Below, one piece after another: positions 1-64,000 of a stretch of DNA of 64,000 nt. A model generated the notes under the pieces. That model did not search any database and was not told the DNA's origin. It was given only the letters and a program-made list of their open reading frames with translations. This stretch comes from Candidatus Geocrenenecus huangii. GTDB taxonomy: Archaea; Thermoproteota; Nitrososphaeria_A; Caldarchaeales; Wolframiiraptoraceae. The stretch spans positions 19,538 through 83,537 of the forward strand of contig JALNLM010000002.1 in the NCBI GenBank assembly GCA_023254095.1, given 5' to 3'. A program made the translations under genes and the position numbers. The stretch's first letter is position 1, and each line of letters opens with the position of its first letter.

Positions 1-533
1 TCCCAGTCAAGATATCTCTCAGCAATCTTTTCAGCTTTCTCTTCTAACAGATCAAATGGTCCAGAGAACAAAGTAAAGATTTTCGTAGACTTTATACCTA
101 GGCTTAGAGCGTGTTCTCCGAGCTTTTTAACGTTCTCTCCCCAAACGGGTAAGTTCACTGTCAACGCTACCGCAACGTCTCCGGCGGAGCCATTCAACCC
201 AAGCCATGAAAGAAAATGGGTATAGGAGACAGCTTTTATAGAAAGCTTACCATAGTCTAGCCTAATTCTCAATTCATCTGCTAGATTCTGTAATGCTTTC
301 AATGCTTCGTAATCTCCATCTACAAGCATCTTGAAGAACTCTATTTCATCTGGTAGTATAGATCTAGACAATGTGTAGGATAAGGCTTTCAAGTCATGTG
401 GTATAATGTAGAGCTGGTTTTCTACAAACTTGTTTAATACCATTCTACTAGGCTTCTGTAATGACTGATGGTTTATTATCTTCTGATTCAAGTCTCTTAA
501 TTCTTCCCTAAGTCTCCCGATTATATTGTCCAT
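1..533 (-). CDS. Partial CDS. The N-terminal part of the protein lies in the window; the gene continues past position 1. Hypothetical protein, possibly thiamine-salvage related given the adjacent TenA gene.
   Basis: By manual translation of the minus strand, the ATG is at 531-533 and the frame stays open to the window edge (MDNIIGRLREELRDLNQKIINHQSLQKP...). Its start overlaps the TenA stop by a few nt. I recognise no family. It is absent from the supplied ORF track because it has no stop in the window. Confidence 0.35.
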   Translation of the reverse strand, partial: MDNIIGRLREELRDLNQKIINHQSLQKPSRMVLNKFVENQLYIIPHDLKALSYTLSRSILPDEIEFFKMLVDGDYEALKALQNLADELRIRLDYGKLSIKAVSYTHFLSWLGLNGSAGDVAVALTVNLPVWGENVKKLGEHALSLGIKSTKIFTLFSGPFDLLEEKAEKIAERYLDW

Positions 534-1237
534 TCTTCCTCACCATATGCTGCGCTCCAAAACATGTATTCATATTTAGAGGCTAGCTGGAAGTATGGCC
601 ACATCTCATCTACTGACAACCTGGATGAATCAACTTCCTCCTTAAACATGTTGACTATCTCCCGATACTCTTTAGATAGATAAGTCGAGGCCCATTTTCT
701 GTAGAGCGTCGAGGGGTTCGACTCAAGTTTATCTTTATGTCTCTCAGCGATTTCGAGATATGTCCAGAAACATGGTAGTAGGGCGGCCATAGTGGTGTAG
801 TAATCCGTGGCAAAACTTGTAGAAAGGAGGAAATTCATGTATGCGATATTTGATGGATTAGGAATAGTTGATACAGCATCTTCAGTAGTGAGATTGATCT
901 CTGATAAAAGTTTCTCATAATTCTCCATTTCGCCTGTTACGGTCATGTATGCGAGTTGGAGAGCTCTTCTGCTATGCCTAACACTCGGTGCTTTCGCAGC
1001 AACTATACTCAGTACTCTCACCATAGTAACCAGATAGTTATAGTCCTGAAGGATATAGTACTTGAACTTAGAGAATGGCAGCTTGCCTGTGTAGAGCTCT
1101 ACTACGAAGGGGTGGTCCAGTATTTTATCCCATAGGTTTGAAGCCTTCTTTCTGAGGATAGATGAATTAGTCATCACCATCAAAACGTAAATATCGTAAA
1201 AGAAGTATTTTAGAGATTCGCTAAAAGAAGTTTTCAC
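521..1237 (-). CDS. tenA: TenA/thiaminase-II family protein (heme-oxygenase-like fold, aminopyrimidine aminohydrolase)
   Basis: 238 aa. Typical TenA motifs are ILDHPFVVELYTGKLPFSKFKYYILQDYNYL and the C-terminal AALLPCFWTYLEIA. The gene is tightly packed with its neighbours. Confidence 0.7.
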   Translation of the reverse strand: MKTSFSESLKYFFYDIYVLMVMTNSSILRKKASNLWDKILDHPFVVELYTGKLPFSKFKYYILQDYNYLVTMVRVLSIVAAKAPSVRHSRRALQLAYMTVTGEMENYEKLLSEINLTTEDAVSTIPNPSNIAYMNFLLSTSFATDYYTTMAALLPCFWTYLEIAERHKDKLESNPSTLYRKWASTYLSKEYREIVNMFKEEVDSSRLSVDEMWPYFQLASKYEYMFWSAAYGEEEWTI

Positions 1238-3093
1238 TTGAAGCTAGGTCTCCTTGACAATAGCTTTGGGAGGCTAAGAGGTTTGAAAGGTTTTCCTTCA
1301 TTATGCTTCTTTACTTCTTCGATTAACTTTTCTAACTTCATGTACTCTATCCTCCCTGATTCTCTAATCCTTACGGCTAGTTCTCCTCTTTCCTTTTCTC
1401 TATCTCCATAGACTACCACATACGGTATCCATTCAGTCTCAGCATCTTTGATCTTCTTATCAACTGTTTCCTCCCTATCATCTAGGTCGACTCTAATCTT
1501 TTCTCCTTCGATCCTGCTCATGAGATTTAAGCAATCTTCTAAATGCCTTTCAGCAACAGGTATTAATCTAACCTGCGTTGGGGAAAGCCATACTGGAAGC
1601 ATCGGTTTACCTCCTTTTTCCATAGTCATATATGCTTTCTCGAGTAATGCATAGATTACTCTTTCTATTGCACCGCTTGGAGAACAATGAAGGATGATAG
1701 GATGTTTCCTGGCTCCGTCTTCATCTACATAGGTTATACCATATTGTTTAGCATTCTCGATATCTATCTGGTCCGTGGATAGGGCTGCGGCCTTCTTCTG
1801 GCTGTCGATGAAGTTGAACTCCCACTTCAATATGAAGTAGAAGAATCTTTCCTCCCACATCTCGGCGAGGACAGGCTTCCCAAAAGTTCTCACCATGTCA
1901 TAGATGAAATCCTTGTTTTCTTCATAAAATTCTTTTGTAAATCTTATAGCCATCTCTACATCGTCTCGGGTTAAACCGATTCCCTCAAGTACTTCGAGAC
2001 TTAGCTTAAGCCTCTTCTTCATTTCTCTCTTAGCTTGTTCTACATCTTTTACAAATGCATGGACGTCAGGCATCGTGAATGCTCTAAGTCTTCTAAGCCC
2101 TGCTAACTCTCCACTTTTCTCCCTCCTAAAGCTATATCTGGTTAGCTCATAGAGCCAGAAAGGTAGATGACGATATGATAAAACCATGTCGCTCGCCATC
2201 AAGAATTGGCCGAAACATGCTGCGAACCTTAAGAAATATTCTTTATCCTCTGTTTTGATAACGTATTGCCTTGCAGGAAATCTATGTAGATATTTTTCGA
2301 GGCTTGGATGATGCATATCATACATTATCGGGGTCTCAACCTCCACGCCGCCATAATCGATAACCTTGGATGTAACGTATTGTTCAAGCAGAGATTTTAT
2401 CAATCTACCTTTAGCGGGCCACCGCATATTCCCTGGATCACTTCCATTCTCATAATCTGCTATCTCAAGCTTCTTCATTAACTGGACGTGTGGAGGCTGC
2501 TCCAAAACGGCCCTAGATTTAGCGATCTCATATCGTGTTAAGAATTCAAGGTTGCTGCGACCTGTAAAGTCGAACTGCTCCACCGGGATCATCCGACCCT
2601 CTGGAGTAAGGATAAACCAGTAGGACCTCAATTTTTCCTCCATCAGTAATGCTTTCGATACGGGTTCTTCTTTTGACCCCTCTCGGGCTCCATAACTCTT
2701 CAACTGCTCAGCTAGTGGATGACCTTTAACTGCAATAACCAAACGTTTATTCCAGCCGAATGGAGCATAATGTACTTCTATGTTGTTTGACGATGCTTCA
2801 GTCCTAATCTTATTTAGTATGCCTAATGCTTTATGTGGTGGAGCGAGCTCAGTGCTTAGATGAGCATACGGGTATATGACTAGCCTTCTTATCTTCATCC
2901 TATTCATGAATTCAAGAGAGTCCCTAACAACCTCGCTTGCCAAATCCACGACGTCATCTTTCTCCACGCATACAAGAAGTAGGAGAGCATCATCTACTCT
3001 ATATGCCTTTTTTTCCACCTCTTCATAGACTGAGCTCTCCACCTGGATTGGCTCATACTCGACAAGATCAACATGTAGTTGAAGTACTTTCAA
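1234..3093 (-). CDS. thrS: Threonyl-tRNA synthetase, archaeal type with N-terminal editing domain
   Basis: 619 aa. It has class II aaRS core motifs (FTMPDVHAF, RAFTMPD), a C-terminal anticodon-binding domain and the archaeal-type N-terminal editing domain. Length and domain order match archaeal ThrRS. Confidence 0.9.
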   Translation of the reverse strand: MKVLQLHVDLVEYEPIQVESSVYEEVEKKAYRVDDALLLLVCVEKDDVVDLASEVVRDSLEFMNRMKIRRLVIYPYAHLSTELAPPHKALGILNKIRTEASSNNIEVHYAPFGWNKRLVIAVKGHPLAEQLKSYGAREGSKEEPVSKALLMEEKLRSYWFILTPEGRMIPVEQFDFTGRSNLEFLTRYEIAKSRAVLEQPPHVQLMKKLEIADYENGSDPGNMRWPAKGRLIKSLLEQYVTSKVIDYGGVEVETPIMYDMHHPSLEKYLHRFPARQYVIKTEDKEYFLRFAACFGQFLMASDMVLSYRHLPFWLYELTRYSFRREKSGELAGLRRLRAFTMPDVHAFVKDVEQAKREMKKRLKLSLEVLEGIGLTRDDVEMAIRFTKEFYEENKDFIYDMVRTFGKPVLAEMWEERFFYFILKWEFNFIDSQKKAAALSTDQIDIENAKQYGITYVDEDGARKHPIILHCSPSGAIERVIYALLEKAYMTMEKGGKPMLPVWLSPTQVRLIPVAERHLEDCLNLMSRIEGEKIRVDLDDREETVDKKIKDAETEWIPYVVVYGDREKERGELAVRIRESGRIEYMKLEKLIEEVKKHNEGKPFKPLSLPKLLSRRPSFK

Positions 3094-3235
3094 GACTTTA
3101 CACCTGCGTTAAGATTTTTCAGAGACTACTTTAACCTTTCTCAAAATCTCCAATCTACAGATTCTCTAAAAACCTTTTCTACGGATGCTTCTCCCTTAAT
3201 AAATAATAATAAGCAAATGAAAGCATATTCAAAAG

Positions 3236-4810
3236 ATGAAAAGAGATAGACTGATCCCTAAGACAATGGCCTCTCAACATCCTGATAATGCTTCTATACC
3301 GAAGTGGTGTAAGAACGAGGTTATAGCTGGGGAAGATGAAGTCTACGAAGCATATCATGCCTACGTTTTCCTAGGGTGTAGAGAAGCTATGTGGGACGCT
3401 GAGGGCAAAGACATAGACCCGCAAGTAGTTAGAAAACTCTTAACAAATTATCCCGAGTACTTCATTGAGAATAAACTAGGAGAAGATATATTCTTAACTC
3501 TTAGAATTCCTAACCCATTAATAGAAGTAGCTGAGAAGAAGATATTCTTGGAGACTCTTCAATCTATACCTAAACATAATGATGTTGCAATGACCTTCTA
3601 CAACGAGCATCCCCGTAAATCTATCTTCGAAGTAATCCTGCCTTTTACAGTAAGCCATGTTGACCTAATTAGAGTTAGGGAGACATATAGGAAAGTCATC
3701 GTTGAACCATTTAATGAACAGATAGACTACCAAGGATTAAAATTGAAAGAACTGGTAGGAGAAGTTTATCCAAAAGAAATAGAAGTTATACCGTTGATTG
3801 AGGATATGAACTCCCTGATATCATGTGACGAAATAATAATGAGATATATAGAGCTTGTCTCACCAAGCTATCTTAGAGTTTTCCTAGCGAGGTCTGACCC
3901 TGCATTAAACTATGGATATGTGGCCGCCACGCTCCTCGCAAAATTAGCTTTATCAAAGCTCTGGAATATTAGAAACCAGACAGGCATAGACATATACCCT
4001 ATAATCGGGGCAGGATGCTTACCGTTCAGAGGCCATAACTCTCCCATAAACATCGAGGGGTTCGTTGAAGAATATAAGGGAACATGGACTGTTACGATTC
4101 AGTCTGCATACAGATATGATTACCCTGAGAATGAAGTCGTAGAGGCTGTAAAGAAATTGAACAACATGCTACCATACGGTGAGCCTAGAGACCTTACTGA
4201 AGTCGAAGAAACCATTGTTAACGTCATTCAGAAATTTTCACGAAAATATCAGGAGACTCTCGAATCAGCCATAGACGCTGTAAATTATGTGGCGTCTTTC
4301 ATCCCACCTCGCAGGAGTAGAAAGCTACACATCGGGTTATATGGATACTCAAGGAGATTGATAGGAAAATCTCTTCCCCGTGCAATTCCATTTACTGGAG
4401 CATTCTACTCTCTCGGGATCCCCCCAGAATTCATAGGCATGAGAGTATTGAAGGGTCTAGGTGAAGAAGAATATGATGTTCTTAGAGAAGTTCATGTAAG
4501 ATTGAGAGATGACCTAGAAGAAGCAGCTAGAAGAGTTGTATGGGAAGCATTTTCTCTCCTTGTAGAAAATAGAGGAAATCTTCTCAAACACTTCTCTAAA
4601 GAGTTCTATGAAGAGTTTATTCCCTCATACATGGAAGACTTAGAAACGACCTCGGAGTTATTTGGGATAAAGATAGGTGGAAGGAGCTTCTCAGATAGAA
4701 GATACGCTAACATTATAGAGAACTTCTTGATCTCGATTTTAGAAGAAGAATACGATAGAGCTAAGCATGAACTAGTTGAAGCAGCAAGACTTCGGAGATC
4801 CATAGGATAG
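3236..4810 (+). CDS. ppcA: Archaeal-type phosphoenolpyruvate carboxylase (atPEPC)
   Basis: 524 aa. The N-terminus ...IPKTMASQHPDN... carries the hallmark archaeal PEPC motif (TMxTQHPDN). The length of about 510-520 aa is typical of atPEPC rather than bacterial PEPC. Confidence 0.85.
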   Translation: MKRDRLIPKTMASQHPDNASIPKWCKNEVIAGEDEVYEAYHAYVFLGCREAMWDAEGKDIDPQVVRKLLTNYPEYFIENKLGEDIFLTLRIPNPLIEVAEKKIFLETLQSIPKHNDVAMTFYNEHPRKSIFEVILPFTVSHVDLIRVRETYRKVIVEPFNEQIDYQGLKLKELVGEVYPKEIEVIPLIEDMNSLISCDEIIMRYIELVSPSYLRVFLARSDPALNYGYVAATLLAKLALSKLWNIRNQTGIDIYPIIGAGCLPFRGHNSPINIEGFVEEYKGTWTVTIQSAYRYDYPENEVVEAVKKLNNMLPYGEPRDLTEVEETIVNVIQKFSRKYQETLESAIDAVNYVASFIPPRRSRKLHIGLYGYSRRLIGKSLPRAIPFTGAFYSLGIPPEFIGMRVLKGLGEEEYDVLREVHVRLRDDLEEAARRVVWEAFSLLVENRGNLLKHFSKEFYEEFIPSYMEDLETTSELFGIKIGGRSFSDRRYANIIENFLISILEEEYDRAKHELVEAARLRRSIG

Positions 4811-4844
4811 CCGAAGATTTTCAAACACCTATTAAACGAATGTA

Positions 4845-4978
4845 CGCCGGGGGTGGGATTTGAACCCACGAGCCCCGTTTCCCCAATAATTAATGGGGCA
4901 TCGGCTAACTCTTCTCAGTCTGACCATGCTTATTATTGATCTCGAGGCCGACCCTCTACCTGGCTAAGGTACCCCGGC
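4845..4978 (-). tRNA. tRNA-Ser (anticodon CGA) with two introns: about 34 nt in the anticodon loop and a probable 14-nt mini-intron in the variable arm
   Basis: Read by hand on the minus strand: acceptor GCCGGGG/CCCCGGC with discriminator G; D-arm; anticodon stem UCGGC/GCCGA with loop CUCGAG|A; T-arm GUGGG-UUCAAAU-CCCAC. The gene is 134 nt against about 86 nt expected for mature tRNA-Ser. Removing AUCAAUAAUAAGCAUGGUCAGACUGAGAAGAGUU at position 37/38 and AUUAAUUAUUGGGG from the variable arm leaves a canonical Ser variable arm, UGCCCCAAACGGGGCUC. Confidence 0.7.
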
Positions 4979-5023
4979 TCGATGTATATCTCCATCTGGA
5001 GCTATTTATCTTTAAGAAGACGA

Positions 5024-5623
5024 TTATATTCTTGCTGCAAACTCTTCTACGCCTGGATACACTTGTCCGAAGAATTGAATTAACGTATACTCTAATGCAG
5101 CGGCGGCTAATAATAGTATCGCAGTCCCTGCAATTGATATTATCAACCATCTCGACTCTATTCTAGTCTTCTTCTTGAATATGCTGTAAGTAAACAATAT
5201 GCTTTCTGTGAATGCTGTCCCATACGCTAAGAATTCTATCAATCCATAGATTGTTATAATGGTTAAGGATATTAGGAGTATGGGGGGAAAACCTGTGGAG
5301 ACCGATAAGGCTCCTAATAATCTCCCAGTGGTAAAGATTATGTAGCCTCCGACGATCGGTCCAGCTACGGGGATTAACATTATCAATGAGATCAGGAAAT
5401 TGTTTAAGAAGATGTCTATGATTGTAAAGCGTTGTTTAAAGATTTCTTCTGCCTCCTTCATCAATAAATCGGCTTCTTCACTCGATAAAGGTATCGTTGA
5501 TGCAATGTATAAAAGAGAATACAAGGTGAAAGTAAAAATCAATACTATTATAACTCTCTTCTTTACGTCTACTATGCCTGCCGAGACGATCCATCTATAT
5601 CTTTCCAAGTCTCTCATCAACAT
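5024..5623 (-). CDS. Integral membrane protein, possibly SpoIIM/DUF95-like
   Basis: 199 aa with about 5-6 predicted hydrophobic helices. Its start overlaps the 3' end of the upstream PGI/PMI gene by 29 nt. Confidence 0.45.
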   Translation of the reverse strand: MLMRDLERYRWIVSAGIVDVKKRVIIVLIFTFTLYSLLYIASTIPLSSEEADLLMKEAEEIFKQRFTIIDIFLNNFLISLIMLIPVAGPIVGGYIIFTTGRLLGALSVSTGFPPILLISLTIITIYGLIEFLAYGTAFTESILFTYSIFKKKTRIESRWLIISIAGTAILLLAAAALEYTLIQFFGQVYPGVEEFAARI

Positions 5624-6677
5624 TCTTCAATATTTCTTGATAGTTTCTATTGTTATCCTTCAATTTAGGGATTACATAAAGAGCCAGTGGGTCAACATTC
5701 CTAAGTATAGCAGCATATAAGCTAATATAATCGACTAAGATAAGTAGAGAAAGTATCTCACTCAAAAAATTTCCAGCTGTAACTTTCAACTCGATATAGT
5801 TTTCTCTGAGGAAGCTCGAAAGAGCTCTATATGCCTCGTCAATCTCATTCGGTTCATTAGAAAGTCTCGGAGCCAGAAGGACCGTTTTCTCATTAAGTAT
5901 TTCAACATCATTATGGAAAGCTTCAGGGACTTCACAGAAGTGTGAAAAAATCTTACTATTCTCGTTTAACTGGCATTTCAGACGATATGCTATCGGAACC
6001 GCTTTACCATACCCATACACTATTGGAAGCATACCAACTATTTTGGAAGCAGATTTCTTTGCCAGGTTCTTAGCTGTAGGAGTTTCAGGAACAAAATTCT
6101 CTTTAATCTTCCCGGTCTCTACAATACTTCCCGACAGAGTCTCAATTTTTATACCTAGAGATTGAATCAATCCAAGAAGGGCTCCTAGAGTATGTGGGAA
6201 AGCATATCTAGGCGGGATACCAGGTTCTAGGATAATTGAAGGAAAATTCATTTTCTCAGCTAGCTTTCTTAATCTTCCATCTGAAGTGATCATGATCATT
6301 CTACGATTTAGTTCTAGATTTTTTAGGAGCGTTGGAAATATCTCTGCAGTATCCCCTGAATAGCTGACGGCTATTATCAAGTCATCTGGATTAGATCTAA
6401 AAACCATGTAATCTCTGTGAACTATCACTGGAACCTCTTCGGTTATAATATTGATGAAGTCTCCTGCAATCGCTGATCCACCAATGCCTAGGTAAACTAT
6501 TCTAGATGGTATGAAATCCTTTATCTTCTCTCCGACTTCCAACCCTAAATGATAGTATTTGGAAAAACATTCAAGATATCTATCAACGATAGAGAAAGCT
6601 TTCATGTATGGTTCTCTGCGGTATACTTCACTATTATCCAGTAGATTATGGTAGTCTTCACTTCTCATACCCATCAA
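5595..6677 (-). CDS. Bifunctional phosphoglucose/phosphomannose isomerase (SIS-domain PGI/PMI)
   Basis: 360 aa. SIS-domain signatures include VYLGIGGSAIAGD and a second SIS half. Size and architecture match the archaeal bifunctional PGI/PMI family. The true start may be the internal M in ...MKAFSIVDRY.... Confidence 0.65.
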   Translation of the reverse strand: MMGMRSEDYHNLLDNSEVYRREPYMKAFSIVDRYLECFSKYYHLGLEVGEKIKDFIPSRIVYLGIGGSAIAGDFINIITEEVPVIVHRDYMVFRSNPDDLIIAVSYSGDTAEIFPTLLKNLELNRRMIMITSDGRLRKLAEKMNFPSIILEPGIPPRYAFPHTLGALLGLIQSLGIKIETLSGSIVETGKIKENFVPETPTAKNLAKKSASKIVGMLPIVYGYGKAVPIAYRLKCQLNENSKIFSHFCEVPEAFHNDVEILNEKTVLLAPRLSNEPNEIDEAYRALSSFLRENYIELKVTAGNFLSEILSLLILVDYISLYAAILRNVDPLALYVIPKLKDNNRNYQEILKNVDERLGKI

Positions 6678-6919
6678 CTAATGTGTTCAAGATTATCCTG
6701 ATTTTCCTATTTTTAAATATATGCTGAGCAGGTTAAAAGGCGAGCATATAAATAGGCTCTTAAATAATTTAATGCTTTTTCTACTCGGTTTTTACTCGAA
6801 GTATATAGCACCCGAATATTCTATTATTTATTGTTTTTGATTTTATGCTATTTTAGTTTAAGTTCATTTTCAGTAAGGTGTTAATCCATAAAGCCTACAA
6901 TCTACTTGATTAACTTGAA

Positions 6920-7351
6920 ATGAAGTCGCAGAATCTGGAGAAGACTATAGAAGAATTAAGACATAGAGTAGAAACACTTGAACTTGCTCTGGACACCATT
7001 TTGAAGAAGATGCCTGAGATCAGGATAAATGTTGAGGTTCCGAGAATAGTTCTAGAAAAGAAGCCGATACACATAAAAATAAAGGCGAGCGAGCTTCATG
7101 GGAGAATAATGCTTCTTGCTATGGAAGGTTTCTTAGACGATTGGAAAACAGCGGGAGACATCGCCTCCGAGCTTGTGAGAAGAGGTTGGGCACCTAAGGA
7201 CTTCAAGCATGTAAGACCAGTACTAGAACATCTTGTATCTCTAGGTTTAATAGAGAGGATTAGGTCTTCGAAGAAGAAAAGAGGAAGAAAGGCTAAGTGG
7301 CTGTATAGAGCTATGGAGGACTTGTCACAGAAAGTAGAACTGACTCAATAA
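6920..7351 (+). CDS. Hypothetical protein with N-terminal coiled coil and C-terminal winged-helix-like basic domain
   Basis: 143 aa. MKSQNLEKTIEELRHRVETLELALDTILKK is a heptad-like segment. The C-terminus VLEHLVSLGLIERIRSSKKKRGRKAKWLYRA resembles a wHTH followed by a basic tail. It is preceded by a 240-nt AT-rich intergenic region. Confidence 0.4.
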   Translation: MKSQNLEKTIEELRHRVETLELALDTILKKMPEIRINVEVPRIVLEKKPIHIKIKASELHGRIMLLAMEGFLDDWKTAGDIASELVRRGWAPKDFKHVRPVLEHLVSLGLIERIRSSKKKRGRKAKWLYRAMEDLSQKVELTQ

Positions 7352-7387
7352 GCTGAAAGGAGAAAGTTCTTCATAGAATATCATTCT

Positions 7388-7963
7388 TCAGGATTCTATA
7401 GAATCTTCCGGAGATTGGCAGGTTGCCGAAGATATATTCTCTTCTGGATAATCTGTCTTGCATATTTGTTTTATCCTCTCAACCCCTCTAATGGAATCAA
7501 TATACTCTACAACTATCCTTGGAATGTATTGTTTCCAGTCTTCATCTTTAATCATCTTTTTTCTGATGAGCGTCCCTATCACTTCTTCTCTTCTATATAG
7601 TTCAATTTGTTTAACTTGGTATCCCGCATCGGCGAACAATCTTTGAACTAGAGGATTATTAGAGTATACGATATCAAATTTTGGCACAAAAGTCTTTACT
7701 CTTGAAACCCATAAAGAATGTTCACCGATATCTGGTATAGGTACGATAATTACTTTGTCTAATGATATGTTCTCTTCTTTTAGCATCAATCTAATCATTT
7801 CAATTCTCTCTCCGGCTGTAAAAGGATTCTTGAAAGTGTAACTATATTGAGCGCTTCCCACTACTATATTCAATTCATCACACTCTTTCAATATGTTCTT
7901 GATTGCCGTTAAATGACCTATATGTGGAGGCTGGAATCTTCCTACAAATAACCCACGCCTCAA
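7388..7963 (-). CDS. nadM: Nicotinamide-nucleotide adenylyltransferase (archaeal NMNAT)
   Basis: 191 aa. GLFVGRFQPPHIGH is the (H/T)xGH nucleotidyltransferase motif in the archaeal NMNAT context. The apparent start is TTG at 7961-7963, with a TATA-like element about 30 nt upstream. Confidence 0.85.
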   Translation of the reverse strand: MRRGLFVGRFQPPHIGHLTAIKNILKECDELNIVVGSAQYSYTFKNPFTAGERIEMIRLMLKEENISLDKVIIVPIPDIGEHSLWVSRVKTFVPKFDIVYSNNPLVQRLFADAGYQVKQIELYRREEVIGTLIRKKMIKDEDWKQYIPRIVVEYIDSIRGVERIKQICKTDYPEENISSATCQSPEDSIES

Positions 7964-7993
7964 AGACCACCAAGTTAATGGGGTGAGCCCAGT

Positions 7994-8005
7994 ATATTTA
8001 TATTA
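7994..8005 (-). promoter_or_regulatory. TATA-box-like element (TAATATAAATAT) upstream of nadM
   Basis: An AT-rich TATA-like sequence lies about 30-40 nt upstream of the TTG start. This matches archaeal promoter geometry for a leaderless or short-leader transcript. Confidence 0.3.
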
Positions 8006-8098
8006 ACATAAGAAAAGGATAACTATTCAAACGGATGTTGAATTATCTTGCTCCTCTACGGGTTCCATCTGTTCAACATTGTGCTGGGGAACTTCATC

Positions 8099-9169
8099 TC
8101 ACCGTCTCTTAAGACCTATCCCCTCGATAGTTATTGTTGCAGGTTCCCCCTCAACTCCATCCACCTTTATCTTGGCATTAGTTAGAATTCTACATAGCTC
8201 TAAGCTGGTGATAGTATGTCTTGTAAGATTCGTTACTCTGTATTGGGATATGCCTTCTGCAAGACATGCCCATATCACTAACTGGTCTCCCAGATGCTTA
8301 TCAACAGGAGCGTTTCTACTCAATTCATCTAGCAGATCTTTTGCAGCTTCCTCTCCAATCCTTTCTGAGGGAACTCCTTTCTCACCTAACCTATCTACAC
8401 CAATTACGGTTCCATCCTCTGTTTCTGCTAAAAGTATTATTCCACATCCAGGGTCTACTGAGCATCTAGGATTGTCAGGTTGGAGAGCCTCCCTAATTAT
8501 CTCTACATCGTAGCCTTCTCTTCTCAAGATATTTTCTGCTGTGTTCGCCATCCTTTCAACAATATGTCCTGGAAGCCTACAGCTATAGCTTAGCCCACTT
8601 ATCTTTCTAACCTTTCTGATTTCAACCAGTTTTAAAGGTTTGAGAACATCTACCGGAATAGAGCTGGCTCTAACTATTCCCCCACCTCTCGGATAGAATC
8701 CTCTCTTGACAAGCTCGACATTGAATCTTCCACCCATCTTCTCTATTATAGGCAGGAGGACTTGTTGAAGATACTCGACGGGCGGGGCCATGGGATTATT
8801 TGTTCCGCCTCTAAGCTCTACGTTAACAGGTTTTGAAGCATAACACATTGTAGGCATCAAGCTCTGAAGCATTAATGTAGTGGATCCAGCTGTGCCCGCA
8901 TCAAAATTTAGGAAACCCCCCTGAGGTCTCTTTGAAGGCTTAAAGAATATTTCCAGAGACCCTACAGATAGACCTGAGACCTCCGCTGAACATAGTGCTC
9001 CCACCGCCTTAACAGCCGTTAAATGTTGAGGTCTTAGTCCAGGGTTACTCCTCTTGACTCGAATATTCTTTATTCGGACTGGCTTAAGTAAGACCGCAGA
9101 TAACGCTACGGCGTTTCTAAGTATCTGACCTCCTCCTTCACCCATCGATCCATCGATCTCAATGAACAT
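8099..9169 (-). CDS. rtcA: RNA 3'-terminal phosphate cyclase
   Basis: 356 aa. The N-terminus IEIDGSMGEGGGQILRNAVALSAV is the conserved RtcA signature. The full-length RtcA domain architecture is present. Confidence 0.85.
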   Translation of the reverse strand: MFIEIDGSMGEGGGQILRNAVALSAVLLKPVRIKNIRVKRSNPGLRPQHLTAVKAVGALCSAEVSGLSVGSLEIFFKPSKRPQGGFLNFDAGTAGSTTLMLQSLMPTMCYASKPVNVELRGGTNNPMAPPVEYLQQVLLPIIEKMGGRFNVELVKRGFYPRGGGIVRASSIPVDVLKPLKLVEIRKVRKISGLSYSCRLPGHIVERMANTAENILRREGYDVEIIREALQPDNPRCSVDPGCGIILLAETEDGTVIGVDRLGEKGVPSERIGEEAAKDLLDELSRNAPVDKHLGDQLVIWACLAEGISQYRVTNLTRHTITSLELCRILTNAKIKVDGVEGEPATITIEGIGLKRR

Positions 9170-9224
9170 CTCTGTGTAATTCCTTTGACTTCTTGTTTTT
9201 AAGCATAATTCGTTATTGCAATTC

Positions 9225-9234
9225 TATATTAAAT
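9225..9234 (+). promoter_or_regulatory. TATA-box-like element (TATATTAAAT) upstream of the SAM hydrolase gene
   Basis: It lies about 24 nt upstream of ATG 9258. The spacing fits an archaeal leaderless mRNA. Confidence 0.3.
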
Positions 9235-9257
9235 ACCAAGGTTGCAGTATTATTTTT

Positions 9258-10076
9258 ATGATGCTTGGCCCGAGTAATAGACGTTTAGTTGCTTTTATGA
9301 CGGATTACGGTTTAAGGGATACGTATGTCGCCCAGGTAAAAGCGGTGATATTAAGTTATAGGATCGATACAGTGATAATCGATGTTACACATGAAGTTGA
9401 ACCATTCAACGAGCTCGAAGCCGCATTCTTGCTTACAACTTATGTTCAGTATATGCCTCCTGGAACAATCCATCTATGCATAATTGACCCATATGTGGGT
9501 GGAATGAGAAAACCAATAATAATACAGACATCTAGAGGTGATCTATTCGTCGGACCAGATACTGGGGTCATGATCCCGGCCGCAGAACAGTTAGGAATAG
9601 TGTCTGCCTATGAGATTGACGAATCCAATCTTCCTAGGAGGACTGGTGAAACCTTTCATGGTAGAGATGTTTTCGCACACGTCGTAGGTATGATAGTTTC
9701 AGATGTGCCTCTGAGTCGGTTGGGTAGAGAACTAGTAGAATACAGAAAGTTCACGTTACCCAATCCTGTAAAGAGGGAAGATTACATTGAAGCGACTGTA
9801 CTACACGTTGATAGATTTGGAAACATAATAACTAACCTTAAACCTTTAGACATAGGAATAGTTTTCACAGACATTATCGAGATTTCTACCTTCACGGGCT
9901 TAGCGGTTAACTGTCCATTCGTTAAGACTTACAGCGAAGTAGTAGAGGGCTCTTTTCTGACAACTATCGGGGGGTCAGGGTACATCGAAATCTCTAGAAA
10001 TATGGGGTCTGCTAATGAAGAACTAAGACTTAGAGCTGGAGATAAAATAAAAGTTAGGGTGGTTAAAAACATTTAA
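9258..10076 (+). CDS. S-adenosyl-L-methionine hydroxide adenosyltransferase (SAM hydrolase, DUF62; fluorinase/chlorinase-like fold)
   Basis: Family N-terminus ...MTDYGLRDTYVAQVKAVIL... and C-terminal beta-barrel domain. The track ORF begins at TTG 9216, but a TATA-like box at 9225-9234 sits inside that extension. I prefer ATG 9258, which is leaderless relative to the TATA, or ATG 9297. Confidence 0.65.
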   Translation: MMLGPSNRRLVAFMTDYGLRDTYVAQVKAVILSYRIDTVIIDVTHEVEPFNELEAAFLLTTYVQYMPPGTIHLCIIDPYVGGMRKPIIIQTSRGDLFVGPDTGVMIPAAEQLGIVSAYEIDESNLPRRTGETFHGRDVFAHVVGMIVSDVPLSRLGRELVEYRKFTLPNPVKREDYIEATVLHVDRFGNIITNLKPLDIGIVFTDIIEISTFTGLAVNCPFVKTYSEVVEGSFLTTIGGSGYIEISRNMGSANEELRLRAGDKIKVRVVKNI

Positions 10077-10096
10077 GAAGTGGGGAAGAATGTTTT

Positions 10097-10723
10097 ATGG
10101 TTAGAGTAGGTGGTCGTATGTCTTTCCAATATCCTTACCCTGGAGCTACGACTCTCGGCATAAAAGGTAGAGATGCGGTGGTATTAGCTGCGGAGAAGAG
10201 GCTTACTTATGGATACTTTGTTGTGAGTAAGACTGTCAGAAAGGTTTTCCAAATTACATCAAAGATTGGTGCAGCATGCGCAGGCTTCATAGGCGACATG
10301 CAGAACCTTATCCGTGATGCTCAAGCAGAGATTAATCTGTATAGATTCATGTATCAGAGAGAACCTGAAGTTAGAACAGTAGCCAAAGTACTTTCAAACT
10401 ACTTATTCAGTAGTAGGTTCTTCCCATATCTTGCTGAGACAATTGTGGGTGGATTCGATGAAACAGGAGGCCATATACTAGTATTAGACCCATTAGGCTC
10501 AATAATTGAAGATGATTATGCAGTAGTCGGCTCGGGTGCAGAGATAGCCATCGGCGTAATAGAGACATCCTACAAACCAGAAATGAATACAGATGAATTA
10601 AGAGAGCTCGCAGCTAAAGCCATAAGAGCTTCTATAGCTAGAGATGCAGCAAGCGGTAATGGTATAGATATATTGATAATAACCAACGATGGTGTTAAAG
10701 CATTAGAGACGGTCACCTTATAG
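10097..10723 (+). CDS. psmB: Proteasome subunit beta (with propeptide)
   Basis: 208 aa. A propeptide is followed by G|TTLGIKG, with the catalytic Thr after the processing site. Ntn-hydrolase proteasome beta motifs are conserved. Confidence 0.85.
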   Translation: MVRVGGRMSFQYPYPGATTLGIKGRDAVVLAAEKRLTYGYFVVSKTVRKVFQITSKIGAACAGFIGDMQNLIRDAQAEINLYRFMYQREPEVRTVAKVLSNYLFSSRFFPYLAETIVGGFDETGGHILVLDPLGSIIEDDYAVVGSGAEIAIGVIETSYKPEMNTDELRELAAKAIRASIARDAASGNGIDILIITNDGVKALETVTL

Positions 10724-10785
10724 TTATTCGGCTTATAGGATATTCTCTTAAAGTTGATCTACAATTTTTAGAGTAGTATGCTGAG

Positions 10786-11556
10786 TTGTTGAGTAAAATT
10801 TATAAAGGAGTCCACCGATATAACGGTGTGATGAATGCCCAAGGCATATTGAACATGAAGGAGAAATTACTAATATTTCTAGCTCAAAATGGAGCATATA
10901 CTAAGAGGCTTAGGATGTCTACTTCAACTATTGCTCAACATCTTAATACATCTCAACAATCAGTTTCTAGGATACTGATACAGTTAGAGCAAAATGGATA
11001 TATAGAAAAGATAGTAATAGGTAAATCAACCTTGATGAGATTAACAAACAAAGGAATTGATGAATTAAGAAATCTGTACGCGATCCTGAAGAGTATATTT
11101 GAGAAACCAATGGAGATAATCTTGGAGGGTAGAGTATTCTCAGGGTTAGGAGAAGGATTCTACTATATTAGTCTCCCTCAATACTTTGAACAAATAAAAG
11201 AGAAATTAGGGTTTACCCCATATCCTGGAACACTTAATGTCCAGCTACTCTCTAAAGACTCGATAGATAATAGAATGTTATTAGAAAAGATCGCCGACAT
11301 ACCTATAAATGGATTCAGTAATGGTCAGAGAACGTATGGGAAAGCAAAATGCATAAGAGCCTTGTTTAATGGAGAGCAGGAAGCAGCTATTATATTTGTT
11401 GAGAGAACTCATTACGGTAAGGATGTTGTAGAAGTTATCTCACCAGTTTATCTTAGAGGAAAGTACGGTTTGAAAGATGGTGATAAAGTATACTTGAAGG
11501 TGGTTCAAAAAAGCCCAACTCAAGATAACAATATCTTAACAGCAGAGGCAAGATAG
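10786..11556 (+). CDS. ribK: CTP-dependent riboflavin kinase fused to an N-terminal winged-helix DNA-binding domain (RbkR-type regulator/enzyme)
   Basis: 256 aa. The C-terminal about 130 aa aligns with archaeal MJ0056-type riboflavin kinase (LEGRVFSGLGEGFYYISLPQYFEQIKEKLGFTPYPGTLNV...ISPVYLRGKYGLKDGDKVYLKV). The N-terminal about 100 aa is a wHTH (IAQHLNTSQQSVSRILIQLEQNGYIEK). Confidence 0.8.
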   Translation: MLSKIYKGVHRYNGVMNAQGILNMKEKLLIFLAQNGAYTKRLRMSTSTIAQHLNTSQQSVSRILIQLEQNGYIEKIVIGKSTLMRLTNKGIDELRNLYAILKSIFEKPMEIILEGRVFSGLGEGFYYISLPQYFEQIKEKLGFTPYPGTLNVQLLSKDSIDNRMLLEKIADIPINGFSNGQRTYGKAKCIRALFNGEQEAAIIFVERTHYGKDVVEVISPVYLRGKYGLKDGDKVYLKVVQKSPTQDNNILTAEAR

Positions 11557-11560
11557 ATTC

Positions 11561-12010
11561 CTACCGCACTTTAATCTTCTTTAACTTTTTAATAATATCT
11601 GTCGTACTGTTTATGCTGCCGGTTCGGTATCGTCTAGCTTTATATATCTTTATCCTTAGATTCCTTTCTTTAACAAATTTTTCAAATTCTCTCATAAGCT
11701 CTATTTGGTCATATCCGAATACAACTATATCTGGTCTAACCTTCTTGATTACCTTATCAAATGAAAACTTCTTGAACCCCAATATGACTTGGTCCACTGG
11801 CTTGAGATTAGAAACTATGTAGACTCTTGACTTCTCATCGAACAACGGTTTTCTATTTTTTCTTTTCTTGATTGTCTCATCTCTAGCTAGGACGACCACG
11901 AGCTTAGAGTTTTTGCCACCCAGCTTCTTAGCCTCCCATAACATCTTAATATGTCCTGGGTGGACTATGTCGAATGCTCCAGAAGTTAAAATTGTAGTCT
12001 TCTCCGCCAT
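11561..12010 (-). CDS. ribL: FAD synthetase (archaeal RibL, FMN adenylyltransferase)
   Basis: 149 aa. TSGAFDIVHPGH is the nucleotidyltransferase HxGH motif, and ARDETIKKRKNRKPLFDEKSRV...LKPVDQVILG closely parallels MJ1179 RibL. It is convergent with ribK. Confidence 0.8.
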   Translation of the reverse strand: MAEKTTILTSGAFDIVHPGHIKMLWEAKKLGGKNSKLVVVLARDETIKKRKNRKPLFDEKSRVYIVSNLKPVDQVILGFKKFSFDKVIKKVRPDIVVFGYDQIELMREFEKFVKERNLRIKIYKARRYRTGSINSTTDIIKKLKKIKVR

Positions 12011-12039
12011 GGCTACTCCTATAATTATTTAATCAGAAT

Positions 12040-13134
12040 TTAAGGCCATTGGAAATCTATCAGGCTCATCATTCTCAAGCTGTCAAGTAAACCTTCTGCG
12101 TACGTTATAGCTCCTAAGGCATTGAAAAGTTCTCCAGAAGACCAGAACCTCTCAGCGTCCTCTAAATAACTTGAAGCAATCTCTAATATTTTATCTACCT
12201 TTTTGCATGGTTTCATCATTTTGAGATTCTCCATCACTTCTCTAGTCTTTACAATGTATCTCCGTATTCTTTCTTTTTCATATCTGGCTGGTTTGTGTCT
12301 TCTAACTACTTCTTCACTTATATTGTACATCTTGCTCAATGCTTCAACCTCCATGAAATGTAGCTCTCCCGGAAAGATAAGTGCATGGGGAGGCGGAGGA
12401 TAATTAACAGATATCAATTCCTTGACCATTCCTACTTTGATGTACTGGTCCTCTAGACCGACCCTCGATAAACCTATAGCTAAAGTATCTTCTCCTAAGA
12501 TCCCTTGATTAAGTCGATCTTCAGCTTCTAAGAGTCTTCTTAATGCGTTTGGGATAGTTAAACCTCCATCCGCCGTATCTAGAAGTATCATGGTATGTAG
12601 ACCTCTTTCTTGATTTTCTTTAATTATCATGTACGTTTCAGCAGGATCTCCAATTAATGGTAGAGTTGTAGTTTTTCCAAACTTGTATACGTGTAAGCCT
12701 GTGATACTTACAGCTGCCGAATATATTGAGATTCCATGGACTATTTTATAAGGAGTTCTTCTTCTGGAAGCCTCAACTAATAGAGACATATGGGTCGTCG
12801 CGATCAAGGGATCTCCTGGAACGAGTATAGCTACATCGATATTCCTAGCCTCCTCTACAATCTTCTCTAAATTATCTTCGAGGTCTCTCCTGCATGCTAG
12901 CTTCAATCTTCCATCAAGTTTCTTCCTTAACCAATCCACCAGTTCCTCAGATATTAAACCTGTATAAGTATCCAGGTAGGCAATATGGCATTTCATGATC
13001 TCTCTAATCGCTTTCAAGCTCGTATAATCTAGGGAGCCTAAACCTAAACCGATTAAATATAATGCCATGACTTGACCTAAACATATTGAGTCTAGCGACA
13101 ATTTATAGGCTAAACTGGATAATAATGAGGACAA
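12040..13134 (-). CDS. dphB: Diphthine synthase (tetrapyrrole-methylase fold) with a C-terminal extension of about 90 aa
   Basis: MALYLIGLGLGSLDYTSLKAIREIMKCHIAYLDTYT matches the DphB N-terminus. The methyltransferase core is about 260 aa, but the ORF is 342-364 aa depending on start. Confidence 0.7.
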   Translation of the reverse strand: MSSLLSSLAYKLSLDSICLGQVMALYLIGLGLGSLDYTSLKAIREIMKCHIAYLDTYTGLISEELVDWLRKKLDGRLKLACRRDLEDNLEKIVEEARNIDVAILVPGDPLIATTHMSLLVEASRRRTPYKIVHGISIYSAAVSITGLHVYKFGKTTTLPLIGDPAETYMIIKENQERGLHTMILLDTADGGLTIPNALRRLLEAEDRLNQGILGEDTLAIGLSRVGLEDQYIKVGMVKELISVNYPPPPHALIFPGELHFMEVEALSKMYNISEEVVRRHKPARYEKERIRRYIVKTREVMENLKMMKPCKKVDKILEIASSYLEDAERFWSSGELFNALGAITYAEGLLDSLRMMSLIDFQWP

Positions 13135-13238
13135 TTATAACAGTATAAGAGCTTTCATTAGGTGGTTCAAAACTCTCCTAGATTTTCTCTATTATAGATC
13201 TTTTTGAAACATCTGGATGGCCAAACCATCAAAGGGAC

Positions 13239-14321
13239 ATGGTTAAATTTAATTCGCTACAACGATATACGGTGAAAGCTGTAGTATTCGCTGCTGGATT
13301 AGGTAAAAGGCTTAGACCTCTCACAAATACGAGACCCAAGCATCTTCTACCTATCAGTGGTAAACCGATTCTGAGAAGAATCCTCGAATCTCTTCTACTA
13401 AATGGCATCGAAGAAGTCGGTATAGTCGTCTCATATATGCCTGACCTAATCATTGAAGATGTGAAGAATTACGGGTTAAGCATGAAGGTCGAATGGATTC
13501 ATCAGAAAGAACCTCTAGGAACAGGTGATGCTCTCAGAGTCTGCGAAGAATTTCTATGTAACGAAGATTACTTCATAGTTGTTTACGGAGATATAACTTT
13601 AAACACTGTAATTCTCGGAAACATTATCCGATTCTTCAATGAAAATATTTGTGATGGAGTAGTCGAAGGAGTATTAGTTGAAGATACGCTTAGATTCGGT
13701 AGAATAATTTCTAGAAATGGTAGACTAGAAAAGATAGAAGAAAAAACAGCTGGTGGCCCTGGATTAGTGAATACTGGTCTATACATCCTTCCACATGATG
13801 CATTAGAGTTTTCCAGACAGATAAACCTATCTAGAAGAGGTGAATACGAGTTAACGGATGTCTTGAACATCCTTGTTTCTAGAAATTACGAGATACTGGT
13901 TCATACTACTGATCAAGATTGGTGGATGGACATAGGTTCTCCGAGGGATTACCTGAAAGCAAACATTAAGAAATTCATAGAAGAGTATGGGAACAGAGTA
14001 ATATGCAATTCTGAAGTAGGTGAAAAAGTAGTCGTGAAACCTCCGTCCATGATACTTGAAGAAGTCGAAGTAGAGAGAGATACTGTAATAGGTCCGAACA
14101 CATTTATAATGAAGAATGTAAGAATAGGCTCGAATACTATAATAGAAAACTCCATCCTCCTCGAAGGGTCCATCATCGGTAGAAGCTCAGTTCTGAGGAA
14201 TGTGATTATAGGAGAATATGTAAAGATAGGCGACAAAGTGCATGTCGAAGGTGGCCAAGAAGTATTAGTCATCTCTCCTAGAACGGAAATAGGAGACAGC
14301 AGCAAGATCAGCATGGTCTAG
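13239..14321 (+). CDS. Sugar-1-phosphate nucleotidyltransferase with C-terminal left-handed beta-helix (GlmU/GCD1-like bifunctional-type)
   Basis: KAVVFAAGLGKRLRPLTNTRPKHLLPI is the GxGxRL nucleotide-binding motif. The C-terminal hexapeptide repeats (IGPNTFIMKNVRIGSNTIIENSIL...) form the LbH domain. The start is probably the GTG at about 13273 (M/VKAVVFAAG). Confidence 0.75.
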   Translation: MVKFNSLQRYTVKAVVFAAGLGKRLRPLTNTRPKHLLPISGKPILRRILESLLLNGIEEVGIVVSYMPDLIIEDVKNYGLSMKVEWIHQKEPLGTGDALRVCEEFLCNEDYFIVVYGDITLNTVILGNIIRFFNENICDGVVEGVLVEDTLRFGRIISRNGRLEKIEEKTAGGPGLVNTGLYILPHDALEFSRQINLSRRGEYELTDVLNILVSRNYEILVHTTDQDWWMDIGSPRDYLKANIKKFIEEYGNRVICNSEVGEKVVVKPPSMILEEVEVERDTVIGPNTFIMKNVRIGSNTIIENSILLEGSIIGRSSVLRNVIIGEYVKIGDKVHVEGGQEVLVISPRTEIGDSSKISMV

Positions 14322-15003
14322 TCTCAGCACGATATGCCTCCTCCATCACCGCATAAGCGATCGATCTCGCCAACTTAAGTGGTTCAGGTATCCTACCAGA
14401 TACCGTATACTTATTTACTAGATCGAGAGCTTTATCCACATCTAATCCCACAGCTCTAAGATAGACTTTGAATCCATTCTTGTTAACAAGCTCGATTCTA
14501 GGTCCATTCTCTTCGTATACTTTGAATCTCTCCTCCCAATCGTCTGGGAAATACTTGATAAAATATTCTCTGAGACCGGTTGATGGATAATAGGTTAAGC
14601 ATATGGATGGTAGACGTGTTTCTCTATGTAATCTATTCAGGTCCACTACGTTAAACCAGCTAATAATACATCCATTAATTATTAATGCAGATATGTCTTC
14701 TCTCTCTAGTCTATGATACATTTCGAGGATGGAATCGGTTACATCCATTCCGCCTATCTTACATCTTCCCAAGACAACTCCATCAACTAGTAGATCGCTC
14801 CTCATTACGACTCCAGCTAGAAAAGCATACTGTCCAGCCCCTCTCCTATAGCTCTCAGCTATCCCCAGAACCCTGATTGCTTTCTTTTCTAGACTCAGCC
14901 TCAACAAACTCCCTAGTGAATACTCGTTAAAGGATGCTATAATTATTTTATCTCTAGAGAGAAGTAGTTGGAGCGGAACTTTAAGGATTGAATTGTTCTC
15001 CAT
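14308..15003 (-). CDS. DUF99/UPF0215 family protein (conserved archaeal protein of unknown function, predicted RNase-H-like fold)
   Basis: 231 aa. IRVLGIAESYRRG...FLAGVVMRSDLLVDGVVLGRCKIGGMDVTDSILEM matches the DUF99 pattern (vlGiDDg...v.v.R...dG.....i.vDG.D.T). It overlaps the Hjc-like gene by 23 nt. Confidence 0.55.
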   Translation of the reverse strand: MENNSILKVPLQLLLSRDKIIIASFNEYSLGSLLRLSLEKKAIRVLGIAESYRRGAGQYAFLAGVVMRSDLLVDGVVLGRCKIGGMDVTDSILEMYHRLEREDISALIINGCIISWFNVVDLNRLHRETRLPSICLTYYPSTGLREYFIKYFPDDWEERFKVYEENGPRIELVNKNGFKVYLRAVGLDVDKALDLVNKYTVSGRIPEPLKLARSIAYAVMEEAYRAETRPC

Positions 15004-15280
15004 CTTCCAAGTTTATGAAATGTATTCTTCGTTCGTACTTCTTCCTCAAGGCCAATATCGGTTTACCTGATGTGATCTTAGCCATCTCAATCAGCTTAGA
15101 CCTATCTTTATCGCTGATCCTCGAACTGTATTTACATTCGATCAAGAGGATTGACCCCTTCTTTAAAGCAATCAAGTCTAGAGGTTTACTTCTAGCAACT
15201 CTAACCGTTAGCCAGCCCTTATCCTCTAATATTCGTCTAACTTCCCATTCGAATCTTCTACCTTTCCTATAACTCAACAC
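14981..15280 (-). CDS. hjc: Compact Holliday-junction-resolvase-like PD-(D/E)xK nuclease (Hjc/Hje family)
   Basis: 99 aa. KGRRFEWEVRRILEDKGWLTVRVARSKPLDLIALKKGSILLIECKYSS aligns motif-by-motif with Hjc (KGSxxERxLxxxLRxxGFxVVRxxxSG...DIIALKNGxxLLIExKS), including the catalytic D...E.K. It sits between the Hef-like helicase and DUF99 on the same strand. Confidence 0.6.
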   Translation of the reverse strand: MLSYRKGRRFEWEVRRILEDKGWLTVRVARSKPLDLIALKKGSILLIECKYSSRISDKDRSKLIEMAKITSGKPILALRKKYERRIHFINLEDGEQFNP

Positions 15281-15308
15281 TACAACACCGTCATATGGAT
15301 CTCCTCTA

Positions 15309-17603
15309 TCATAGTTCCTTGATTACTCCATGTAGACGGAGATGTAGTCTCCCATCTATACGTACAAGCTTCCCAACGACAATGTATTCAGCCTTCTTTT
15401 TCAAAGATATTAATTCATCATTTAACTCAACAGGTATCACCGCTCTCCACCTATCATTGACTAAAACCGCAATTTTTCCCGGATAGAGTTCCTCGACACA
15501 TATTTTGAATCTCTTCAGATCTCCAGCTATCTCTATGGAATTTTTTAGTTTTTCTTTGACGAAGGGGTGAAGCCTCCCACATTCCTCGAATATTCTCCGA
15601 GATTTCAATAGTTTCTTCAAAGCTTTCTCGATCTCGCTAGCATTATATCCATCATGGATTAATTCTTCTACAAGGAGGTTTCTAGGAAAGCCTCGATCTC
15701 CCATCTTGAGTATTCTCTTATAGATTATCTTGGAAAGCTTCAGTAAACTCGTCTTCGGTTTTATGCTTGTAGAAGTAATCTGTTCAAACCACTCCATATA
15801 CCTATTCGCATGATGCCTCATATATTCGTCTTTTTTGAGAACTTCTTCAAGTTTTTCTCTCCAGCCTTCTTCGAGACAGCTCTTAGAGAAGCTTAAGTTA
15901 GAGTTCTTTTCAGACACATTATTCCCGTCGACTTCTCCGCAAGTTTCTGGAAAAGAATTTCTAAAGACTGATCCAGTATAATCTGTTAGATTCTTTTGCT
16001 TAATTTCTTGGTTTATCTTCTCTAATATGTTTTTTGTTTTCTTAACTTTCCTGTAAGCTGATTCAAGATAAACTTCATCAGACGTATTTTCAGCTACGAG
16101 TATCACGCATCTTCCGGTTCTTAGCCTACCAGTTCTCCCCCTTCTTTGAATAAATCTTATCTCTGAAGTTATCGGTTCATAGAATACCACTAGGCCGCAT
16201 TGTGGAATATCTAGCCCCTCTTCTCCAATACTCGTCGATACGAGAACCTGTATCTCCCCATCATTAAATCTCTTCAATGTCCGGAGCTGTTCTCTCTGAC
16301 TCATATAGATGAAGTTCTTTTCTTTTCTCTGTCCAACAAACACTTCTACCCTAAATCCTCTATCTCTCAGGATATCCACTAAATGTTCTGCCGTATCTCT
16401 ATACTGAGTAAAGACTATCACTCTTCCATTCGGCTCATCGTTAAAGTATTTCTTTAACTCTTCAACCAGTGCAGGAATTTTCGGATGTTCTTCTACTTCT
16501 TTCTCAACCATATTCATTAGTAATCGGAATCTCGGATCTATCACGAGCTTCCTATGGGATTTTTTCTCCAACGTTATAGAGTTCTCCAAGAATTTCCTAA
16601 GTATATGTGCTCCTTGAGATAGTAGAAGCTCTAATTCATGGAGGAGTATAAGAGCGATATTCTGTAGAAGTAGTAGATTCCATGACAAGCCTCTAGCATA
16701 CTTGTTTTTCTCAAGCTTAATCTTTTCGCGTATTTTTTCTCCGACCTCAAGTAGTTCTCTTCTAGATATGTGGCCACAGTCTTTATTGATCAACCCAGCT
16801 TCTCTAAGTTGCGCCAGACAATCTTCAAGCATCTCTCTAATCAAGTTGGCAATCCTTTGATAGCTTACAGGAGGTTCTATCATCTTATATTCTATCTTGA
16901 TATTGTGAATATATGGGGCAACATCTCTATCGTATTCTGAACGGTAGATTATATTCTCAATGAATAGTTTATTTACTATCTCTCTAACTTTGTTAGCATC
17001 TGACCCAGGCGAGGCCGTTAAAGCCAGTATACGGGGATTCTTGCATGAGCTTACATAATGTTTAGCGACCTTCGTATATGCGTACTCTTTCCTAGCTCTA
17101 TGAGCTTCATCAAATACGATCAAGCTGAAATTATCCAGACTCAGCCCATCTTCTAAATCATTCTTGACTACTTCAGGCGTAGTGAAGAATATCATGACAT
17201 CTCTGCTTCTCCACCACAGCTTCCTCTCTTCTGGAGCTACATCGCCGGTCAAGACCCTCAATTGATGTGCTTCTAGTCTTAAGAGTTGAGCAAACTTTTC
17301 TTTATGCTGGTTTACTAGAGGCTTTGTAGGGGCCATGACTAGAATCCTACAGTTGGGCTGAATGTACAAATAATAGGCGGAGACGTATACAGCGATAACT
17401 GTCTTACCTAGAGCCGTAGGTAGCACAACCAATGTATTCCGCCCAATAGATGATTCAGCTATCTTAACCTGGTATTTCCTGATCTCTATCTTCTCTTTTC
17501 GAAGGAGAGGGTTCTCCAATATTATCGATGAACTCATGATATCCGAGCTGTCCATATGATTCGACCTATTTCCAGTGTCTTTCCCCATATCTTCTCGTAT
17601 CAT
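15309..17603 (-). CDS. Hef/FANCM-like SF2 DNA helicase (DEAH, with helical insertion) carrying a unique C-terminal domain of about 200 aa and no ERCC4 nuclease
   Basis: 764 aa. Motif I VVLPTALGKTVIA; motif II DEAH (VFDEAHRA); motif III TASP; motif VI QRRGRTGR. The insertion domain between the RecA lobes is as in Hef. I see no ERKxxxD nuclease motif in the C-terminal region. Confidence 0.75.
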   Translation of the reverse strand: MIREDMGKDTGNRSNHMDSSDIMSSSIILENPLLRKEKIEIRKYQVKIAESSIGRNTLVVLPTALGKTVIAVYVSAYYLYIQPNCRILVMAPTKPLVNQHKEKFAQLLRLEAHQLRVLTGDVAPEERKLWWRSRDVMIFFTTPEVVKNDLEDGLSLDNFSLIVFDEAHRARKEYAYTKVAKHYVSSCKNPRILALTASPGSDANKVREIVNKLFIENIIYRSEYDRDVAPYIHNIKIEYKMIEPPVSYQRIANLIREMLEDCLAQLREAGLINKDCGHISRRELLEVGEKIREKIKLEKNKYARGLSWNLLLLQNIALILLHELELLLSQGAHILRKFLENSITLEKKSHRKLVIDPRFRLLMNMVEKEVEEHPKIPALVEELKKYFNDEPNGRVIVFTQYRDTAEHLVDILRDRGFRVEVFVGQRKEKNFIYMSQREQLRTLKRFNDGEIQVLVSTSIGEEGLDIPQCGLVVFYEPITSEIRFIQRRGRTGRLRTGRCVILVAENTSDEVYLESAYRKVKKTKNILEKINQEIKQKNLTDYTGSVFRNSFPETCGEVDGNNVSEKNSNLSFSKSCLEEGWREKLEEVLKKDEYMRHHANRYMEWFEQITSTSIKPKTSLLKLSKIIYKRILKMGDRGFPRNLLVEELIHDGYNASEIEKALKKLLKSRRIFEECGRLHPFVKEKLKNSIEIAGDLKRFKICVEELYPGKIAVLVNDRWRAVIPVELNDELISLKKKAEYIVVGKLVRIDGRLHLRLHGVIKEL

Positions 17604-17715
17604 CTACATCTCCTTGCTTGTTTTCCCTTAACTACGACTTCTGCTAACAATACACTGACCAGCGTATAGGCTAGCCCCGATAAAAATATTTCAGACCATG
17701 ATGAAAGTGGAGAAG

Positions 17716-18993
17716 TTATGATTTTCTTTCCTTTCTTATTCTACTAAGTATCTCTTGAGCTTTATCAAGCCTTACAGCTTTCTCTCTAACCATCTCTTCT
17801 GCAACTAAGTCTATCTCTCCTCCTACCGCTCCCGCCATCACGGCTATATTCTTCGCATGGAGAGACATGTGTCCAGCCTGTATTCCTTCAGCGGCCAATG
17901 CTCTGAGAGCAGCGAGATTCTGAACCAGTCCAACCGCTCCTATAATTTCTGCTAATTCTTGACTTGTCTTGACTCCCAATATCTTTAGCGATATCTTTGC
18001 TAGAGGATGAGTCTTGGTTGCTCCTCCAACAATTCCTACAGCAATAGGCATCTCTAGAGAACCATATAGATAGCTTCCATCAGTCTCCCATCTACTAAGA
18101 GGCCTATATCTTCCGTCTCTAGCTGCATAGGTATGAGCTCCCGCTTCTACTGCTCTCCAATCATTTCCGGTAGCTATAACGACGGCATCCACGCCATTCA
18201 TTATACCTTTATTGTGGGTTGCAGCCCTGTATGGATCAGCTTCTGCAAAGGCCCAGGCCTCCATGATTCCTTCGGCGACTTCTCTTCCTCCTACTGCTTC
18301 AACGGGAATTTTCGTCCATGCTCTAACAAGTCTACGATCAGCTAGATTCGATATTATTCTTAACCTAAAGTATCCACCTGCTATCGAGGCGAGCCTCGGA
18401 GCTATCGTCTCAGCCATCGTATTTACCGCATTTGCTCCCATAGCATCTCTAACATCTACTATTAGATGAACTATCAGCATGACTCCGCTTCTAGTCTCCA
18501 GAATTCTTGCTTCAAGGTCTTTTGCTCCCCCTCCAAGCCTAACCAGCACGGGGTCACATTGATTGGCTAATTCTAGGATCTCATCTTTCCTCTTTAGTAT
18601 TTCGAGTCTCGCTATAGCGGGCTGTGGAACTTTTACTAATTGTATCTGGCCTATCATGTATGGTCCTGTGCTAGAAGTATATACTCCACCACCTTCTCTA
18701 GCCATTCTGGCAGCATTAGATGCAGCAGCCACGACAGAAGGCTCTTCAATAACCATTGGTATAAGGTAATCTCTACCGTTTATGAGGAAGTTTACCGCTA
18801 TGCCTAAGGGGAGCTCATAGGTTGAAATTACATTCTCTATCATTCTATTCGCAATCTCTATGTCTAGAGCGCCATGCCTCTTCAATGAGCCGATTTCATC
18901 GCTAGTCAAATCTGCAAACTCTGAAACGATCTTTAGTCTCTCTTCTATGCTAAGTTTGTAAAAACCAGAAATTCTCGAACTTCTCCTACTCAA
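17716..18993 (-). CDS. hmgA: 3-hydroxy-3-methylglutaryl-CoA reductase (class I, archaeal)
   Basis: 425 aa. ENVISTYELPLGIAVNFLINGRDYLIPMVIEEPSVVAAASN, DAMGANAVNTMAE and GTVGG are conserved HMGR catalytic-domain motifs. Confidence 0.9.
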   Translation of the reverse strand: MSRRSSRISGFYKLSIEERLKIVSEFADLTSDEIGSLKRHGALDIEIANRMIENVISTYELPLGIAVNFLINGRDYLIPMVIEEPSVVAAASNAARMAREGGGVYTSSTGPYMIGQIQLVKVPQPAIARLEILKRKDEILELANQCDPVLVRLGGGAKDLEARILETRSGVMLIVHLIVDVRDAMGANAVNTMAETIAPRLASIAGGYFRLRIISNLADRRLVRAWTKIPVEAVGGREVAEGIMEAWAFAEADPYRAATHNKGIMNGVDAVVIATGNDWRAVEAGAHTYAARDGRYRPLSRWETDGSYLYGSLEMPIAVGIVGGATKTHPLAKISLKILGVKTSQELAEIIGAVGLVQNLAALRALAAEGIQAGHMSLHAKNIAVMAGAVGGEIDLVAEEMVREKAVRLDKAQEILSRIRKERKS

Positions 18994-19133
18994 TTTCCTC
19001 TAAAAATGACGTCAACTCATATTTTTTATGTTTTTCCAATAATAATATGTCATCTGACGTATACTCGACAAAGGAAATACTTAAAAGAGGCTCATCAAAT
19101 TCTATATATTAGGTTCTGTCAGGAGGTTAGTTC

Positions 19134-20474
19134 TTGACCAAGGAAGAATTATTAAGAAAAGCTCAAATCCCCTCACAGCTTGCTATGAAATATCACCCAT
19201 TCTATAGAGGCAAGATACAGGTAACATTAAAAGTTCCGGTTAGGAGCTACGATGATTTTGCGATCTGGTATACTCCAGGAGTTGCTGAACCATGTAAAGA
19301 AATAAAAAACAACACCGACCTAGTCTTCGAATATACTAATAGAGCTAACACCGTCGCGGTAGTAAGCGATGGAACGAGAGTTTTAGGATTGGGCAATATA
19401 GGACCTGAAGCAGGTCTCCCAGTAATGGAGGGCAAAGCACTACTATTCAAGTATCTGGGGGGCGTAGACGCATTCCCTATAGTCTTGAATGTAAGAGACC
19501 CGGAAGAGATCATCAGAGTGGTAAAAGCTCTAGAACCAAGTTTCGGCGGAATAAACCTAGAAGATATAGAGAAACCAAAATGTTTCTACATCCTAGAAAA
19601 ACTAAGGAAAGAGATGAACATCCCCGTATGGCATGACGACCAGCAGGGTACAGCTACAGTTACTCTTGCAGCTTTGATGAATGCTTTAAAGCTAGTTGGA
19701 AAGAAGATTAACGATGTAGTCGTGGCGTTGATTGGAGCTGGGGCAGCGAACATAGCTATTGCAAGATTGATTATCTCTGCGGGGGTAGATCCTGGTAAGA
19801 TGAGAGTAGTCGATACGAAAGGGATAATCTATGCAGAGAGAGAAGATGTAGACAAACTACAGTTCTCTGATCCATGGAAGTACGATCTAGCAATAAAGAC
19901 CAATCGTGAAAAAATCGTAGGAGATATTCCTGAAGCATTGAAAGGGGCTGACGTAGTTATAGCAATGTCTAAGCCGGGGCCAGGAGTAATAAAGAAAGAA
20001 TGGATCAAATCAATGGCAGATGATGCCATAGTCTTCGCCTGCGCCAACCCTATACCTGAGATATGGCCTTGGGAGGCAAAAGAAGCTGGAGCCAAGATAG
20101 TTTCTACGGGCAGGTCCGATTTCCCCAACCAAGTAAACAACTCTCTAGGATTCCCAGGAATATTCAGGGGAGCGTTAGATGTAAGAGCCAAGACTATAAC
20201 AGATGAAATGTGTATAGCGGCTGCTACTGAGCTAGCTAAAATCGCTGAAGAGAAAGGATTGTCTGAAGATTATATTATACCGACGATGGAAGATTGGGAA
20301 GTATATCCCAGGGAAGCTACGGCAGTAGGCATGAAGGCGATAGAGCTTGGACTAGCAAGAGTAAAGATGAGTGAAGACGAACTCTATGAAACAGCATATA
20401 ATACTATCAAGAACGCCAGAGAACTAGTTCACATGATGATGAGAGAAGGATTCATCCCGTCACCACCAGAATAA
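19134..20474 (+). CDS. NAD(P)-dependent malic enzyme (malate dehydrogenase, decarboxylating)
   Basis: 446 aa. [43 protein letters not shown] and [11 protein letters not shown] are signature malic-enzyme motifs and Rossmann fold. Confidence 0.9.
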
Positions 20475-20591
20475 CCGACGAAAACTTAGAAAACTCTCAG
20501 ACCATTATGTGTTGTTATTGTTTATGCTAAATTGGTTAACCTTAGGGTTTACTACTAATATAAGTTTATTTTTCACTGAATACTCTTAACT

Positions 20592-21362
20592 TTGGATATG
20601 TCGGAAGTATTGGAGGGAGAAATTGTAAAGATAATAGAGTTAGAGCCTATAAGAGAGGGAGTAATAATTATTGAAGGGTTCCCTGACGTAGGTCTAGTTG
20701 GAACGATTGCTGCCTCCTTCTTAATCGAGAAACTCCAGATGAGTGATATAGGTTATATAGAGTCTGACGCTCTACCGCCTCTAATATCCGTAAAGAACGG
20801 TAAAATATTAGACATAGTAAGGATGTATGGTAGGAACAACATAGTTGTATTCTTGTCTGAGATACCTATACCTCTGCCGATTATTAGACCTTTAAGCCAG
20901 AAAATAATAGAATGGGCCATATCTAGAAAAGCCAAGATGATCGTAAGCCTGACGGGGATGCCTGAGCCTGGAAGGTTAAACATTGATGTACCGAAAGTAT
21001 ACGTTCTAGGCAGCAATGAGAAGATCTCAAAGGATGCATTAAAGATAAATGGTGTTGAAGCTTTTACGGATGGATACATCACTGGTGTAAAAGGAATGAT
21101 TCTGAGAGAGAGTATAAAGAGGGATTTCAACGCTCTTCTGGTACTCTCACAAGCGCATTTCAATTATCCAGACCCGGGGTCTGCGGCAGAGATACTGAAG
21201 TATCTATCAAAACTATTATCTATAGAAATAGATGTTAAGCCGCTACTTGAAAGCGCAGAGGAATTAAAGCTGAGGTTGAGAGACTTGATGCGTAGAACGA
21301 GCCAAGCTATGCAAGACGTACAAAAGTCTCGTGAGCTAGAGCTTCCCGCGGTGTATTTGTAG
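20592..21362 (+). CDS. PAC2-family protein (archaeal proteasome-assembly-chaperone-like)
   Basis: 256 aa. IEGFPDVGLVGTIAASFLIEKL is the PAC2 N-terminal signature (GFPgvGlVG). Confidence 0.6.
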   Translation: MDMSEVLEGEIVKIIELEPIREGVIIIEGFPDVGLVGTIAASFLIEKLQMSDIGYIESDALPPLISVKNGKILDIVRMYGRNNIVVFLSEIPIPLPIIRPLSQKIIEWAISRKAKMIVSLTGMPEPGRLNIDVPKVYVLGSNEKISKDALKINGVEAFTDGYITGVKGMILRESIKRDFNALLVLSQAHFNYPDPGSAAEILKYLSKLLSIEIDVKPLLESAEELKLRLRDLMRRTSQAMQDVQKSRELELPAVYL

Positions 21363-21369
21363 GAGGTGA

Positions 21370-21789
21370 TTGAGAACGTCTTATAGAAGGGATCTCTGGA
21401 AGATCATGCTCGACGAATTCAAGAAGATAGAGCAAGAGCTAAGGAATATAGAAGAAGAATTCTACATGAGGATCAAGGGATTGGAAGCCATGAGAGGATG
21501 CATAACCCCTCTCTACAACATCTATGAATCCGGAGATGAGCTAATAATAACCGCCGACATGCCTGGGACAAACAAAGAGGAGATAGACTTAACTGTTGGA
21601 GAAGACTACTTGAAGATTGAGGCACCATGCCGCTCGCCCGCTAGAAGAACAAGAGAAGGAAAATACATGCTTCACGTAAGGCTACCGGTGGAGATCGAGC
21701 CCGAGAGTGTAAAAGCGAGATATAAGGATGGCGTCTTAGAAGTAATTGCCAAAAAGAAGATTAGAGGGGTCAAGATAAGAGTAGAGTAG
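21370..21789 (+). CDS. Small heat shock protein (Hsp20/alpha-crystallin family)
   Basis: The alpha-crystallin domain runs DELIITADMPGTNKEEIDLTV...RYKDGVLEVIAKK and includes the conserved G-x-L motif. The start may be the internal ATG (MLDEF...). Confidence 0.65.
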   Translation: MRTSYRRDLWKIMLDEFKKIEQELRNIEEEFYMRIKGLEAMRGCITPLYNIYESGDELIITADMPGTNKEEIDLTVGEDYLKIEAPCRSPARRTREGKYMLHVRLPVEIEPESVKARYKDGVLEVIAKKKIRGVKIRVE

Positions 21790-21841
21790 GAAAAGGTAGA
21801 TTCGCATAGTTAGGCCTCCATAAAAGTATTCCCGGTTCACG

Positions 21842-22810
21842 TCATACTGGTGGATTAAGTAAATTCGACAAGACTTTTCTCCAAGCTTTTAATACATTCT
21901 CTCTATTGTATCCTCCACCTCCCAACACCAATAGTCTACCGTCACATTCTTCTTCAGAGACTTTGTGAAGTCTAGTCACCGCATGCTCGTGAGCCTTCTC
22001 AGTATACATTAACCCAGTGAGAGGGTCTCCAGCCAACCCATCTGCTCCTGCTTGCAGAATAATGAATTCCGGGCTAAAATTATCTATGAATTCTTCAATC
22101 TTATTCCATGCCTCCATAAATTCTTCATCACCCGCTCCAGGCATTAATGGAATGTTTAGTTTTGTCCCTTCAGCTTCTCCTCCGCCTCTCTCATGACTGA
22201 AGCCTGTTCCCGGATATAGTGTCCTGCCATCCTGATGTATGTCTGCTATTATCACGTTCTTTTCAAAGTAGAAATCATAGAATACTCCATCTCCATGATG
22301 TGCATCAATATCGACGTACAGTACTTGTTTAAGCTTAGCTACTTCAAGCAGGTATTTGATCGCTATCGATGCATCGTTAAATATGCAGAATCCTCCAGCT
22401 CTATCTCTCCTGGCATGATGTAGTCCACCGACAGGATTAAAACCATGATCAATCTCTTTTCTCATTATCATTCTTACAAGCTTAAGTGTTGACCCGACTA
22501 CGTGTAGGGATGCTTCATAACATCCCTTAAAAGCAGGTGTATCACCATAATCGAGATATCCATATCCGTCTTGAGATTTCTTCTTAACAAAATCAACGTA
22601 ATCTGGGTCATGATATAGTAGAACTTCACTCTCACTAGCCAGTTCAGGCTTAACAGCAATTACTTGGTCTGGATAATGTTTTAAGAATGTAGGCATAACC
22701 TCTCTGTAGAATCTTTCAACCCTATCAGACCTGAATGGATGAAATTCTGGAAAAGAATATAGTAAGGCTTCTTCCCCGTAAATAACCCCTACCCTACACT
22801 TCATCACCAC
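21842..22810 (-). CDS. Histone deacetylase/acetoin-utilisation AcuC-family deacetylase (arginase/deacetylase fold)
   Basis: 322 aa. DIDAHHGDGV and GFCIFND are zinc-binding and catalytic motifs of the class I/II HDAC family. Confidence 0.8.
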   Translation of the reverse strand: MVMKCRVGVIYGEEALLYSFPEFHPFRSDRVERFYREVMPTFLKHYPDQVIAVKPELASESEVLLYHDPDYVDFVKKKSQDGYGYLDYGDTPAFKGCYEASLHVVGSTLKLVRMIMRKEIDHGFNPVGGLHHARRDRAGGFCIFNDASIAIKYLLEVAKLKQVLYVDIDAHHGDGVFYDFYFEKNVIIADIHQDGRTLYPGTGFSHERGGGEAEGTKLNIPLMPGAGDEEFMEAWNKIEEFIDNFSPEFIILQAGADGLAGDPLTGLMYTEKAHEHAVTRLHKVSEEECDGRLLVLGGGGYNRENVLKAWRKVLSNLLNPPV

Positions 22811-22904
22811 ATCTACATTCTACAAAGAATATTCTAGAATATTTATAAGTTCTATCACTCCAACCTACTCTAAACAAGATATAAGCATAGATTAATATGC
22901 ATCT

Positions 22905-24191
22905 ATGAAGAGCGGATATGTAATGAAGGTTTTCGTCTTTGAAGATAATGCCTACGTGAATCTTCTCCCGATAACCTATACCAGAGCATCATTTGAAGTC
23001 AGGGTAGGGTCTAGAACATTTTTGGAAAATATCGTTGAGAAACTAAGACCTGAGGAGACAATAGTTTCAGCGAGAAAATATCTTGAACCAGTAATAAAAG
23101 AAAGATACCCTTACGTCTCTTTAGATAGGGAACTCTCAGAAGATGTATTGATTGTTAACGGGCTCCTCTATATTGGTGGAAAAGAGTTAGAGTTAATAAA
23201 AAACCTACTTACCGAGGGGGTAGACAAGGCTTTAATTAAAGATGGGAGGTTGGTTGTCGCCAAGTTATCTGAAAGAAATCTACGAAAGATAAGACAAGAA
23301 TTATTTCAGGATATTGAATTACTGAAGAGATATATGAAAGCCGAGTTCGTTGAAGATGCTAGACTAATAACTTATCCTTGGGAGCTCATTAATTATTTTC
23401 CCGAGATATTGAGAGAAGAATTATCCAAATACGAAAATGAGCATTCAGCCATTCCAAGTGGAGTATATGTTAGGGGTGATGAGAAGAATATTTACGTAGA
23501 AGATGGCTCAGTTATCGAGCCGGGCTCCATCATAGACGTTAGGAATGGCCCAGTCTACATCGGGAGAAATGTTGAGGTTGAGTCACCTTCAAGAATCATC
23601 GGGCCATCATATATTGGTGATAGCAGCATGGTCTTCGCTGCAAGGATTGAAACATCCATAATTGGTGAAGAATGTAGAATTGGGGGAGAAGTAGCCTACT
23701 CGGTAATCCATAAATATTCTAACAAGAGGCATTTCGGTTTTCTCGGTCACTCATATGTAGGTGAATGGGTTAATCTTGGAGCAGGATTCACGAATAGCAA
23801 TCTTAAGAATACGTATGGAGAAATAAGAATGAATATAGGTGGCCGAAATATCAATACCGGGAGAACCTTTCTCGGATGCATTATAGGAGACCACGTTAGA
23901 GCAAGCATCGGCGCATTAGTCTATACAGCTAAGAGGATAGGTGTTGGATCACAGATACACGGGGTCATATTTGAGGATATACCATCATTTACTTTTTACG
24001 CAAAAAGCCTTGGATTAGAATTAATTGAACTAGATATAGAAAAGGTATTGAAGTCGGTGGAAAGAATGATGGCTAGAAGAAGGATTTCTCTAAGACCTGT
24101 AGAAGAGAAATTGCTAAGAAGAATCTATGAAGATACCGCTGCTGAAAGAAGTCTAGCTGGAGCAAAGAAGAAAGAAATAGATTTTAAGTAG
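22905..24191 (+). CDS. GlmU-like protein: degenerate nucleotidyltransferase-like N-domain plus C-terminal left-handed beta-helix (putative acyl/nucleotidyl-transferase)
   Basis: 428 aa. Hexapeptide repeats span residues about 190-330 (IGRNVEVESPSRIIGPSYIGDSSMV...IGGEVAYSVI...). The N-terminal domain lacks the canonical GxGxR motif. Confidence 0.5.
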   Translation: MKSGYVMKVFVFEDNAYVNLLPITYTRASFEVRVGSRTFLENIVEKLRPEETIVSARKYLEPVIKERYPYVSLDRELSEDVLIVNGLLYIGGKELELIKNLLTEGVDKALIKDGRLVVAKLSERNLRKIRQELFQDIELLKRYMKAEFVEDARLITYPWELINYFPEILREELSKYENEHSAIPSGVYVRGDEKNIYVEDGSVIEPGSIIDVRNGPVYIGRNVEVESPSRIIGPSYIGDSSMVFAARIETSIIGEECRIGGEVAYSVIHKYSNKRHFGFLGHSYVGEWVNLGAGFTNSNLKNTYGEIRMNIGGRNINTGRTFLGCIIGDHVRASIGALVYTAKRIGVGSQIHGVIFEDIPSFTFYAKSLGLELIELDIEKVLKSVERMMARRRISLRPVEEKLLRRIYEDTAAERSLAGAKKKEIDFK

Positions 24192-24247
24192 AGGTTAATT
24201 ATCATGATGAAAATATATTACCCTCCAGCAATATTGTAATAACGGAT

Positions 24248-24700
24248 ATGAAGTCTCTGCATGATGAGAAAGACTTGGAGATTTTAAGAATACTTCAGGA
24301 GAACGGGAGAGCATCTTATTCTGAAATAGCTAAGAAGCTGGGATTAAGCGAGGCCGCGGTATATACCAGGATCCAGAAATTGATAAAGCAAGGATTCATA
24401 AAAAAGATTCAAGCTATTGTAGATTCTGAAAAACTCGGATACAATCTTACAGCAATAGTAGCGGTAAAAGCTCAACCAAGCAAGTACGATTCTCTCTTAC
24501 AGGAATTGTCCAATGTCCCCGAGATCGTGGAAATATACGATGTCACCGGGGACTATTATTGTTTACTGAAATTAAGGTTGCCGAACAGGGAAATATTAGC
24601 GAAGATACTTGATAAGATAGGTTCATTGGAGGGTGTTATATCAACCGATACAAGAATTGTTCTAAGAACAATAAAAGAATCCTATAGCCTACCATTATAG
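24248..24700 (+). CDS. Lrp/AsnC-family transcriptional regulator
   Basis: 150 aa. The N-terminal HTH is RASYSEIAKKLGLSEAAVYTRIQKL; the C-terminal RAM domain is IVAVKAQPSKYDS...YDVTGDYYCLLKL. Confidence 0.85.
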   Translation: MKSLHDEKDLEILRILQENGRASYSEIAKKLGLSEAAVYTRIQKLIKQGFIKKIQAIVDSEKLGYNLTAIVAVKAQPSKYDSLLQELSNVPEIVEIYDVTGDYYCLLKLRLPNREILAKILDKIGSLEGVISTDTRIVLRTIKESYSLPL

Positions 24701-24704
24701 ATGC

Positions 24705-25517
24705 TTATATTAGACTAGAATTCAATAAGCATCTATAGAGCTCAAGTAGGTTGTCTACTATATGATCAGGTTTAATCTGGGAGGATGCTTCCTCGACAGT
24801 ATCCTTCGATGTTGCTCCGGAAAGGACTAGGGCTGTGCCAGATCCAATAATCTTGCCTGCAAGAATATCCGTATCTAGCCTATCCCCAACGACTAAGACC
24901 TCACTCGGATTGAAGCCAACCTTTTGTAAAGCTATCTCCATTATTATTCTAGAAGGTTTACCGATAACGATAGGGTCTTTCCCAACGGCTTTTGAGATAG
25001 CGGCAACTATTGATCCTGCGCCCGGCTCAAAACCTTCATCGGATGGAATAGTTGGATCCGTATTCGTAGCTAGAAATCTTGAACCACTCATTATTGCCTT
25101 GTAAGCGGCTCTCAGCTTCACGTAATTGAACTTCCTATCTATACCGACTACAACATAGTTAGCTTTCCACCATTCGTTTATTTTTATGATGGTATGCTTC
25201 ATCCTCTTGCAATATTCCTTGAATCCTTTCTCCGTTATAGGCAACACGTTACTTGGACCTGACTCTCTAAGTATGTATAGTGAAGTCGCCTCACCTGAGG
25301 TCAATATCTCTTCAGGTCTAGCTTCAATGCTGAGACCCCTTAGCTTCCTGGAGTAGCCTTCGGAGGTTAGAGACGAATTATTGGTGATGAACAGGATCTG
25401 GAGATTTTTCTCCCTAAATTTCTCTAAAGCCTCGTTAGCTCCGGATATTAGCTTGTTTCCCCGATATACACATCCATCCAAATCAAGGAAAAGGCATTTG
25501 TACTTTTTCATAATCAT
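24705..25517 (-). CDS. HAD-superfamily hydrolase, subfamily IIA (NagD-like phosphatase)
   Basis: 270 aa. CLFLDLDGCVY is HAD motif I. Motif II (FITNNSS) and the cap of the IIA subfamily are present, and VVGDRLDTDI is motif IV. Confidence 0.8.
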   Translation of the reverse strand: MIMKKYKCLFLDLDGCVYRGNKLISGANEALEKFREKNLQILFITNNSSLTSEGYSRKLRGLSIEARPEEILTSGEATSLYILRESGPSNVLPITEKGFKEYCKRMKHTIIKINEWWKANYVVVGIDRKFNYVKLRAAYKAIMSGSRFLATNTDPTIPSDEGFEPGAGSIVAAISKAVGKDPIVIGKPSRIIMEIALQKVGFNPSEVLVVGDRLDTDILAGKIIGSGTALVLSGATSKDTVEEASSQIKPDHIVDNLLELYRCLLNSSLI

Positions 25518-25839
25518 ATATCAGAAAGAAATACTCTCTTAAATATTTGATTTACTGCTTGTAATGGGAGTTCTAATCTGATGAAGATTTTTCCCGTTGT
25601 ATGAATATAATATTCGGAGCCAAATTATTTCTAGGTTTCTAAGTAATAGTTTTTTATCGATTTTCCTCGAAACAATATTAACTAAAATTAACTATCAAGT
25701 ACTTTCCTTCGTACATACATGAAGATTTAATATAATTGTTTGATACTTCTTCAGAAATCATACTCGCTATCCAAACCTTAAATTTAATTATCCTTCTCTT
25801 CAAAAAATGGTTGGTAGAAGATAACGTTTTCGAATCGTC

Positions 25840-27600
25840 TTAGCTTCTTACTGCACTCTTTCCAGCGAGGTATCCGAAAGTCACGGCTCTACTATGGCTA
25901 AGACCTGGAATTACAACAAGCGAATAATATTGGGCATAGAAGCCTCCTGCAGCATTCCCTGCAGCATATAATCCTGGGATGGGTTTACCCTCTTTATCCA
26001 GAACTTGTAGCCCTTTATTTACTTTTAATCCTCCGCCAACCATGTTTAGGAGTACTGCTATACCTTGAATAGCATAAAATGGAGGATTCTCAATAGGTGC
26101 CATGTATCTAGATGGTTTACCGAAATCTTCATCAACTCCTTTCTTACATAACTCGTTATATCTTTCAATCGTCTTCTTGAAGGTTTCTATAGGAACTCCC
26201 ATCTTCTCTGCAAGTTCTTCTATCGTGTTAGCCGTTACTGCTGCTCCATTATTCAATGCACCCTGTAGAAACTCTTTACCCAGCTCTGGATCAGTTATTC
26301 TTCGATAACCACCACCATGTTTAGTAACTTGCTCCTCCCACTTAGAGTCGAATATCGCCCAATACATAGCTTTAGGTTGTTGTAAAACTCTGTTAATAGT
26401 CCACATCCACGGAAGCGCCTCATTTGTGAATCGCTCTCCTAAAGTGTTTACGAATAAGAAGGGGTTGCATATAAGCATGTATCCTTTACCGGGACCTAAA
26501 CCGGCAAGTGAACTTATAGCGAATCCTACGTCACCCCCAGTCATTATGTAACAGAGTGGGCAGTGTGGTGGTTCATCTAGGGCAGCGCCTATCCATAAGC
26601 CCATTAACTGTCCGTCTCCCGTATTAGTTGGAGTAATCATTGGGTAGATTATTCTATTGGGTATATCTGCTAATCTTGCGACTTCAGGTGGAGCCCAAAG
26701 CTTCAGGAGGTCCTTATTTGACGAATAGTCTCCTGTACAGAGAATCACTGCCTTATTTGAAGTAAATTTTATGTATCTACCGTTAGCGTCTTGCGCGACA
26801 ACCCCCGTAACCTTACCGTTCTCTCGGATAAGTTGAACAGCCCTAGTATTGTAATAGAATTTTGCTCCTTTATCTTTAGCTAGTTTCTCCAATACTGGTG
26901 CGAGCTGAGCTACACCGTCAAAATCTGTTTCATCACTGAATTTATAGGTTGGCCTAGGCCATTCTCTCCATTCATCCTCGAGATATGTTTTAGGCTTTAG
27001 TACTTGAGCTGGAATACCATTTGCTCTCGCAAGGTCAGCGATAAAGTCTGCGATTCTTGAGGAATTAGCTAACCACAACCTAACAAGCGATTCATCAACT
27101 TTATTGCCTGAGATTACATCGATCTGCTCACGGATGGCTTTCTCGTAGTCTACAGATATTCCCGCCTCTTTGAAGAGCTTGCCGGCTGGACCAGGATTTA
27201 TGTGGGCTCCTCTGACATTGGGTCCTTTGTGCTTTTCTATAACAACAGTATTAGCTCCTTCTTCAGCGGCCGAGTATGCGGCCATCAGTCCAGCTAGACC
27301 AGCACCAACGACTACGATGTCGGCAGTAATTTTTTCAGCTATTTTTTCATCAGGTATTGGCAGTGGAGGAGTAAGTATTGCAGGTTCACCTGCAACTGTA
27401 ACTGTTGATGTTTGAGTTACAGTAGTTGGTTTAGTAACCGTTGTTGTCTCAACTTTTGTCTCTGTTATCTTTATTTCTTTCGGAAATACTTGGCTACCAA
27501 TTATTCCACCAACGACAAGTCCTGCAACGCCCGTTGCAGTCGCGGATAAGAAACTCCTACGTGAGACTTTTGCACCTTTTTCGGGAGCTTGTGCACTCAT
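25840..27600 (-). CDS. Exported FAD-dependent oxidoreductase (FAD_binding_2; fumarate-reductase/KstD-like flavoprotein) with Tat-type signal anchor and Thr/Pro-rich stalk
   Basis: 586 aa. The N-terminus KVSRRSFLSATATGVAGLVVGGIIG is a twin-arginine motif followed by a hydrophobic helix. Residues about 45-85 are Thr/Pro-rich (TTVTKPTTVTQTSTVTVAGEPAILTPPLPIPDE). ADIVVVGAGLAGLMAAYSAAEEG is the FAD dinucleotide-binding motif. The C-terminal GLYAAGNAAGG is typical of FAD_binding_2 reductases. Confidence 0.8.
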   Translation of the reverse strand: MSAQAPEKGAKVSRRSFLSATATGVAGLVVGGIIGSQVFPKEIKITETKVETTTVTKPTTVTQTSTVTVAGEPAILTPPLPIPDEKIAEKITADIVVVGAGLAGLMAAYSAAEEGANTVVIEKHKGPNVRGAHINPGPAGKLFKEAGISVDYEKAIREQIDVISGNKVDESLVRLWLANSSRIADFIADLARANGIPAQVLKPKTYLEDEWREWPRPTYKFSDETDFDGVAQLAPVLEKLAKDKGAKFYYNTRAVQLIRENGKVTGVVAQDANGRYIKFTSNKAVILCTGDYSSNKDLLKLWAPPEVARLADIPNRIIYPMITPTNTGDGQLMGLWIGAALDEPPHCPLCYIMTGGDVGFAISSLAGLGPGKGYMLICNPFLFVNTLGERFTNEALPWMWTINRVLQQPKAMYWAIFDSKWEEQVTKHGGGYRRITDPELGKEFLQGALNNGAAVTANTIEELAEKMGVPIETFKKTIERYNELCKKGVDEDFGKPSRYMAPIENPPFYAIQGIAVLLNMVGGGLKVNKGLQVLDKEGKPIPGLYAAGNAAGGFYAQYYSLVVIPGLSHSRAVTFGYLAGKSAVRS

Positions 27601-27651
27601 ATGGAGAAATTCTTCTCAGCTCAATTTAAGATTTCTGAGACATTAGGTAAA

Positions 27652-27661
27652 TTATATAAAT
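27652..27661 (-). promoter_or_regulatory. TATA-box-like element (ATTTATATAA on the minus strand) upstream of the first exported flavoprotein gene
   Basis: It lies about 50-60 nt upstream of the ATG at 27600, within the 285-nt AT-rich spacer between the two paralogous flavoprotein genes. Confidence 0.3.
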
Positions 27662-27885
27662 ACAAAAAGAAACTTCTAAGTATATTCCATATATAACATA
27701 TCAGCAGAGGAGAGACTGTTCTCATCGTGACAAAAAAAGTAAAGGTAGTTTCTCTGGCTGGCTAAAGCACTTACCTAAACTGCAGGGAAATCAATAGCCC
27801 GCTTGTAGGATGATCCTTCGGATTAACGTACTAAATGAAAGGTAGCAGATACTAATTGTAGAATTTTATGGGATCTATGCCTCGG

Positions 27886-29676
27886 TTATTTTTCTCTTGA
27901 AGCGTTTTTTCCCGCTATGTATCCTGTCGTCCAAGCCATACTATGACTTAGCCCTGGACATATAAGTGGATAATCTAATCCAAACCTTCTTCCAACGAGG
28001 TTTCCGGTAACATATAAGCCGGGTATCGCTTTTCCATCTTTATCCACCGGTTGTAGGTTTTCATTTGTGATTAGCCCGCCCATTGTAACTAGGAATGCTG
28101 CTTGAGGAGGGTTCCAGTTTGCGTAAAAAGGCTTCGTGTCCACGGGAAACAAGTAATCCGATCTCTTACCGAAATCCTCGTCTACTCCTTTCCTACATAG
28201 TTCATTGTATCTTTCGACTGTTTTCTTGAATATTGCAACGTCTAATTCCGGAGTAATTCCCCTCATTTTTTCTGCAAGTTCATCAATAGTATTTGCTTCT
28301 ATTATCTGTCCTGACTCTATCTTCTCCTGGAATTCTTTCAATGTTATATCGTCGGCTTTCCAAATTCTGAAAAATCCTGGCCCTAAGTTATATGTATACT
28401 TTGGCCAATTTGAATCGAAAACAACCCATATGCCTCCATTCCTCAAACATTGTATTGGAAATGCTAGAACATTCGAGATTAAGTCCTCGTTGGCGAATCT
28501 TTTACCAAATTTATCGATCATTAAAAATGGGGCGGTCCCCATTGCATGCCAAGCATGAACCATTGCACAATGTGGTCTCGGCTCAATCTGTGCACCTATC
28601 CAATAGGCCATTAAATGCCCATCACCGGTAGGCGAGGGCAATCCAAAGATGCTTCTTAAGTCTGGTAACTTAGCAAATTCCTCAGGTAAGAAATACTCCA
28701 CCATTGCTCGGTTACCTCCATAGTCCCCTGTTGAAAGTATTATGGCCCTTCTAGCCCTAAATCTTATGTATTTTCCATCTTTTGTCTGAGCTATTACTGC
28801 TTTAACCCCTCCATTGTCAGGTCTTTCAAGCCTTAATGCATTCGTCTCATACCTTATCTCTACCCCCAGATCTCTTGCTTTCTTTTCCAGAATTGAGAGT
28901 AGTAAACCCTGATTCGCTGTTGGTGTATCCCCAAATCTATGACATGTTGGATATTCTATATATGTCTGCTTTCTGTAGTCCCATCCAGGTGGAGCCTCAG
29001 TGGGAGGCCACTTATCAACCACGAAAGTGTATTTATCTGTTCTATCCGGAATAACCAGCCAAGTCTTCACGCCCTCCTTTTCACATATATCTATGAGCCA
29101 ATCCATTACCTTGCCAGAATTATAAGCCCATAATCTGATTATTCTTTCGTCAGCTCTATAACCTGAAATTTCCATTAGCTTTTTAATGACTTCCTCAGGC
29201 TCAATATAAATGCCTAGTTGTTTATGTTTCTTGCTATTTAAAGCTGTGTTGTCGCCACCACGTGCAGAAAAAGTAGACTCACGTTCAAGCAAAACTACCT
29301 CTACTCCTTCCTCAGCAGCCGCGACTGCTGCAGCTAATCCAGATGTACCAGCACCGACTATTACTACATCATATTCTAGAGTTTGCGCTATCTGTTCGTC
29401 TGGGATAGGTGGTGGAGGAATTAAGAAGATCGGTTCAGGCGATATAATTGTTGTAGTAGTTGATACTTGAGTTAAAGTAGTGGGTTTGGTTATAGTACTT
29501 GTTTCAGTTTTCGTTTCTGTGGTTCTTACTTCTTTAGGGAAAGCTTGACTACCAATTATTCCCCCTAAGATTAAACCGATTATGCCTGAGGAGATTGATG
29601 CAACAACACTTCTCCTACTAATTTTACCAGTCTCTTCACTCATGATTTCAGAGACCTCAAACTTATTATCTGACAC
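27886..29676 (-). CDS. Exported FAD-dependent oxidoreductase, paralog of 25840..27600 (same Tat-anchor, Thr/Pro-stalk and FAD_binding_2 architecture)
   Basis: 596 aa. KISRRSVVASISSGIIGLILGGIIG is the RR motif plus TM helix. The Thr/Pro-rich linker is TETKTETSTITKPTTLTQVSTTTTIISPEPIFLIPPPPIPDE. YDVVIVGAGTSGLAAAVAAAEEG is the FAD motif, and the C-terminus has GLYVTGNLVGRRFG. It is co-linear with the upstream paralog but clearly diverged. Confidence 0.8.
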   Translation of the reverse strand: MSDNKFEVSEIMSEETGKISRRSVVASISSGIIGLILGGIIGSQAFPKEVRTTETKTETSTITKPTTLTQVSTTTTIISPEPIFLIPPPPIPDEQIAQTLEYDVVIVGAGTSGLAAAVAAAEEGVEVVLLERESTFSARGGDNTALNSKKHKQLGIYIEPEEVIKKLMEISGYRADERIIRLWAYNSGKVMDWLIDICEKEGVKTWLVIPDRTDKYTFVVDKWPPTEAPPGWDYRKQTYIEYPTCHRFGDTPTANQGLLLSILEKKARDLGVEIRYETNALRLERPDNGGVKAVIAQTKDGKYIRFRARRAIILSTGDYGGNRAMVEYFLPEEFAKLPDLRSIFGLPSPTGDGHLMAYWIGAQIEPRPHCAMVHAWHAMGTAPFLMIDKFGKRFANEDLISNVLAFPIQCLRNGGIWVVFDSNWPKYTYNLGPGFFRIWKADDITLKEFQEKIESGQIIEANTIDELAEKMRGITPELDVAIFKKTVERYNELCRKGVDEDFGKRSDYLFPVDTKPFYANWNPPQAAFLVTMGGLITNENLQPVDKDGKAIPGLYVTGNLVGRRFGLDYPLICPGLSHSMAWTTGYIAGKNASREK

Positions 29677-29790
29677 TGGAAATTTTAGCGTTTGGTCAGT
29701 AGAATGTATACCCTTAATACTTAGGTTGTAAAGAATATCTATACTTAGGATGGATAAGGCTAATATTTTAACGATAGATAAACCTCTCTG

Positions 29791-31245
29791 ATGTTTAGGA
29801 AGAATCTTGTCCAGCGATGGGATACTCTTGATAGAATTTCACACCTGATAAATTTATCCGGTATACTTATAGCAATAATTTCTGGTCTTCCTCAATTAAA
29901 TCTTACTTTATTCGGATTTAATTTAGGAGCACAGTTCAGATGGATAACAGACGTAATCGGTGGAGAGGGAGTACGACGAATACTACACAGGTACGTCGTT
30001 ACAGGCTTAATTAGCTTAGCATTTACAGTTCACGTTTTCGGGTTTGGTTTGAAGAAGAAAAAATCTCATATATTATTCACATTCAGAGATTTAAAGGACC
30101 TCGTAGCGTATTACGGACATAAATTCTTTAGGAAGGCTAAGCCTGTTCTCGGGTTTCATGTCCCTGGAGAGAAGCTGCTGTATTGGGTTGCACTAATATG
30201 CCTATTCATTCTCGGCTCTACGGGTATAATAATGTGGACAAGGTTTCTCTATATTGACTACAACTTGCTTAGACTATTTCACAGGATTGCTTCTATTATC
30301 TTGTCGTTATTTGTCTTGGTACATTTCATATTGAACATAATCTTGCCAGAACAGCGTTCAGCAATGAGAGCTATGTTCATTAACGGTAAAGTGCCAGAAG
30401 AATGGGTTAAACAGCACCATCCGAAAATGTTCGAGGAGGAAGAGCAAACATTGTTGACAAGACGTAGAATGATAAAGACGTTTCTCTGGCTTATCCCTGC
30501 AATAGGTTTTTCCTATCTCTTTTCAGAATTACTACAAAAACCACAATGTCGGATAGGAGATATAATAGTAGAACCCCCTAAAGTCATGGTTGGTAAACCA
30601 TTCGTAATATCTGTGGAAGTAACGAATATGGGTTACAGGGAAAGCTCATTTCCAATTCAATTATCAGTAGATGGTAAGATAGTAGCAGAGAAAAATATTG
30701 CTCTACTCGATGGTGAAACAAATCTGATCAATTTCAAGACAACCATCAACGAAATAGGCCGACATACAATAGAAGTAAATGGTGTCTCAAAGATGATCGA
30801 AGTAGTAGAGGCGCCTCCACCAATCGAGAAAGAGTTAGCAGATAAATTCAAAGAACTATTTCCAACAGCATACGATTTTGTCCCGGTTGTGAAAGACGGC
30901 AAAATAGTATATTATGAAATATATGATGCTGAAGGAATGCTAATAGGCTATGGTTTCCATGAAAGAGTATACGCTCCAACGGATAGACTTACCGTGACAG
31001 GAATTATTGACCTAGATTACAAGGTCAGGATGATAGATGTCGAGAAATTAAAACCGGACATTCATGTTCTGAATGATAAGATATTAGATCCCGATTTTGA
31101 AAATCAATTTATAGGTTTAACCATTGAGGAAATGAGGTTGTCTCCTGAAGGAAAGATCGACGCAGTTTCTGGAGCAACGATATCATCGACTCTGATAGTA
31201 GAAACTATAAGAAAAATACTTGAAGAAGTTCAATCGCCTTCGTAA
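29791..31245 (+). CDS. Fusion protein: N-terminal diheme b-type cytochrome (Ni_hydr_CYTB/FdnI-like, 4-5 TM), then CARDB-like Ig-fold domain, then C-terminal FMN-binding domain with covalent-flavinylation motif
   Basis: 484 aa. TM helices carry paired His spaced 13-14 residues apart (HRYVVTGLISLAFTVHVFGF; HRIASIILSLFVLVHFILN) plus His in TM1. The middle region IIVEPPKVMVGKPFVISVEVTNMGYRESSFPIQLSVDGKIVAEKNIALLDGETNLINFKTTINEIGRHTIEV is a CARDB-type fold. The C-terminal ...KIDAVSGATISSTLIVETI matches the FMN_bind D(x)xSGAT flavinylation motif, with the Thr codon at 31177-31179. Confidence 0.75.
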   Translation: MFRKNLVQRWDTLDRISHLINLSGILIAIISGLPQLNLTLFGFNLGAQFRWITDVIGGEGVRRILHRYVVTGLISLAFTVHVFGFGLKKKKSHILFTFRDLKDLVAYYGHKFFRKAKPVLGFHVPGEKLLYWVALICLFILGSTGIIMWTRFLYIDYNLLRLFHRIASIILSLFVLVHFILNIILPEQRSAMRAMFINGKVPEEWVKQHHPKMFEEEEQTLLTRRRMIKTFLWLIPAIGFSYLFSELLQKPQCRIGDIIVEPPKVMVGKPFVISVEVTNMGYRESSFPIQLSVDGKIVAEKNIALLDGETNLINFKTTINEIGRHTIEVNGVSKMIEVVEAPPPIEKELADKFKELFPTAYDFVPVVKDGKIVYYEIYDAEGMLIGYGFHERVYAPTDRLTVTGIIDLDYKVRMIDVEKLKPDIHVLNDKILDPDFENQFIGLTIEEMRLSPEGKIDAVSGATISSTLIVETIRKILEEVQSPS

Positions 31246-32135
31246 ATTCGAAAATTTCTAGTTTTTATTATGTCTCTATTATTTGTGATTATCATTGCCT
31301 CCGCTTCTCCTAATTCTTCAATGAGGTGAATGCTCTCAGATGGATTCATGGCGCATAAGCTGGTGGCGAGAGCATCAGCTATTAAGGCTCTCTCCGTAAT
31401 TACTGTGGCGCTAACCACCTGACTACTCAGTGAATTCTTTAGGTAAGGATTTAAAATATGAGAAAAGTTCCCACTCCCTATTCTACGTTCATAGTTTCCA
31501 CTTGTTGCTACAGAAGAACTATATATCATTAACTTACAGATACTCTTATCTTTCTCAAATGGATTTCTAATAGCTATCCTCCAGGGTTCTCCATCTGTTT
31601 TCTCACCTACTGCTTTCAGGTCTCCTCCGGCATTAATCAACGCGTGCTTAACTCCATGTTTTATTAAATATTCCGATGCCAAATCAACGGCATATCCTTT
31701 AGCTACGCTATTTAAGACGATCTTCATGCCTTTCTTTAAGAATCTTATGCTCTTCCCACTGATCTCGATGAGTGAATAATCGACTAACTCTAGAATTCTT
31801 TCTAATTCTTCCTCATCCAGTTCTCCACGTTTTCTAACGATGTATTCTATTAATGGTAGTATAGTTACATCGTATACTCCTCTAGTTAATTTGCTTATCC
31901 TGATAGCCTCTTTCAAGATATAGATTAATTCATCACTTGCGTGTTCTAGGAATCCTTCCTTATTTAATTTGTTAACTTCACTTTCTTCATCATATATGCT
32001 CATAATTCTTTCTATACGCTTTAATTCGCTAAATGCTTCATCTATTATCCTTTTAGCATATCCTATATCTTCGTGAACTAAGGTTATTGTAACGATGGTG
32101 CCCATTGAAAACGTAGACTTTCTGATGCTGAACAT
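31230..32135 (-). CDS. apbE: ApbE-family FAD:protein FMN transferase (flavin transferase)
   Basis: 301 aa. FSMGTIVTITL is the ApbE N-terminal MGT motif. NSVAKGYAVDLASEYLIKHGVKHALINAGGD, PWRIAIRNPFE and ATSGNYERRIGSGNFSHILNPY align with the conserved ApbE FAD-binding and catalytic blocks. It overlaps the 3' end of the cytochrome-b/FMN_bind fusion gene by 16 nt (convergent). Confidence 0.85.
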   Translation of the reverse strand: MFSIRKSTFSMGTIVTITLVHEDIGYAKRIIDEAFSELKRIERIMSIYDEESEVNKLNKEGFLEHASDELIYILKEAIRISKLTRGVYDVTILPLIEYIVRKRGELDEEELERILELVDYSLIEISGKSIRFLKKGMKIVLNSVAKGYAVDLASEYLIKHGVKHALINAGGDLKAVGEKTDGEPWRIAIRNPFEKDKSICKLMIYSSSVATSGNYERRIGSGNFSHILNPYLKNSLSSQVVSATVITERALIADALATSLCAMNPSESIHLIEELGEAEAMIITNNRDIIKTRNFRIYEGD

Positions 32136-32344
32136 ACTCTAACCTTTATTATAGGGGAAGCGACACTTTAAAAATTGATCGATAAAATAGTTCGTAAAAT
32201 ACACAAAAGTGAAGGTTTCTAGCGATCTACATCTGCCACTGTGAAGATATGCTCCTTATTTATGGTTTTTCGAGAAAGAATAATGGGTGGAAAAGAGGCG
32301 TGATTGAAGAAGGTGCTTATTATTTAAGTTTAACAAGTAAAGGC

Positions 32345-32354
32345 TTATAATATA
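32345..32354 (+). promoter_or_regulatory. TATA-box-like element (TTATAATATA) plus downstream Shine-Dalgarno-like GGTGA (32395-32399) upstream of the thermosome gene
   Basis: An AT-rich box lies about 50 nt upstream of ATG 32405. A GGTGA run ends 6 nt before the ATG. Confidence 0.3.
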
Positions 32355-32404
32355 GCTGAAAAACTATTTTCTCTAGAAAGTATATAGTGTGAGGGTGATG
32401 TGAT

Positions 32405-34063
32405 ATGGCTGCAGCACCTTCTTCAGCAGGAGGTATCCCCGTAATAGTTTTGAAAGAGGGGACGACAAGATCGAGGGGTAGAGAAGCACAACTCTCAAAC
32501 ATCACTGTTGCAAAGATCATCGCTGAGACAATGAAGTCTTCTCTAGGTCCTAGAGGGATGGATAAGATGCTTGTAGACAGTTTTGGAGACGTTGTCATAA
32601 CCAATGACGGCGCAACCATACTCAAAGAAATGGACGTAGAACATCCGGTAGCCAAGATGTTAGTAGAGGTAGCTAAAGCTCAAGATGCAGAAGTCGGCGA
32701 TGGGACAACTACGTCGGTTGTACTGGCTGGAGAACTACTTGCAAAAGCTGAAGAATTAATCGAGAAAGAAGTTCATCCGACCTTGATAATAGAAGGATAC
32801 AAGAAAGCAGCAACTAAAGCGTTAGAGCTATATGATAAGATAGGCGTCTCTGTAAGTCCTAAAGATAACGAGATATTAAAGAAGATAGCTAAGACGGCGA
32901 TGATCAGCAAACTTGTAGGTGAGGAGGCAGATTATCTTGCAGAAATCTCTGTTGAGGCAGTCTTGAAAGTGGCCGAGCTAGCAGAGAATAAATGGAGAGT
33001 CGACTTAGATGACGTAAAGATAGAGAAGAAAGAGGGCGGCTCACTTAGAGATACTAGGCTCATTGAAGGAATAGTACTGGATAAAGAGGTAGTCCATCCT
33101 GGGATGCCAAAAATAGTACATAACGCAAAGATCGCATTACTTGATGCATCATTAGAGATTGAGAAGACGGAATTTGACGCTAAACTTAACATTGAGAGCC
33201 CAGAGCAGATGAGAGCGTTCATGAAGCAAGAAGAAGAAATGCTTAAAGAAATGGTTGAGAAGATCGCTGCCACAGGCGCAAACGTTGTCTTATGCCAAAA
33301 AGGCATCGACGATATGGCTCAGCACTTCTTAGCGAGAAAGGGAATAATGGCGGTTAGAAGAATAAAGAAATCAGATATGGACAAACTAGCTAAAGCGACA
33401 GGTGGAAGAGTAGTAACGAGGATAGAAGAATTATCTGAGCAAGATCTTGGCAGGGCGAAGATAGTAGAAGAAAGAAGGGTCGGAGAAGACAAAATGGTCT
33501 TCGTGGAAGGATGCGAGGATCCCAAATCTATAACCATACTTATAAGAGGGGGAACGAAGAGGATAGTAGATGAGGCTGAACGTTCCATCAAGGATGCATT
33601 GAACGTAGTCAAAGACGTAGTTATCGAAGGAAAAATAGTAGCGGGCGGTGGAGCGCCTGAAACAGAAGTAGCTCTTGGACTTAGAGATTATGCCAAGACA
33701 CTGGCCGGGAAAGAACAGCTCGCAGTAGAGAAATTCGCTGAAGCCATTGAGATAGTTCCATCTCAGCTAGCAGAGAATGCTGGAATGGATCCTATTGAGA
33801 CTATAGTTAATCTTAGAGCCAGGCATAAAGAAGGAGAGAAATGGGCTGGAGTTAACGTCTTCGCAGGCAAGATAGACGATATGTGGAAGCTGGAGGTTCT
33901 AGAACCTTTACTGGTGAAGAAGCAGGTAATTAAATCAGCAGTCGAAGCAGCATCGATGATCTTGAAGATCGATGACATCATAGCGGCATCAAAATTAGAA
34001 GAGAAGAAACCCGGAAAAGAAAAAGAGAAGGAGAAGGAAGAGTCGGAGTTTGGAGAGGACTGA
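32405..34063 (+). CDS. ths: Thermosome subunit (group II chaperonin, Cpn60/TCP-1 family)
   Basis: 552 aa. [18 protein letters not shown], the ATP-binding GDGTTT motif and the VAGGGAPE block are present. The C-terminal Lys/Glu-rich tail ([20 protein letters not shown]) is typical of thermosome subunits. Confidence 0.95.
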
Positions 34064-34316
34064 AGACAAATACTACAGAAGACCTCTTACAAAGTATGAG
34101 ATAGCGAGAATAATTGGAGGAAGAGCACTACAATTATCTCTAGGTGCCTTCCCTCTTGTCGAAGTAAAGCCTAACGATAGCCCAATAGATATTGCAAAGA
34201 GAGAACTCGAAGCCGGGGTCTTACCAATAATAATAAGGAGAAGAAAACCAGACGGAACATACGTAGACATACCGGTTAATGAGCTTCTTAAACCAATCGA
34301 GCAAACAGTAGAGTAG
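34050..34316 (+). CDS. rpoK: DNA-directed RNA polymerase subunit K (Rpo6/RpoK, omega/Rpb6 homolog)
   Basis: 88 aa. [21 protein letters not shown] is the conserved Rpb6/RpoK core. The start overlaps the thermosome stop by 14 nt. Confidence 0.8.
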
Positions 34317-34318
34317 AT

Positions 34319-34519
34319 ATGGATGAAGATACAACTTCATGGATGATCGCCACCATCGTATTGTCTCTAGTAACCGCATTCCTCACGGTATACCAGGTGA
34401 GAGAATCCTACATCCTCCAACCTACTTTTTTCTTTTTTGTATTTCAACTCTCTTCTCTGATATGTTTCCTAATCCTTTTTTCCCTCTTAGCCAGGAAGCA
34501 TATATCTGGAAATAAATAA
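34319..34519 (+). CDS. Small hypothetical single-pass membrane protein
   Basis: 66 aa with one strongly hydrophobic helix (WMIATIVLSLVTAFLTVY). It begins 3 nt after rpoK. No family recognised; it could be spurious. Confidence 0.25.
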   Translation: MDEDTTSWMIATIVLSLVTAFLTVYQVRESYILQPTFFFFVFQLSSLICFLILFSLLARKHISGNK

Positions 34520-34644
34520 TAGGAGGAAGTAGAGAATTTTCACATCTCCTTAGAAGGCCGAATATACCTCGTGTAATCTCAAGGTATAACTCGGATATTC
34601 TAAAAAAGTAAAGGATTAATTGTTCTAGACCAATCATTTAAAAG

Positions 34645-35727
34645 ATGTATCGTAGTGGGCTGAGAGACCTTGAAATTCACTACACGTATAGGTCTAGATG
34701 GTATTATGAGAGAGCTGAAAAAATCTTAACAGCCCTCGTAGACTCATATCTTAGCTTACATGGTCCTAGGAAGTTCTTGAGAGGTTTATCATCGCCAGTT
34801 TTCTTTGATGCTTTATCCGTTGCTTCGTTTCTCGACGAACTCGAAGGCGGGGCTACGACTATAATGGCGACAGTTTTCAAGAATATTATCAGACCTGAGG
34901 ATGGTTTAGCGGTCGTAGGAGGGAAAAGATTAGAAGGATATAGAGTACCAGCCGAGCTAGATATTGTGGGGAGAGAATTCGGCTTCAGTTCAGAGAAGCT
35001 GGAGAAGTTAAAGTATGCAAGTAGAATGGTTGCAAAAGTAGATAACGTGGCTATACAGGATGGGTTCCCCCTATACTTCCACATGATGATAGTTTCAAGA
35101 GATGGTGAATGGACTGTCGTCCAGCAAGGAATAAAAACACTAGAAGGTTTAGTCAGAAGATACCACTGGACATCTATAAAGATAAAGAGCTTCGTGGAAG
35201 AACCTCATACAGGTATAATCTCAGCCCATCGAGAAAAGATCGTGATAGATATGACGAGTATGAAGAGTGATGAAGCTAGGAAGGCATGTGTTGAACTAGT
35301 AACACAGGATTTCAAAAAACTGAAAAGATTACATGAAGCTTTCTCGAAAGGCCTCCAAATGAGGTTGACGGATCTAGATGAATCAGTTGGAGATATAAAG
35401 CTTGAAGTTCCAAGTATAAAATGGGTCTACCTCCAATCTCTGTATAATCAGCAGCCGAGGAATTTTGAGGAACTATTGTCACATAGAGGGATAGGGGTAC
35501 AGACGTTGAGATTTCTAGTATTCGCGTGTATACAGCTATACCAGGTTTATCCAAGCTTCGAGGATCCAGCCATATCTTTTGATGAAGCTTATAGGCTGAC
35601 TGAAACTCTAGATGATGAACGTATCTATGAAGTGATGGACGCTTTAAAAGAATCTTCCTTGGAAATATTCTTGAAGAAAGTCTCCTACAATAGATTATCT
35701 AACTTTATCCAGGGTATGGAGAGTTAG
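34645..35727 (+). CDS. Conserved hypothetical protein (possibly DUF763-like; uncertain)
   Basis: 360 aa, soluble, with no recognised catalytic motif. Codon usage is consistent with the neighbours and the reading frame is clean. Confidence 0.45.
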   Translation: MYRSGLRDLEIHYTYRSRWYYERAEKILTALVDSYLSLHGPRKFLRGLSSPVFFDALSVASFLDELEGGATTIMATVFKNIIRPEDGLAVVGGKRLEGYRVPAELDIVGREFGFSSEKLEKLKYASRMVAKVDNVAIQDGFPLYFHMMIVSRDGEWTVVQQGIKTLEGLVRRYHWTSIKIKSFVEEPHTGIISAHREKIVIDMTSMKSDEARKACVELVTQDFKKLKRLHEAFSKGLQMRLTDLDESVGDIKLEVPSIKWVYLQSLYNQQPRNFEELLSHRGIGVQTLRFLVFACIQLYQVYPSFEDPAISFDEAYRLTETLDDERIYEVMDALKESSLEIFLKKVSYNRLSNFIQGMES

Positions 35728-35785
35728 AGAAAGTTTTATCCATCTAATAGATGCTCGGACTTCGAAAATAATAATTTTTAATTTT

Positions 35786-36904
35786 TTAACGTTCTCTTTT
35801 CCCTTGTATGAATTCTTCAACCATCTGTCTAGCGACTTCGTCTGGATACTGTATTGGTGGAGACTTCATGAAGTATGCTGAAGGGCTTATCAATGGTCCA
35901 GCTACTCCCCTGTCCTTACCAATCTTAGCGCATCTCACTGCATCTATGACTACCCCTGCAGAGTTCGGGCTATCCCATACTTCAAGCTTGGCCTCAATAG
36001 TTAAAGGAGCTCCTCCGAATGCTGTTCCTTCAAGTCTTATGTAAGCCCATTTTCTATCTCTTAGCCATGGAACGTAGTCGCTTGGACCAATATGTATGCA
36101 TTCATCTGGAATACTGTACGGGATTATACTTCTCACAGCATCCGTCTTAGATATCTTCTTAGAGGAAAGTCGTTCTCTTTCAAGCATGTTTAGGAAATCA
36201 GTGTTTCCTCCAAAGTTTAATTGGTAAGTCCTCTCCACCTTGACACCTCTATCAAGAAATAGCTTTACTAGGTATCTATGAAGTATGGTGGCTCCTACTT
36301 GGCTTTTAACGTCGTCTCCTATTATTGGTAGGCCACGCTTAGTGAAGACCTCCTGCCATCTAGGCTCTCTAGCGATGAAGACAGGTATACCATTAACGAA
36401 TGCTGCTCCAGCTTCTAGAACTTGTTCTACGTACCATTTAGTTGCAGACTCACTCCCTACAGGCAGAAAGTTCACTACGACGTCTGCACCACTGCTCCTT
36501 AATACATCTACAACATCTACCGTCGGTGAAGGATGCTTCTCTATTACTTGTGAAACATATTTACCTAAGCTATCATGAGTCATTCCACGGGAAACCTCAA
36601 CACCTAGCTTAGGAACATCTGCAAATTTTAATGTACAATTAGGTGGAGCAAAAATAGCCTCCGATAAGTCTTTTCCAACCTTATTCTTATCTATATCGAA
36701 TGCGGCCACGAATTCTATATCTCCAACATGGTAAGGTCCTAGTCGGACATGCATGAGTCCTGGAATGAATTCATTCTCATCGGCATCTTTATAGTAGTGT
36801 ACTCCTTGCACAAGTGCTGAGGCACAATTACCTACACCTATTATAGCAACTCTTACCTTCGGCATGTTATATATTGTATAGAAGGGAGCATATAAGTATT
36901 TCAT
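35786..36904 (-). CDS. myo-Inositol-1-phosphate synthase (archaeal MIPS/Ino1 family)
   Basis: [19 protein letters not shown] is the NAD-binding N-terminus typical of archaeal MIPS, and the central and C-terminal blocks are consistent. The likely true start is [10 protein letters not shown] at about 36862. Confidence 0.65.
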
Positions 36905-36945
36905 GATTGTAAAATAGTCTCACAGGGATGCCGGACCCTTTAAAC

Positions 36946-37281
36946 TCAGTGAATAGTATTAACAAGGTCTTGCAATAATCTCTTTGCTATTTCAAGTTCT
37001 TTCAAACCCTTCTCTGTAATATCGTAGTATCTTCGAGGCGCACCCTTACTCTTCTCGGAAACTTCTCTAGATGATATGAGGCCTTCTCTCTCGAGTTTGT
37101 AGAGTACGACATAGCAGGTTATCTTCCCAGGCTTAAACCTAAACCTCTCAAAGATCTTGTCTCTTATCTCATAACCGTATAGTGGGCCATCCCTCAATAA
37201 AGTTAGAACATATATCCAGAGATTCTCAATAGTAATTTTTCTGATGAACCTACTTATTGCTTTGCTCTCCATACCTTCCAT
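36946..37281 (-). CDS. PadR-family transcriptional regulator
   Basis: 111 aa. LLRDGPLYGYEIRDKIFERF...ITCYVVLYKLEREGLISS is the PadR wHTH signature. Confidence 0.7.
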   Translation of the reverse strand: MEGMESKAISRFIRKITIENLWIYVLTLLRDGPLYGYEIRDKIFERFRFKPGKITCYVVLYKLEREGLISSREVSEKSKGAPRRYYDITEKGLKELEIAKRLLQDLVNTIH

Positions 37282-37437
37282 ATAATTCTCATCTAAACCT
37301 TAAACCCCTCCTCTATATTTAACTTAAGAGCTCCTTCTCCATGAAGACACCTTCTATGATAAACAAACAATCTAGAGAGATTTCGTTGTCTTGTTAGGTA
37401 TTCAATTTATATAACCTAGTGCAATGATTCCGTAGGC

Positions 37438-38262
37438 ATGGACATATTAACTTTAATGCTGATTTCTATTCCGTCGGGTTTACTTGGAGCGATTGCGGGT
37501 CTGGGCGGTGGAATAGTATTGACCCCTATCTTGGTTACTTTGGGTGTCCCTATAAAGTATGCTATTGCTTCAAGTATGGTAGCTGTAATTGGAACCTCGA
37601 GTGGGTCGGCTGCAGCCTATGTTAGAGGAGGTCTAACGAATCTTAGAGTAGCTATGTTTCTAGAGATGTTCACTATCGCGGGAGCGGTTACCGGCGCAAT
37701 TCTCACAGTTTATGTTTCTTCTAAGCCTCTATACTTTGTTTTTGCATCATTCCTAATAGCATCTCTAATATTTATGAGAAAGAGAATATTAACAGAATTG
37801 CCGATCGTCAAGAAGCAGGATAGATTATCATCATGGTTGAAGCTAGAAGGCTCTTATTTTGACGAGAAGCTGGGAAGGGTTGTTGAGTACAAGATTACGA
37901 ATGCTCTCTGGGGTGGAGTAGGTATGATCTTCGCCGGGATAGCGGGAGGTATGTTAGGTATAGGTGCAGGCATATTCAAGGTGTCGATACTCGAGCTTAT
38001 AATGAAGATGCCTTCGAAGCCTTCTTCGACAACGAGCAACTTCGTAATCGGTATGACGGCGTTAGCTGGAGCAGGCGTATATCTATTCTCAGGATTAATC
38101 CAAACATATCTAGTAGCGCCAGTAATCGCCGGTATGCTGATAGGTTCCATGCTGGGAGCCAGGATCTTAAACAAGCTCAGTAGCAAGACTATAAGAATAA
38201 TCTTTGTTGCAGTTCTACTGTACTCAGTTTTTTTGATCATGTATAAGGGGTTAACATTATGA
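37438..38262 (+). CDS. TauE/SafE (DUF81, TSUP) family membrane exporter
   Basis: 274 aa. It has two internal repeats, each with the Gly-rich GLGGGIVLTPIL-type motif (GAIAGLGGGIVLTPILV; GIAGGMLGIGAGIF), and about 8 TM helices. Confidence 0.75.
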   Translation: MDILTLMLISIPSGLLGAIAGLGGGIVLTPILVTLGVPIKYAIASSMVAVIGTSSGSAAAYVRGGLTNLRVAMFLEMFTIAGAVTGAILTVYVSSKPLYFVFASFLIASLIFMRKRILTELPIVKKQDRLSSWLKLEGSYFDEKLGRVVEYKITNALWGGVGMIFAGIAGGMLGIGAGIFKVSILELIMKMPSKPSSTTSNFVIGMTALAGAGVYLFSGLIQTYLVAPVIAGMLIGSMLGARILNKLSSKTIRIIFVAVLLYSVFLIMYKGLTL

Positions 38263-38612
38263 GGGGACAAGAATCTCTTGAAAAAATTATAAGCTACATA
38301 TTAACGGTGAGCGTCTTAGTAGGCCTGACACTGTACTTTGCTGGTCTGGCATCCTACTATTTTGAAAACAAAATGTGCCTGGAGATATCAATAAATGACC
38401 AGTCATCCCTGCAACTAGATAATTTTCTTAACCAGTTTAATCAATTAAATTCTTACATAGTACTATCAACTAGTATATTGGTGGTTATGTTTACCCCATA
38501 CATTAGAGTTCTCACATCAATAATCTACTTCCTAAAAAACAAGGATTACAAATATTCGGTCTTGGCCCTCTTCGTCTTTTCAGCATTAACAATACTCTTT
38601 TTGATACGGTAA
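38259..38612 (+). CDS. Small membrane protein (DUF1634-like partner commonly following TauE genes)
   Basis: 117 aa with 2-3 TM helices. Its start overlaps the TauE stop by 4 nt (ATGA), suggesting translational coupling. Confidence 0.4.
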   Translation: MRGQESLEKIISYILTVSVLVGLTLYFAGLASYYFENKMCLEISINDQSSLQLDNFLNQFNQLNSYIVLSTSILVVMFTPYIRVLTSIIYFLKNKDYKYSVLALFVFSALTILFLIR

Positions 38613-38678
38613 AGAAGCAATAGTTCCATGATGAAATCACGTATGGAAAAGATCTAGATATTAAATTACTGAATATGG

Positions 38679-39377
38679 TTATGAATGGACAGACATTTTT
38701 CTAATAATAATGACGGTGAGCATTCTAATATGCGTAAATATTATTCCGACGACGCTTAACCTAAATTTTTCTAAAAGATTGATTAGATCGCATTTGTCTA
38801 AAATATCCAAATGATTGTACCTCCATACTTTTCCAACAGAATTCACCCAGAGAAACCATATTATCTTGAAGAGTCGGCTTCGGGAATTCGGAATCATCAG
38901 TATTGTTTTTCCCGCTATCCTTAGACACCTAGAAATCTCTTCAAGACATCTAATTGGATACGGGAGGTGCTCTAAGACCTCTATACATGTAATCAGATCT
39001 ATACTCCTGTCTCTGAAGGGGAGGCTTTGAGCGTCTGCAATTATGAAAGAGATCTGCTTATATTTTCTGGAGGCATATTTCACAGCAGCTTCATGTACAT
39101 CTATCCCAATAATTATTGAACCATTGGCTTCTGAAAATATTTTATTGGTTATGGTTCCCGAATTACACCCTATGTCTAGGATTACCTTATCTACTCTACT
39201 ACTTACTTGACCGATGCATAACCTCAGTATGTTAACTCTATGTTGATGCCATAATAATTGTAATGGAAATATAGGGTTCTCATAATAATCTATTGGGACA
39301 GCCTCATGAGATTTTTTCATCTTCTCAATGTTAGATGTTTTTAAAATATTGCTATTTTTCTCCTCATTATTGCTCAA
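38679..39377 (-). CDS. Class I SAM-dependent methyltransferase
   Basis: 232 aa. ILDIGCNSGTIT is motif I (GxGxG), and DLITCIEVLEHLPYP is the motif III/post-II region of the Methyltransf_11/12 type. Confidence 0.75.
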   Translation of the reverse strand: MSNNEEKNSNILKTSNIEKMKKSHEAVPIDYYENPIFPLQLLWHQHRVNILRLCIGQVSSRVDKVILDIGCNSGTITNKIFSEANGSIIIGIDVHEAAVKYASRKYKQISFIIADAQSLPFRDRSIDLITCIEVLEHLPYPIRCLEEISRCLRIAGKTILMIPNSRSRLFKIIWFLWVNSVGKVWRYNHLDILDKCDLINLLEKFRLSVVGIIFTHIRMLTVIIIRKMSVHS

Positions 39378-39586
39378 GAATTCTTCCTTACGTTGTTTTC
39401 TTCCTTAAGCATTTATAAATTTTTCTATTCTTTTCATGAGGACTTTCTAGAACATTCACGGAGATGGATGAAGCATACACGATACAAAATATAATTGTTG
39501 AAACATTATAATAGTTGGGAATACTCGTTAGAATTTATCAAGATTAAAGATTTTAAGAGCATAAAGAATAAATAAGAACAGAAGCT

Positions 39587-40813
39587 ATGGATAAGAAGTA
39601 TCCAAAGGAAATATGTGGAATCGTAGGAAAAGCTAACGTCGGTAAGAGTACGTTATTCTCAGCTATGACTCTCGCTCCAGTCGAGATCGGTAATTATCCT
39701 TTCACAACCATTAAACCCAATAGAGGAGTTACCTACCTAAGAATAAACTGCGTATGCAGAGAACTAAACGTTAAGGATAATCCAAAGAATAGTAAATGTA
39801 TAGACGGTAACAGATTTATCCCAATCGAGCTCATAGACTGCCCTGGCATAATTAGGGGAGCACATAAGGGAAGAGGTCTCGGCTTAAAATTCTTGGATGA
39901 GATTAGGCAAGCTTCAGCATTAATAGTTGTTGCCGATGCTGCGGGAGCAACAGACTCAGATGGCAACCCCGTAGAACCTGGTACAGGAGAACCTGTTGAA
40001 GATGTTAAGATCGTTGAAGAGGAAGTCTCCCATTGGGTGACAGATATACTCTATATGGACTGGCCAAGAATATGTAGAATCGTCGAGAATAGATTCGGAG
40101 AGCTTGATGAGGAATTATGGAAGAAACTTTCAGGACTTGGGATATCGATAGAGTCTATAAGAGAAGTTGCTACAGAGCTGGGCTTGAATCATCATCGGCC
40201 ATCTCAATGGACCATAGAGAAGCTTTATGATTTCTCATCAATACTGATAAAGAAAGAGAAACCGATAATTGTTGCAGCAAATAAAATCGATATGAAAGAA
40301 GCTAGAAGAGGGGTTGAGAAGTTAAAGAATGCGGGGTACAATGTTATTCCTACAAGCGGTGAAGCTGAGAGAATTCTAAGATTAGCTTCAGAGAAAGGTT
40401 TTATCAATTATCTTCCAGGAGATAGAGAATTCAAGGTTCTAGATGAATCAAAGCTTACAAATGCTCAGAAGAAAGCTCTCGAGAAGATTTATGAAACTGT
40501 TTTTAAACCATGGGGTTCGACAGGAGTCCAAGAACTCGTAAACACAGCATACTTTAACCTACTCCAGTATATCCCAGTATATCCTGTTGAAGATCCGGAG
40601 AAACTTTCAGATCATGATGGAAACGTTTTACCAGATGTGTACTTGGTCCGTAAAGGGTCTAAACCTAGAGAATTAGCATACAAGATACATACCGACCTTG
40701 GGAGAACATTCCTATACGCTATAGATGCTAAAAAGAAAATTAGAGTTGGAGAAGAATACCAACTGAGATGGGGGGACATAATCTCCATAGTTTCAGCAGC
40801 CAAAGAAGCTTAG
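39587..40813 (+). CDS. Obg-family GTPase with C-terminal TGS domain (DRG/Ygr210-like)
   Basis: 408 aa. GIVGKANVGKSTLFSAMT is the G1 motif, NYPFTTIKPNRGV the G2 region, and DCPGII the G3 motif. The C-terminal TGS domain is ELAYKIHTDLGRTFLYAIDAKKKIRVGEEYQLRWGDIISIV. Confidence 0.75.
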   Translation: MDKKYPKEICGIVGKANVGKSTLFSAMTLAPVEIGNYPFTTIKPNRGVTYLRINCVCRELNVKDNPKNSKCIDGNRFIPIELIDCPGIIRGAHKGRGLGLKFLDEIRQASALIVVADAAGATDSDGNPVEPGTGEPVEDVKIVEEEVSHWVTDILYMDWPRICRIVENRFGELDEELWKKLSGLGISIESIREVATELGLNHHRPSQWTIEKLYDFSSILIKKEKPIIVAANKIDMKEARRGVEKLKNAGYNVIPTSGEAERILRLASEKGFINYLPGDREFKVLDESKLTNAQKKALEKIYETVFKPWGSTGVQELVNTAYFNLLQYIPVYPVEDPEKLSDHDGNVLPDVYLVRKGSKPRELAYKIHTDLGRTFLYAIDAKKKIRVGEEYQLRWGDIISIVSAAKEA

Positions 40814-40825
40814 AGTAATAAGATT

Positions 40826-41194
40826 CTAAGGGTTAACTTCTCTGAGGTATTTCTCCGAGTAGTATCCCCACTCTTTCTTTGACCCAAAGCTTCTTACACC
40901 ATACATTTTCACTTGCTCTCTTAGTCTTTCCGCTTCTTCACTAGTTATCTCTCTTCTTCTCTCTAGGTAATCTATCACTACCAATGCCTCACCATCATTT
41001 TCACATCTTCTAAGATAATCTATTGGAGTTGGAAGAGATGGGGCATCTCTGCTTTTTCTAGCTTCTTCTTCACCTTCCTCTATTGATGTTCTCGCCTCAT
41101 CTATTCGTAGCCTCATTTTCTTCTCGACGATCTCTCGGTAAAGGTTGGGGAAAAGCTTCTTGAAGGTTTTCTCATCTAATTCCATTACTTCCAC
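40826..41194 (-). CDS. Conserved hypothetical protein (charged, helical)
   Basis: 122 aa. Its start overlaps the upstream nucleotidyltransferase-domain gene by 10 nt. No family recognised with confidence. Confidence 0.4.
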   Translation of the reverse strand: MEVMELDEKTFKKLFPNLYREIVEKKMRLRIDEARTSIEEGEEEARKSRDAPSLPTPIDYLRRCENDGEALVVIDYLERRREITSEEAERLREQVKMYGVRSFGSKKEWGYYSEKYLREVNP

Positions 41195-41802
41195 CTAGGT
41201 ATGAACAATCTTAAAGGCTCATCCCCCATTATTTTCTTTAGCTCGGTAAGTGTTAAGCCTTTCTTTAAGTCTCCGTAAACGTCGCATCTGGAAGGATTCA
41301 GGTAAGCTGTATGTTCTTTCAGTATGATCTCGGCATCATACTCTTTCTCTGTTTTTATCTTTATCTTTACCACGCTTCCTTCTCTAAGAGGTTCAGGTAG
41401 ATCTACTTCTTCGATCCCTAAGATCTCGAATCGACTTTCTCTAAGTTTTTCAAGCACTATTTCAGGTTCTTCGCAATCTACCTCGATATCGATATCACTG
41501 TTCGGCTTAACTATTCCTCTCCACACGCTTCCAACCAATCTAGGGTTAAAATCCGAAAGTGTCTCCATAAGTCTTAAAGCCTCATTTCTCATATCAATTA
41601 GCCTCTTCCAGTATTCTTGACTCTCGGATTCTAGTGCCACCTCTAGCAGTTTCAGAGCTACTTCAAAATTCTTTGGAAAAACCTTTGTACCAAATTCTTG
41701 TGCCGCTATCTTCTTTGCCTCAATATATTCTTGTGCTCTCCCACTATAGAGGATCTGTGCTGCATGCTTAGCTATTTTTTCTCTAAGAGCTCTCTTAGAC
41801 AT
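41185..41802 (-). CDS. Nucleotidyltransferase-domain protein (Pol-beta-like minimal NTase fold)
   Basis: 205 aa. GSVWRGIVKPNSDIDIEV is the G[SG]x9-13Dx[DE] NTase motif. The start overlaps the S3Ae gene by 8 nt. Confidence 0.55.
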   Translation of the reverse strand: MSKRALREKIAKHAAQILYSGRAQEYIEAKKIAAQEFGTKVFPKNFEVALKLLEVALESESQEYWKRLIDMRNEALRLMETLSDFNPRLVGSVWRGIVKPNSDIDIEVDCEEPEIVLEKLRESRFEILGIEEVDLPEPLREGSVVKIKIKTEKEYDAEIILKEHTAYLNPSRCDVYGDLKKGLTLTELKKIMGDEPLRLFIPRWK

Positions 41803-42454
41803 CGCTGGATCCAGATACAGAAGAAACCGCCTCTTCTACTCTTTTACCTTCATAAACCCATTCTGGAATCTTTAACACCTTTGACTTGACTATGCCTACA
41901 TGTCTTAGTAAGGTAATCTTTTTTGCTTCTTGGAATATGTCGGATGCTGTCTTCCCTAAAACCATTTCTTGAGCTAGCTGGTCGTGTGTCAGATTCCTTG
42001 AAGCTTCTTCTAGGATCTTCTGCATTATCTTCCTTATCATTCTAACTTTTAAGCAGTGGGGAGTTAGACGCCTAACTGTAAAAGCTATAGCCTGTGCCCT
42101 TAATTTGAACCCATCCTTAGTCGTTAAATTGAAGGTTCCCTCTATTCTTGTTGTACCTCTTCTTACTAAGCTACGGAGAAACTCTCTACCATATTCATGT
42201 CCATAGAAGATGGTTTCAGCAATCATGTCTTCTTTCACCCTCACAATCTTGAATCTTATTAGCAGATACTGTTTTGCGAAGTCACCCGTTAGATTGTATA
42301 AACTTGCCCAAAGGGTTCTACCGATAGCCTCTCCAGGCTCGTTTACCAAAGTAGTACCTATTTCCTTATATCCAAAATATTCAGGAGAATATACGGTGAC
42401 GACCTGTTTAGGCCCCTTTTTTTCTACGTTCTTCTTCTTCGACATCAAAATCAT
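41795..42454 (-). CDS. rps3ae: 30S ribosomal protein S3Ae (eS1)
   Basis: 219 aa. It has the conserved eS1 core LLIRFKIVRVKEDMIAETIFYGHEYGREFLRSLVRRGTTRIEG. Confidence 0.85.
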   Translation of the reverse strand: MILMSKKKNVEKKGPKQVVTVYSPEYFGYKEIGTTLVNEPGEAIGRTLWASLYNLTGDFAKQYLLIRFKIVRVKEDMIAETIFYGHEYGREFLRSLVRRGTTRIEGTFNLTTKDGFKLRAQAIAFTVRRLTPHCLKVRMIRKIMQKILEEASRNLTHDQLAQEMVLGKTASDIFQEAKKITLLRHVGIVKSKVLKIPEWVYEGKRVEEAVSSVSGSSDV

Positions 42455-42635
42455 TTCTCATCTGGCTTCAATAAGAGGATTGACGTTTTAAGAGAAGGCT
42501 TATTCAATAAGGCTTATATACAACACTTTCATCGACAGGACTAAAATTCTAGGTCCCCCGATCTATACAAGCTTATGTATTGGAAAAAAGTTTTATGATA
42601 TAAAACTTATAAAAAACACTAACCAATAAAAAGGC

Positions 42636-43694
42636 ATGCTAGGAAAACCTGATCGTGTAAATTCAACTAGTTTATTGTTGATGTTTTTACTCATATCTCT
42701 GCAGGTTGCTCCATGTACTTTATCGCTTTCTGAGGAATCCATAAATGATGAGAAAATAGTTGTTTTAACGGTTATTGAGCAGTTAGCTTCAGTAGTGAAG
42801 GAAGTTGGTGGAGAAAGGGTTAAAGTAGAATCGATTATCCCCTCAAATGTTGACCCACATCATTATGAACCTTCTCTAGATATCATTATTAAAACCCTGT
42901 CGCAAGCCGACATCATAGTAACCACTGCCCAACATCATTTCCCAGTCGAAGAAAAAATTCATCAAATCGTTAGTGAAGGATTGATAAAAGTAAGAGTGCT
43001 AAGTATATCAGACTATGAGAAAACTGGCTTAAGATTGTTAAGAAATCCTAAGACGAATGATTTCAATATTCATGGTTTCCATTTATCTATTGGTGGTCTT
43101 AGAGCGATAGCATTAGCGGTAGTTGAAGAATTAGCAATTATTGATAAAGTTAACAGTCTATACTATTATGAGAGATTGAATACCTATCTAGGCAACTTAG
43201 AAAAAATAGAGAGGACAATCAGTTTGTTACTAAAAGATAAAAGAGGTATCAAGGTCCTCCTGTATACTCCTCTACTACAATATGTTGTTGAAGATTTAGG
43301 ATTGGGGATAACAAGTATCGTTGTAAGCGAATTGGATGTAGAGCCTACCGAGAAAGATGTTTCAGAGATGCTGAGGAGTCTAGGTGGTGGAGAAGCAGAT
43401 TACATGTTAATCTCTGATATAGAAGTTTCACAGAATCCTAAGCTGATAGAATTACTGGATAGACAAAGCTTACCATATGTTATTGTACCGTTAAGCCGGT
43501 TTACCGAAACACCGCAGCTAGTTTCTCTATCCACAGCAGTACTCATATCTTCGTACATCCCAACGAGTAGTGAAAGCTTGATAGGCTTTTCCCATTATAG
43601 TCTATTATTAATATTTTCTATTATTGCCAACGTAATATTCTTAATCATAATCATTCTACTAGTGATCAAGGAGAAGAAGCATCATGGTGAATGA
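42636..43694 (+). CDS. Metal (Zn/Mn-type) ABC transporter substrate-binding protein, cluster A-I/ZnuA-TroA-like, with C-terminal TM anchor
   Basis: 352 aa. An N-terminal signal/hydrophobic segment precedes the ZnuA-like fold (NVDPHHYEPSLDII metal-ligand region). A C-terminal hydrophobic helix (IIANVIFLIIIILLVI) comes before a short basic tail. Confidence 0.7.
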   Translation: MLGKPDRVNSTSLLLMFLLISLQVAPCTLSLSEESINDEKIVVLTVIEQLASVVKEVGGERVKVESIIPSNVDPHHYEPSLDIIIKTLSQADIIVTTAQHHFPVEEKIHQIVSEGLIKVRVLSISDYEKTGLRLLRNPKTNDFNIHGFHLSIGGLRAIALAVVEELAIIDKVNSLYYYERLNTYLGNLEKIERTISLLLKDKRGIKVLLYTPLLQYVVEDLGLGITSIVVSELDVEPTEKDVSEMLRSLGGGEADYMLISDIEVSQNPKLIELLDRQSLPYVIVPLSRFTETPQLVSLSTAVLISSYIPTSSESLIGFSHYSLLLIFSIIANVIFLIIIILLVIKEKKHHGE

Positions 43695-44451
43695 ATTACT
43701 AGTTGAGAATTTAACAGTGCTCTACGATGGGTTAACAGCTTTAGAAAATGTATCATTTACTCTAGACTCTCCTTTTTTCACAGTCGTCATGGGGCCGAAT
43801 GGCGCTGGTAAGACAACATTACTTAAAACGATTCTTGGATTAGTTAAACCTGCCTCAGGAAATATAAGAGTTTATGGTCTTAACGTCTTCAAAGAGAATA
43901 AGAAAATTAAACATCTGGCAGGATACATACCTCAAGTTATTAACATAAATCTCCATATACCTATGACTGTAAAAGAGGTCGTGGGAATGGGTGCATTGAG
44001 TAAAACTTTTCCACCAAGGATCCTAGACAAGAAGACTGAAGAAGAAGTGGAGAGAACTCTTAGATTGGTTGAGCTTGAAAATTACTCAGAGAAAGAATTC
44101 AAGACATTAAGCGGTGGGGAAAGACAGAGGGTTCTTATTGCTAGAGCATTGATCAAGAAACCTAGGCTTCTCCTACTCGATGAGCCTTTCTCGATGCTAG
44201 ACTTTGATATAAAATGTGATATTGCGAACCTATTGGTCAAGCTTCACAGAGAGATGAATGTTGACGTGCTTTTGGTGGCTCACGAAATAAGCCCATGTAT
44301 TTCATTCGAGCCGGAAGTAATCTTGCTGAATAAGAAAGTCTATGCTGTGGGTAGAGCAGCTGATGTTCTCCGATTGGATATCCTGAGAAAAGCTTATCCA
44401 GGCGTAACCGAGCTTCCGCAAGGATTTATCATAGGTGAGGATCATGCTTGA
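43684..44451 (+). CDS. Metal ABC transporter ATP-binding protein (ZnuC-like)
   Basis: 255 aa. GPNGAGKTTLLK is Walker A, LSGGERQRV the ABC signature, and LLLLDEP Walker B. Confidence 0.85.
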   Translation: MVNELLVENLTVLYDGLTALENVSFTLDSPFFTVVMGPNGAGKTTLLKTILGLVKPASGNIRVYGLNVFKENKKIKHLAGYIPQVININLHIPMTVKEVVGMGALSKTFPPRILDKKTEEEVERTLRLVELENYSEKEFKTLSGGERQRVLIARALIKKPRLLLLDEPFSMLDFDIKCDIANLLVKLHREMNVDVLLVAHEISPCISFEPEVILLNKKVYAVGRAADVLRLDILRKAYPGVTELPQGFIIGEDHA

Positions 44452-45250
44452 ATTCTTCATCTTAAGTTACTCTGTAGCATCTCTCAGCGGGTTGCTGGTA
44501 GGCTCTGTAAGTAATATCTTAAGTACTTCTAGAAGTATAACATTTGGGTTAACGATGCTCCACGCGATCCTTGGTGGAAGTCTACTAGGAGTCTACCTTA
44601 ACTTAATCTTTAATCTTGATCTGCCTATCCCGCTAATCTCTACTCTAGTAGCTATATGCTTATCTATTATGGTGGGAGAGCTGGTTGAGAAAGGGTTCTC
44701 TGAAGATATGTCGATCGCATTTACTGTATCTATCGCTACAACGATGACTATCGTTTTCGGATATCTTTCAAGCCAGATATCCAGTATAGCTCTAGCTAGG
44801 GCCTGGTCCTACATTGCTGGAACATCCGCTATAAGCACTTTCCAAGACTTACTTAAATTAGCCATAACTTTATTTATAGTATTGCCGATAACACATTTGT
44901 TTTTCAGAGAATTCAAATACATAGCTTTCGATGAGGATGGGTCAAAAGCCTTGGGTCTAAACATAAGAGTCTACAGGTACATGTTTTACAGTCTTGCAGC
45001 GATCTCTGCCTCAGTACTGTCTTCGACAATAGGGGTCTTAGCTACACATGTAGTACTATCTGTCCCTGGATTTCTAATTCTCAAATTCTCCAAAAGATTA
45101 AGTATTGCTTTTACCTATCTATCTTCAGTTAGCATAATGATTCTGGGATATTATTTAGCAAGCCTTTTATCTATTCCTCCAAGCGGCGGAGTAGGGCTAG
45201 TATCGATAGTTGCTGTCCTAGGAGTGGTAGTATATGGAAGACGATATTAA
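44435..45250 (+). CDS. Metal ABC transporter permease (ABC-3/ZnuB-like)
   Basis: 271 aa, polytopic. It overlaps the ATPase gene by 17 nt. Topology and length match ABC-3 family permeases. Confidence 0.75.
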   Translation: MRIMLEFFILSYSVASLSGLLVGSVSNILSTSRSITFGLTMLHAILGGSLLGVYLNLIFNLDLPIPLISTLVAICLSIMVGELVEKGFSEDMSIAFTVSIATTMTIVFGYLSSQISSIALARAWSYIAGTSAISTFQDLLKLAITLFIVLPITHLFFREFKYIAFDEDGSKALGLNIRVYRYMFYSLAAISASVLSSTIGVLATHVVLSVPGFLILKFSKRLSIAFTYLSSVSIMILGYYLASLLSIPPSGGVGLVSIVAVLGVVVYGRRY

Positions 45251-45683
45251 GATTAGTCTTAGAGAATTGGATTACCTTCTAGCCATATTCAAGAAGTCTA
45301 GGGGGTCTGGATATGCTAGAAACAAACATGTTGTAGAAGAACTCGGAGTCTCTAAGTCTACGGCATCTCTGATGATTAAGAAGTTACGGAGAATAGGGTT
45401 AGTCTGTGGTAGTAGAAAGCTTAAGCTAACAAGTGTAGGTGAAGATATATTGATAGAGAAGTTCTGGAAGCATGGAGTTATAGAGAATGCATTACATCGC
45501 CTGGGGATCCCTCTGGATGAATCGTGTAGATTAAGCTGGAGGATTGAGCCTCTACTATCGAGAGAACTCGTTGAACACATATGGAAGACATTAGACGAGC
45601 CTAGTAGATGCCCATGCGGAATAAATCTCCCAGATAAGAGATCAAGCAAATCATTAAGAGAATACAATATATGCATTGCTTAG
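45234..45683 (+). CDS. DtxR/MntR-family metal-dependent transcriptional repressor
   Basis: 149 aa. The N-terminal wHTH is ELGVSKSTASLMIKKLRRIGLV. The C-terminal dimerisation/metal-binding region has a Cys/His cluster (SRCPCGINL). It is co-directional with, and overlaps, the metal ABC transporter operon. Confidence 0.65.
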   Translation: MEDDIKISLRELDYLLAIFKKSRGSGYARNKHVVEELGVSKSTASLMIKKLRRIGLVCGSRKLKLTSVGEDILIEKFWKHGVIENALHRLGIPLDESCRLSWRIEPLLSRELVEHIWKTLDEPSRCPCGINLPDKRSSKSLREYNICIA

Positions 45684-45964
45684 CCTTTATGGGAGATAGA
45701 TCTGATGGAGTTCAAGACAAGTTTTATCATGGATAATATATCGTCCAGGGTTGTAAGAAGAGATAAGATAGTCCTATCGGAGTTGACGTAGACTTCAAGT
45801 TTTTCTCCTTCAACCTTCATGTTCAGTTCGAGGCCTCTTGGAAGTGGATAGTTGTCGGGATATATAGATTTCAAAACAATCTCGGCTTCTTCAGCAGTTT
45901 CGAAATACAGCTCCATCCTCGCATAAGTTTTAACTTGCGAGTACTTCTCCGACAATGGAGTCAA
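45680..45964 (-). CDS. Small conserved protein, possibly KEOPS subunit Pcc1-like
   Basis: 94 aa. MELYFETAEEAEIVLKSIYPDN...VNSDRTILSLLTTLDDILSMIKL resembles the Pcc1 fold pattern. The assignment is tentative. Confidence 0.35.
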   Translation of the reverse strand: MTPLSEKYSQVKTYARMELYFETAEEAEIVLKSIYPDNYPLPRGLELNMKVEGEKLEVYVNSDRTILSLLTTLDDILSMIKLVLNSIRSISHKG

Positions 45965-47357
45965 CCTCTGCCAGGAACATAGTCTTCTTAGCTAGCGGTA
46001 TCTCTGCTCCGGCGGCTACGTTATGCCCTCCTCCTACGCCTCCAACTCTCTCAGCTGCTTTCTTCATCACTATGCCTAGATTTAATCCCCTCTTTACTAA
46101 CTTCATCGAAGCTCTCGCAGAAGCTTTAACTCTATCTCCCTTTGTAGCTAACATTATTAGAGGCTTATCTTCTGGAAGTAGGTCTGAAGATGAGAGTATT
46201 GATGAAGCTGAGCTAACCATTCTCTCTTCTATCATTGTTCCACCATCTATCGCAATTATATATTTAAGTTCTTGCCAGTTCTCTCTTCTAATTAAATATT
46301 CTAAGACTTCTGAGAGTCTTCTCTTATATTCTTCGAGTATCTTCTGCGCTTGTAGTAGTATCTCTCCCCTTGAACCCATAGCTATTGCTATGCCTACCCA
46401 CTCATTCTCTGTTTTACCGCAAGCATTAAGTAAAGATGCATATTCTCTGGCATCCTTCAACGGGGTCCATTCTTCTTCTCTAGTAAGCTCATACACTTTT
46501 CCAACTAATTCATTTACGATGCTAGGAGGGAAATTAAGGGAAGATAGATACTTCATTAAACCATTATAGATCGTTTTCTTCTCATCTTCGCTTAGTTCTG
46601 CGAAAACTCTCCATCTATCATCTTCCTTAAGTCTTATCTGAATAGAATTGAGGAAGCTTACTGCATGAGCTTCACTTCCAGAGATTCCTGGAATATATGG
46701 GCTTGTTGTTGAAGCTAATGCTAAATGTATGGGACGGTAGCTCCTACCATAGAATAAGAGGTCGTCTGAAACTTTTAGTAGACCTGACCTCACAGCATCT
46801 TCGACTATTAGCTTATTTAATCCATCTAGCTCTCTTTTCCCAGAAGACTTATCCTGCAGATCTCCAAGCGCCCCAACTATTGCTACAGGCGAGAGCGAGA
46901 TGTTTTCCTCTGATAGAGACTTAGCTACGAGGTATGCTATTCCTGAGCTACTTATCTCTTTTGCACCGTCGATACCGCATAAATGTGGGTTAACGTGTAC
47001 CCAATGCTTTTCTGATTCTCCGTCAGGTTGGTGATGGTCTAGTATAACGAATTTTCTATCAGCGAATTTTTCTCTTAGTATTCTTATGTATCCGCTTCCA
47101 ATATCGGTTAAGAGTATCACTATATCTTTCTGGAGATTGGGAATACTCTCTATGACCTCATCGATGTTTTTTACCGATCTAGTGATAAATCTTGCATTCA
47201 TTCTCAATAACATTACCGAAGATATGGACCCAGAAGATAATCCATCAGCATCTATATGACAGAATACCATAAAGCTGTTTCCATTCTCAACAAGTTCTCT
47301 AATCTTTTCAGAAGCATTACCTACCATTGCTAGAAAATCTCTATGACTCATGGTCAA
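45930..47357 (-). CDS. DHH-family phosphoesterase, RecJ/Cdc45-like (archaeal GAN/RecJ homolog)
   Basis: 475 aa. FCHIDADGLSSGSI is DHH motif I, ILLTDIGSG motif II, and VILDHHQP motif III (DHH). DHHA1-like C-terminal glycine-rich motifs (GGGHNVAAGA) are present. Confidence 0.75.
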   Translation of the reverse strand: MTMSHRDFLAMVGNASEKIRELVENGNSFMVFCHIDADGLSSGSISSVMLLRMNARFITRSVKNIDEVIESIPNLQKDIVILLTDIGSGYIRILREKFADRKFVILDHHQPDGESEKHWVHVNPHLCGIDGAKEISSSGIAYLVAKSLSEENISLSPVAIVGALGDLQDKSSGKRELDGLNKLIVEDAVRSGLLKVSDDLLFYGRSYRPIHLALASTTSPYIPGISGSEAHAVSFLNSIQIRLKEDDRWRVFAELSEDEKKTIYNGLMKYLSSLNFPPSIVNELVGKVYELTREEEWTPLKDAREYASLLNACGKTENEWVGIAIAMGSRGEILLQAQKILEEYKRRLSEVLEYLIRRENWQELKYIIAIDGGTMIEERMVSSASSILSSSDLLPEDKPLIMLATKGDRVKASARASMKLVKRGLNLGIVMKKAAERVGGVGGGHNVAAGAEIPLAKKTMFLAEVDSIVGEVLAS

Positions 47358-47410
47358 GGCTCCTCGTGCTATCCAGCTACATATTATATGGAGACTTACC
47401 CTTAATTAAT

Positions 47411-47857
47411 CTACTTGTATGTATATAGTAGTTTAGGCTCCCAATCTTCTGGCAGCTCTCCTATACGCTTATAGTATTTAACCAATCTGTGGATTTTCGC
47501 TTCAACAAGCTGTAGTCTATGTCTATTGTATTTGTCGGATCTATTCTTCTCGATGTGATTCCTCATCCTCCTAGCTCTCTCAATTAAATTCATCAAGTCA
47601 TCTGGTATGCTGGGTTTGACTCCATTCTCTTCAAGTATTTGCTTTACGGTCTTCCCAGTAACCTGCTTAACTAGAGGGACGCCGTGACGGTCTCTGAGTA
47701 TAACACCTATCAAGCTTGGGGAATAACCCTCCTTAGCATATTTTACCACGAGGGCCTCAACTTCTTCTGGAGTAACTTTTAACCATGAAGGAGGTAGCCT
47801 ACTAATAGGTCTCTTGGAACCCGACTTCCCTCTTCTCCTAGCATGCATCCTAGCCAT
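47411..47857 (-). CDS. rps15: 30S ribosomal protein S15 (uS15, archaeal S13e type)
   Basis: 148 aa. The N-terminus [17 protein letters not shown] and the C-terminal helical S15 domain with conserved [18 protein letters not shown] are present. Confidence 0.9.
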
Positions 47858-48094
47858 ACTAGATGAACCGAGAGATAATTCTAGGAACTAATATTTAACT
47901 TAAAAGTATCTCAGGATAATAAGCCGTACAGGATATGGGCTCAGATTCCCAAAATAGGATGATAAATAATTAATGTGTAGGATTAAGATTAAGAGAAGAT
48001 AAATGTTTTAACAGATGGAAAACTATCCATGTAAGCAATAGAACGAATATGCTTATTCCAACTTTCATGTCAAGGAAAAGGAATTTTAAGTATG

Positions 48095-48216
48095 TAGCCC
48101 GGGCCGGATTCGAACCGGCGTCCCCGGGGGTCCCCTCATATAGATTTGATCCAGAGCCCGGGATCCCTGGCCCATACTCATCCGACCAGCATGTTTGGCC
48201 GCTAGACGACCGGGCT
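48095..48216 (-). tRNA. tRNA-Gln (anticodon CUG) with two introns: about 28 nt in the D-loop and about 21 nt at/next to anticodon-loop position 37/38
   Basis: Minus-strand read: acceptor AGCCCGG/CCGGGCU with discriminator A; D-stem GUCU...GGAU; anticodon stem CCGGG/CCCGG with loop CUCUGGA; T-arm GCCGG-UUCGAAU-CCGGC. The gene is 122 nt against about 73 nt mature. The extra sequence sits as one block in the D-loop and one after the anticodon loop. Confidence 0.7.
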
Positions 48217-48467
48217 TTCGATAATATAGATTGAATAGCGGTTCTTAAATCTATCCTTCAGTCCGACCTACTAATCATCCTGATGGACGTTCCTCATCTA
48301 AACTTATCTATAGGGGATTTTCGATATTATATGATCTTGTTTCATGTTCTGATTTTTTCCAGGCCTTGCTAAGGATATTTTATTCAACTTCTGGTATGTC
48401 TCTTCTACCTTTATGGAAAACTTTTTATGAATGGTCTACTTAACATATTTACAAGGAGGGGTTATCG

Positions 48468-48611
48468 ATGAAATTAATCTCTGTCAAGATGCCTGAAGCT
48501 TTGATTGAAGGTATGGATGAGCTCGTAAAGAGAGGCGTTTACCCAAGTAGGAGTGCGTTGATGAGAACTGCTGTTAGAGACTTATTAAAGAAAGAATTAT
48601 GGAAACAGTAA
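48468..48611 (+). CDS. Ribbon-helix-helix (CopG/Arc/MetJ-type) DNA-binding protein, 47 aa (not in the supplied ORF track)
   Basis: MKLISVKMPEALIEGMDELVKRGVYPSRSALMRTAVRDLLKKELWKQ fits the RHH beta-strand/helix/helix pattern (compare ...ISVxLPxELLEELDELAKRGGYxNRSExIREAIR...). A strong SD-like AGGAGGGG lies 6-13 nt upstream of the ATG. Confidence 0.55.
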   Translation: MKLISVKMPEALIEGMDELVKRGVYPSRSALMRTAVRDLLKKELWKQ

Positions 48612-48618
48612 TTTTGAG

Positions 48619-49332
48619 CTATGTTCTCCCTCTTCTAGATTCTAGGAAAGGCATATTGTTAACGGTGACTATTCTACCGTAGAAATACTTCATGTCTGAG
48701 ACGTAAGGCGTATACGATATCTCTTCTTTACTATTTGAAGCAAGATATTTTATGAATGGGGTTGATGGAGGTTCTAAGCTTTCAAAGTAAAAGAAGACTG
48801 GTAAAGCATTTGCCTCATAGTAATCGAAGAACGGTACTATCAATCCAAGTATGTGTCGTTTCTTGTCTTTCATAAAATGCCATAGGGGTGGAGATACAGA
48901 AGCATCACTCATCATTACCAGAACTCTCATAAGGGAATTGAGATCTTTTGTTTTTATCGTTAATGGCTTCTGAGTTAACTGTTTCCTTCTACCTAACGCT
49001 TTACTTATCAATTCCGGTTCATCTTCTGTCTCGATTATAGGTCCATAAGCATATTTTGTATCATCGGAACTATTAGTAAAGAATACCTCCTCCTTCCCTA
49101 TATTAGTGTATGCCACGTAGCCTTTTGGTTCTTCTTCAATATATGTGTAGGCGAAGATCGGTAGATTTCCTCTCCAGTATGGTATCGAGGATAAGTGGCC
49201 GATTATCCATTTCCCGTTTCTATTGAATGTCCAGTATAGAGGTTGAATATCTGTTCTAGACATGGCAAGTCTTGCCAGATTTAATAAGTCTGCAACCTGT
49301 ATAGCGATTGGAGGTTTACGGAGTCTTTCCAC
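48619..49332 (-). CDS. Hypothetical protein, no recognisable family
   Basis: 237 aa, Trp/Tyr/Phe-rich and soluble. It is convergent with the RHH gene and co-directional with aIF2 beta 89 nt downstream. Confidence 0.4.
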   Translation of the reverse strand: MERLRKPPIAIQVADLLNLARLAMSRTDIQPLYWTFNRNGKWIIGHLSSIPYWRGNLPIFAYTYIEEEPKGYVAYTNIGKEEVFFTNSSDDTKYAYGPIIETEDEPELISKALGRRKQLTQKPLTIKTKDLNSLMRVLVMMSDASVSPPLWHFMKDKKRHILGLIVPFFDYYEANALPVFFYFESLEPPSTPFIKYLASNSKEEISYTPYVSDMKYFYGRIVTVNNMPFLESRRGRT

Positions 49333-49421
49333 GTCTGACTCTAATCTGTATATTCACCTACTTAAATATTAGTTTTCGATTATTACAATTCTGAAAAGTC
49401 GGAACTTTAAGCTTCTCTCTA

Positions 49422-49865
49422 TTATATTTTTCTAATTGCACTCTTAGCGCCACATACCTCGCATAGCAGAAACCTGAATCTTTTTTCGGCTACTATTCTT
49501 GTATCTAGTCCTCCGCAAACTGGGCATTTAACAAATTCTTTAACGTATAATTCTAAAAGTTTTCTTAATTCTTCATTCGTAACTCTTCCTTGTATTAAGA
49601 GCCTCTCTCCTTGAATAGTTCCTGCTTTTGCAGATTCTTTCAAGATAAATCTTGCCAGATGTTCAGGTTCTCTATTCAACGTATTCGCTATATTAGTAAA
49701 GTTTGATATTACCGTCCTCTTAGATTCATGTATGATTACTGGATTAACTACTAAGACTCTATCCCCGATTTTTCCAAGAGTTTGAGGAAGATCGGCCATA
49801 ACTTTCTCTAAGAAAAACTGGTAACCTTCTCTCGTCTTAGCGAATTCAATAATATTTTTATCCAA
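49422..49865 (-). CDS. eif2b: Translation initiation factor 2 subunit beta (aIF2-beta)
   Basis: 147 aa. The core domain and C-terminal zinc ribbon CPVCGGLDT...LCEVCGA are typical of a/eIF2 beta. Confidence 0.85.
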   Translation of the reverse strand: MDKNIIEFAKTREGYQFFLEKVMADLPQTLGKIGDRVLVVNPVIIHESKRTVISNFTNIANTLNREPEHLARFILKESAKAGTIQGERLLIQGRVTNEELRKLLELYVKEFVKCPVCGGLDTRIVAEKRFRFLLCEVCGAKSAIRKI

Positions 49866-49998
49866 TTCCGGTAATCCACCTGGATATACAGGCTCAACCT
49901 AGGAATTAAACTTTAGCTTACGGGCCGACCCACTCAAGGTTAAAAAAAGAATAACGTTAATGAATGACCTTACACATTCTCCACGTTAGTGATTCATC

Positions 49999-51321
49999 GT
50001 GGGATTAAAAGACTACTGGATAAAAGATCAGAGTCTAGACAGTATCGGTGATAAGAAGATCCGCTGGGCGGAACGTGAAATGCCTGTATTGAGAATGATT
50101 AGAGAAAGATTCTCAAAAGAAAAACCTTTAAAGAATATCAGGATCGGTGCATGTCTTCACATAACGAAGGAGACAGCTGTACTCGTCAAAACTCTACGGG
50201 ACGGAGGGGCTGAAGTCTATCTATGCGCATCAAACCCTCTAAGCACCCAAGACGATGTGGCCGCAGCCCTAGTCAATGAAGGTTTCCACGTCTACGGGTG
50301 GAGAGGTATGAATCAAAAAGAATACTACGAATGTATTGGGCACGTCTTGTATAGTAGGCCAAACGTAACGATCGATGATGGAGCCGACTTAGTTACTTCT
50401 ATACACAAAATACGCTATGGAATTATTTCAAGCGAGATACAGCACGCGATCAGTATTCTCGGTAGCGTAACAGGAGAAGAAATCGTCAAGAATATCATGG
50501 GCGGCTGCGAGGAGACCACAACTGGAGTGTATCGTCTAAGGTCTCTTTCAAGTCAGGGTAAACTTCTGTATCCGATCATAGCCGTAAACGATGCAGCTTC
50601 TAAAAGCTTATTCGATAATCCAGTTGGAACTGGTCAATCAGCTTTAGATGGGATAATTAGAGCTACGGGCACCCTCATTGCAGGCAAAGACATAGTAGTT
50701 GCAGGCTATGGTAGAGTAGGTTCGGGGATAGCTGTTAAAGCTAGAGGATTAGGTGCAAGAGTAACGATTGTCGAGGTAGATCCTATAAATGCTCTACGTG
50801 CAGCAATGGAGGGATTTAGAGTTGAATCTATGTCTACGGCTGCGAAACATGGAGACATCTTCATAACAGCCACAGGGAACATAAACGTGATAAGGAGGGA
50901 GCATTTCCAAGTAATGAAGGATGATGCAATATTGGCAAATGCAGGACACTTCGATGTAGAGATATGTAAGAAAGATCTAGAAGAACAGAGTGTACGAGTT
51001 GAGACGGTTACCGACTGCATAACCACATACTTGATGAAAGATGGTAGAAGGCTGCATCTCCTCGGAGAGGGGAGGCTGGTGAACCTTGCATGCGCAGAAG
51101 GGCATCCGAGTGCTGTAATGGACATGTCGTTTAGTCTTCAAGCACTCTCATCAGAATACATCGTCAAGAATCGTGGAGTTCTCCCGGTAGAAGTTATCAC
51201 TGTGCCTAGAGAGATTGATCTTACAGTTGCAAAATTAAAATTAGCGTCGATGGGGCTTGAGCTAGAAGAATTGACTGATGAGCAGAAGAAGTATCTAGAG
51301 TCTTGGCATCTTGGAACTTAG
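49999..51321 (+). CDS. ahcY: Adenosylhomocysteinase (SAHH)
   Basis: 440 aa. The GTG start fits the conserved N-terminus ...DYWIKDQSLDSIGDKKIRWAEREMPVL. GYGRVGSGIAVKARGLGARVTIVEVDPI is the NAD-binding motif; HFDVEI and other SAHH blocks are present. Confidence 0.9.
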   Translation: MGLKDYWIKDQSLDSIGDKKIRWAEREMPVLRMIRERFSKEKPLKNIRIGACLHITKETAVLVKTLRDGGAEVYLCASNPLSTQDDVAAALVNEGFHVYGWRGMNQKEYYECIGHVLYSRPNVTIDDGADLVTSIHKIRYGIISSEIQHAISILGSVTGEEIVKNIMGGCEETTTGVYRLRSLSSQGKLLYPIIAVNDAASKSLFDNPVGTGQSALDGIIRATGTLIAGKDIVVAGYGRVGSGIAVKARGLGARVTIVEVDPINALRAAMEGFRVESMSTAAKHGDIFITATGNINVIRREHFQVMKDDAILANAGHFDVEICKKDLEEQSVRVETVTDCITTYLMKDGRRLHLLGEGRLVNLACAEGHPSAVMDMSFSLQALSSEYIVKNRGVLPVEVITVPREIDLTVAKLKLASMGLELEELTDEQKKYLESWHLGT

Positions 51322-51325
51322 TCAG

Positions 51326-51763
51326 CTATTTCCGGACCCCTGCTTCTCTAATCTTCTCAGATAATACTTCTATTATGCTTTTTAGTTCTTCCGCTCTATT
51401 AAGGTATTGTTGAAGTCTCTGCTCGAAGTTTTGAATTGCTTGTAGAAGATTTTCTCTCCTCTTCTCAATAATCTCTCTTCCCTCGGCTGGAGTTTTAGTA
51501 ATTACTATGCCAGCTCCGACGCTTACCTCAATCTTATCTTTATCAACTATTTCTGCGTGGACGTAATTTCCTCCACCTATAGGTAGCAGAACCTTCATAC
51601 CCGATTCGGTTTTTATCAGTTCCTCAACGAAGTTCAATGCACCTTCATGCTCTGCCGCGATAGCCTGGAGGGTGGTGATCCTAGCCCTCACATCATTTAT
51701 CAACTGATCTAAGAGCTGGAGCTCTCCGATAGCTCTATTTAATTGTTCTTCTAAACTAGACAA
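51326..51763 (-). CDS. pfdA: Prefoldin subunit alpha
   Basis: 145 aa. Two long coiled-coil segments flank the central double beta-hairpin (LLPIGGGNYVHAEIVDKDKIEVSVGAGIVITK), the architecture specific to prefoldin alpha. Confidence 0.7.
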   Translation of the reverse strand: MSSLEEQLNRAIGELQLLDQLINDVRARITTLQAIAAEHEGALNFVEELIKTESGMKVLLPIGGGNYVHAEIVDKDKIEVSVGAGIVITKTPAEGREIIEKRRENLLQAIQNFEQRLQQYLNRAEELKSIIEVLSEKIREAGVRK

Positions 51764-51984
51764 TGACTCTACACCTTTGATTTCTAATTGTTGAAGGCTA
51801 TATATGTTTATTTTCCTTCAAGGGGAAAAAGCCTAACCAGTAACGTTCCCACTTCTACACAATGGTCCTGCGCACAATGCTAGAAGTGTTTAAATCTAGT
51901 TAAAGATTGCTGGGTTTAAATACAATGGTCGCCAGATGCAAGATGTTTTATTAGGGGGATTATCTACCCTCGATTTGAGGTAAG

Positions 51985-52374
51985 GTGTATAAAGATGAAT
52001 GCAGGATTCAGTGGAGGTGGCTGAGCATGGAGATAAGAGAAGCCCAGAAGATCGTATTGAGATTCGAGGAAGCTAGAAGATGGAATCTTTTCAAGGAATC
52101 CCAGATATTCACACATTTAATCGAGGAGATTTCTGAAATAGGGAGGCACATACTTGTTAGAGAGGGATACAAAGCTCGTGAGCTGGGACATCAGGTCCCC
52201 GATGAAGATGTTTCAAGAGAATTTGCTCAAGCATTTACTCTCTTTCTCCAGCTAGCAAATAGGATGAACGTAGACCTTGAAGACGCCTTTGTTAGAGAGA
52301 TGGAGATAATGGAGAAGAGATTCAGCCGAGAAGATTGGAGAAAATACATGGACTCCTCATACCCTAAGGCTTAA
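51985..52374 (+). CDS. MazG-like nucleotide pyrophosphohydrolase domain protein
   Basis: About 110-129 aa; the likely start is MEIREAQK at about 52024. EExxE-type helical NTP-PPase motifs are present (THLIEEISEIGRHIL...; ...LANRMNVDLEDAFVREMEIMEKR). Confidence 0.5.
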   Translation: MYKDECRIQWRWLSMEIREAQKIVLRFEEARRWNLFKESQIFTHLIEEISEIGRHILVREGYKARELGHQVPDEDVSREFAQAFTLFLQLANRMNVDLEDAFVREMEIMEKRFSREDWRKYMDSSYPKA

Positions 52375-53380
52375 GCATAATTCTTCCGAAATGCTTTCTC
52401 TCTCTAATCATCCTATGAGCTTCTTCAACCTCTTCTAATGGGAAGACTTTTGTAACCGGATTAACTTTCCCAGTTCTATGAAGTTCTAATGCTTCAGCCA
52501 GTTCTTTACGAGTACAAGAAAGCGATCCATGCAGGCTTACTTCTTTTAAGATGAAGTGACCTAGGGCTAGCGGGATAGGCTCCGGCTTAATGTTTCCTAC
52601 CTGAATTATTCTCCCACCCCATCTAACAGACCTCAAGCTCTCAATTATTGTTAACCCAACGCACTCCAAAACCATATCTACCCCCATTCCACCAGTAATC
52701 TTCTTCACTTCTTCTGAGTATGCTCCATCCCTTGAAACAATTACGTGGTCTGCTCCTATTTTGTATAAATTATCAACAAACTCTACTCTACCCGTAACCG
52801 CTACTACTTCTGCTCCATAGCTCTTAGCGACTTGGATAGCGTGTACTCCTACACCTCCAGTTGCACCCGTTATCAATACTTTTTCATCCTCCTTTAGTCC
52901 ACCCCTACTCTCTAGAGCATGTATCAGCATAGCTGTTACACATGCAGATATGGCTACGGCCTCTGATGATACGTCTTCGGGGGCTTTCACCAGGCTTCGA
53001 AAGTTAGTTTTGAGATACTCTGCATAAGAACCGTGGATATCTTCTCCGAACCATAACCTTCTTCTACAGATGTTTTCTTCCCCTCTTCTACATTCGGGGC
53101 ATTGACCACACGGTATATAGGTCAAGCTTGCGACTCTATCACCTTTCTTAAATTCACTTACCTCTTCTCCGACATCTACGACTCTTCCACATACTTCGTG
53201 GCCCAGTATTATCGGCAATCTCGTCTTCGGAAAGTATCCATCAACTGTCAGTATATCTCTATAGCAAACCCCGGTCATCTCCATCTTTAATAGAACTTCA
53301 CCTTTTCCTAAGGCTTCTATATCCTCTACCTCTTCTAATCTTAAGGGAGTCTTGAACCCTCTCAGTACGACTGCTTTCAC
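52364..53380 (-). CDS. Zinc-dependent alcohol dehydrogenase (medium-chain dehydrogenase/reductase family)
   Basis: 338 aa. GHEVCGRVVDVGEEV is the catalytic Zn site, CGQCPECRRGEENIC the structural Zn Cys4 site, and VLITGATGGVGVHAIQVAK the Rossmann motif. Confidence 0.85.
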   Translation of the reverse strand: MKAVVLRGFKTPLRLEEVEDIEALGKGEVLLKMEMTGVCYRDILTVDGYFPKTRLPIILGHEVCGRVVDVGEEVSEFKKGDRVASLTYIPCGQCPECRRGEENICRRRLWFGEDIHGSYAEYLKTNFRSLVKAPEDVSSEAVAISACVTAMLIHALESRGGLKEDEKVLITGATGGVGVHAIQVAKSYGAEVVAVTGRVEFVDNLYKIGADHVIVSRDGAYSEEVKKITGGMGVDMVLECVGLTIIESLRSVRWGGRIIQVGNIKPEPIPLALGHFILKEVSLHGSLSCTRKELAEALELHRTGKVNPVTKVFPLEEVEEAHRMIRERKHFGRIMLKP

Positions 53381-53395
53381 ATTCTCACTCCATCC

Positions 53396-54082
53396 TTAAA
53401 GTAGGGTTTGGGCTGCTGCTAAAGCACCATACTTTGCTTCTCTGTAATCATCTGCGCCTGTTATTATTATCGTATCACCTTCTTTAGGTTTAATATTTTT
53501 GATGACTTCTGCTGCAAATTCCGGCTTCTCTCTGGAGAGTATGCTAACACCCGGCATATGGAGCTCATCGCCTAAGTATGTCATTACTAAAGCTGCTTGG
53601 GCGCCTGCTCTAATTGCTGCATCTCTTTGTTCGAGACCCCTCTTTAGTAAGTGTGAGCGTCCCCTGAGTACTACAGCATAGTTATACTTGTGATCCCATG
53701 GCATTCTTATATTAACTAGACCTATATCCACAAGCTTACCACTCACTTCATTGTATATCTTTATTCCTTTACTCGTTAAGACACATCCTTCACTAGTTAC
53801 ATCTACTATTCCAGCCTTAACTAGTCTTTTAAGCATGCTTCTAATCGCTCCCTCGCCAATCTTGAGACTCGAGCTTAATTTCTTCCTGCCTACTGGTGCT
53901 TCTCTACCCAAGTATAAGAGTAGCTCGAGAAGGTGTATAGGAGTAAATGAAGGTGTAGGTCCAGGCTGCTCCTCGACAAGCTTTTCCAACAAATGCTTAA
54001 CATTAATTGTTCTCAACATACCCGATCTATCTTCTTCAGCTTTATATTTTTTTCCCGCAATCATTAGACTCAACCTATTCAT
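53396..54082 (-). CDS. Hypothetical protein with N-terminal winged-helix-like segment
   Basis: 228 aa. IRSMLKRLVKAGIVDV resembles a wHTH recognition region; the C-terminal half is unassigned. It is co-directional with ftsY and 78 nt downstream of it. Confidence 0.4.
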   Translation of the reverse strand: MNRLSLMIAGKKYKAEEDRSGMLRTINVKHLLEKLVEEQPGPTPSFTPIHLLELLLYLGREAPVGRKKLSSSLKIGEGAIRSMLKRLVKAGIVDVTSEGCVLTSKGIKIYNEVSGKLVDIGLVNIRMPWDHKYNYAVVLRGRSHLLKRGLEQRDAAIRAGAQAALVMTYLGDELHMPGVSILSREKPEFAAEVIKNIKPKEGDTIIITGADDYREAKYGALAAAQTLL

Positions 54083-54159
54083 TTCATGTTATCTCTTCTC
54101 CTCGATTTTTATCTTGCATATTATCCTTCTTGCTGACTTGAGTAGAAGACGAGCTCTCA

Positions 54160-55071
54160 TTAATGAGGAAAAAGTAAGTGTTGTATGAATTTTTTGTTGA
54201 ATGGCCTGATATCTTCTAGTCTTTGACCAATGCCAACGAATAGTAATGGTTTTCCAGTAACATAGCTTATGGAGAGGGCCGCTCCTCCTTTTGCATCCGC
54301 GTCAAGTTTAGCGAGTACTACGAAGTCTATCCCGACATATTGATTGAATTTCTTAGCCTGCTCTATTGCGACATTACCCATCAATGCATCGCCGACATAT
54401 ATGACGAGGTCAGGCTTGGTAACCCTCTTAATCTTCTTCATTTCTTCGAGTAGGTTTATATCCACCTCCGTCCTCCCAGCCGTATCTATCAAAACTAGAG
54501 GTACCTTATCTGAGCGAGCACTCATTACGGCATCCAAAGCTACTGCAGCCGGGTCTGCTCCATACTTCTGACTGATAACCTTAGCCCTTATAGTTTCTCC
54601 CAGCTTCTTAATCTGCTCTATCGCTCCAGCTCTAAAGGTATCTGAAGCAGCTATAACGGAACTGTAGCCTCTGTCTTTAAAATATTTTGCAATCTTTGCT
54701 ACTGTAGTCGTCTTTCCTCCTCCATTTGGACCAACAAATAGTATAACTAGCGGCTCGCCCCGGCTCTTTTTCTCTTCTATCATCGCTATAATCTTTTCAA
54801 CAAATCCTTCGGGAGGTAGAACTTCGTCAATCATCTTGTAGACGATTTCTCTAACCTGGTCATATGGGTCGGTAAACCTCTTAAACCTCAACTGAGATAA
54901 CTCTACTCTAAGTTTTTCAGATAGCTTTTCTACTACTTCGACTGCTACGTCGCACGAAATTAGCTCTAGTCTAAATTCATCAACGTATTTCTCAATATCT
55001 TTCTCAGATAAGCTGGTTGTCTTCGCTCTTTCAACGATTTGTGTAAAAGCCTTTTTTAAACTCTCAAACAT
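54160..55071 (-). CDS. ftsY: Signal recognition particle receptor FtsY (SR-alpha homolog)
   Basis: 303 aa. The N-domain is followed by a G-domain with LFVGPNGGGKTTTVAKIA (G1), DTAGR (G3) and the remaining SRP-GTPase motifs. Confidence 0.9.
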   Translation of the reverse strand: MFESLKKAFTQIVERAKTTSLSEKDIEKYVDEFRLELISCDVAVEVVEKLSEKLRVELSQLRFKRFTDPYDQVREIVYKMIDEVLPPEGFVEKIIAMIEEKKSRGEPLVILFVGPNGGGKTTTVAKIAKYFKDRGYSSVIAASDTFRAGAIEQIKKLGETIRAKVISQKYGADPAAVALDAVMSARSDKVPLVLIDTAGRTEVDINLLEEMKKIKRVTKPDLVIYVGDALMGNVAIEQAKKFNQYVGIDFVVLAKLDADAKGGAALSISYVTGKPLLFVGIGQRLEDIRPFNKKFIQHLLFPH

Positions 55072-55219
55072 CTATATTATCATGGAAACCTTACACTATA
55101 ACTTTTAACTTTAATCCGAGGTCCTTACTTTGACTTTCACCGCATAAATCTGCAATCAGACAGATACGATTGTTAAATGTCTTCCCGTTAGATAACTATC
55201 CCTAGGAATCTATGTTTTG

Positions 55220-55915
55220 TCATATCTTCTTCGCTTCGTTTTCTAAAGACTCAACCATGGTCTTAGCTACCAAGAGGAGGTCTCTAGCATTTAAGTAGAA
55301 TTTTACAGAACTGTTAAAAGATATATTTGCAGCTGGTTGGGAAAACTCTTCTCTAATTTTCCATAGTTGCGTCAATAGCTGAACCTTAGGTAGGAAATAG
55401 AAAGAGTAGCTTATTCCACCAAGTTTTTCTTTCTTTCCCCCCATCCTCCTACATACTAACTCGTATTTTTCGGGGTTACTACCGAAGGTTTTTATAAATG
55501 GTCTCGTAACATTTCTCCTAAATAATTCTAGATATTTTCTCGAATCCGGGAGATTCTCATAGGGTATCCAAGTTTCAGAACCTCTACCCCCACTCGAATA
55601 AGCTAGATATCTTAAAATAACTAGTGCTAATTCTTTAGAAGCAGGTTTACCGGAAATTAGATCCATGACTTCTCTAGTCTCCAATTCCACAGAATAAGTT
55701 TTGTTCAAAACATTTACAACATATCTTTTGTAGCTTTTCTTACCGGACCCTCTAAGAAATACTACTCCGCATTTTTTGCTTAATTCTTCACCTTCACATT
55801 TAGATAAATCATTGAAAGCAGTTGAAATTTCCTCGTCGATCGATTTATTGTAGATTTTCTTCATATCCAAGTCAATGACACCTGCCGCTGAACGATCTAG
55901 AGTATTAAGTGTCAA
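55220..55915 (-). CDS. Conserved hypothetical protein (family not confidently recognised)
   Basis: 231 aa, soluble. Clean ORF with consistent codon usage. Confidence 0.4.
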   Translation of the reverse strand: MTLNTLDRSAAGVIDLDMKKIYNKSIDEEISTAFNDLSKCEGEELSKKCGVVFLRGSGKKSYKRYVVNVLNKTYSVELETREVMDLISGKPASKELALVILRYLAYSSGGRGSETWIPYENLPDSRKYLELFRRNVTRPFIKTFGSNPEKYELVCRRMGGKKEKLGGISYSFYFLPKVQLLTQLWKIREEFSQPAANISFNSSVKFYLNARDLLLVAKTMVESLENEAKKI

Positions 55916-56008
55916 TTATGGTTTTTAACTCTTTCTTATATTGACTTTTAAGCTTGCATTAAAAGAATTTAGGATTATTAATTACGTAATGGAAAGTTAC
56001 TGTCAGGT

Positions 56009-56854
56009 ATGTGGGCCAGATATGCGGATTTTAAACAAACATTATTTGAGTTAATTACGATTGGCTATGAAATACTCGACGGCAGAATTCTCAATACAAA
56101 TTCTAAATGGCTAGCTGAAAATATAACGGCTATGGGTGGAAAAGTAACTAGAATGGTGACGGTTGGGGACTCTATAAAGGATATAAGCTCATCTATAAGA
56201 GAAGCACTTAAAAGAAAAGTTGATTGGATTATAACTTCTGGGGGTCTTGGACCCACGTATGACGATCTTACCCTTCAGGGAGTTGCCAAGGCTATAAACA
56301 GAAGACTAGTCTTGAATAAAACTGCTTACGAGATGCTTAAGGAAAGATACAGGATGCTTGCAGAAAAAGGAGTAGTAGAATCCCCTGAGCTTACTCCCGC
56401 TAGGCTTAAAATGGCTATGCTTCCAAGAGGAGCTAAGCCTCTACGGAATAGAGTTGGCTCAGCTCCGGGAGTCTTACTAAAGTATGGAAAAACGTGGGTA
56501 GCCTGTCTTCCAGGTGTCCCATCAGAACTATATAGTATATTCGATGAAGAATTGAAACCTCTTCTATTGAAGACTATTAGAAAAGTATTCAGAATAGATA
56601 AAACCCTTAACATAAGAAAGGTTGCAGAATCGAGTCTCGCCCCCAAGATTGAGCAAATAATTAGAAAATACCATGGAGTGTATGTAAAAACACATCCTAA
56701 GACTATTGAGGGCGGAATATCTAGGATAGAGATACAGATCTCCGTTATGTCAAATAAAGAAGAGCACGCAATCGAGAAAGCGGACTACGTAGAGAAGATC
56801 ATCAAAGACATAGTAGTAGACATGGGGGGAGAACTGGAGGCCACTGAACATTAA
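56009..56854 (+). CDS. CinA-like/molybdopterin-binding (MoCF_biosynth) domain protein
   Basis: 281 aa. ITIGYEILDGRILNTNSKWLAENITAMGGKV...DWIITSGGLGPTYDDLT is a MogA/MoaB-type fold with a GGLGPT motif, as in the CinA N-terminal domain. Confidence 0.6.
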   Translation: MWARYADFKQTLFELITIGYEILDGRILNTNSKWLAENITAMGGKVTRMVTVGDSIKDISSSIREALKRKVDWIITSGGLGPTYDDLTLQGVAKAINRRLVLNKTAYEMLKERYRMLAEKGVVESPELTPARLKMAMLPRGAKPLRNRVGSAPGVLLKYGKTWVACLPGVPSELYSIFDEELKPLLLKTIRKVFRIDKTLNIRKVAESSLAPKIEQIIRKYHGVYVKTHPKTIEGGISRIEIQISVMSNKEEHAIEKADYVEKIIKDIVVDMGGELEATEH

Positions 56855-56869
56855 AAAATCCGAATATAC

Positions 56870-57244
56870 TTGGAAAATGGGGGCATCATGTTTAGGTTTA
56901 AGCAAGCTGTCGTCGTTAGAAGCGACTTAAAGATGAGTATTGGCAAGACAGCTGTTCAAGTAGCTCATGCGTCAGTATCTTCCGCTGAAGAATGTAGAAG
57001 AATGAATGTTGAATGGTATAATCAATGGCTTATTGAAGGGCAAAAGAAAATAGTCCTGAAAGTTCAAAATCTTGACGAACTACTAAAACTCTATGATAGA
57101 GCTAGATCGATGAAACTTCCAGTAGCTTTAATCGAAGATGCGGGATTAACGGAACTAGAACCCGGCACGATTACTGCTATCGGCATAGGTCCCGCACCTT
57201 CAGAACAAGTCGACAAGATTACTGGAGACCTCTCGTTACTCTAA
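56870..57244 (+). CDS. pth2: Peptidyl-tRNA hydrolase, archaeal/eukaryotic Pth2 type
   Basis: KQAVVVRSDLKMSIGKTAVQVAHASV is the Pth2 signature. The likely start is MFRFKQ at 56878. Length is about 120 aa. Confidence 0.8.
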   Translation: MENGGIMFRFKQAVVVRSDLKMSIGKTAVQVAHASVSSAEECRRMNVEWYNQWLIEGQKKIVLKVQNLDELLKLYDRARSMKLPVALIEDAGLTELEPGTITAIGIGPAPSEQVDKITGDLSLL

Positions 57245-57268
57245 TTTGTTCAGGGATCAAAAATTGTT

Positions 57269-58687
57269 ATGCTTATATTATTGATGAATGATATAGTGGC
57301 GTTCATGATCTATTACAAGCCTGTTCTATCATCTCTAAGAATAGAAGATATTGAAAGATTCATTGGAATAACGAGTTACGTTACTGGACATGAAGGAATA
57401 GGCGGAGTAATAAAGATGAGATCTGAAGACTTCTTGGTCTGGGAGGTTCTCGAGACAGGTTTAGATGCGAAAAAATTATTCGAATCGTCTTCATTTGTAG
57501 GAGATTTCGGCAACTATATTTTATGCGTCTTGAAGAAGGTTGGAGTTGACTCTATTAGAGCGGTAAGCCTGCTCGCCTCAAGACTATCCATAAGAAGTAA
57601 GGAGATAGGGATATGCGGTATCAAAGACAAGATGAGCGTTAGCTGGCAATTCATAACTATTCCATCTTCCATAACAGAAAAAATACTAGAAGATGGAAAG
57701 ACAATATCGGTGGGTAATCTAATAGAAGTCAAACCTATTAGATGGTTTCAACATAGATTATCCTCTAGACTACTCAGAAATAATGTATTCAGGGTGAGAA
57801 TCAGAAATCCGAAAACTACTGATGTACAAAAGGTCGAAGAAATAATTAAAGAATTGAGGGGTAAGGGGGTTCCTAACTATTTTGGGCATCAACGCTTTGG
57901 AATAACGAGGCCTATTACACCGGTTGTTGGAAGATTGATCTTAAAGAGGAGACTCGGAGAAGCTGTAGCTGCTTTCCTCTCAGATTATTCGAACCTTGAA
58001 AATGAGAAAAATAGATTGGTCAGGAAAGAATTAGGAGAAGGATGGGATCTAGGACGGGCTATAGAGATTTTTCCGAAAAGCCTAGTTTATGAAAGAAGGA
58101 TGATAGAGTCTCTTATAAAAAATCCCGGAGACTATGTTAAATGTTTAAGGACTCTTCCATTAAGGCTTAGGAGGCTGATCGTCGAATCCGTGGGGGCCAG
58201 GATATTCAATCTAGCTCTCTCAGAGATAATCGAAGAAGATAGATTAAACGAGATAGAAGTTGGAGATATCGTTCTACCTGTAGATTCGAGCGGCCGAGCC
58301 GATAAAAATAGGCCAATAACTGTGACAAGTAGAAATATCAAACAGGTCGAGAAGCTTGTCAAAGATGAGAAGATGGTGAACGCGTTACCTATACTTGGAT
58401 ATCTTTCCCCGATACCTAGAAGTTCAAAGGGAGAGATAATTCTTGAGATTATGGAGAAGGAAGAAATAGATCTAAAAGACTTCATGATCGTTGATATGCC
58501 TGAAGCTTCTACAAAAGGGTCTCTACGACCAGTAATAATCACGAAATGGTCATGCTCGGTGCTCTCCGTAGATGATGAATCCTTTACTCTTGAATTCTCC
58601 CTTCCTCCAGGCTCATATGCGACAATCTTGTTAAGAGAGATAATGAAGTCTGAAAACCCATTATCATATATAGGTAGGCATTCTTGA
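57269..58687 (+). CDS. truD: tRNA pseudouridine synthase TruD/Pus7 family (tRNA Psi13 synthase)
   Basis: 472 aa. EDFLVWEV is the N-terminal TruD motif. GICGIKDKMSVS contains the catalytic Asp in the GxKDxxA motif. Confidence 0.7.
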   Translation: MLILLMNDIVAFMIYYKPVLSSLRIEDIERFIGITSYVTGHEGIGGVIKMRSEDFLVWEVLETGLDAKKLFESSSFVGDFGNYILCVLKKVGVDSIRAVSLLASRLSIRSKEIGICGIKDKMSVSWQFITIPSSITEKILEDGKTISVGNLIEVKPIRWFQHRLSSRLLRNNVFRVRIRNPKTTDVQKVEEIIKELRGKGVPNYFGHQRFGITRPITPVVGRLILKRRLGEAVAAFLSDYSNLENEKNRLVRKELGEGWDLGRAIEIFPKSLVYERRMIESLIKNPGDYVKCLRTLPLRLRRLIVESVGARIFNLALSEIIEEDRLNEIEVGDIVLPVDSSGRADKNRPITVTSRNIKQVEKLVKDEKMVNALPILGYLSPIPRSSKGEIILEIMEKEEIDLKDFMIVDMPEASTKGSLRPVIITKWSCSVLSVDDESFTLEFSLPPGSYATILLREIMKSENPLSYIGRHS

Positions 58688-58814
58688 TATCGCTATCTAA
58701 AAAGACTTTGGCTTAATACGTCCCCAGAATGAGAATCTTTAACGATATAAAGCATAGTGAATTTCATCTAGAGTCATGTGGGTACTTCAACTATTACCTC
58801 TTCTTTAGACATGG

Positions 58815-59510
58815 GTGCGAAGTAAAGTATTGTTTATATTCTCTTCAACTTCAGGTATTCTCAAGGTCTGGGGAATGTATGTAGCTAGAAGTGAGAACTC
58901 TTATCTTACATGGTTTATCATACTAACGAATATTGCCGTCTTTATCTTGGTAAGAATTAATCCAAGGATTATATTGGAATATGCAACTATACCTATCCTT
59001 ACTGTTACTTTTACCCAGCCCTACAGATTGCTAACCTCAATGTTTATCCATTATGATGTCTTCCACCTCTTCTTCAATATGTTTGCACTCTTCATATTTG
59101 GTCCAGATATTGAGAAAGTTCTCGGGAAGCCACGTTATCTCTTGTTATATTTTTTAAGCGGGTTTATGGCGGCTATCGTTCATGCATACTATATCTTTAT
59201 CTTCTTTCCAGTTAGAGAATTACTTGCTACTCCTGCAATTGGTGCTTCAGGAGCTATATACGGCGTGATGGCTGCTTTTGGAATACTGTTTCCTTTGAGG
59301 AGGCTTGTAGTTTTCTTCGGGTTCCCGATAATGGCTCCGGCAATAATCGTAATCATAGTACTTGCTCTAATACAGACCTTGTATGCTTTCGTTGCCCCGT
59401 ATTCTCAAGTCGCATATGCAGCGCATGTTGGGGGGTTCATAACAGGGCTATTAATCACCTTCATCTACAAACCTGGATTGAAGAGATTCATACCGTACCG
59501 TTATTTCTAA
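58815..59510 (+). CDS. Rhomboid-family intramembrane serine protease
   Basis: 231 aa with 6 TM helices. GASGAIYGVMAA carries the catalytic Ser in GxSG, and AHVGGFITGLL carries the catalytic His in TM6. Confidence 0.8.
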   Translation: MRSKVLFIFSSTSGILKVWGMYVARSENSYLTWFIILTNIAVFILVRINPRIILEYATIPILTVTFTQPYRLLTSMFIHYDVFHLFFNMFALFIFGPDIEKVLGKPRYLLLYFLSGFMAAIVHAYYIFIFFPVRELLATPAIGASGAIYGVMAAFGILFPLRRLVVFFGFPIMAPAIIVIIVLALIQTLYAFVAPYSQVAYAAHVGGFITGLLITFIYKPGLKRFIPYRYF

Positions 59511-59605
59511 AAACAAGCATGTCCTCTCCAGGTTCTATGCAATGCATATTTAAATAGACCTTCATACTAGATGAAGCTGAACTATACAATAGGATAGTAG
59601 AGGTT

Positions 59606-60271
59606 ATGTGGATGGCTCTTGATCAATTCAATCTTCTTAGAAAGATTCCGAGAAAAACAGGAATTTTCGGTTATACTTTAGCATGCTCGAAAAACATCAT
59701 CGAATCGATAGTTGAAGAAGTTGTTCCTGAAGAAGAAAGAGAAGAAGCAATCAGAGAATACGGGTTGGGTAGGCCTTTAAAGATCATCAAGGAAGGAGAA
59801 ACTAACTACATTCTACAAGTAATCAAGAATAATTCATTGATTAGATACCTCGTTAATTGGGGTAGGATGGCTTCTTTATGGCCAGCACACTTAACGACTG
59901 CTTGCTGCAGTGTAGAGTTTGGAGCAGTTTCCAGTTCTAGATATGACCCTGAGAGATTTGGATGGATACCCGCAACGGGAAGTCTAAGACAGTCAGACGT
60001 ATTACTGATAGAAGGAACAGTAAATACTAAGATGGCTCAGAGAGTTAGGATTATCTATGACCAGATGCCAAACCCGAAATGGGTGATTGCCATGGGTGCC
60101 TGCGCCATATCTGGAGGGCTCTATGCTAAGGACTCCTACAATGTTCTACAAGGACTCAATGACGTAGTTCCAGTAGATGTATATGTTCCAGGATGTCCTC
60201 CTAGGCCTGAGACACTATTTCAAGGATTCCTACTCTTAAGAGATAAGATACTCAAATCAAGGTTGGAATGA
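59606..60271 (+). CDS. nuoB: NADH-quinone oxidoreductase subunit B (NuoB/PSST, N2 cluster subunit) with an N-terminal extension of about 60 aa
   Basis: LVNWGRMASLWPAHLTTACCSVEF, GACAISGG and VPGCPPRPE supply the four conserved Cys of the N2 [4Fe-4S] site. Confidence 0.85.
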   Translation: MWMALDQFNLLRKIPRKTGIFGYTLACSKNIIESIVEEVVPEEEREEAIREYGLGRPLKIIKEGETNYILQVIKNNSLIRYLVNWGRMASLWPAHLTTACCSVEFGAVSSSRYDPERFGWIPATGSLRQSDVLLIEGTVNTKMAQRVRIIYDQMPNPKWVIAMGACAISGGLYAKDSYNVLQGLNDVVPVDVYVPGCPPRPETLFQGFLLLRDKILKSRLE

Positions 60272-60272
60272 T

Positions 60273-60767
60273 ATGACGTGGGAGAAACTCAGGAAGATAT
60301 TGGACGATGTGAAAGAAGCGTTTGGAGAAGATATAGAAGGAGAGGTGTTCTTGGAGAAGAAGATAGCTAAGGTTATAGTGAAGAAAGAAGCTTTAGTAGA
60401 AGTTGCGAGATATCTTAAAGATAGGCATGGATTTGACCACGTTAAGGGTGTTACGGGAGTAGACTTATCAAGATTAAAAGAAGGTGGTGGACCATTCATC
60501 GAGGTAATATATCATCTGGGAAGCCTAGGAGACCAAGAACTAGCCGATAGCATACTTAATCTATCTGTAAAACTAGATTTAGAGAAGCCCATGGTAAGTT
60601 CCCTATTCTCTATTTGGCCCAGCGTCGAGTATCATGAGAGAGAAGTATACGATATGCTGGGAGTAATCTTCGAGGGTCATCCAGACTTGAAAAGGATACT
60701 TCTTCCCGAATATTGGATGGATATACCGCCGCTTAGAAAAGAATACAAGATTCCTGGGAGAGAGTAG
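60273..60767 (+). CDS. nuoC: NADH-quinone oxidoreductase subunit C (30 kDa subunit)
   Basis: 164 aa. EREVYDMLGVIFEGHPDLKRILLPEYW is the conserved NuoC C-terminal block. The start is 2 nt after the nuoB stop. Confidence 0.8.
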   Translation: MTWEKLRKILDDVKEAFGEDIEGEVFLEKKIAKVIVKKEALVEVARYLKDRHGFDHVKGVTGVDLSRLKEGGGPFIEVIYHLGSLGDQELADSILNLSVKLDLEKPMVSSLFSIWPSVEYHEREVYDMLGVIFEGHPDLKRILLPEYWMDIPPLRKEYKIPGRE

Positions 60768-60769
60768 GT

Positions 60770-61990
60770 ATGGTGTTAGAGGAGAAAAAGAAGATAGAAG
60801 TATACGATATAGGTGGACCGAGGTTAACTTTCAGTTACGGGCCACAGCATCCTGGTACAGGTCATTTTAGAATGATAGTAACAGTTAGTGGAGATACTGT
60901 AGTAGACCTTGAGCCCGACCCAGGCTTTGTTCATAGAGGTGAAGAGAAGATGGCTGAATATAAGACTTGGATAACCAATATTCCACATTTAGAGAGACCG
61001 TCTATCCTTGATGCTGCGGGGATGGTGATACCCTACTGTTTGACGGTTGAGAAACTTATGGAGGTCGAGATACCTGAAAGAGCAAAATATCTTAGGACAC
61101 TTATCGCTGAACTGGACCGTATTGCAAGCCATCTATACTGGTTCTCATTATACGGCATATTCCTCGGGCATTCAACAATGTTTCTATGGTGCGTAAACGA
61201 TAGAGAGTTCATCCTAGACTTATCACAGCATATCACTGGTCAGAGATTCACGCACGCCTACTATGTCCCTGGAGGAGTTAGGAATGACGCCCCCAGAAAA
61301 GTCTCAAAAGAACTCGTTAAAGAATTCAAACTATATTATTCAAGGATGCTAGGCAGAGAGCCTAGTGAAGATGAATTGAGCGAAGACTTTAAGAAGTATG
61401 TAGTAGCGGTAACACACTTCATGGATCTGAGACTGGACCATTATTATGAGATGTTCTTTAACAGTGAGATATTTATCGAGAGAGTAAGACGAGTAGGTGT
61501 ACTAAAGAGGGAAGATGCGATTAGGCTAGGTGTTCCAGGAACAACTCTGAGAGCCTCGGGAGTAAAGTACGATACTAGAATAAATGACCCATACGATGCT
61601 TACCCACTCTTGAAATTCGAAATACCTGTAAGAACAGAAGGAGACTGTTATGCCAGGGCAATGATTGGATTTCAAGAGATAAGAGAAAGTTTGAAGATAA
61701 TAAGACAGTCGGTCGAACAGATGCCTGAGGGGCCATTCAAACTGAAACAACATCCGCTCATAATAAGAGTACCTAAAGGTGAAGCATTGGGTAGAGCTGA
61801 GGCAGCTAGAGGAGAAATGATCTACTATATCGTAAGTGATGGTACAGACAGACCATACAGACTAAGGATGGTGACTCCTAGCTTTAGACTTCTACCAGCC
61901 TTAAGACATCTATCCTTGGGTGCCAGAATAGCAGACATACCACCAATATACTGGAGCTTAAACTATTGGCCCGTAGAAGCAGACAGATAA
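60770..61990 (+). CDS. nuoD: NADH-quinone oxidoreductase subunit D (49 kDa subunit)
   Basis: 406 aa. The N-terminus FSYGPQHPGTGHFRMIV, RAEAARGEMIYYIV and the C-terminal NuoD fold are present. The start is 3 nt after the nuoC stop. Confidence 0.85.
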   Translation: MVLEEKKKIEVYDIGGPRLTFSYGPQHPGTGHFRMIVTVSGDTVVDLEPDPGFVHRGEEKMAEYKTWITNIPHLERPSILDAAGMVIPYCLTVEKLMEVEIPERAKYLRTLIAELDRIASHLYWFSLYGIFLGHSTMFLWCVNDREFILDLSQHITGQRFTHAYYVPGGVRNDAPRKVSKELVKEFKLYYSRMLGREPSEDELSEDFKKYVVAVTHFMDLRLDHYYEMFFNSEIFIERVRRVGVLKREDAIRLGVPGTTLRASGVKYDTRINDPYDAYPLLKFEIPVRTEGDCYARAMIGFQEIRESLKIIRQSVEQMPEGPFKLKQHPLIIRVPKGEALGRAEAARGEMIYYIVSDGTDRPYRLRMVTPSFRLLPALRHLSLGARIADIPPIYWSLNYWPVEADR

Positions 61991-62165
61991 TATAGATAGC
62001 CTTCACAGAAAAAATATTTCTTTCACAGTAATTATTACTGGAGATGCCTAAAAGAATATGAGGAATAGAACAAAGGCACGCTCTTTAAATGAGTACGTGG
62101 AAACGTTCTCAAGGTTTAGAAAGAAACTGATTAATCAGATATCTCGTGTAGTATCGGATAAAGTA

Positions 62166-62289
62166 TAGCCCGGGCCGGATTCGAACCGGCGTCCCCGGGT
62201 ATCCCCTCATAGCGGCCAATGATCCAAAGCCCGGGATCCATAACCCATACTCATCCGACCAGCATGTTTGGCCGCTAGACGACCGGGCT
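62166..62289 (-). tRNA. tRNA-Gln (anticodon UUG) with two introns: D-loop intron near-identical to that of the CUG copy, and a 23-nt anticodon-loop intron
   Basis: The acceptor, D-stem, T-arm and D-loop intron match the 48095-48216 gene. The anticodon loop reads CUUUGGA, giving UUG. The second intron, AUCAUUGGCCGCUAUGAGGGGAU, differs from the CUG copy. The gene is 124 nt. Confidence 0.7.
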
Positions 62290-62465
62290 CTATCTATTAT
62301 TAATCGCATGCCTGTTTTTGTAGTTTTTGGGTATAGTATATTAGCATGCTAAGATCATCTATTAGATATCTGGGCGTTCTCAGAAAATACTGTAAGGCCT
62401 TCTTTAGAGGGATTTCTCTCTTGTTACTATTGCTTAAATAGATCGAGATCTCTCTTTATTCAGGA

Positions 62466-62798
62466 ATGAGCGGTACTTCTATTTCTTCAGCAATCTCTAC
62501 CCTGGAAGATTTTGAGAAAAAGATTGACGAGATACTTTCAAGAAGTGAAGATTTCAAGAAAAAGATCTTGGAGGTAGCTGAAGAAGAATCTAGGAGGATC
62601 CGGGAGAAGGTGATCTCGGAGGTTAGAGCCGAACTAGAGAACTTCTTGAAGAGTGTCGAGAGCGAAGTTCAGAGGGAAGCTGAACAGTTATTGAGGAAGG
62701 GAGATGAGGAAGCTAAGAAGATCAAGGAAAGATTCCATGAGAGATTCGATGAAATAGTGAATCATGTCTTGAATTTGGTACTTGAAGGAGAGAAATAA
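62466..62798 (+). CDS. Coiled-coil protein, probable A-type ATP synthase peripheral-stalk subunit (AtpH-like)
   Basis: 110 aa, almost entirely heptad-repeat and charged (EDFKKKILEVAEEESRRIREKVISEVRAELENFLKSVESE...). It lies immediately upstream of, and overlaps, the AtpC-like gene. Confidence 0.4.
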   Translation: MSGTSISSAISTLEDFEKKIDEILSRSEDFKKKILEVAEEESRRIREKVISEVRAELENFLKSVESEVQREAEQLLRKGDEEAKKIKERFHERFDEIVNHVLNLVLEGEK

Positions 62799-63861
62799 TA
62801 TGTCTGCTATAAATCTTGGAAGCCTCTATCCCGTGGTTCGTTCATACGCTTTGAAAGGAATGCTTCTCGAATATTCTGTGTATGAAGATCTAGCGAACTC
62901 TAAAAGTCTAGGAGAATTGGTTGATAAGCTGAGACCTACAGTATACGGCAACGTGTTAACGGAACTTCCTAAACCATTAACTTCTGAGAATCTTGAAAAA
63001 ATTTTTCAAACAAATCTGATAGAGGTAGAATATTCTCTAATAAGATATATTCCTAAAGCAATATTCCTCAAAACATATTTCCTTAGACATGTTTATAGAA
63101 ATCTTAAGACTATCTTGAAAGCTAGGGCTTTAGGAATACCATACGAGGAAGTATCTCCGAAAATGAATCTTAGAGCTGAAGAACATCTCAAGATAAGAGA
63201 TCTAGTTGTAAAAGCATTGGTTGAGAAAGACTTGGAAACAACTATAGAGAGTCTTAAGGGAACGCAAATGTATCCAGATCTTAAAGGCGCACTAGAAGTT
63301 TATGAAAAAGAGAAAGACCCATTAATATTCGAGACATCTCTAGATAGGTCATTTTATGAGCAGTTATTAAGAGCGTTAAAGAAGACTAAAAGAGATGAGA
63401 GAAACCAGCTACTTCTTCTCTTAGTATACGAGATAGATGGATATATTCTAACCGCGGCTTTAAGGTCTAGGCTATGGAATCTTACGCCAGCTGAAACTAG
63501 AAAATTTATGTTATCTTCTGGAATTAAGTTCAGTAATAGGAAGATCGAGAAGGTAATCCATGCCACGAATATAGAAGAGGTTCTAAAAGAGTTAGAAGAT
63601 ACATACTATGAAGATTTGTTGAAAATAGTCGATCTATCCCGACCGTTAGAGACGATTAACTCGATAGACTCATGGTTTAAAGAGGAAGCTGTAAAGAACG
63701 CTAGGAGAGCATTTCTACAAAGCGTATTCAAACTGGCGATAGTATACTCATTCATAAAACTGAAAGAGGTGGAAGTCAGGAATTTAACATCGATAGCTTT
63801 TGGAGTAGAGTATGGGCTGACGCCTTCCGAGATTCTGGAACCCCTCAGAAAAGTTATCTAG
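62782..63861 (+). CDS. atpC: A-type/V-type ATP synthase subunit C (V0 d-subunit family, vATP-synt_AC39)
   Basis: 359 aa. The N-terminus LYPVVRSYALKGMLLEYSVYEDLANSKSLGELVDKLRPTVYGNVL fits the subunit C/d pattern (Y.Y.naR.r.M...LL....L....sl.E....L..T.Y). The protein is all-helical and of the expected length. Confidence 0.55.
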   Translation: MKERNNMSAINLGSLYPVVRSYALKGMLLEYSVYEDLANSKSLGELVDKLRPTVYGNVLTELPKPLTSENLEKIFQTNLIEVEYSLIRYIPKAIFLKTYFLRHVYRNLKTILKARALGIPYEEVSPKMNLRAEEHLKIRDLVVKALVEKDLETTIESLKGTQMYPDLKGALEVYEKEKDPLIFETSLDRSFYEQLLRALKKTKRDERNQLLLLLVYEIDGYILTAALRSRLWNLTPAETRKFMLSSGIKFSNRKIEKVIHATNIEEVLKELEDTYYEDLLKIVDLSRPLETINSIDSWFKEEAVKNARRAFLQSVFKLAIVYSFIKLKEVEVRNLTSIAFGVEYGLTPSEILEPLRKVI

Positions 63862-63885
63862 TATTAGCATTATGCAAACCGGTCT

Positions 63886-64000
63886 ATGAGGAAACGAGTC
63901 TACAAAGTCGTTTTATGTAAGAATTGTGGCCACATCCAGATAACCTACGCGGAAAACAGCTACCAATGTTTTAGATGTGGGACGATAATGGAATTGGAGA
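63886..64000 (+). CDS. Partial CDS (runs off the window end): small zinc-ribbon protein
   Basis: MRKRVYKVVLCKNCGHIQITYAENSYQCFRCGTIMELE... carries two CxxC pairs 17 residues apart. It begins 25 nt after atpC and is not in the ORF track because it is truncated. Confidence 0.3.
   Translation, partial: MRKRVYKVVLCKNCGHIQITYAENSYQCFRCGTIMELE

Follow-up and report, generated by a model that had tools for sequence, protein, structure and literature searches.

The gene at 29791..31245 on the forward strand of the window (the whole 64-kb stretch of DNA that was analysed) encodes a 484-residue protein in which a dihaem cytochrome b, a CARDB domain and an FMN-binding domain are joined in one chain. 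This protein probably anchors an extracytoplasmic flavoenzyme system in the membrane of hot-spring Caldarchaeales (Aigarchaeota) and conducts electrons for it. The fusion had been proposed in an earlier, sequence-only reading of this DNA, and it is confirmed: the open reading frame runs from ATG to TAA, profiles and folds identify the three domains, and nine independent loci beyond the window carry the fusion as a single ORF with 54-73% identity. These loci come from different assemblies, which rules out an assembly, gene-fusion or frameshift artefact. The weak points that the earlier reading had named for itself (histidines lost in homologs, an insignificant FMN_bind score, homologs split into separate genes) were not found.

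Fusion gene, a gene for the flavin transferase ApbE and at least one gene for a FAD_binding_2 flavoenzyme occur together in the window and in loci L001, L002 and L004-L010. The full fusion was detected in 4 species among 185,579 by a contig scan that used FMN-domain patterns only. A profile search of 1.84 billion representatives, whose matches are dominated by CARDB-repeat proteins, gave one full-length representative (P0010) among the 150 matches listed. Nothing relevant was found in the literature on Aigarchaeota and Tat, or on the fusion system. Conservation figures refer to a 16-sequence alignment.

The cytochrome b and flavin-binding domains

Residues 1-222 (29791..30456, + strand) make up an FdnI-type dihaem cytochrome b domain, recognised by profiles and in a structure model. 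Ni_hydr_CYTB (PF01292) matches residues 9-196 (E=3e-13; 50.4 bits with a Pfam cut-off of 30.1), and the NCBIfam profile for the formate dehydrogenase gamma subunit matches residues 7-218 (E=8e-17). The scores fall below the FdnI equivalog cut-offs (61.9 against 115.85 for TIGR01583, 48.7 against 339 for NF007558), and no molybdopterin or FeS subunit of the FdnG/FdnH type is encoded in the fusion gene cluster. Judged by these profiles, the cytochrome part is a member of the PF01292/FdnI-HyaC family, but not FdnI proper (the gamma subunit of formate dehydrogenase-N). Ferric_reduct (PF01794; 17.5, cut-off 28) and DUF4405 (PF14358; 20.1, cut-off 26.7) both match only residues 130-198. The predicted model has the fold of a four-helix bundle, with transmembrane (TM) helices at residues 12-35, 59-87, 127-150 and 157-184 and an amphipathic cytoplasmic helix at 98-113.

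By homology to FdnI, the predicted haem ligands are H18, H66, H164 and H178, one in TM1, one in TM2 and two in TM4. H18 (29842..29844, +) lies in a conserved DRxxH stretch and is kept in every aligned sequence that covers it; it is equated with FdnI H18 by residue number within the profile match at 7-218, the printed alignment starting at residue 49. H66 (29986..29988, +) corresponds to FdnI H57, with RILHRY and RILHPF aligned. The TM4 segment from H164 to H178 (30280..30324, +) aligns to 1kqf_C so that H164 (codon 30280-30282) equals FdnI H155 and H178 (codon 30322-30324) equals FdnI H169, with the same spacing of 14 residues. H66, H164 and H178 are near-invariant, and the conservation of four ligands that the sequence-only reading called for holds in the 16-sequence alignment. 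That reading had assigned the domain to diheme cytochromes b of FdnI/HyaC type. The family stands, but the stretch HRYVVTGLISLAFTVHVFGF (H66...H81) is not an FdnI ligand pair, and a scheme of two bis-His helices (H66/H81 and H164/H178) was dropped because the FdnI alignment gives another ligand pattern. H81 is an additional conserved histidine that is absent from FdnI. One b haem would then be held by H18 and H178 on the cytoplasmic side, the other by H66 and H164 on the outer side.

A loop between G121 and W132 (30151..30186, +), with the sequence GFH(V/M)PGEKLLYW, is nearly invariant and aligns with FdnI 107-GKYNAGQKMMFW. This segment of FdnI (N110, G112, Q113) we take to be the menaquinone/HQNO site of the FdnGHI structure. 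The fusion retains a modified FdnI quinone-site loop, placed on the cytoplasmic side.

Five TM helices are present in the predicted model, with the N-terminus inside and the C-terminus outside, so the earlier claim that the chain continues outside after its last TM helix is upheld. Lys/Arg-rich segments (the N-terminus, residues 87-128 and residues 186-229) fit the positive-inside rule and an FdnI-like N-in orientation. With a pTM of 0.45 the inter-domain geometry of the model is unreliable, and the proximity of haem to FMN cannot be derived from it.

Outside the membrane the first domain is a probable spacer, a CARDB Ig-like beta-sandwich at residues 253-339 (30547..30807, +). The CARDB profile (PF07705) gives 21.8 bits for residues 258-330, just under the Pfam cut-off of 22.7; the Ig-like fold is seen in the predicted model. 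The FMN-binding domain follows at residues 347-481 (30829..31233, +). Its FMN_bind match (PF04205, residues 426-478) is marginal at 23.8 bits, barely over the Pfam cut-off of 22, and the score on which the sequence-only reading had staked this domain is backed by the NCBIfam profile RnfG_Methano (NF041840, residues 351-482, E=3.5e-20). The C-terminal half has no significant sequence match in the PDB, so a fold search was needed; it returned the RnfG/NqrC fold. Against the RnfG equivalog the fusion scores 72.4 (cut-off 230), and no Rnf or Nqr genes occur in the neighbourhoods of the window and the related loci. By sequence and fold the domain appears to be of RnfG/NqrC type, but not subunit G of an Rnf complex.

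ApbE recognises the motif D-x-x-[S/T]-G-A-[S/T] (PMC12052999). In the fusion this is D457-A-V-S-G-A-T463 (31159..31179, +), of which D457, A458, G461, A462 and T463 are invariant in 16 of 16 sequences. T463, 21 residues from the C-terminus, has the codon ACG at 31177-31179 within GKIDAVSGATISS. The Thr codon already singled out as the predicted flavinylation site is thus part of a full, invariant motif, and an ApbE gene is adjacent.

Gene neighbourhood and electron path

The ApbE gene (31230..32135, - strand; 301 aa, without a signal peptide; PF02424, E=1.9e-69, matching from residue 11) overlaps the fusion gene tail-to-tail by 16 bp. The two genes are neighbours not only in the window but in each of the nine related loci. 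On the other side two FAD_binding_2 flavoenzymes are encoded on the - strand, each with a twin-arginine (RR) anchor and a Thr-rich linker. Flavoenzyme 1 (27886..29676, 596 aa, anchor KISRRSVV) is divergent from the fusion gene; flavoenzyme 2 (25840..27600) has 586 aa and the anchor VSRRSFL. Flavoenzyme 1 and the fusion are separated by 114 bp of divergent intergenic DNA (29677..29790), which contains an A+T-rich ctaatatttta about 30 bp before the fusion ATG, as read from the sequence, and may be a promoter region.

One or two RR-anchored FAD_binding_2 enzymes, lacking an FMN_bind domain of their own, are found beside the fusion in every locus. In the two encoded in the window, the His and Arg residues that bind fumarate are missing. 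An attempt to assign a substrate to these enzymes failed: they stand at about the same distance from fumarate and urocanate reductases, KstD, TcuA and vinylphenol reductase.

Standalone relatives, with an RR anchor, CARDB and FMN_bind, point to the role of the cytochrome. For example, in L003 such a protein is encoded after DmsB (with a Tat signal) and DmsC and before a fumarate-reductase-like gene, and in L088 it follows a pair similar to DmsB and DmsC. Another, in L012, occurs with a Fer4/CCG membrane module and a signal-less ApbE. Since the standalone relatives are paired with DmsBC- or Fer4/CCG-type modules, the cytochrome b appears to fill the slot of the quinone-pool module.

Electrons could accordingly be passed from quinol to the inner haem b, the outer haem b and the covalent FMN, and from there to the FAD of the neighbouring Tat-exported FAD_binding_2 enzymes, which would dock on the FMN domain and reduce a soluble acceptor. 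The FdnI-type cytochrome b (residues 1-222) would be the membrane haem module and the fifth helix would bring the chain across the membrane; beyond it, a rigid CARDB domain followed by a PPPI linker would hold the RnfG-like domain, with FMN borne on T463 by a phosphoester linkage. The outward, reductase direction is favoured only modestly. Quinol, the donor named in the sequence-only reading, is plausible; the outward direction given there is less secure, because the retained loop matches the cytoplasmic-side site at which FdnI reduces quinone.

Flow in the opposite direction is possible, though on the unlikely side. The FAD_binding_2 enzymes would then be dehydrogenases, and electrons would move from FAD through FMN, outer haem and inner haem to quinone in a proton-motive redox loop of FdnI style. 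The cytochrome b is closest to FdnI, which uses the equivalent loop to reduce quinone, and it keeps both the loop position and a KVxxxWxxxHHPK tail. For the flavoenzymes, matches to KstD-type dehydrogenases and TcuA are about as good as those to reductases, and the missing fumarate reductase substrate residues in the window's two enzymes point the same way. However, the characterised extracytoplasmic FMN_bind and PF00890 enzymes named in PMC8238504 are respiratory reductases. Among the standalone relatives, the partners are modules of DmsBC type and reductase-like enzymes of HHTMGG type, and the relatives of the host are described as anaerobes (two of the host genera belong to a family so described; PMC9246946).

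Flavinylation, export and topology

The sequence-only reading had not noted that ApbE lacks a signal peptide here, which alters the view of how the fusion protein must be assembled. In all 11 clade loci a stop codon ends the ApbE frame at most 17 codons ahead of the first conserved strand, too close for a signal peptide to fit in between; in the window the frame has a stop two codons before the ATG. In about 38 other loci, curated by hand, ApbE has a Sec/lipobox or Tat signal and the FMN_bind targets have no RR. Signal-less ApbE co-occurs only with RR-anchored targets, a correlation that draws on perhaps two independent lineages. RR and signal status were set by eye for the window and for L004-L006, L014, L016-L019, L061, L082 and L085.

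In the fusion, the alignment places a twin-arginine motif, T223-R-R-R-M-I-K229 (30457..30477, +), directly before TM5. R224 and R225 are invariant (16/16) in the pattern T/S/G-R-R-x-x-[IL]-K. The standalone relatives have SRRSFL, SRRGFL or SRRNFL at the equivalent place, and 8 of 10 close FMN_bind cluster representatives have the canonical motif. TM5 itself (residues 226-248 of the predicted model; 30466..30534, +) is proposed to be a Tat-inserted signal-anchor helix. Its insertion free energy is about +3.3 kcal/mol, compared with -1.6 for TM4, both approximate values from a simple scale without position terms. All members have K or R among the roughly 10 residues that follow TM5. An RR before the last helix, an odd number of helices, a weakly hydrophobic TM5 and trailing K/R agree with the criteria of Tooke et al. 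2017 (PMC5449189).

Taken together, these features suggest that insertion involves both Sec and Tat. TM1-4 would be inserted by Sec/YidC, and the signal-less ApbE would attach FMN in the cytoplasm. The holo-domain, already folded, would then be exported by Tat, the RR motif and the weakly hydrophobic TM5 together acting as its internal signal anchor. We lean slightly towards this reading as a whole, in which cytoplasmic flavinylation precedes folded export, the proteins represent a further, flavin-bearing family inserted by Sec (TM1-4) and Tat (TM5), and an FdnI-type cytochrome b constitutes an additional, archaeal class of conduit that surveys based on signal peptides have probably missed.

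A conventional biogenesis is unlikely. TM5 would in that case be inserted by Sec/YidC, FMN being added either outside, by an ApbE that gets there with no classical signal, or to the C-terminal tail while it is still unfolded and has yet to pass Sec, and the RR would be only a positive-inside signal. Positive residues preceding a TM helix are common topology signals. T463 lies near the C-terminus, and ApbE is able to modify short tags, e.g., one of seven residues (PMC12052999). Neither TatA nor TatC turned up in the 64 kb of the window or in any fetched locus: a regex/TM scan, with Pfam on five membrane ORFs, gave TauE, an ABC-3 permease, a rhomboid, SpoIIM (weak, below cut-off) and ZnuA, and tblastn with E. 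coli TatC (an approximate query sequence) gave no match in the window or loci. Against all this, adjacent arginines are strictly conserved, the motifs of the standalone relatives are textbook examples, signal-less ApbE accompanies RR-anchored targets exclusively, and the low hydrophobicity of TM5 with its trailing K/R is that of Tat-dependent final helices.

Once exported, the FMN domain would most likely be the link to the neighbouring flavoenzymes rather than to the cell surface, where the sequence-only reading had placed the end of the wire. That placement gives way because FAD_binding_2 enzymes adjoin the fusion gene in every locus, RR-anchored and without an FMN_bind domain. A stand-alone conduit from quinol to the surface, serving extracellular electron transfer to minerals, iron or flavin shuttles in the manner of Listeria PplA, is quite improbable. 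A predicted outward-facing covalent FMN on a spacer domain would suit it, and bacteria do use flavinylated proteins to move electrons out of the cell and to reduce iron (PMC8238504). In the window and the nine loci, however, the fusion stands beside one or two RR-anchored FAD enzymes that lack an electron-input domain. No iron transporter, multihaem cytochrome or multi-FMN protein is found in the neighbourhood, and one FMN on one Ig domain would seem too short for an archaeal S-layer. An inverted topology, in which the N-terminus is external and the FMN domain stays in the cytoplasm, to be modified there by ApbE and to exchange electrons with cytoplasmic partners, can hardly be correct: the cytoplasmic ApbE speaks for it, but the Lys/Arg-rich segments follow the positive-inside rule for N-in, and the partner flavoenzymes and standalone relatives have RR anchors and Thr-rich linkers typical of exported archaeal proteins.

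Comparison with known systems

Most catalogued covalent-flavin conduits are bacterial, and the catalogues worked on the assumption that ApbE and its targets are secreted first and the flavin is attached afterwards. The flavinylation surveys (PMC8238504, PMC11334425) excluded components for which no signal peptide was predicted. The present locus suggests that an FdnI-type cytochrome b can be the membrane module, a further class that would extend the scheme to archaea. With the flavin domain on the anchor and not on the reductase, the fusion may act as a common socket into which different Tat-exported flavoenzymes can plug. Flavinylation before export would need Tat and a rare hand-over from Sec to Tat within one polypeptide. 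If this is true, surveys filtered by signal peptides undercount such systems, especially archaeal ones, and the fusion would be a compact, thermostable transmembrane wire from haem to flavin with possible engineering use. Knowing what the flavoenzymes act on could bring to light new respiratory acceptors or donors in hot-spring Caldarchaeales.

FdnI, the cytochrome b556 gamma subunit of E. coli formate dehydrogenase-N (1KQF/1KQG chain C, PF01292), is the nearest cytochrome relative. The fusion differs in lacking FdnH and FdnG partners and in adding a fifth helix and 260 extracytoplasmic residues. Its quinone loop reads HVPGEK where FdnI has YNAGQK, and it has the extra conserved H81.

MsrQ-like, PepSY-like and DUF4405 dihaem cytochromes are known as flavinylation-linked transmembrane modules with a proposed role in electron transfer to extracytosolic redox partners, and a single protein combining MsrQ and an FMN-binding domain has already been modelled (PMC8238504, PMC11334425). 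They share with the fusion a dihaem b linked, sometimes in one polypeptide, to an ApbE-flavinylated domain, with apbE clustered. The earlier suggestion that a wire from haem b to covalent FMN is undescribed was therefore too broad; among the papers covered here, a fusion of PF01292/FdnI type is the one version that is absent. Unlike the MsrQ-like and DUF4405 proteins, the fusion belongs to another cytochrome family, PF01292 being over its cut-off and PF01794 and PF14358 under theirs. In contrast to all of these modules, its cytochrome has four TM helices rather than six and an input of quinone type rather than NAD(P)H type, and the system is archaeal, with an ApbE that lacks a signal peptide.

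Proteins of the Sco3746 type, inserted by both Sec and Tat, include a five-TM protein with dihaem b and a molybdenum cofactor (MoCo) (Tooke et al. 2017, PMC5449189). Five TM helices, a membrane dihaem b, an RR before a weak TM5 and a cofactor domain outside are common to these proteins and the fusion. Their exported domain is a molybdenum-cofactor, polyferredoxin or Rieske domain, and their membrane part is not FdnI-like; neither FMN nor flavin is mentioned in PMC5449189. RnfG and NqrC differ in the anchor, which is a plain N-terminal helix and not a five-TM cytochrome with RR.

Listeria FrdA with PplA, Shewanella UrdA and FccA resemble the fusion system in that an external PF00890 enzyme is fed through a quinone-linked, ApbE-flavinylated FMN domain (PMC8238504). 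In those systems FMN_bind (or multihaem c) is inside the reductase and the membrane link comes from a gene located elsewhere, whereas here the FMN domain is carried on the membrane cytochrome and the flavoenzymes have an RR anchor only.

The fusion gene and its conserved residues

The gene at 29791..31245 (+) is intact from ATG to TAA and encodes a protein of 484 aa. The fusion is confirmed, and the three-domain architecture proposed by the sequence-only reading, a cytochrome b followed by CARDB and FMN_bind domains, is borne out by profile matches. In Pfam, Ni_hydr_CYTB matches residues 9-196 above its cut-off (E=3e-13), FMN_bind matches residues 426-478 at 23.8 bits (cut-off 22), and CARDB matches residues 258-330 at 21.8 bits, below its cut-off of 22.7. 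The NCBIfam models for the formate dehydrogenase gamma subunit and RnfG cover residues 7-218 (E=8e-17) and 351-482 (E=3.5e-20). An AlphaFold2 model with the family alignment as input (mean pLDDT 74, pTM 0.45) places four long helices at residues 12-35, 59-87, 127-150 and 157-184, a fifth (TM5) at 226-248, a beta-sandwich at 253-339 and an alpha/beta domain at 347-481.

Alignment with FdnI, the gamma subunit of E. coli formate dehydrogenase-N, pairs H66 with H57, H164 with H155 and H178 with H169. H18, in a conserved DRxxH stretch, corresponds by residue number to FdnI H18, an equivalence that is positional (the printed alignment starts at residue 49) and supported by the NCBIfam match over 7-218. 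Because of these correspondences the haem ligand pairs are predicted to be H18/H178 and H66/H164. Four haem-ligating His, as first proposed, are retained, but not the two bis-His helices that the sequence-only reading implied, from which the FdnI pattern differs. Two further near-invariant His, H81 in TM2 (30031-30033) and H123 in the quinone-site loop (30157-30159), have no FdnI counterpart; the near-invariant HHPK pair H209 and H210 (30415-30420) is common to both proteins, as is the whole KVxxxWxxxHHPK tail. The GFH(V/M)PGEKLLYW loop aligns with the FdnI quinone-site segment containing N110, G112 and Q113, which forms the cytoplasmic-side menaquinone/HQNO pocket in the FdnGHI structure. R224 and R225, directly before TM5, are invariant (16 of 16 aligned sequences). 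The predicted flavinylation site, T463 (codon 31177-31179), is where the sequence-only reading had put it, and DAVSGAT (D457-T463) fits the published ApbE motif D-x-x-[S/T]-G-A-[S/T] (PMC12052999).

Neighbouring genes, distribution and membrane partners

ApbE, the flavin transferase that attaches FMN, is encoded downstream at 31230-32135 (-; PF02424, E=1.9e-69). The convergent 3' ends of the two genes share 16 bp (31230-31245), and related loci L002, L004, L005 and L006 have a tail-to-tail overlap as well. Upstream and divergent from the fusion are two FAD_binding_2 (PF00890) flavoenzymes, at 27886-29676 (-) and 25840-27600 (-). Both start with a twin-arginine (RR) motif (KISRRSVV and VSRRSFL, respectively), which leads through a hydrophobic anchor to a Thr-rich linker; Pfam finds an FMN_bind domain in neither. 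All related loci examined (L001, L002, L004-L010) combine the fusion with ApbE and at least one RR-anchored flavoenzyme. Thermosome and Rpb6-type genes, also neighbours in the window, mark the host as an archaeon, as do the database names given below.

The two flavoenzymes are paralogues, about 42% identical to each other, and both have orthologues with 84-88% identity in L002, L004, L005 and L007. HHTMGG, typical of fumarate and urocanate reductases, is retained in the flavoenzymes of L001 and L003. Where it is expected, the window pair have LNMVGGG and FLVTMGG; the NRxGGN Arg is also missing, so that, unlike Fcc3 and Ifc3, they lack the fumarate-binding His and Arg residues. Because of these differences the substrate probably varies between loci.

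Word-seeded searching across 5.8 billion protein clusters (90% identity) turned up no more than 15 relatives of full length, sharing 53-89% identity. The names on identical or related proteins are 'Nitrososphaerota archaeon', 'Aigarchaeota archaeon', Ca. Geocrenenecus and Ca. Terraquivivens (Caldarchaeales). Among the best 150 matches of 1.84 billion, dominated by CARDB repeats, one representative was full-length. The fusion was found in four of 185,579 species genomes: Aigarchaeota SKYB24, Ca. Geocrenenecus dongiae, Ca. Terraquivivens tengchongensis and a 'Desulfurococcaceae' bin. The contig labelled Desulfurococcaceae archaeon (L010, JAWAJB010000021.1) is almost the same as Terraquivivens, with a fusion gene and an ApbE that match those of Ca. 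Terraquivivens tengchongensis (L009) and L001 nearly exactly, and is probably mis-binned or mislabelled. More distant PF01292 and FMN_bind fusions may exist elsewhere.

The word-seeded search also found a 285-aa relative without the cytochrome part (P0016). In this protein and relatives P0027, P0032 and P0128, a canonical Tat motif (SRRSFL, SRRGFL) leads into an anchor helix, followed by CARDB and FMN_bind. In L003 (1553-4923), a standalone RR/CARDB/FMN_bind gene comes after genes for a DmsB-like ferredoxin with a Tat signal and for the membrane subunit DmsC, and before a fumarate-reductase-like gene. In L088 (508-2915) the DmsB/DmsC positions are taken by a Tat-signal Fer4_11 (DmsB-like) ferredoxin and an unannotated 283-aa protein that matches nothing in Pfam. 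In L012 (Thaumarchaeota, 3091-7279) a Fer4/CCG (HdrD/DsrK-like) membrane module is followed by an RR-anchored Thr-linker FMN_bind protein and ApbE. These contexts suggest that the membrane partner is swapped as a module. Judged by gene order, one putatively exported flavin module is paired with three or more kinds of membrane redox module, two of them (the FdnI-like cytochrome b and DmsC) classic interfaces with the quinone pool.

A proposed route for flavin attachment and export

The assembly route had no place in the sequence-only reading. In the window, the ApbE frame starts 10 residues ahead of the first conserved strand, and an in-frame stop precedes the ATG by two codons. The clade's 11 loci (the window, L001, L002, L004-L010 and L012) all have a stop in the frame at most 17 codons upstream of that strand, too near for a signal peptide to be encoded. 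In about 38 other loci, fetched via FMN-domain patterns and with signals curated by hand, the ApbEs of bacteria and Methanosarcina bear Sec/lipobox signals, ApbEs of Methanocellales and some Methanosarcinales (L013-L020) have their own Tat signal (MINRRKFIKGCAAF...), and the RnfG-like targets throughout have a plain anchor lacking RR. The arrangement is thus reversed, with RR on ApbE in L013-L020 and on the target in the window's clade. The gene call for the ApbE adjoining P0027 (L087, 1063-2151, -) includes 55 extra N-terminal residues that are amphipathic and unlike a signal (…SLPALLKKLREFFAGIIGT…); the true start may be the internal Met.

A textbook twin-arginine motif is present in 8 of 10 close FMN_bind cluster representatives. 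In the fusion, TM5 and TM1 are the least hydrophobic helices (TM5 about +3.3, TM4 -1.6 kcal/mol, by a simple Hessa-type sum), and Lys or Arg occurs within about ten residues after TM5. Low TM5 hydrophobicity and trailing charge govern Sec-to-Tat hand-over in five-TM proteins, including one that combines dihaem b with MoCo (PMC5449189). From the signal-less ApbE, the RR contrast and these TM5 features, we infer that FMN would be attached in the cytoplasm and the holo-domain then exported by Tat, with TM5 as internal signal anchor; the correlation of signal-less ApbE with RR target spans few independent lineages. No Tat genes were found in the window or fetched loci. The flavin domain may instead travel by Sec, since ApbE is able to modify short unfolded tags. 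A flavin domain may also be inserted jointly by Sec and Tat in P0059 (291 aa), a further candidate whose first TM helix is followed by TTRRRFITYLLW with a second helix, then by FMN_bind and lastly by a TM helix at the C-terminus. The hypothesis of cytoplasmic flavinylation followed by Tat export is the most interesting and most testable aspect of this system, and no discussion of a Tat route for flavinylated targets was found in the flavinylation literature searched.

Electron flow and known systems

Through the cytochrome b the external FMN would be connected with the quinone pool, and it would feed, or be fed by, the neighbouring flavoenzymes; the main argument is the pairing of one flavin module with varied membrane modules, two of them quinone-pool interfaces. 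The same varied partners, with the flavoenzymes nearby, indicate an enzyme endpoint and disfavour a free-standing electron route to the cell surface, where the sequence-only reading had ended the wire. Outward flow, in which quinol would supply a respiratory reductase, is rated a little better than even. The characterised extracytoplasmic FMN_bind/PF00890 enzymes that PMC8238504 names are reductases, Wolframiiraptoraceae are reported to be anaerobic (PMC9246946), and the DmsBC pairing of standalone relatives also counts in its favour. Inward flow, with an external dehydrogenase reducing quinone within a redox loop, is a possible but clearly less probable direction. It better fits the FdnI homology, and outward transfer would oppose the membrane potential if quinol is oxidized at an FdnI-type cytoplasmic-side site.

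The claim that a wire from haem b to covalent FMN is novel was too broad, given the known MsrQ-like and PepSY-like (PMC8238504) and DUF4405 (PMC11334425) flavinylation-associated cytochromes. Neither survey refers to PF01292 or to cytochrome b. In the one from 2021 (PMC8238504), proteins lacking a predicted signal peptide were dropped, and only 63 archaeal genomes had extracytosolic components for flavinylation. As a flavinylation-associated transmembrane cytochrome the fusion would resemble these families in function, yet it is not a member of the MsrQ-like or DUF4405 families (PF01794 and PF14358 fall below their cut-offs and match residues 130-198 only). Its cytochrome falls within PF01292 without being FdnI itself, its flavin part is RnfG-like but not an Rnf subunit, and its topology resembles that of Sec/Tat proteins of the Sco3746 type.

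Follow-up and report, generated by a model that had tools for sequence, protein, structure and literature searches.

Does the minus-strand segment 48095..48216 of the window (the whole 64,000-nucleotide stretch of Candidatus Geocrenenecus huangii DNA that was analysed) encode a working tRNA, and, if so, where would its precursor be cut? The first-pass annotation read these 122 nt as a gene for tRNA-Gln(CUG) containing two introns, of which one is at a non-canonical site in the D-loop, and this reading is upheld by ARAGORN on the spliced sequence, by orthologues and by bulge-helix-bulge (BHB) motifs. We consider it highly probable that 48095-48216(-) is a functional tRNA-Gln(CUG) gene, giving rise to a precursor of about 122 nt from which two protein-spliced, BHB-type introns are removed. 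The gene, its exon/intron boundaries, the BHB geometry, the conservation and the covariation are established here.

Structure of the gene

The gene is read on the minus strand from 48216 down to 48095, gene nucleotide n being window position 48217-n. Read directly from the gene sequence, the acceptor stem has 7 bp (AGCCCGG/CCGGGCT) and is followed by discriminator A; the T-arm is GCCGG-TTCGAAT-CCGGC, the anticodon-loop segment is CTCTGG and the CCA is not encoded. Exon 1 (48195..48216, minus strand, nt 1-22) comprises the acceptor 5' strand, U8, the D-stem 5' strand GTCT and the entire D-loop, AGCGGCCAA, the last base of which, A21, is fixed by intron-less orthologues. Exon 2 (48151..48166, minus strand, nt 51-66) contributes the D-stem 3' strand GGAT, C26, the anticodon-stem 5' strand CCGGG and loop residues C32, U33, C34, U35, G36 and G37; the anticodon CUG, assigned by ARAGORN on the spliced sequence, occupies nt 63-65 (48152..48154, minus strand; cag on the plus strand). 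Exon 3 (48095..48129, minus strand, nt 88-122) starts with C38 and continues with the anticodon-stem 3' strand CCCGG, a 4-nt variable loop GGAC, the T-arm, the acceptor 3' strand and discriminator A73.

With both insertions taken out, 73 nt are left, which fold into a canonical cloverleaf and are called tRNA-Gln(ctg) by ARAGORN. This agrees with the 73-nt mature species expected in the first-pass annotation, here as a predicted spliced sequence, in which the three exons are joined as AGCCCGGUCGUCUAGCGGCCAA-GGAUCCCGGGCUCUGG-CCCCGGGGACGCCGGUUCGAAUCCGGCCCGGGCUA. When the D-loop insertion alone is taken out, ARAGORN itself calls a 21-nt intron, nt 67-87, at the canonical position 37/38. Beyond the cloverleaf and the anticodon CUG, the molecule has U33, G18 and G19, the T-loop TTCGAAT, A1-U72 and A73; an A1-U72 first pair is typical for archaeal tRNA-Gln. 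By eye, a ATTTAAGAA box can be seen about 26-34 nt upstream of the gene, and a pyrimidine-rich stretch lies downstream.

The D-loop intron

To locate splice sites, BHB motifs were enumerated as a helix of 4 bp flanked by one 3-nt bulge on each strand, cut after the second bulge nucleotide. For the D-region, this enumeration has two solutions, an intron of nt 23-50 or an intron of nt 15-40. The first, intron 1 (48167..48194, minus strand, 28 nt, ACATGCTGGTCGGATGAGTATGGGCCAG), is also the one given by the orthologues. It is located at the border of the D-loop and the D-stem, between A21 and G22, a non-canonical site that corresponds to 21/22 in Sprinzl numbering and to gene nt 22/23. In the enumerated motif, the central helix consists of 4 bp between nt 17-20 and nt 45-48; its 5' strand (48197..48200, minus strand) is the exonic GGCC formed by G18, G19, C20 and C20a, and its 3' strand (48169..48172, minus strand) is the intronic GGCC. 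The rest of the intron is largely taken up by an inner hairpin (48173..48193, minus strand), with a stem of nt 24-29 (CATGCT) and nt 39-44 (AGTATG) forming 6 bp, including one G-U, and a loop, GGTCGGATG, containing a clade-conserved GGYCRGA.

The 5' bulge, nt 21-23 (AA↓A, the arrow marking the junction), is strict. The 3' bulge, nt 49-51 (AG↓G), has the strict 3-nt form when it is closed by the lone pair C16-G52; if the D-stem is kept, it turns into a 3 × 2 internal loop, which is more stable (-47.7 versus -42.6 kcal/mol at 37 °C). The motif thus has the 4-bp central helix and can form both 3-nt bulges, but belongs to the relaxed class because its outer helix is weak, being either C16-G52 alone or the 3 × 2 internal loop. 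In the unconstrained minimum free energy (MFE) fold, at 37 as well as at 75 °C, the central helix, the 5' bulge and the inner hairpin form and the D-stem is intact. The folding energy of the precursor is not unusual compared with shuffled sequences (z = -0.55). Excision of nt 23-50 is predicted to leave GGCCAA↓GGAT, identical to the sequence of uninterrupted homologues (L031, L045, L082 and others).

The anticodon intron

Intron 2 (48130..48150, minus strand, nt 67-87, 21 nt, ATCAAATCTATATGAGGGGAC) was found both by the ARAGORN intron call and by BHB enumeration. It occupies the canonical position 37/38, with position 37 (nt 66) as the last base of exon 2 and nt 88 as the first of exon 3. Its motif is a strict hBHBh', with a central helix between nt 61-64 (CUCU) and nt 82-85 (GGGG), bulges at nt 65-67 (GG↓A) and nt 86-88 (AC↓C), a 3-bp inner helix (nt 68-70 with nt 79-81) and, as outer helix, the anticodon stem, counted as 7 bp by the enumerator. 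Bases 34 and 35 lie inside the central helix, as is known for the canonical site, where the first two anticodon bases sit in the 4-bp central helix (PMC4090602). The MFE fold favours a slightly shifted pairing in the anticodon region over the canonical central helix. By the BHB cleavage rule, position 38 of the mature tRNA is predicted to be C, not A. Self-splicing by a group I or group II intron was considered and rejected, the insertions being 28 and 21 nt long, compared with about 200 nt or more for a ribozyme core, and showing no Rfam intron match.

Orthologues and covariation

An exon-anchored pattern scan that tolerated zero to two insertions, run on species-representative genomes, identified at least 118 tRNA-Gln genes; the counts below are over 119 genes, the 118 matches listed plus the window gene. 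An exon match in at least 118 genes of other species is, as a sequence comparison, far beyond what chance would be expected to produce. Of the matches listed, 35 are entirely intron-less and 41 are without a D-loop insertion; those without the D-loop intron read GTCT AGYGGYCAA GGAT among the matches listed. The D-loop junction is fixed at A21/G22 because intron-less copies read AGCGGCCAA↓GGAT. At exactly 21/22, 76 of the 119 genes (among the matches listed) carry an insertion, which is 14-30 nt long and occurs in 70 distinct versions, and A21 is invariant in all D-loop-intron genes parsed among those matches. The orthologues empirically confirm the cleavage register of the D-loop, in that CAA↓GGAT would arise solely from cuts after the second bulge nucleotide.

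The central helix of the D-loop intron keeps 4/4 pairs in 69 of the 70 distinct introns among the matches listed. Pair C19-G46 is replaced by U-A in 14 sequences and by U-G in 4 (among the matches listed); more generally, exon GGTC is accompanied by intron GACC, GACT or GATC, and exon GGCC by GGCC, GGCT, GGTC or GGTT. In a fixed-register alignment, 91.3% of the cells are paired, versus 79.1% in shuffles, and pairing falls to 46-68% when the partner is moved by one column; pairs of the inner helix covary as well in the orthologue alignment. For the anticodon intron, all 4 central pairs are present in 60 of 63 distinct versions among the matches listed, with 97.2% of the cells paired. Position 34 and its partner base in this intron are C-G in 35, U-A in 10 and U-G in 8 cases (among the matches listed), a covariation that agrees with the first two anticodon bases being in the central helix (PMC4090602). 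For both introns, shifting the register by 1 to 3 columns in either direction gives a sharply poorer result, and the percentage of paired cells, the number of double changes and the covariation score are all higher than in any of 500 shuffles. In both, compensatory changes keep the helices while intron sequence and length drift.

The closest comparison is with Ca. Geocrenenecus arthurdayi (L103), in which the exons are 100% identical to those of the window gene and both introns are different, the D-loop intron being 24 versus 28 nt long and the anticodon intron 19 versus 21 nt. Constant exons combined with drifting introns that keep their BHB motifs are the signature to be expected of real, spliced introns. 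Within the species, ten strain MAGs (L001-L010) keep the gene with a single polymorphism, C/T at nt 19 (window 48198, position 20): C is present in the window, L007 and L010, T in the eight other Ca. G. huangii MAGs, and the central BHB pair is preserved as G-C or G-U. In two Nitrososphaerales-type MAGs (L015 and L039), tRNA-Gln(CUG) has no D-loop intron and carries another insertion, on the 5' side of the anticodon stem, which is another non-canonical site in this tRNA; the central helix of their canonical intron has only 3/4 pairs.

Alternative readings

The first-pass annotation had the lengths of both insertions right, 28 and 21 nt, and placed them slightly off. It put the D-loop intron at nt 21-48 (48169-48196), 2 nt away from the 48167-48194 given by the BHB motif and the orthologues, and the second intron at nt 68-88 (48129-48149), 1 nt away from 48130-48150 at the canonical 37/38. 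Its boundaries would imply a mature D-loop AGCGGCCAG and an A at position 38. Such cuts also yield 73 nt that ARAGORN accepts as tRNA-Gln(ctg), and, owing to repeats at the junctions (GGCCA...GGCCA around intron 1, an A at either end of intron 2), several cuts are hard to tell apart. However, neither nt 21-48 nor any cut with the same product allows a 4-bp helix with 3-nt bulges when enumerated by hand, and none appears in the BHB enumeration. Its D-loop product would read ...GGCCAG↓GGAT, in conflict with ...GGCCAA↓GGAT of the intron-less orthologues and with the A21 that is invariant in the genes parsed, while the conserved register of intron 2 implies cleavage behind the second nucleotide of the bulge, that is, at 37/38 (orthologues; PMC4090602). 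We regard it as very unlikely that these boundaries are the correct ones. At both junctions as placed here, the BHB motifs on which the first-pass annotation had staked its call do form, with support from covariation in the orthologues. The exact junctions matter because they define the mature tRNA, including A21 and C38.

Standard gene finders were expected to miss or mis-call such a gene, and they do. In the whole 64-kb window, ARAGORN run without introns detects no tRNA. Rfam at the gathering score does not find the tRNA-Gln(CUG) gene, its single match in the window being another tRNA at 4845-4978, and in a permissive Rfam search of the whole window (E ≤ 5) the gene is again absent, with nothing returned besides tRNA-Ser. 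A permissive local Rfam scan at the gene gives a 21.6-bit partial match that is mis-registered and has the 5' acceptor strand mis-assigned; in intron mode, ARAGORN mis-calls the gene as tRNA-Leu(gag). That ARAGORN and Rfam miss it might point to a decaying pseudogene, a tRNA gene in which insertions have built up and from which no working tRNA is spliced. This is still less likely than the shifted boundaries: the exons are canonical and identical across species, with divergence confined to the introns, the BHB helices are maintained by compensatory changes, and 10 strain MAGs retain the gene. The same architecture also recurs in 33/33 Caldarchaeales-labelled genes among the matches listed and in the UUG isoacceptor of the window.

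Least probable of all is the second solution of the enumeration, a 26-nt intron at nt 15-40 (central helix nt 9-12/35-38, inner helix nt 16-21/29-34) that would leave a 75-nt tRNA with D-loop AUAUGGGCCAG; this motif, with an inner helix of 6 bp and an outer helix of 2 bp, exists because the intron-loop GGUC can pair with the exon GGCC, but it is in neither the MFE nor the centroid structure, needs a window-specific intron sequence for helix 9-12/35-38 that is missing in orthologues with other introns, would destroy the D-stem along with G15, which has C48 as its partner, and yields a product contradicted by all intron-less orthologues among the matches listed. The strain MAGs cannot separate the two candidate D-loop motifs, since their sole polymorphism fits both.

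Other tRNA genes and the intron-loop motif

The second glutamine tRNA gene of the window, tRNA-Gln(UUG) at 62166-62289 (minus strand, 124 nt), also has two introns and is likewise missed by ARAGORN and Rfam; ARAGORN -i mis-calls it as tRNA-His(atg). Its D-loop intron (62240-62267, 28 nt) has 3 differences from that of the CUG gene, including a central-helix 3' strand that reads GGTT compared with GGCC, and its canonical anticodon intron is at 62201-62223 (23 nt). Both glutamine tRNA genes of Ca. G. huangii are therefore invisible to ARAGORN and Rfam and mis-typed in ARAGORN intron mode, and a genome annotated with these two programs would appear to be without tRNA-Gln. A collection of independent Caldarchaeales introns made with ARAGORN -i consisted mostly of mis-parsed Gln genes.

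In each of the two Geocrenenecus species, the CUG and UUG paralogues (compared at 48167-48194 and 62240-62267 of the window, and in L103 and L122) have the same or nearly the same D-loop intron, and this intron differs between the two species. The two genes are 14 kb apart in the window, and the pattern suggests that their 5' halves have undergone gene conversion or concerted evolution.

The third tRNA gene, the Rfam-detected tRNA-Ser(CGA) at 4845-4978 (minus strand), has an anticodon intron at 37/38 (about 4907-4940, 34 nt), with a central helix of only 3/4 pairs, and a variable-arm intron (about 4879-4892, 14 nt) with a strict BHB motif; removal of the latter leaves a normal long arm of 5 bp with a 3-nt loop. 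All three tRNA genes in the 64-kb window (3/3) have two introns each.

The hairpin loop of the D-loop intron contains GGYCRGA, often as CTGGYCAGA, in 50 of the 70 distinct introns among the matches listed. The introns that bear it are Caldarchaeales-type and have a covarying stem beneath it; in Pyrobaculum and Thermoproteus the motif is absent. In the window, it is at 48179-48187 and also at 62252-62260 and about 4919-4925; in other genomes it is seen among loci L012-L127. It resembles GGYCAA in the exonic D-loop, and either of the two GGCC strands that make up the central helix can serve as its pairing partner. As the motif copies the exon GGYCAA that is sequestered by the central BHB helix, it could stand in for the D-loop and preserve the elbow contact with the T-loop in the precursor. 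Alternatively, it could time splicing by competing for pairing, or be an element recognised by a protein. We think it improbable that the D-loop intron is more than a passive insertion or, relatedly, that the 21/22 intron, instead of having been gained recently, goes back to an ancient insertion that Caldarchaeales and Thermoproteaceae have in common.

The heptamer GGYCRGA also occurs in the tRNA-Ser anticodon intron, and local alignment of this intron with the Gln D-loop intron (TGGTCRGA..TGAG) is not significant (297/5000 shuffles). A C/D-box-sRNA-like stretch at 48256-48301(-), 40-85 nt upstream of tRNA-Gln(CUG), reads AGAUGAGG ... GGAUGAUU ... CUGA and contains GGUCGGA, equal to the intron-loop heptamer; its match to Rfam sR34 (13.9 bits, E = 5.3) is at chance level. 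A weak C/D match, to sR52, was seen at 52383-52435(-) (21.9 bits, E = 2.9).

Proposed splicing mechanism

In the precursor, D-loop residues G18, G19, C20 and C20a would pair with the 3'-proximal GGCC of intron 1, forming a 4-bp helix flanked by bulges AA↓A and AG↓G, on which the 6-bp intron hairpin would stack. On the anticodon side, positions 32-35 (CUCU) would pair with the GGGG of intron 2 to form a textbook hBHBh', the bulges of which are GG↓A and AC↓C. In each bulge, the archaeal splicing endonuclease would then cut after the second nucleotide. An RNA ligase, probably of the RtcB type, would join the three exons into the 73-nt tRNA, to which the CCA would be added afterwards; ligation by RtcB and CCA addition after splicing belong to the general knowledge of tRNA processing. 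The enzymes and the splicing itself are assigned here by analogy with the literature, in which the endonuclease of this lineage is a heterotetrameric (αβ)2 enzyme tolerant of non-canonical sites. Because its outer helix is weak, intron 1 would belong to the class needing an (αβ)2-type enzyme.

Host and distribution

Geocrenenecus huangii is placed by GTDB in Nitrososphaeria, Caldarchaeales, NZ13-MGT (Wolframiiraptoraceae), and its MAGs, from Tengchong hot springs, have a GC content of about 40.7% (Buessecker et al. 2022, Supplementary Data 3). The base composition of the window agrees with this value, and the neighbouring S15 protein and the synteny are identical in contigs JALNKM, JALNKX, JALNJT, JALNJM and others. 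The suggestion that multiple introns mark a Thermoproteales-type genome does not hold for this host, which belongs to the Caldarchaeales (formerly Aigarchaeota), another intron-rich lineage.

With lineage groups assigned by record label, the orthologues form a clean comparative series for the keeping and losing of BHB introns. Both introns are present in all 33 genes from Caldarchaeales/Aigarchaeota (33/33), the D-loop intron only in the 12 genes from Thermoproteaceae (12/12), and neither in most genes from the ammonia-oxidiser relatives (18 of 22 from Nitrososphaerales, Nitrosopumilales and Thaumarchaeota), all counted among the matches listed. The Wolframiiraptoraceae thereby join the intron-rich archaea. 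For its group, the two-intron tRNA-Gln is real but ordinary, and the current view of archaeal tRNA splicing is unchanged.

Comparison with known systems

The nearest known system is that of Ca. Caldiarchaeum subterraneum, for which BHB motifs and a heterotetrameric splicing endonuclease have been described (Nunoura et al. 2011, PMC3082918); (αβ)2 EndA occurs in Aigarchaeota (PMC5829648; PMC3082918). Its tRNA-Gln CUG was listed as multi-intron in 2011 (PMC3082918) and was misprinted as tRNA-Glu[CUG] by Sugahara et al. 2012 (PMC3293823). This is the same isoacceptor as the Geocrenenecus gene, from the same order (Caldarchaeales, formerly Aigarchaeota), although from another family and genus than Geocrenenecus of the Wolframiiraptoraceae, and the anticodon-stem exon sequence differs. 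In MAGs labelled C. subterraneum (L023 and L038), the D-loop and 37/38 introns are at the sites of the Geocrenenecus gene; their sequences differ, as do their lengths (26 and 19 nt in L023 and 23 and 20 nt in L038, versus 28 and 21 nt).

The pre-tRNA-Glu(UUC) of Methanopyrus kandleri similarly combines a D-loop intron, at 20b/21 and with a relaxed HBh' motif, with a canonical one at 37/38 (Kaneta et al. 2018, PMC5829648), and its D-loop intron is efficiently removed in vitro by crenarchaeal (αβ)2 EndA (PMC5829648). It resembles the Geocrenenecus gene in having a D-loop and a canonical intron, with a D-loop motif of the relaxed class. However, it is another tRNA, from another phylum, and its insertion site is one position off, 20b/21 versus 21/22; unlike in M. 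kandleri, both 3-nt bulges can form in the D-loop motif of Geocrenenecus.

In Thermoproteaceae, the tRNA-Gln genes of Pyrobaculum and Thermoproteus have an intron at exactly the D-loop site of the Geocrenenecus gene, but are without the anticodon intron (12/12 among the matches listed) and without the GGYCRGA loop motif, both of which the Geocrenenecus gene has. Multiple-intron tRNAs of Thermoproteales were reportedly treated by Sugahara et al. in 2007 and 2008. Thermoproteales tRNA genes can have up to three BHB introns at non-canonical sites, and the known non-canonical sites include 20/21, 22/23 and 25/26 (reviewed in PMC4090602 and PMC4033280); multi-intron tRNAs can be detected by SPLITSX and tRNAscan-SE 2.0 (PMC8450103). 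D-loop introns, multi-intron tRNAs and the software to find them are already well documented, and the layout of this Caldarchaeales gene is itself already known.

Follow-up and report, generated by a model that had tools for sequence, protein, structure and literature searches.

Two doubly interrupted tRNA-Gln genes in a Caldarchaeales archaeon: an apparently ancient D-loop intron and a mosaic of identity suggesting partial gene conversion

Introduction

The stretch of DNA analysed here (64,000 nucleotides, called the window throughout) carries two tRNA-Gln genes, with anticodons CUG and UUG, that agree exactly over their outer parts and differ in the middle, each being interrupted once in the D-loop and once in the anticodon loop. 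How have two isoacceptor genes come to share one intron and not the other: through a recent duplication, through mobility of the intron, or through exchange between two old genes? The source organism, Ca. Geocrenenecus huangii, is a member of the Wolframiiraptoraceae in the order Caldarchaeales (formerly Aigarchaeota), not of the Thermoproteales, and is no relative of Caldivirga or Pyrobaculum. The window has a GC content of about 40% and is 99.95% identical to the assembly JALNKN. The supplement of Buessecker et al. (2022) lists this assembly, with JALNKM and JALNJT, as Geocrenenecus huangii (GC 40.7%, Tengchong hot springs).

A D-loop intron combined with a canonical one is an ordinary architecture for this archaeal group and is already well described. 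The tRNA-Gln(CUG) of Ca. Caldiarchaeum subterraneum is one of three multi-intron tRNAs reported there, interrupted in the D-arm and at the canonical position with BHB motifs, in an organism that has a heterotetrameric endonuclease (Nunoura et al. 2011, PMC3082918; Sugahara et al. 2012, PMC3293823). Both the order (Caldarchaeales/Aigarchaeota) and the tRNA identity are the same as here, and the four Caldarchaeum loci in our comparison have the same two intron sites as the window genes; the Caldiarchaeum papers, however, list the gene only, and do not treat a UUG paralog, the breadth of the site, concerted evolution or a complement between intron 2 and the D-loop. A similar example is the pre-tRNA-Glu(UUC) of Methanopyrus kandleri, which has a relaxed HBh′ intron at 20b/21 together with a canonical intron, both of which the (alpha-beta)2 enzyme of A. 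pernix removes in vitro (Kaneta et al. 2018, PMC5829648). That precursor, like ours, combines a D-loop HBh′ motif with a strict canonical BHB, but it is a different tRNA from another phylum, the site is one nucleotide off by that paper's numbering, and there is neither a paralog pair nor a reported long-range complement. The present gene pair is thus a further example of archaeal tRNAs with one non-canonical and one canonical intron. What our results suggest is new, beyond the literature searched, is the breadth over which the site is conserved in tRNA-Gln, the mosaic pattern that points to conversion and a D-loop complement specific to one isoacceptor.

Results

The window is predicted to hold two genuine tRNA-Gln genes, CUG and UUG, each doubly interrupted. 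The UUG gene (62166–62289, minus strand) is 124 nt long with three exons and two introns, and the CUG gene (48095–48216, minus strand) has the same architecture in 122 nt; CCA is encoded in neither. The exons measure 22 nt (AGCCCGG UC GUCU AGCGGCCAA), 16 nt (GGAU C CCGGG CUYUGG) and 35 nt in both. In the UUG gene, exon 1 (62268–62289, minus strand, as are all features of both genes) holds the acceptor 5′ strand, the D-stem 5′ strand and the D-loop AGCGGCCAA; intron 1 (62240–62267, 28 nt) lies between A21 and G22; exon 2 (62224–62239) holds the D-stem 3′ strand, the anticodon stem 5′ strand and CUUUGG with the anticodon UUG; intron 2 (62201–62223, 23 nt) occupies the canonical 37/38 position; and exon 3 (62166–62200) runs from A38 through the anticodon stem 3′ strand, a 4-nt variable loop, the T-arm and the acceptor 3′ strand to A73. 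The corresponding parts of the CUG gene are exon 1 (48195–48216), whose nucleotide 19 is window position 48198, here C; intron 1 (48167–48194, 28 nt), which departs from the UUG copy in the final 4 nt alone; and intron 2 (48130–48150, 21 nt), again at 37/38, with the loop AAUCUAUA.

A sequence-only reading of the window had described the UUG copy as a second tRNA-Gln gene sharing 46 nt at the 5′ end and 34 nt at the 3′ end with the first, and alignment of 48095–48216 against 62166–62289 bears this out, the first 46 and last 34 nt being exactly alike. The differences are the first base of the anticodon (T in UUG versus C in CUG), the last 4 nt of intron 1 (TTAT versus CCAG), the middle of intron 2 and nucleotide 38 (A in UUG versus C in CUG), so that intron 1 is common to both genes and intron 2 is not, as had been noted. 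Equally correct were the placement of both genes on the minus strand, each with a D-loop and an anticodon-loop intron, and of a housekeeping block between them, which includes aIF2-beta, FtsY, PTH2, TruD and NuoBCD (translation, respiration and other core genes). The DNA flanking the CUG gene is unrelated on both sides to that flanking the UUG gene, and the 21-nt core of intron 1, CATGCTGGTCGGATGAGTATG, occurs exactly twice in the 64-kb window against 0.01 copies expected by chance.

Intron 1 can be folded on a central helix of 4 bp, which in the UUG gene is GGCC (62270–62273) with GGUU (62242–62245) and in the CUG gene the palindromic D-loop GGCC with the GGCC at the 3′ end of the intron; the last nucleotides of the intron are GGUU AU and GGCC AG respectively. 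On the 5′ side of the UUG intron there is a bulge AA|A and an inner 6-bp stem CAUGCU:AGUAUG closed by the loop GGUCGGAUG, so the 5′ site lies in a 3-nt bulge with the 4-bp helix on one side and this stem on the other. The 3′ site, A-N|G (A U|G in the UUG gene), belongs to an internal loop that adjoins the D-stem and faces the unpaired A14-G15-C16. Since this is not a clean 3-nt bulge, the predicted motif is of the relaxed HBh′ class and not a strict BHB, and cleavage at the 3′ site is presumed by analogy with other relaxed motifs. Intron 2 has the strict form (hBHBh′) in both genes, with two opposite 3-nt bulges, a 4-bp helix and flanking helices. The 4-bp helix joins C32–U35 to a GRRG stretch, rich in purines, close to where the intron ends; GG|A and AN|N38 form the bulges, and UCA(U):(A)UGA makes up the inner stem. 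In the UUG gene these become a central helix CUUU:GGGG, bulges GG|A and AU|A, an inner stem UCAU:AUGA and the loop UGGCCGCU; the central helix is weak, one G:C and three G:U pairs, and is not chosen by RNAfold.

Removing both introns in silico leaves molecules of 73 nt that ARAGORN identifies as tRNA-Gln(ctg) and tRNA-Gln(ttg). With intron 1 alone removed, it finds canonical introns of 21 nt (CUG) and 23 nt (UUG), recovering our hand assignment, so that both the UUG reading and the register of the anticodon arm hold. The spliced cloverleaves are perfect, with G18G19 and an intact T-loop; their anticodon loops are CUCUGGC and CUUUGGA, the discriminator is A73, and the first pair is A1-U72, an identity element for GatDE. 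The spliced D-loop AGCGGCCAA is the same as in intron-less relatives such as L039 and L042, and the two mature tRNAs differ solely at positions 34 (C or U) and 38 (C or A). Each gene would be transcribed as a precursor with two protein-spliced introns, both of which a putative (alpha-beta)2-type splicing endonuclease and a putative RNA ligase would excise to give the 73-nt tRNAs that differ at 34 and 38 only. The (alpha-beta)2 endonuclease is the type found in Aigarchaeota, and it cuts relaxed D-loop HBh′ introns (PMC5829648, PMC3082918).

Two other foldings were considered and set aside. An alternative D-arm that takes the D-loop-like motif CUGGUCGGAU within the intron as the real D-loop needs two more introns without splice motifs, and it disagrees with the intron-less relatives, which have AGCGGCCAAGGAU. 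A pairing of the intron-1 loop with the 3′ strand of the T-arm (GGUCGGA:UCCGGCC) was rejected because it lacks covariation, relatives with GGUCAGA in the loop keeping the same T-arm.

The age of the D-loop intron was approached by searching one genome per GTDB species with the first 18 nt of the gene. This gave at least 118 loci, to which the two window genes were added; 107 tRNA-Gln genes among the matches listed could be parsed, all of them selected for an identical 5′ 18-mer. An intron of 13–50 nt sits at exactly this D-loop site in 71 of the 107, both introns are present in 65 and no intron is found in 34, mostly from Bathyarchaeia (all among the matches listed). The lineages that carry the site, again among the matches listed, include Caldarchaeales, Nitrososphaerales, Nitrosopumilales, some Bathyarchaeia, Brockarchaeota, Pyrobaculum and Thermoproteus, and in several classes of Thermoproteota it is occupied in both isoacceptors. 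The sequence-only reading had proposed a comparison with Caldivirga, Vulcanisaeta, Pyrobaculum and Thermofilum; we used loci from Pyrobaculum and Thermoproteus, there being none from the other three genera among the matches listed, and in Pyrobaculum the D-loop site is occupied too (same matches).

The splice helix of the D-loop intron has been maintained across this range. Among the matches listed, 70 of the 71 genes form all four base pairs of the helix, and its third pair, exon to intron, is C:G in 42, U:A in 19, U:G in 10 and C:A in none (Fisher p = 2e-10, a value that ignores phylogeny). In an anchored alignment of 80 distinct genes, with exon and intron boundaries taken from the mature tRNA template and not from pairing, 99.1% of cells are paired in the proposed register compared to at most 65% when it is slid; the D-loop helix is 98.8% paired with C:G/U:A compensation and the canonical intron helix 97.5%, with U:A/C:G compensation at nucleotide 34. 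Because the same site recurs in so many genes with covariation in its helix, the intron site is far older than the paralog pair, and these comparisons argue for an ancient origin of the D-loop intron and for its vertical inheritance in the tRNA-Gln of many Thermoproteota. The earlier proposal of an intron 1 older than the separation of the two genes is therefore much better supported than had been supposed, the site being occupied in both isoacceptors across several classes of Thermoproteota.

If the site is so old, the near-identity of the two copies in one genome needs another explanation. The UUG gene has nuoD on one side and V-type ATPase genes on the other in four places: the window, locus L124, G. 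dongiae (L114) and Caldarchaeales DT_Bin_20 (L092). The CUG gene adjoins rpS15 and a DHH-family gene in both the window and DT_Bin_20 (L055); since the same gene neighbourhoods occur in other genomes, both loci are old. Intron 1 is 0.89 identical between the paralogs of the window and 0.90 between those of G. dongiae, compared to 0.74–0.81 between orthologs of different genomes. The order is reversed for intron 2, with 0.68–0.70 between paralogs within a genome and 0.78–0.96 between UUG orthologs of different genomes, so that copies of intron 1 group with their genome and those of intron 2 with their isoacceptor. DT_Bin_20 shows no homogenisation, its paralogs being 0.55 (intron 1) and 0.57 (intron 2) identical. 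From the discordance of the two introns and the unrelated flanks we infer, with moderate confidence and from short sequences (28–31 nt) in the two genomes that show the pattern, that partial gene conversion best accounts for the exact match over the 5′ 46 nt and 3′ 34 nt. The central segment, with the anticodon, the intron-2 loop and nucleotide 38, would be held specific to each isoacceptor by selection, and the data point to paralogs homogenised around a protected anticodon core. Nucleotide 38 follows the isoacceptor in other genes as well, being C in 23 of 70 CUG genes versus A in 35 of 37 UUG genes (among the matches listed); 14 of these 23 come from named Caldarchaeales lineages, the window gene included.

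The main alternative is a recent duplication of one doubly interrupted gene, after which the anticodon changed and intron 2, but not intron 1, drifted. The exact identity of both ends and the two-position difference between the mature tRNAs are what such a history would leave, but we consider it improbable, since both loci keep their neighbourhoods in other Caldarchaeales genera or species, the UUG type of intron 2 is also found in G. dongiae, Wolframiiraptor and Benthortus, many lineages repeat the C38/A38 difference, and the flanks of the two genes share nothing. Two parts of the sequence-only reading have to be amended here. Intron 1 is indeed shared, but its simple retention after a recent duplication does not fit loci that are syntenic in other genera; and intron 2 does differ between the paralogs, but not by simple drift, the UUG type being conserved across genera with its D-loop complement (below).

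We judge it less probable still that one mobile intron was inserted independently into both genes, by transposition as proposed for the Thermoproteales. In that order non-canonical BHB-type introns occur at up to three per gene, with similar introns recurring (Sugahara 2008; Fujishima 2010; PMC4033280, PMC4090602), and similar introns in different tRNAs are the hallmark of the model (PMC4033280). The window offers one such likeness: the loop motif UGGUCRGA of Gln intron 1 recurs in the canonical intron of tRNA-Ser(CGA), the Gln loop GCUGGUCGGAUGAG and the Ser sequence GCAUGGUCAGACUGAG (4919–4926) having a core of about 14 nt in common. A transposition family is defined by closely similar introns in tRNAs of different amino-acid identity in one genome (Fujishima et al. 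2010); over the window and the loci examined, this core is all that Gln and Ser share, no further tRNA of those loci has the loop motif, and the intron core has no further copy in the window. Against transposition, too, the same site is used in 71 tRNA-Gln genes (among the matches listed) from distant lineages, with lineage-specific sequences and covariation, which fits vertical descent. The hairpin loop of intron 1 contains GGYCRGA in 45 of these 71 genes, usually as CUGGYCAGA (among the matches listed), and in 34 of 34 genes from metagenomes. Five Thermoproteaceae tRNA-Gln loci have an intron at the same D-loop site; the difference from the published Thermoproteales cases is that the similar introns of the window belong to isoacceptors of one amino acid and occupy a site of long standing, a pattern that fits vertical descent with gene conversion as opposed to recent spread among unrelated tRNAs. 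That a single tRNA family has held an intron site for so long contrasts with the ‘recent transposition’ picture drawn from the Thermoproteales.

As an aside, the loop GGYCRGA resembles a generic D-loop, and the Ser gene is a third interrupted tRNA gene of the window (4845–4978, minus strand; Rfam tRNA 44.9 bits), in which 38 nt are inserted after the anticodon and 29 nt in the variable region; ARAGORN calls it tRNA-Ser(cga) when introns are allowed.

It might also be supposed that one or both Gln copies are decaying pseudogenes, rightly ignored by gene finders. Neither is reported by ARAGORN, which in default mode finds no tRNA in the 64-kb window, or by the Rfam tRNA model, which in the window finds only the third gene (4845–4978) at both the gathering and the E≤1 thresholds. 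However, the spliced products are perfect cloverleaves with the conserved nucleotides, compensatory changes maintain both helices of both splice motifs over 80 distinct genes, and the misses are explained by the D-loop intron, not by decay, which leaves the pseudogene reading very unlikely. When introns are allowed, ARAGORN miscalls the unspliced Gln genes as Leu(gag) and His(atg) with an ‘intron’ of 44–48 nt, and we rejected both calls as artefacts of the D-loop intron. A genome annotated with ARAGORN or Rfam, with no step for non-canonical introns, would thus seem to lack tRNA-Gln.

The weakest alternative, that the second copy is an assembly artefact from a collapsed or duplicated repeat, draws on two short contigs that misbehave at the shared segment, and has next to no probability given contigs of 26–405 kb from at least six samples that carry each gene in its own context with diagnostic internal differences, and relatives that have both loci. 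On contigs of 26–178 kb that encode NuoD, from four different samples, the UUG gene is always identical and has the same surroundings, and six further long contigs with rpS15 carry the CUG gene, one identically and five with a difference only at nucleotide 19. Four of the other CUG-bearing assemblies can be identified as G. huangii, JALNJT and JALNKM by name and two by 99.95% identity to the window. The concern that the pair might be an assembly duplication is thereby removed by independent contigs. In the first of the two short contigs (JGI Ga0209394_1006909) the UUG gene runs into the upstream flank of the CUG gene, and it is therefore chimeric; the second (Logan SRR7539518_377) stops exactly at the 5′ end of the gene. 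The shared repeat troubles assemblers, and long contigs are unaffected.

Nucleotide 19 of the CUG gene is C in the window and in JALNKM, as in the UUG gene, and T in five of the six other assemblies (L125–L130), which gives a D-loop GGUC with a G:U pair to the intron. The uninterrupted 46-nt identity is consequently a feature of this strain, and the C/T polymorphism could reflect a small conversion tract or a point mutation.

Taken as a whole, an account with two functional isoacceptor genes, two protein-spliced introns in each, an ancient D-loop intron and partial conversion appears highly probable to us.

The second intron of the UUG gene has a further property. Part of its loop, UUGGCCGCUA (62210–62219, minus strand), is an exact Watson-Crick complement over 10 nt of the D-loop exon sequence UAGCGGCCAA (62268–62277), the segment that also pairs with the end of intron 1. 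A D-loop complement of 6–10 nt is found in 10 of the 24 two-intron UUG genes of the GTDB set, whereas it is at most 5 nt in the other 14 and in all 41 CUG genes (in both cases among the matches listed); the CUG intron-2 loop of the window, AAUCUAUA, has none. Such matches arise in 0–2.4% of 500 shuffles of intron 2, though, as the comparative samples are related, this value and the Fisher value above overstate independence. A metagenome scan anchored solely on the D-stem, the anticodon stem and the UUG loop added 34 distinct genes, with introns of 21–36 nt and differing neighbouring stems, and all of them have the GGCCGC core, in one case as GGCUGC, where a G:U pair preserves the match. Beyond the core the complement is prolonged in one of two directions, to the D-stem side (UGGCCGCUAGA, 11 nt) or to the side of the splice site (UUGGCCGC). 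Its carriers include Geocrenenecus, Wolframiiraptor and Benthortus, three of the four genera of Wolframiiraptoraceae; Terraquivivens is not among them.

Calculated as separate duplexes, the long-range pairing comes to about −17 kcal/mol at 37 °C and −9 at 75 °C, compared to about −2 and 0 kcal/mol for the 4-bp splice helix of the UUG gene. The RNAfold minimum free energy structure contains the long-range helix in 6 of the 10 complement-bearing genes at 37 °C and 9 of the 10 at 75 °C, and never in the CUG paralogs tested; the loop-loop form that spares the intron-2 motif is a pseudoknot and so beyond RNAfold. In two long Wolframiiraptor introns, the sequence also allows the GGCC to pair within intron 2.

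Two other roles for the loop were considered. A pairing with the junction of T-stem and acceptor (CGGCC) was rejected because the Wolframiiraptor clade differs in the T-stem and keeps the loop. Haloarchaeal pre-tRNA-Trp offers the second model, an anticodon-loop intron with a conserved stretch complementary to its own exon, in the form of box C/D guides for exon positions 34 and 39. Reading either Gln intron as a box C/D guide was rejected as the boxes are absent: neither the C box RUGAUGA nor the D box CUGA is conserved in either intron over 44 UUG-type introns, CUGA being sporadic (as in L092). The Gln introns differ from the haloarchaeal one in this, in their D-loop target and in their shorter complement (6–11 nt).

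Discussion

The conserved D-loop complement in UUG intron 2 appears to be new, and we found no report of one in the literature searched. A tentative reading, possible but on balance doubtful, is that it forms a cis-acting RNA lock, in which a loop-loop helix GGCCGC:GCGGCC would sequester the D-loop and close the intron-1 site until intron 2 is removed. The lock may be the most economical reading of the complement; it would couple the two introns and make splicing ordered (intron 2 first) or gated in one isoacceptor only. Ordered removal has been described, in the literature searched, only for introns that physically overlap (PMC8450103). If true, the lock would be a simple, testable case of an RNA-encoded order of intron removal in an archaeal pre-tRNA.

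The comparative loci gave a few further observations on tRNA-Gln. Two loci from Thermoproteaceae Bin S10 and one from Pyrobaculum KC_015 have the first 22 nt of the gene through GGYCAA, followed by GGGGCCA... or CGGGCGG..., with no 3′ half of a tRNA-Gln within 260 nt; they could be genes whose D-loop intron is very long, halves of split tRNAs or fragments of genes. Thermoproteota-type tRNA-Gln genes were also seen in an Aenigmatarchaeota MAG, with the D-loop intron, and in an Armatimonadota MAG, and their placement in DPANN and bacterial bins is probably due to mis-binning. Finally, six Bathyarchaeia loci have a tRNA-Gln(CUG) with a third insertion, located inside the T-loop (for instance GTTCGAAAGCCTCCGGAAATCTCC) and additional to the D-loop and canonical introns.
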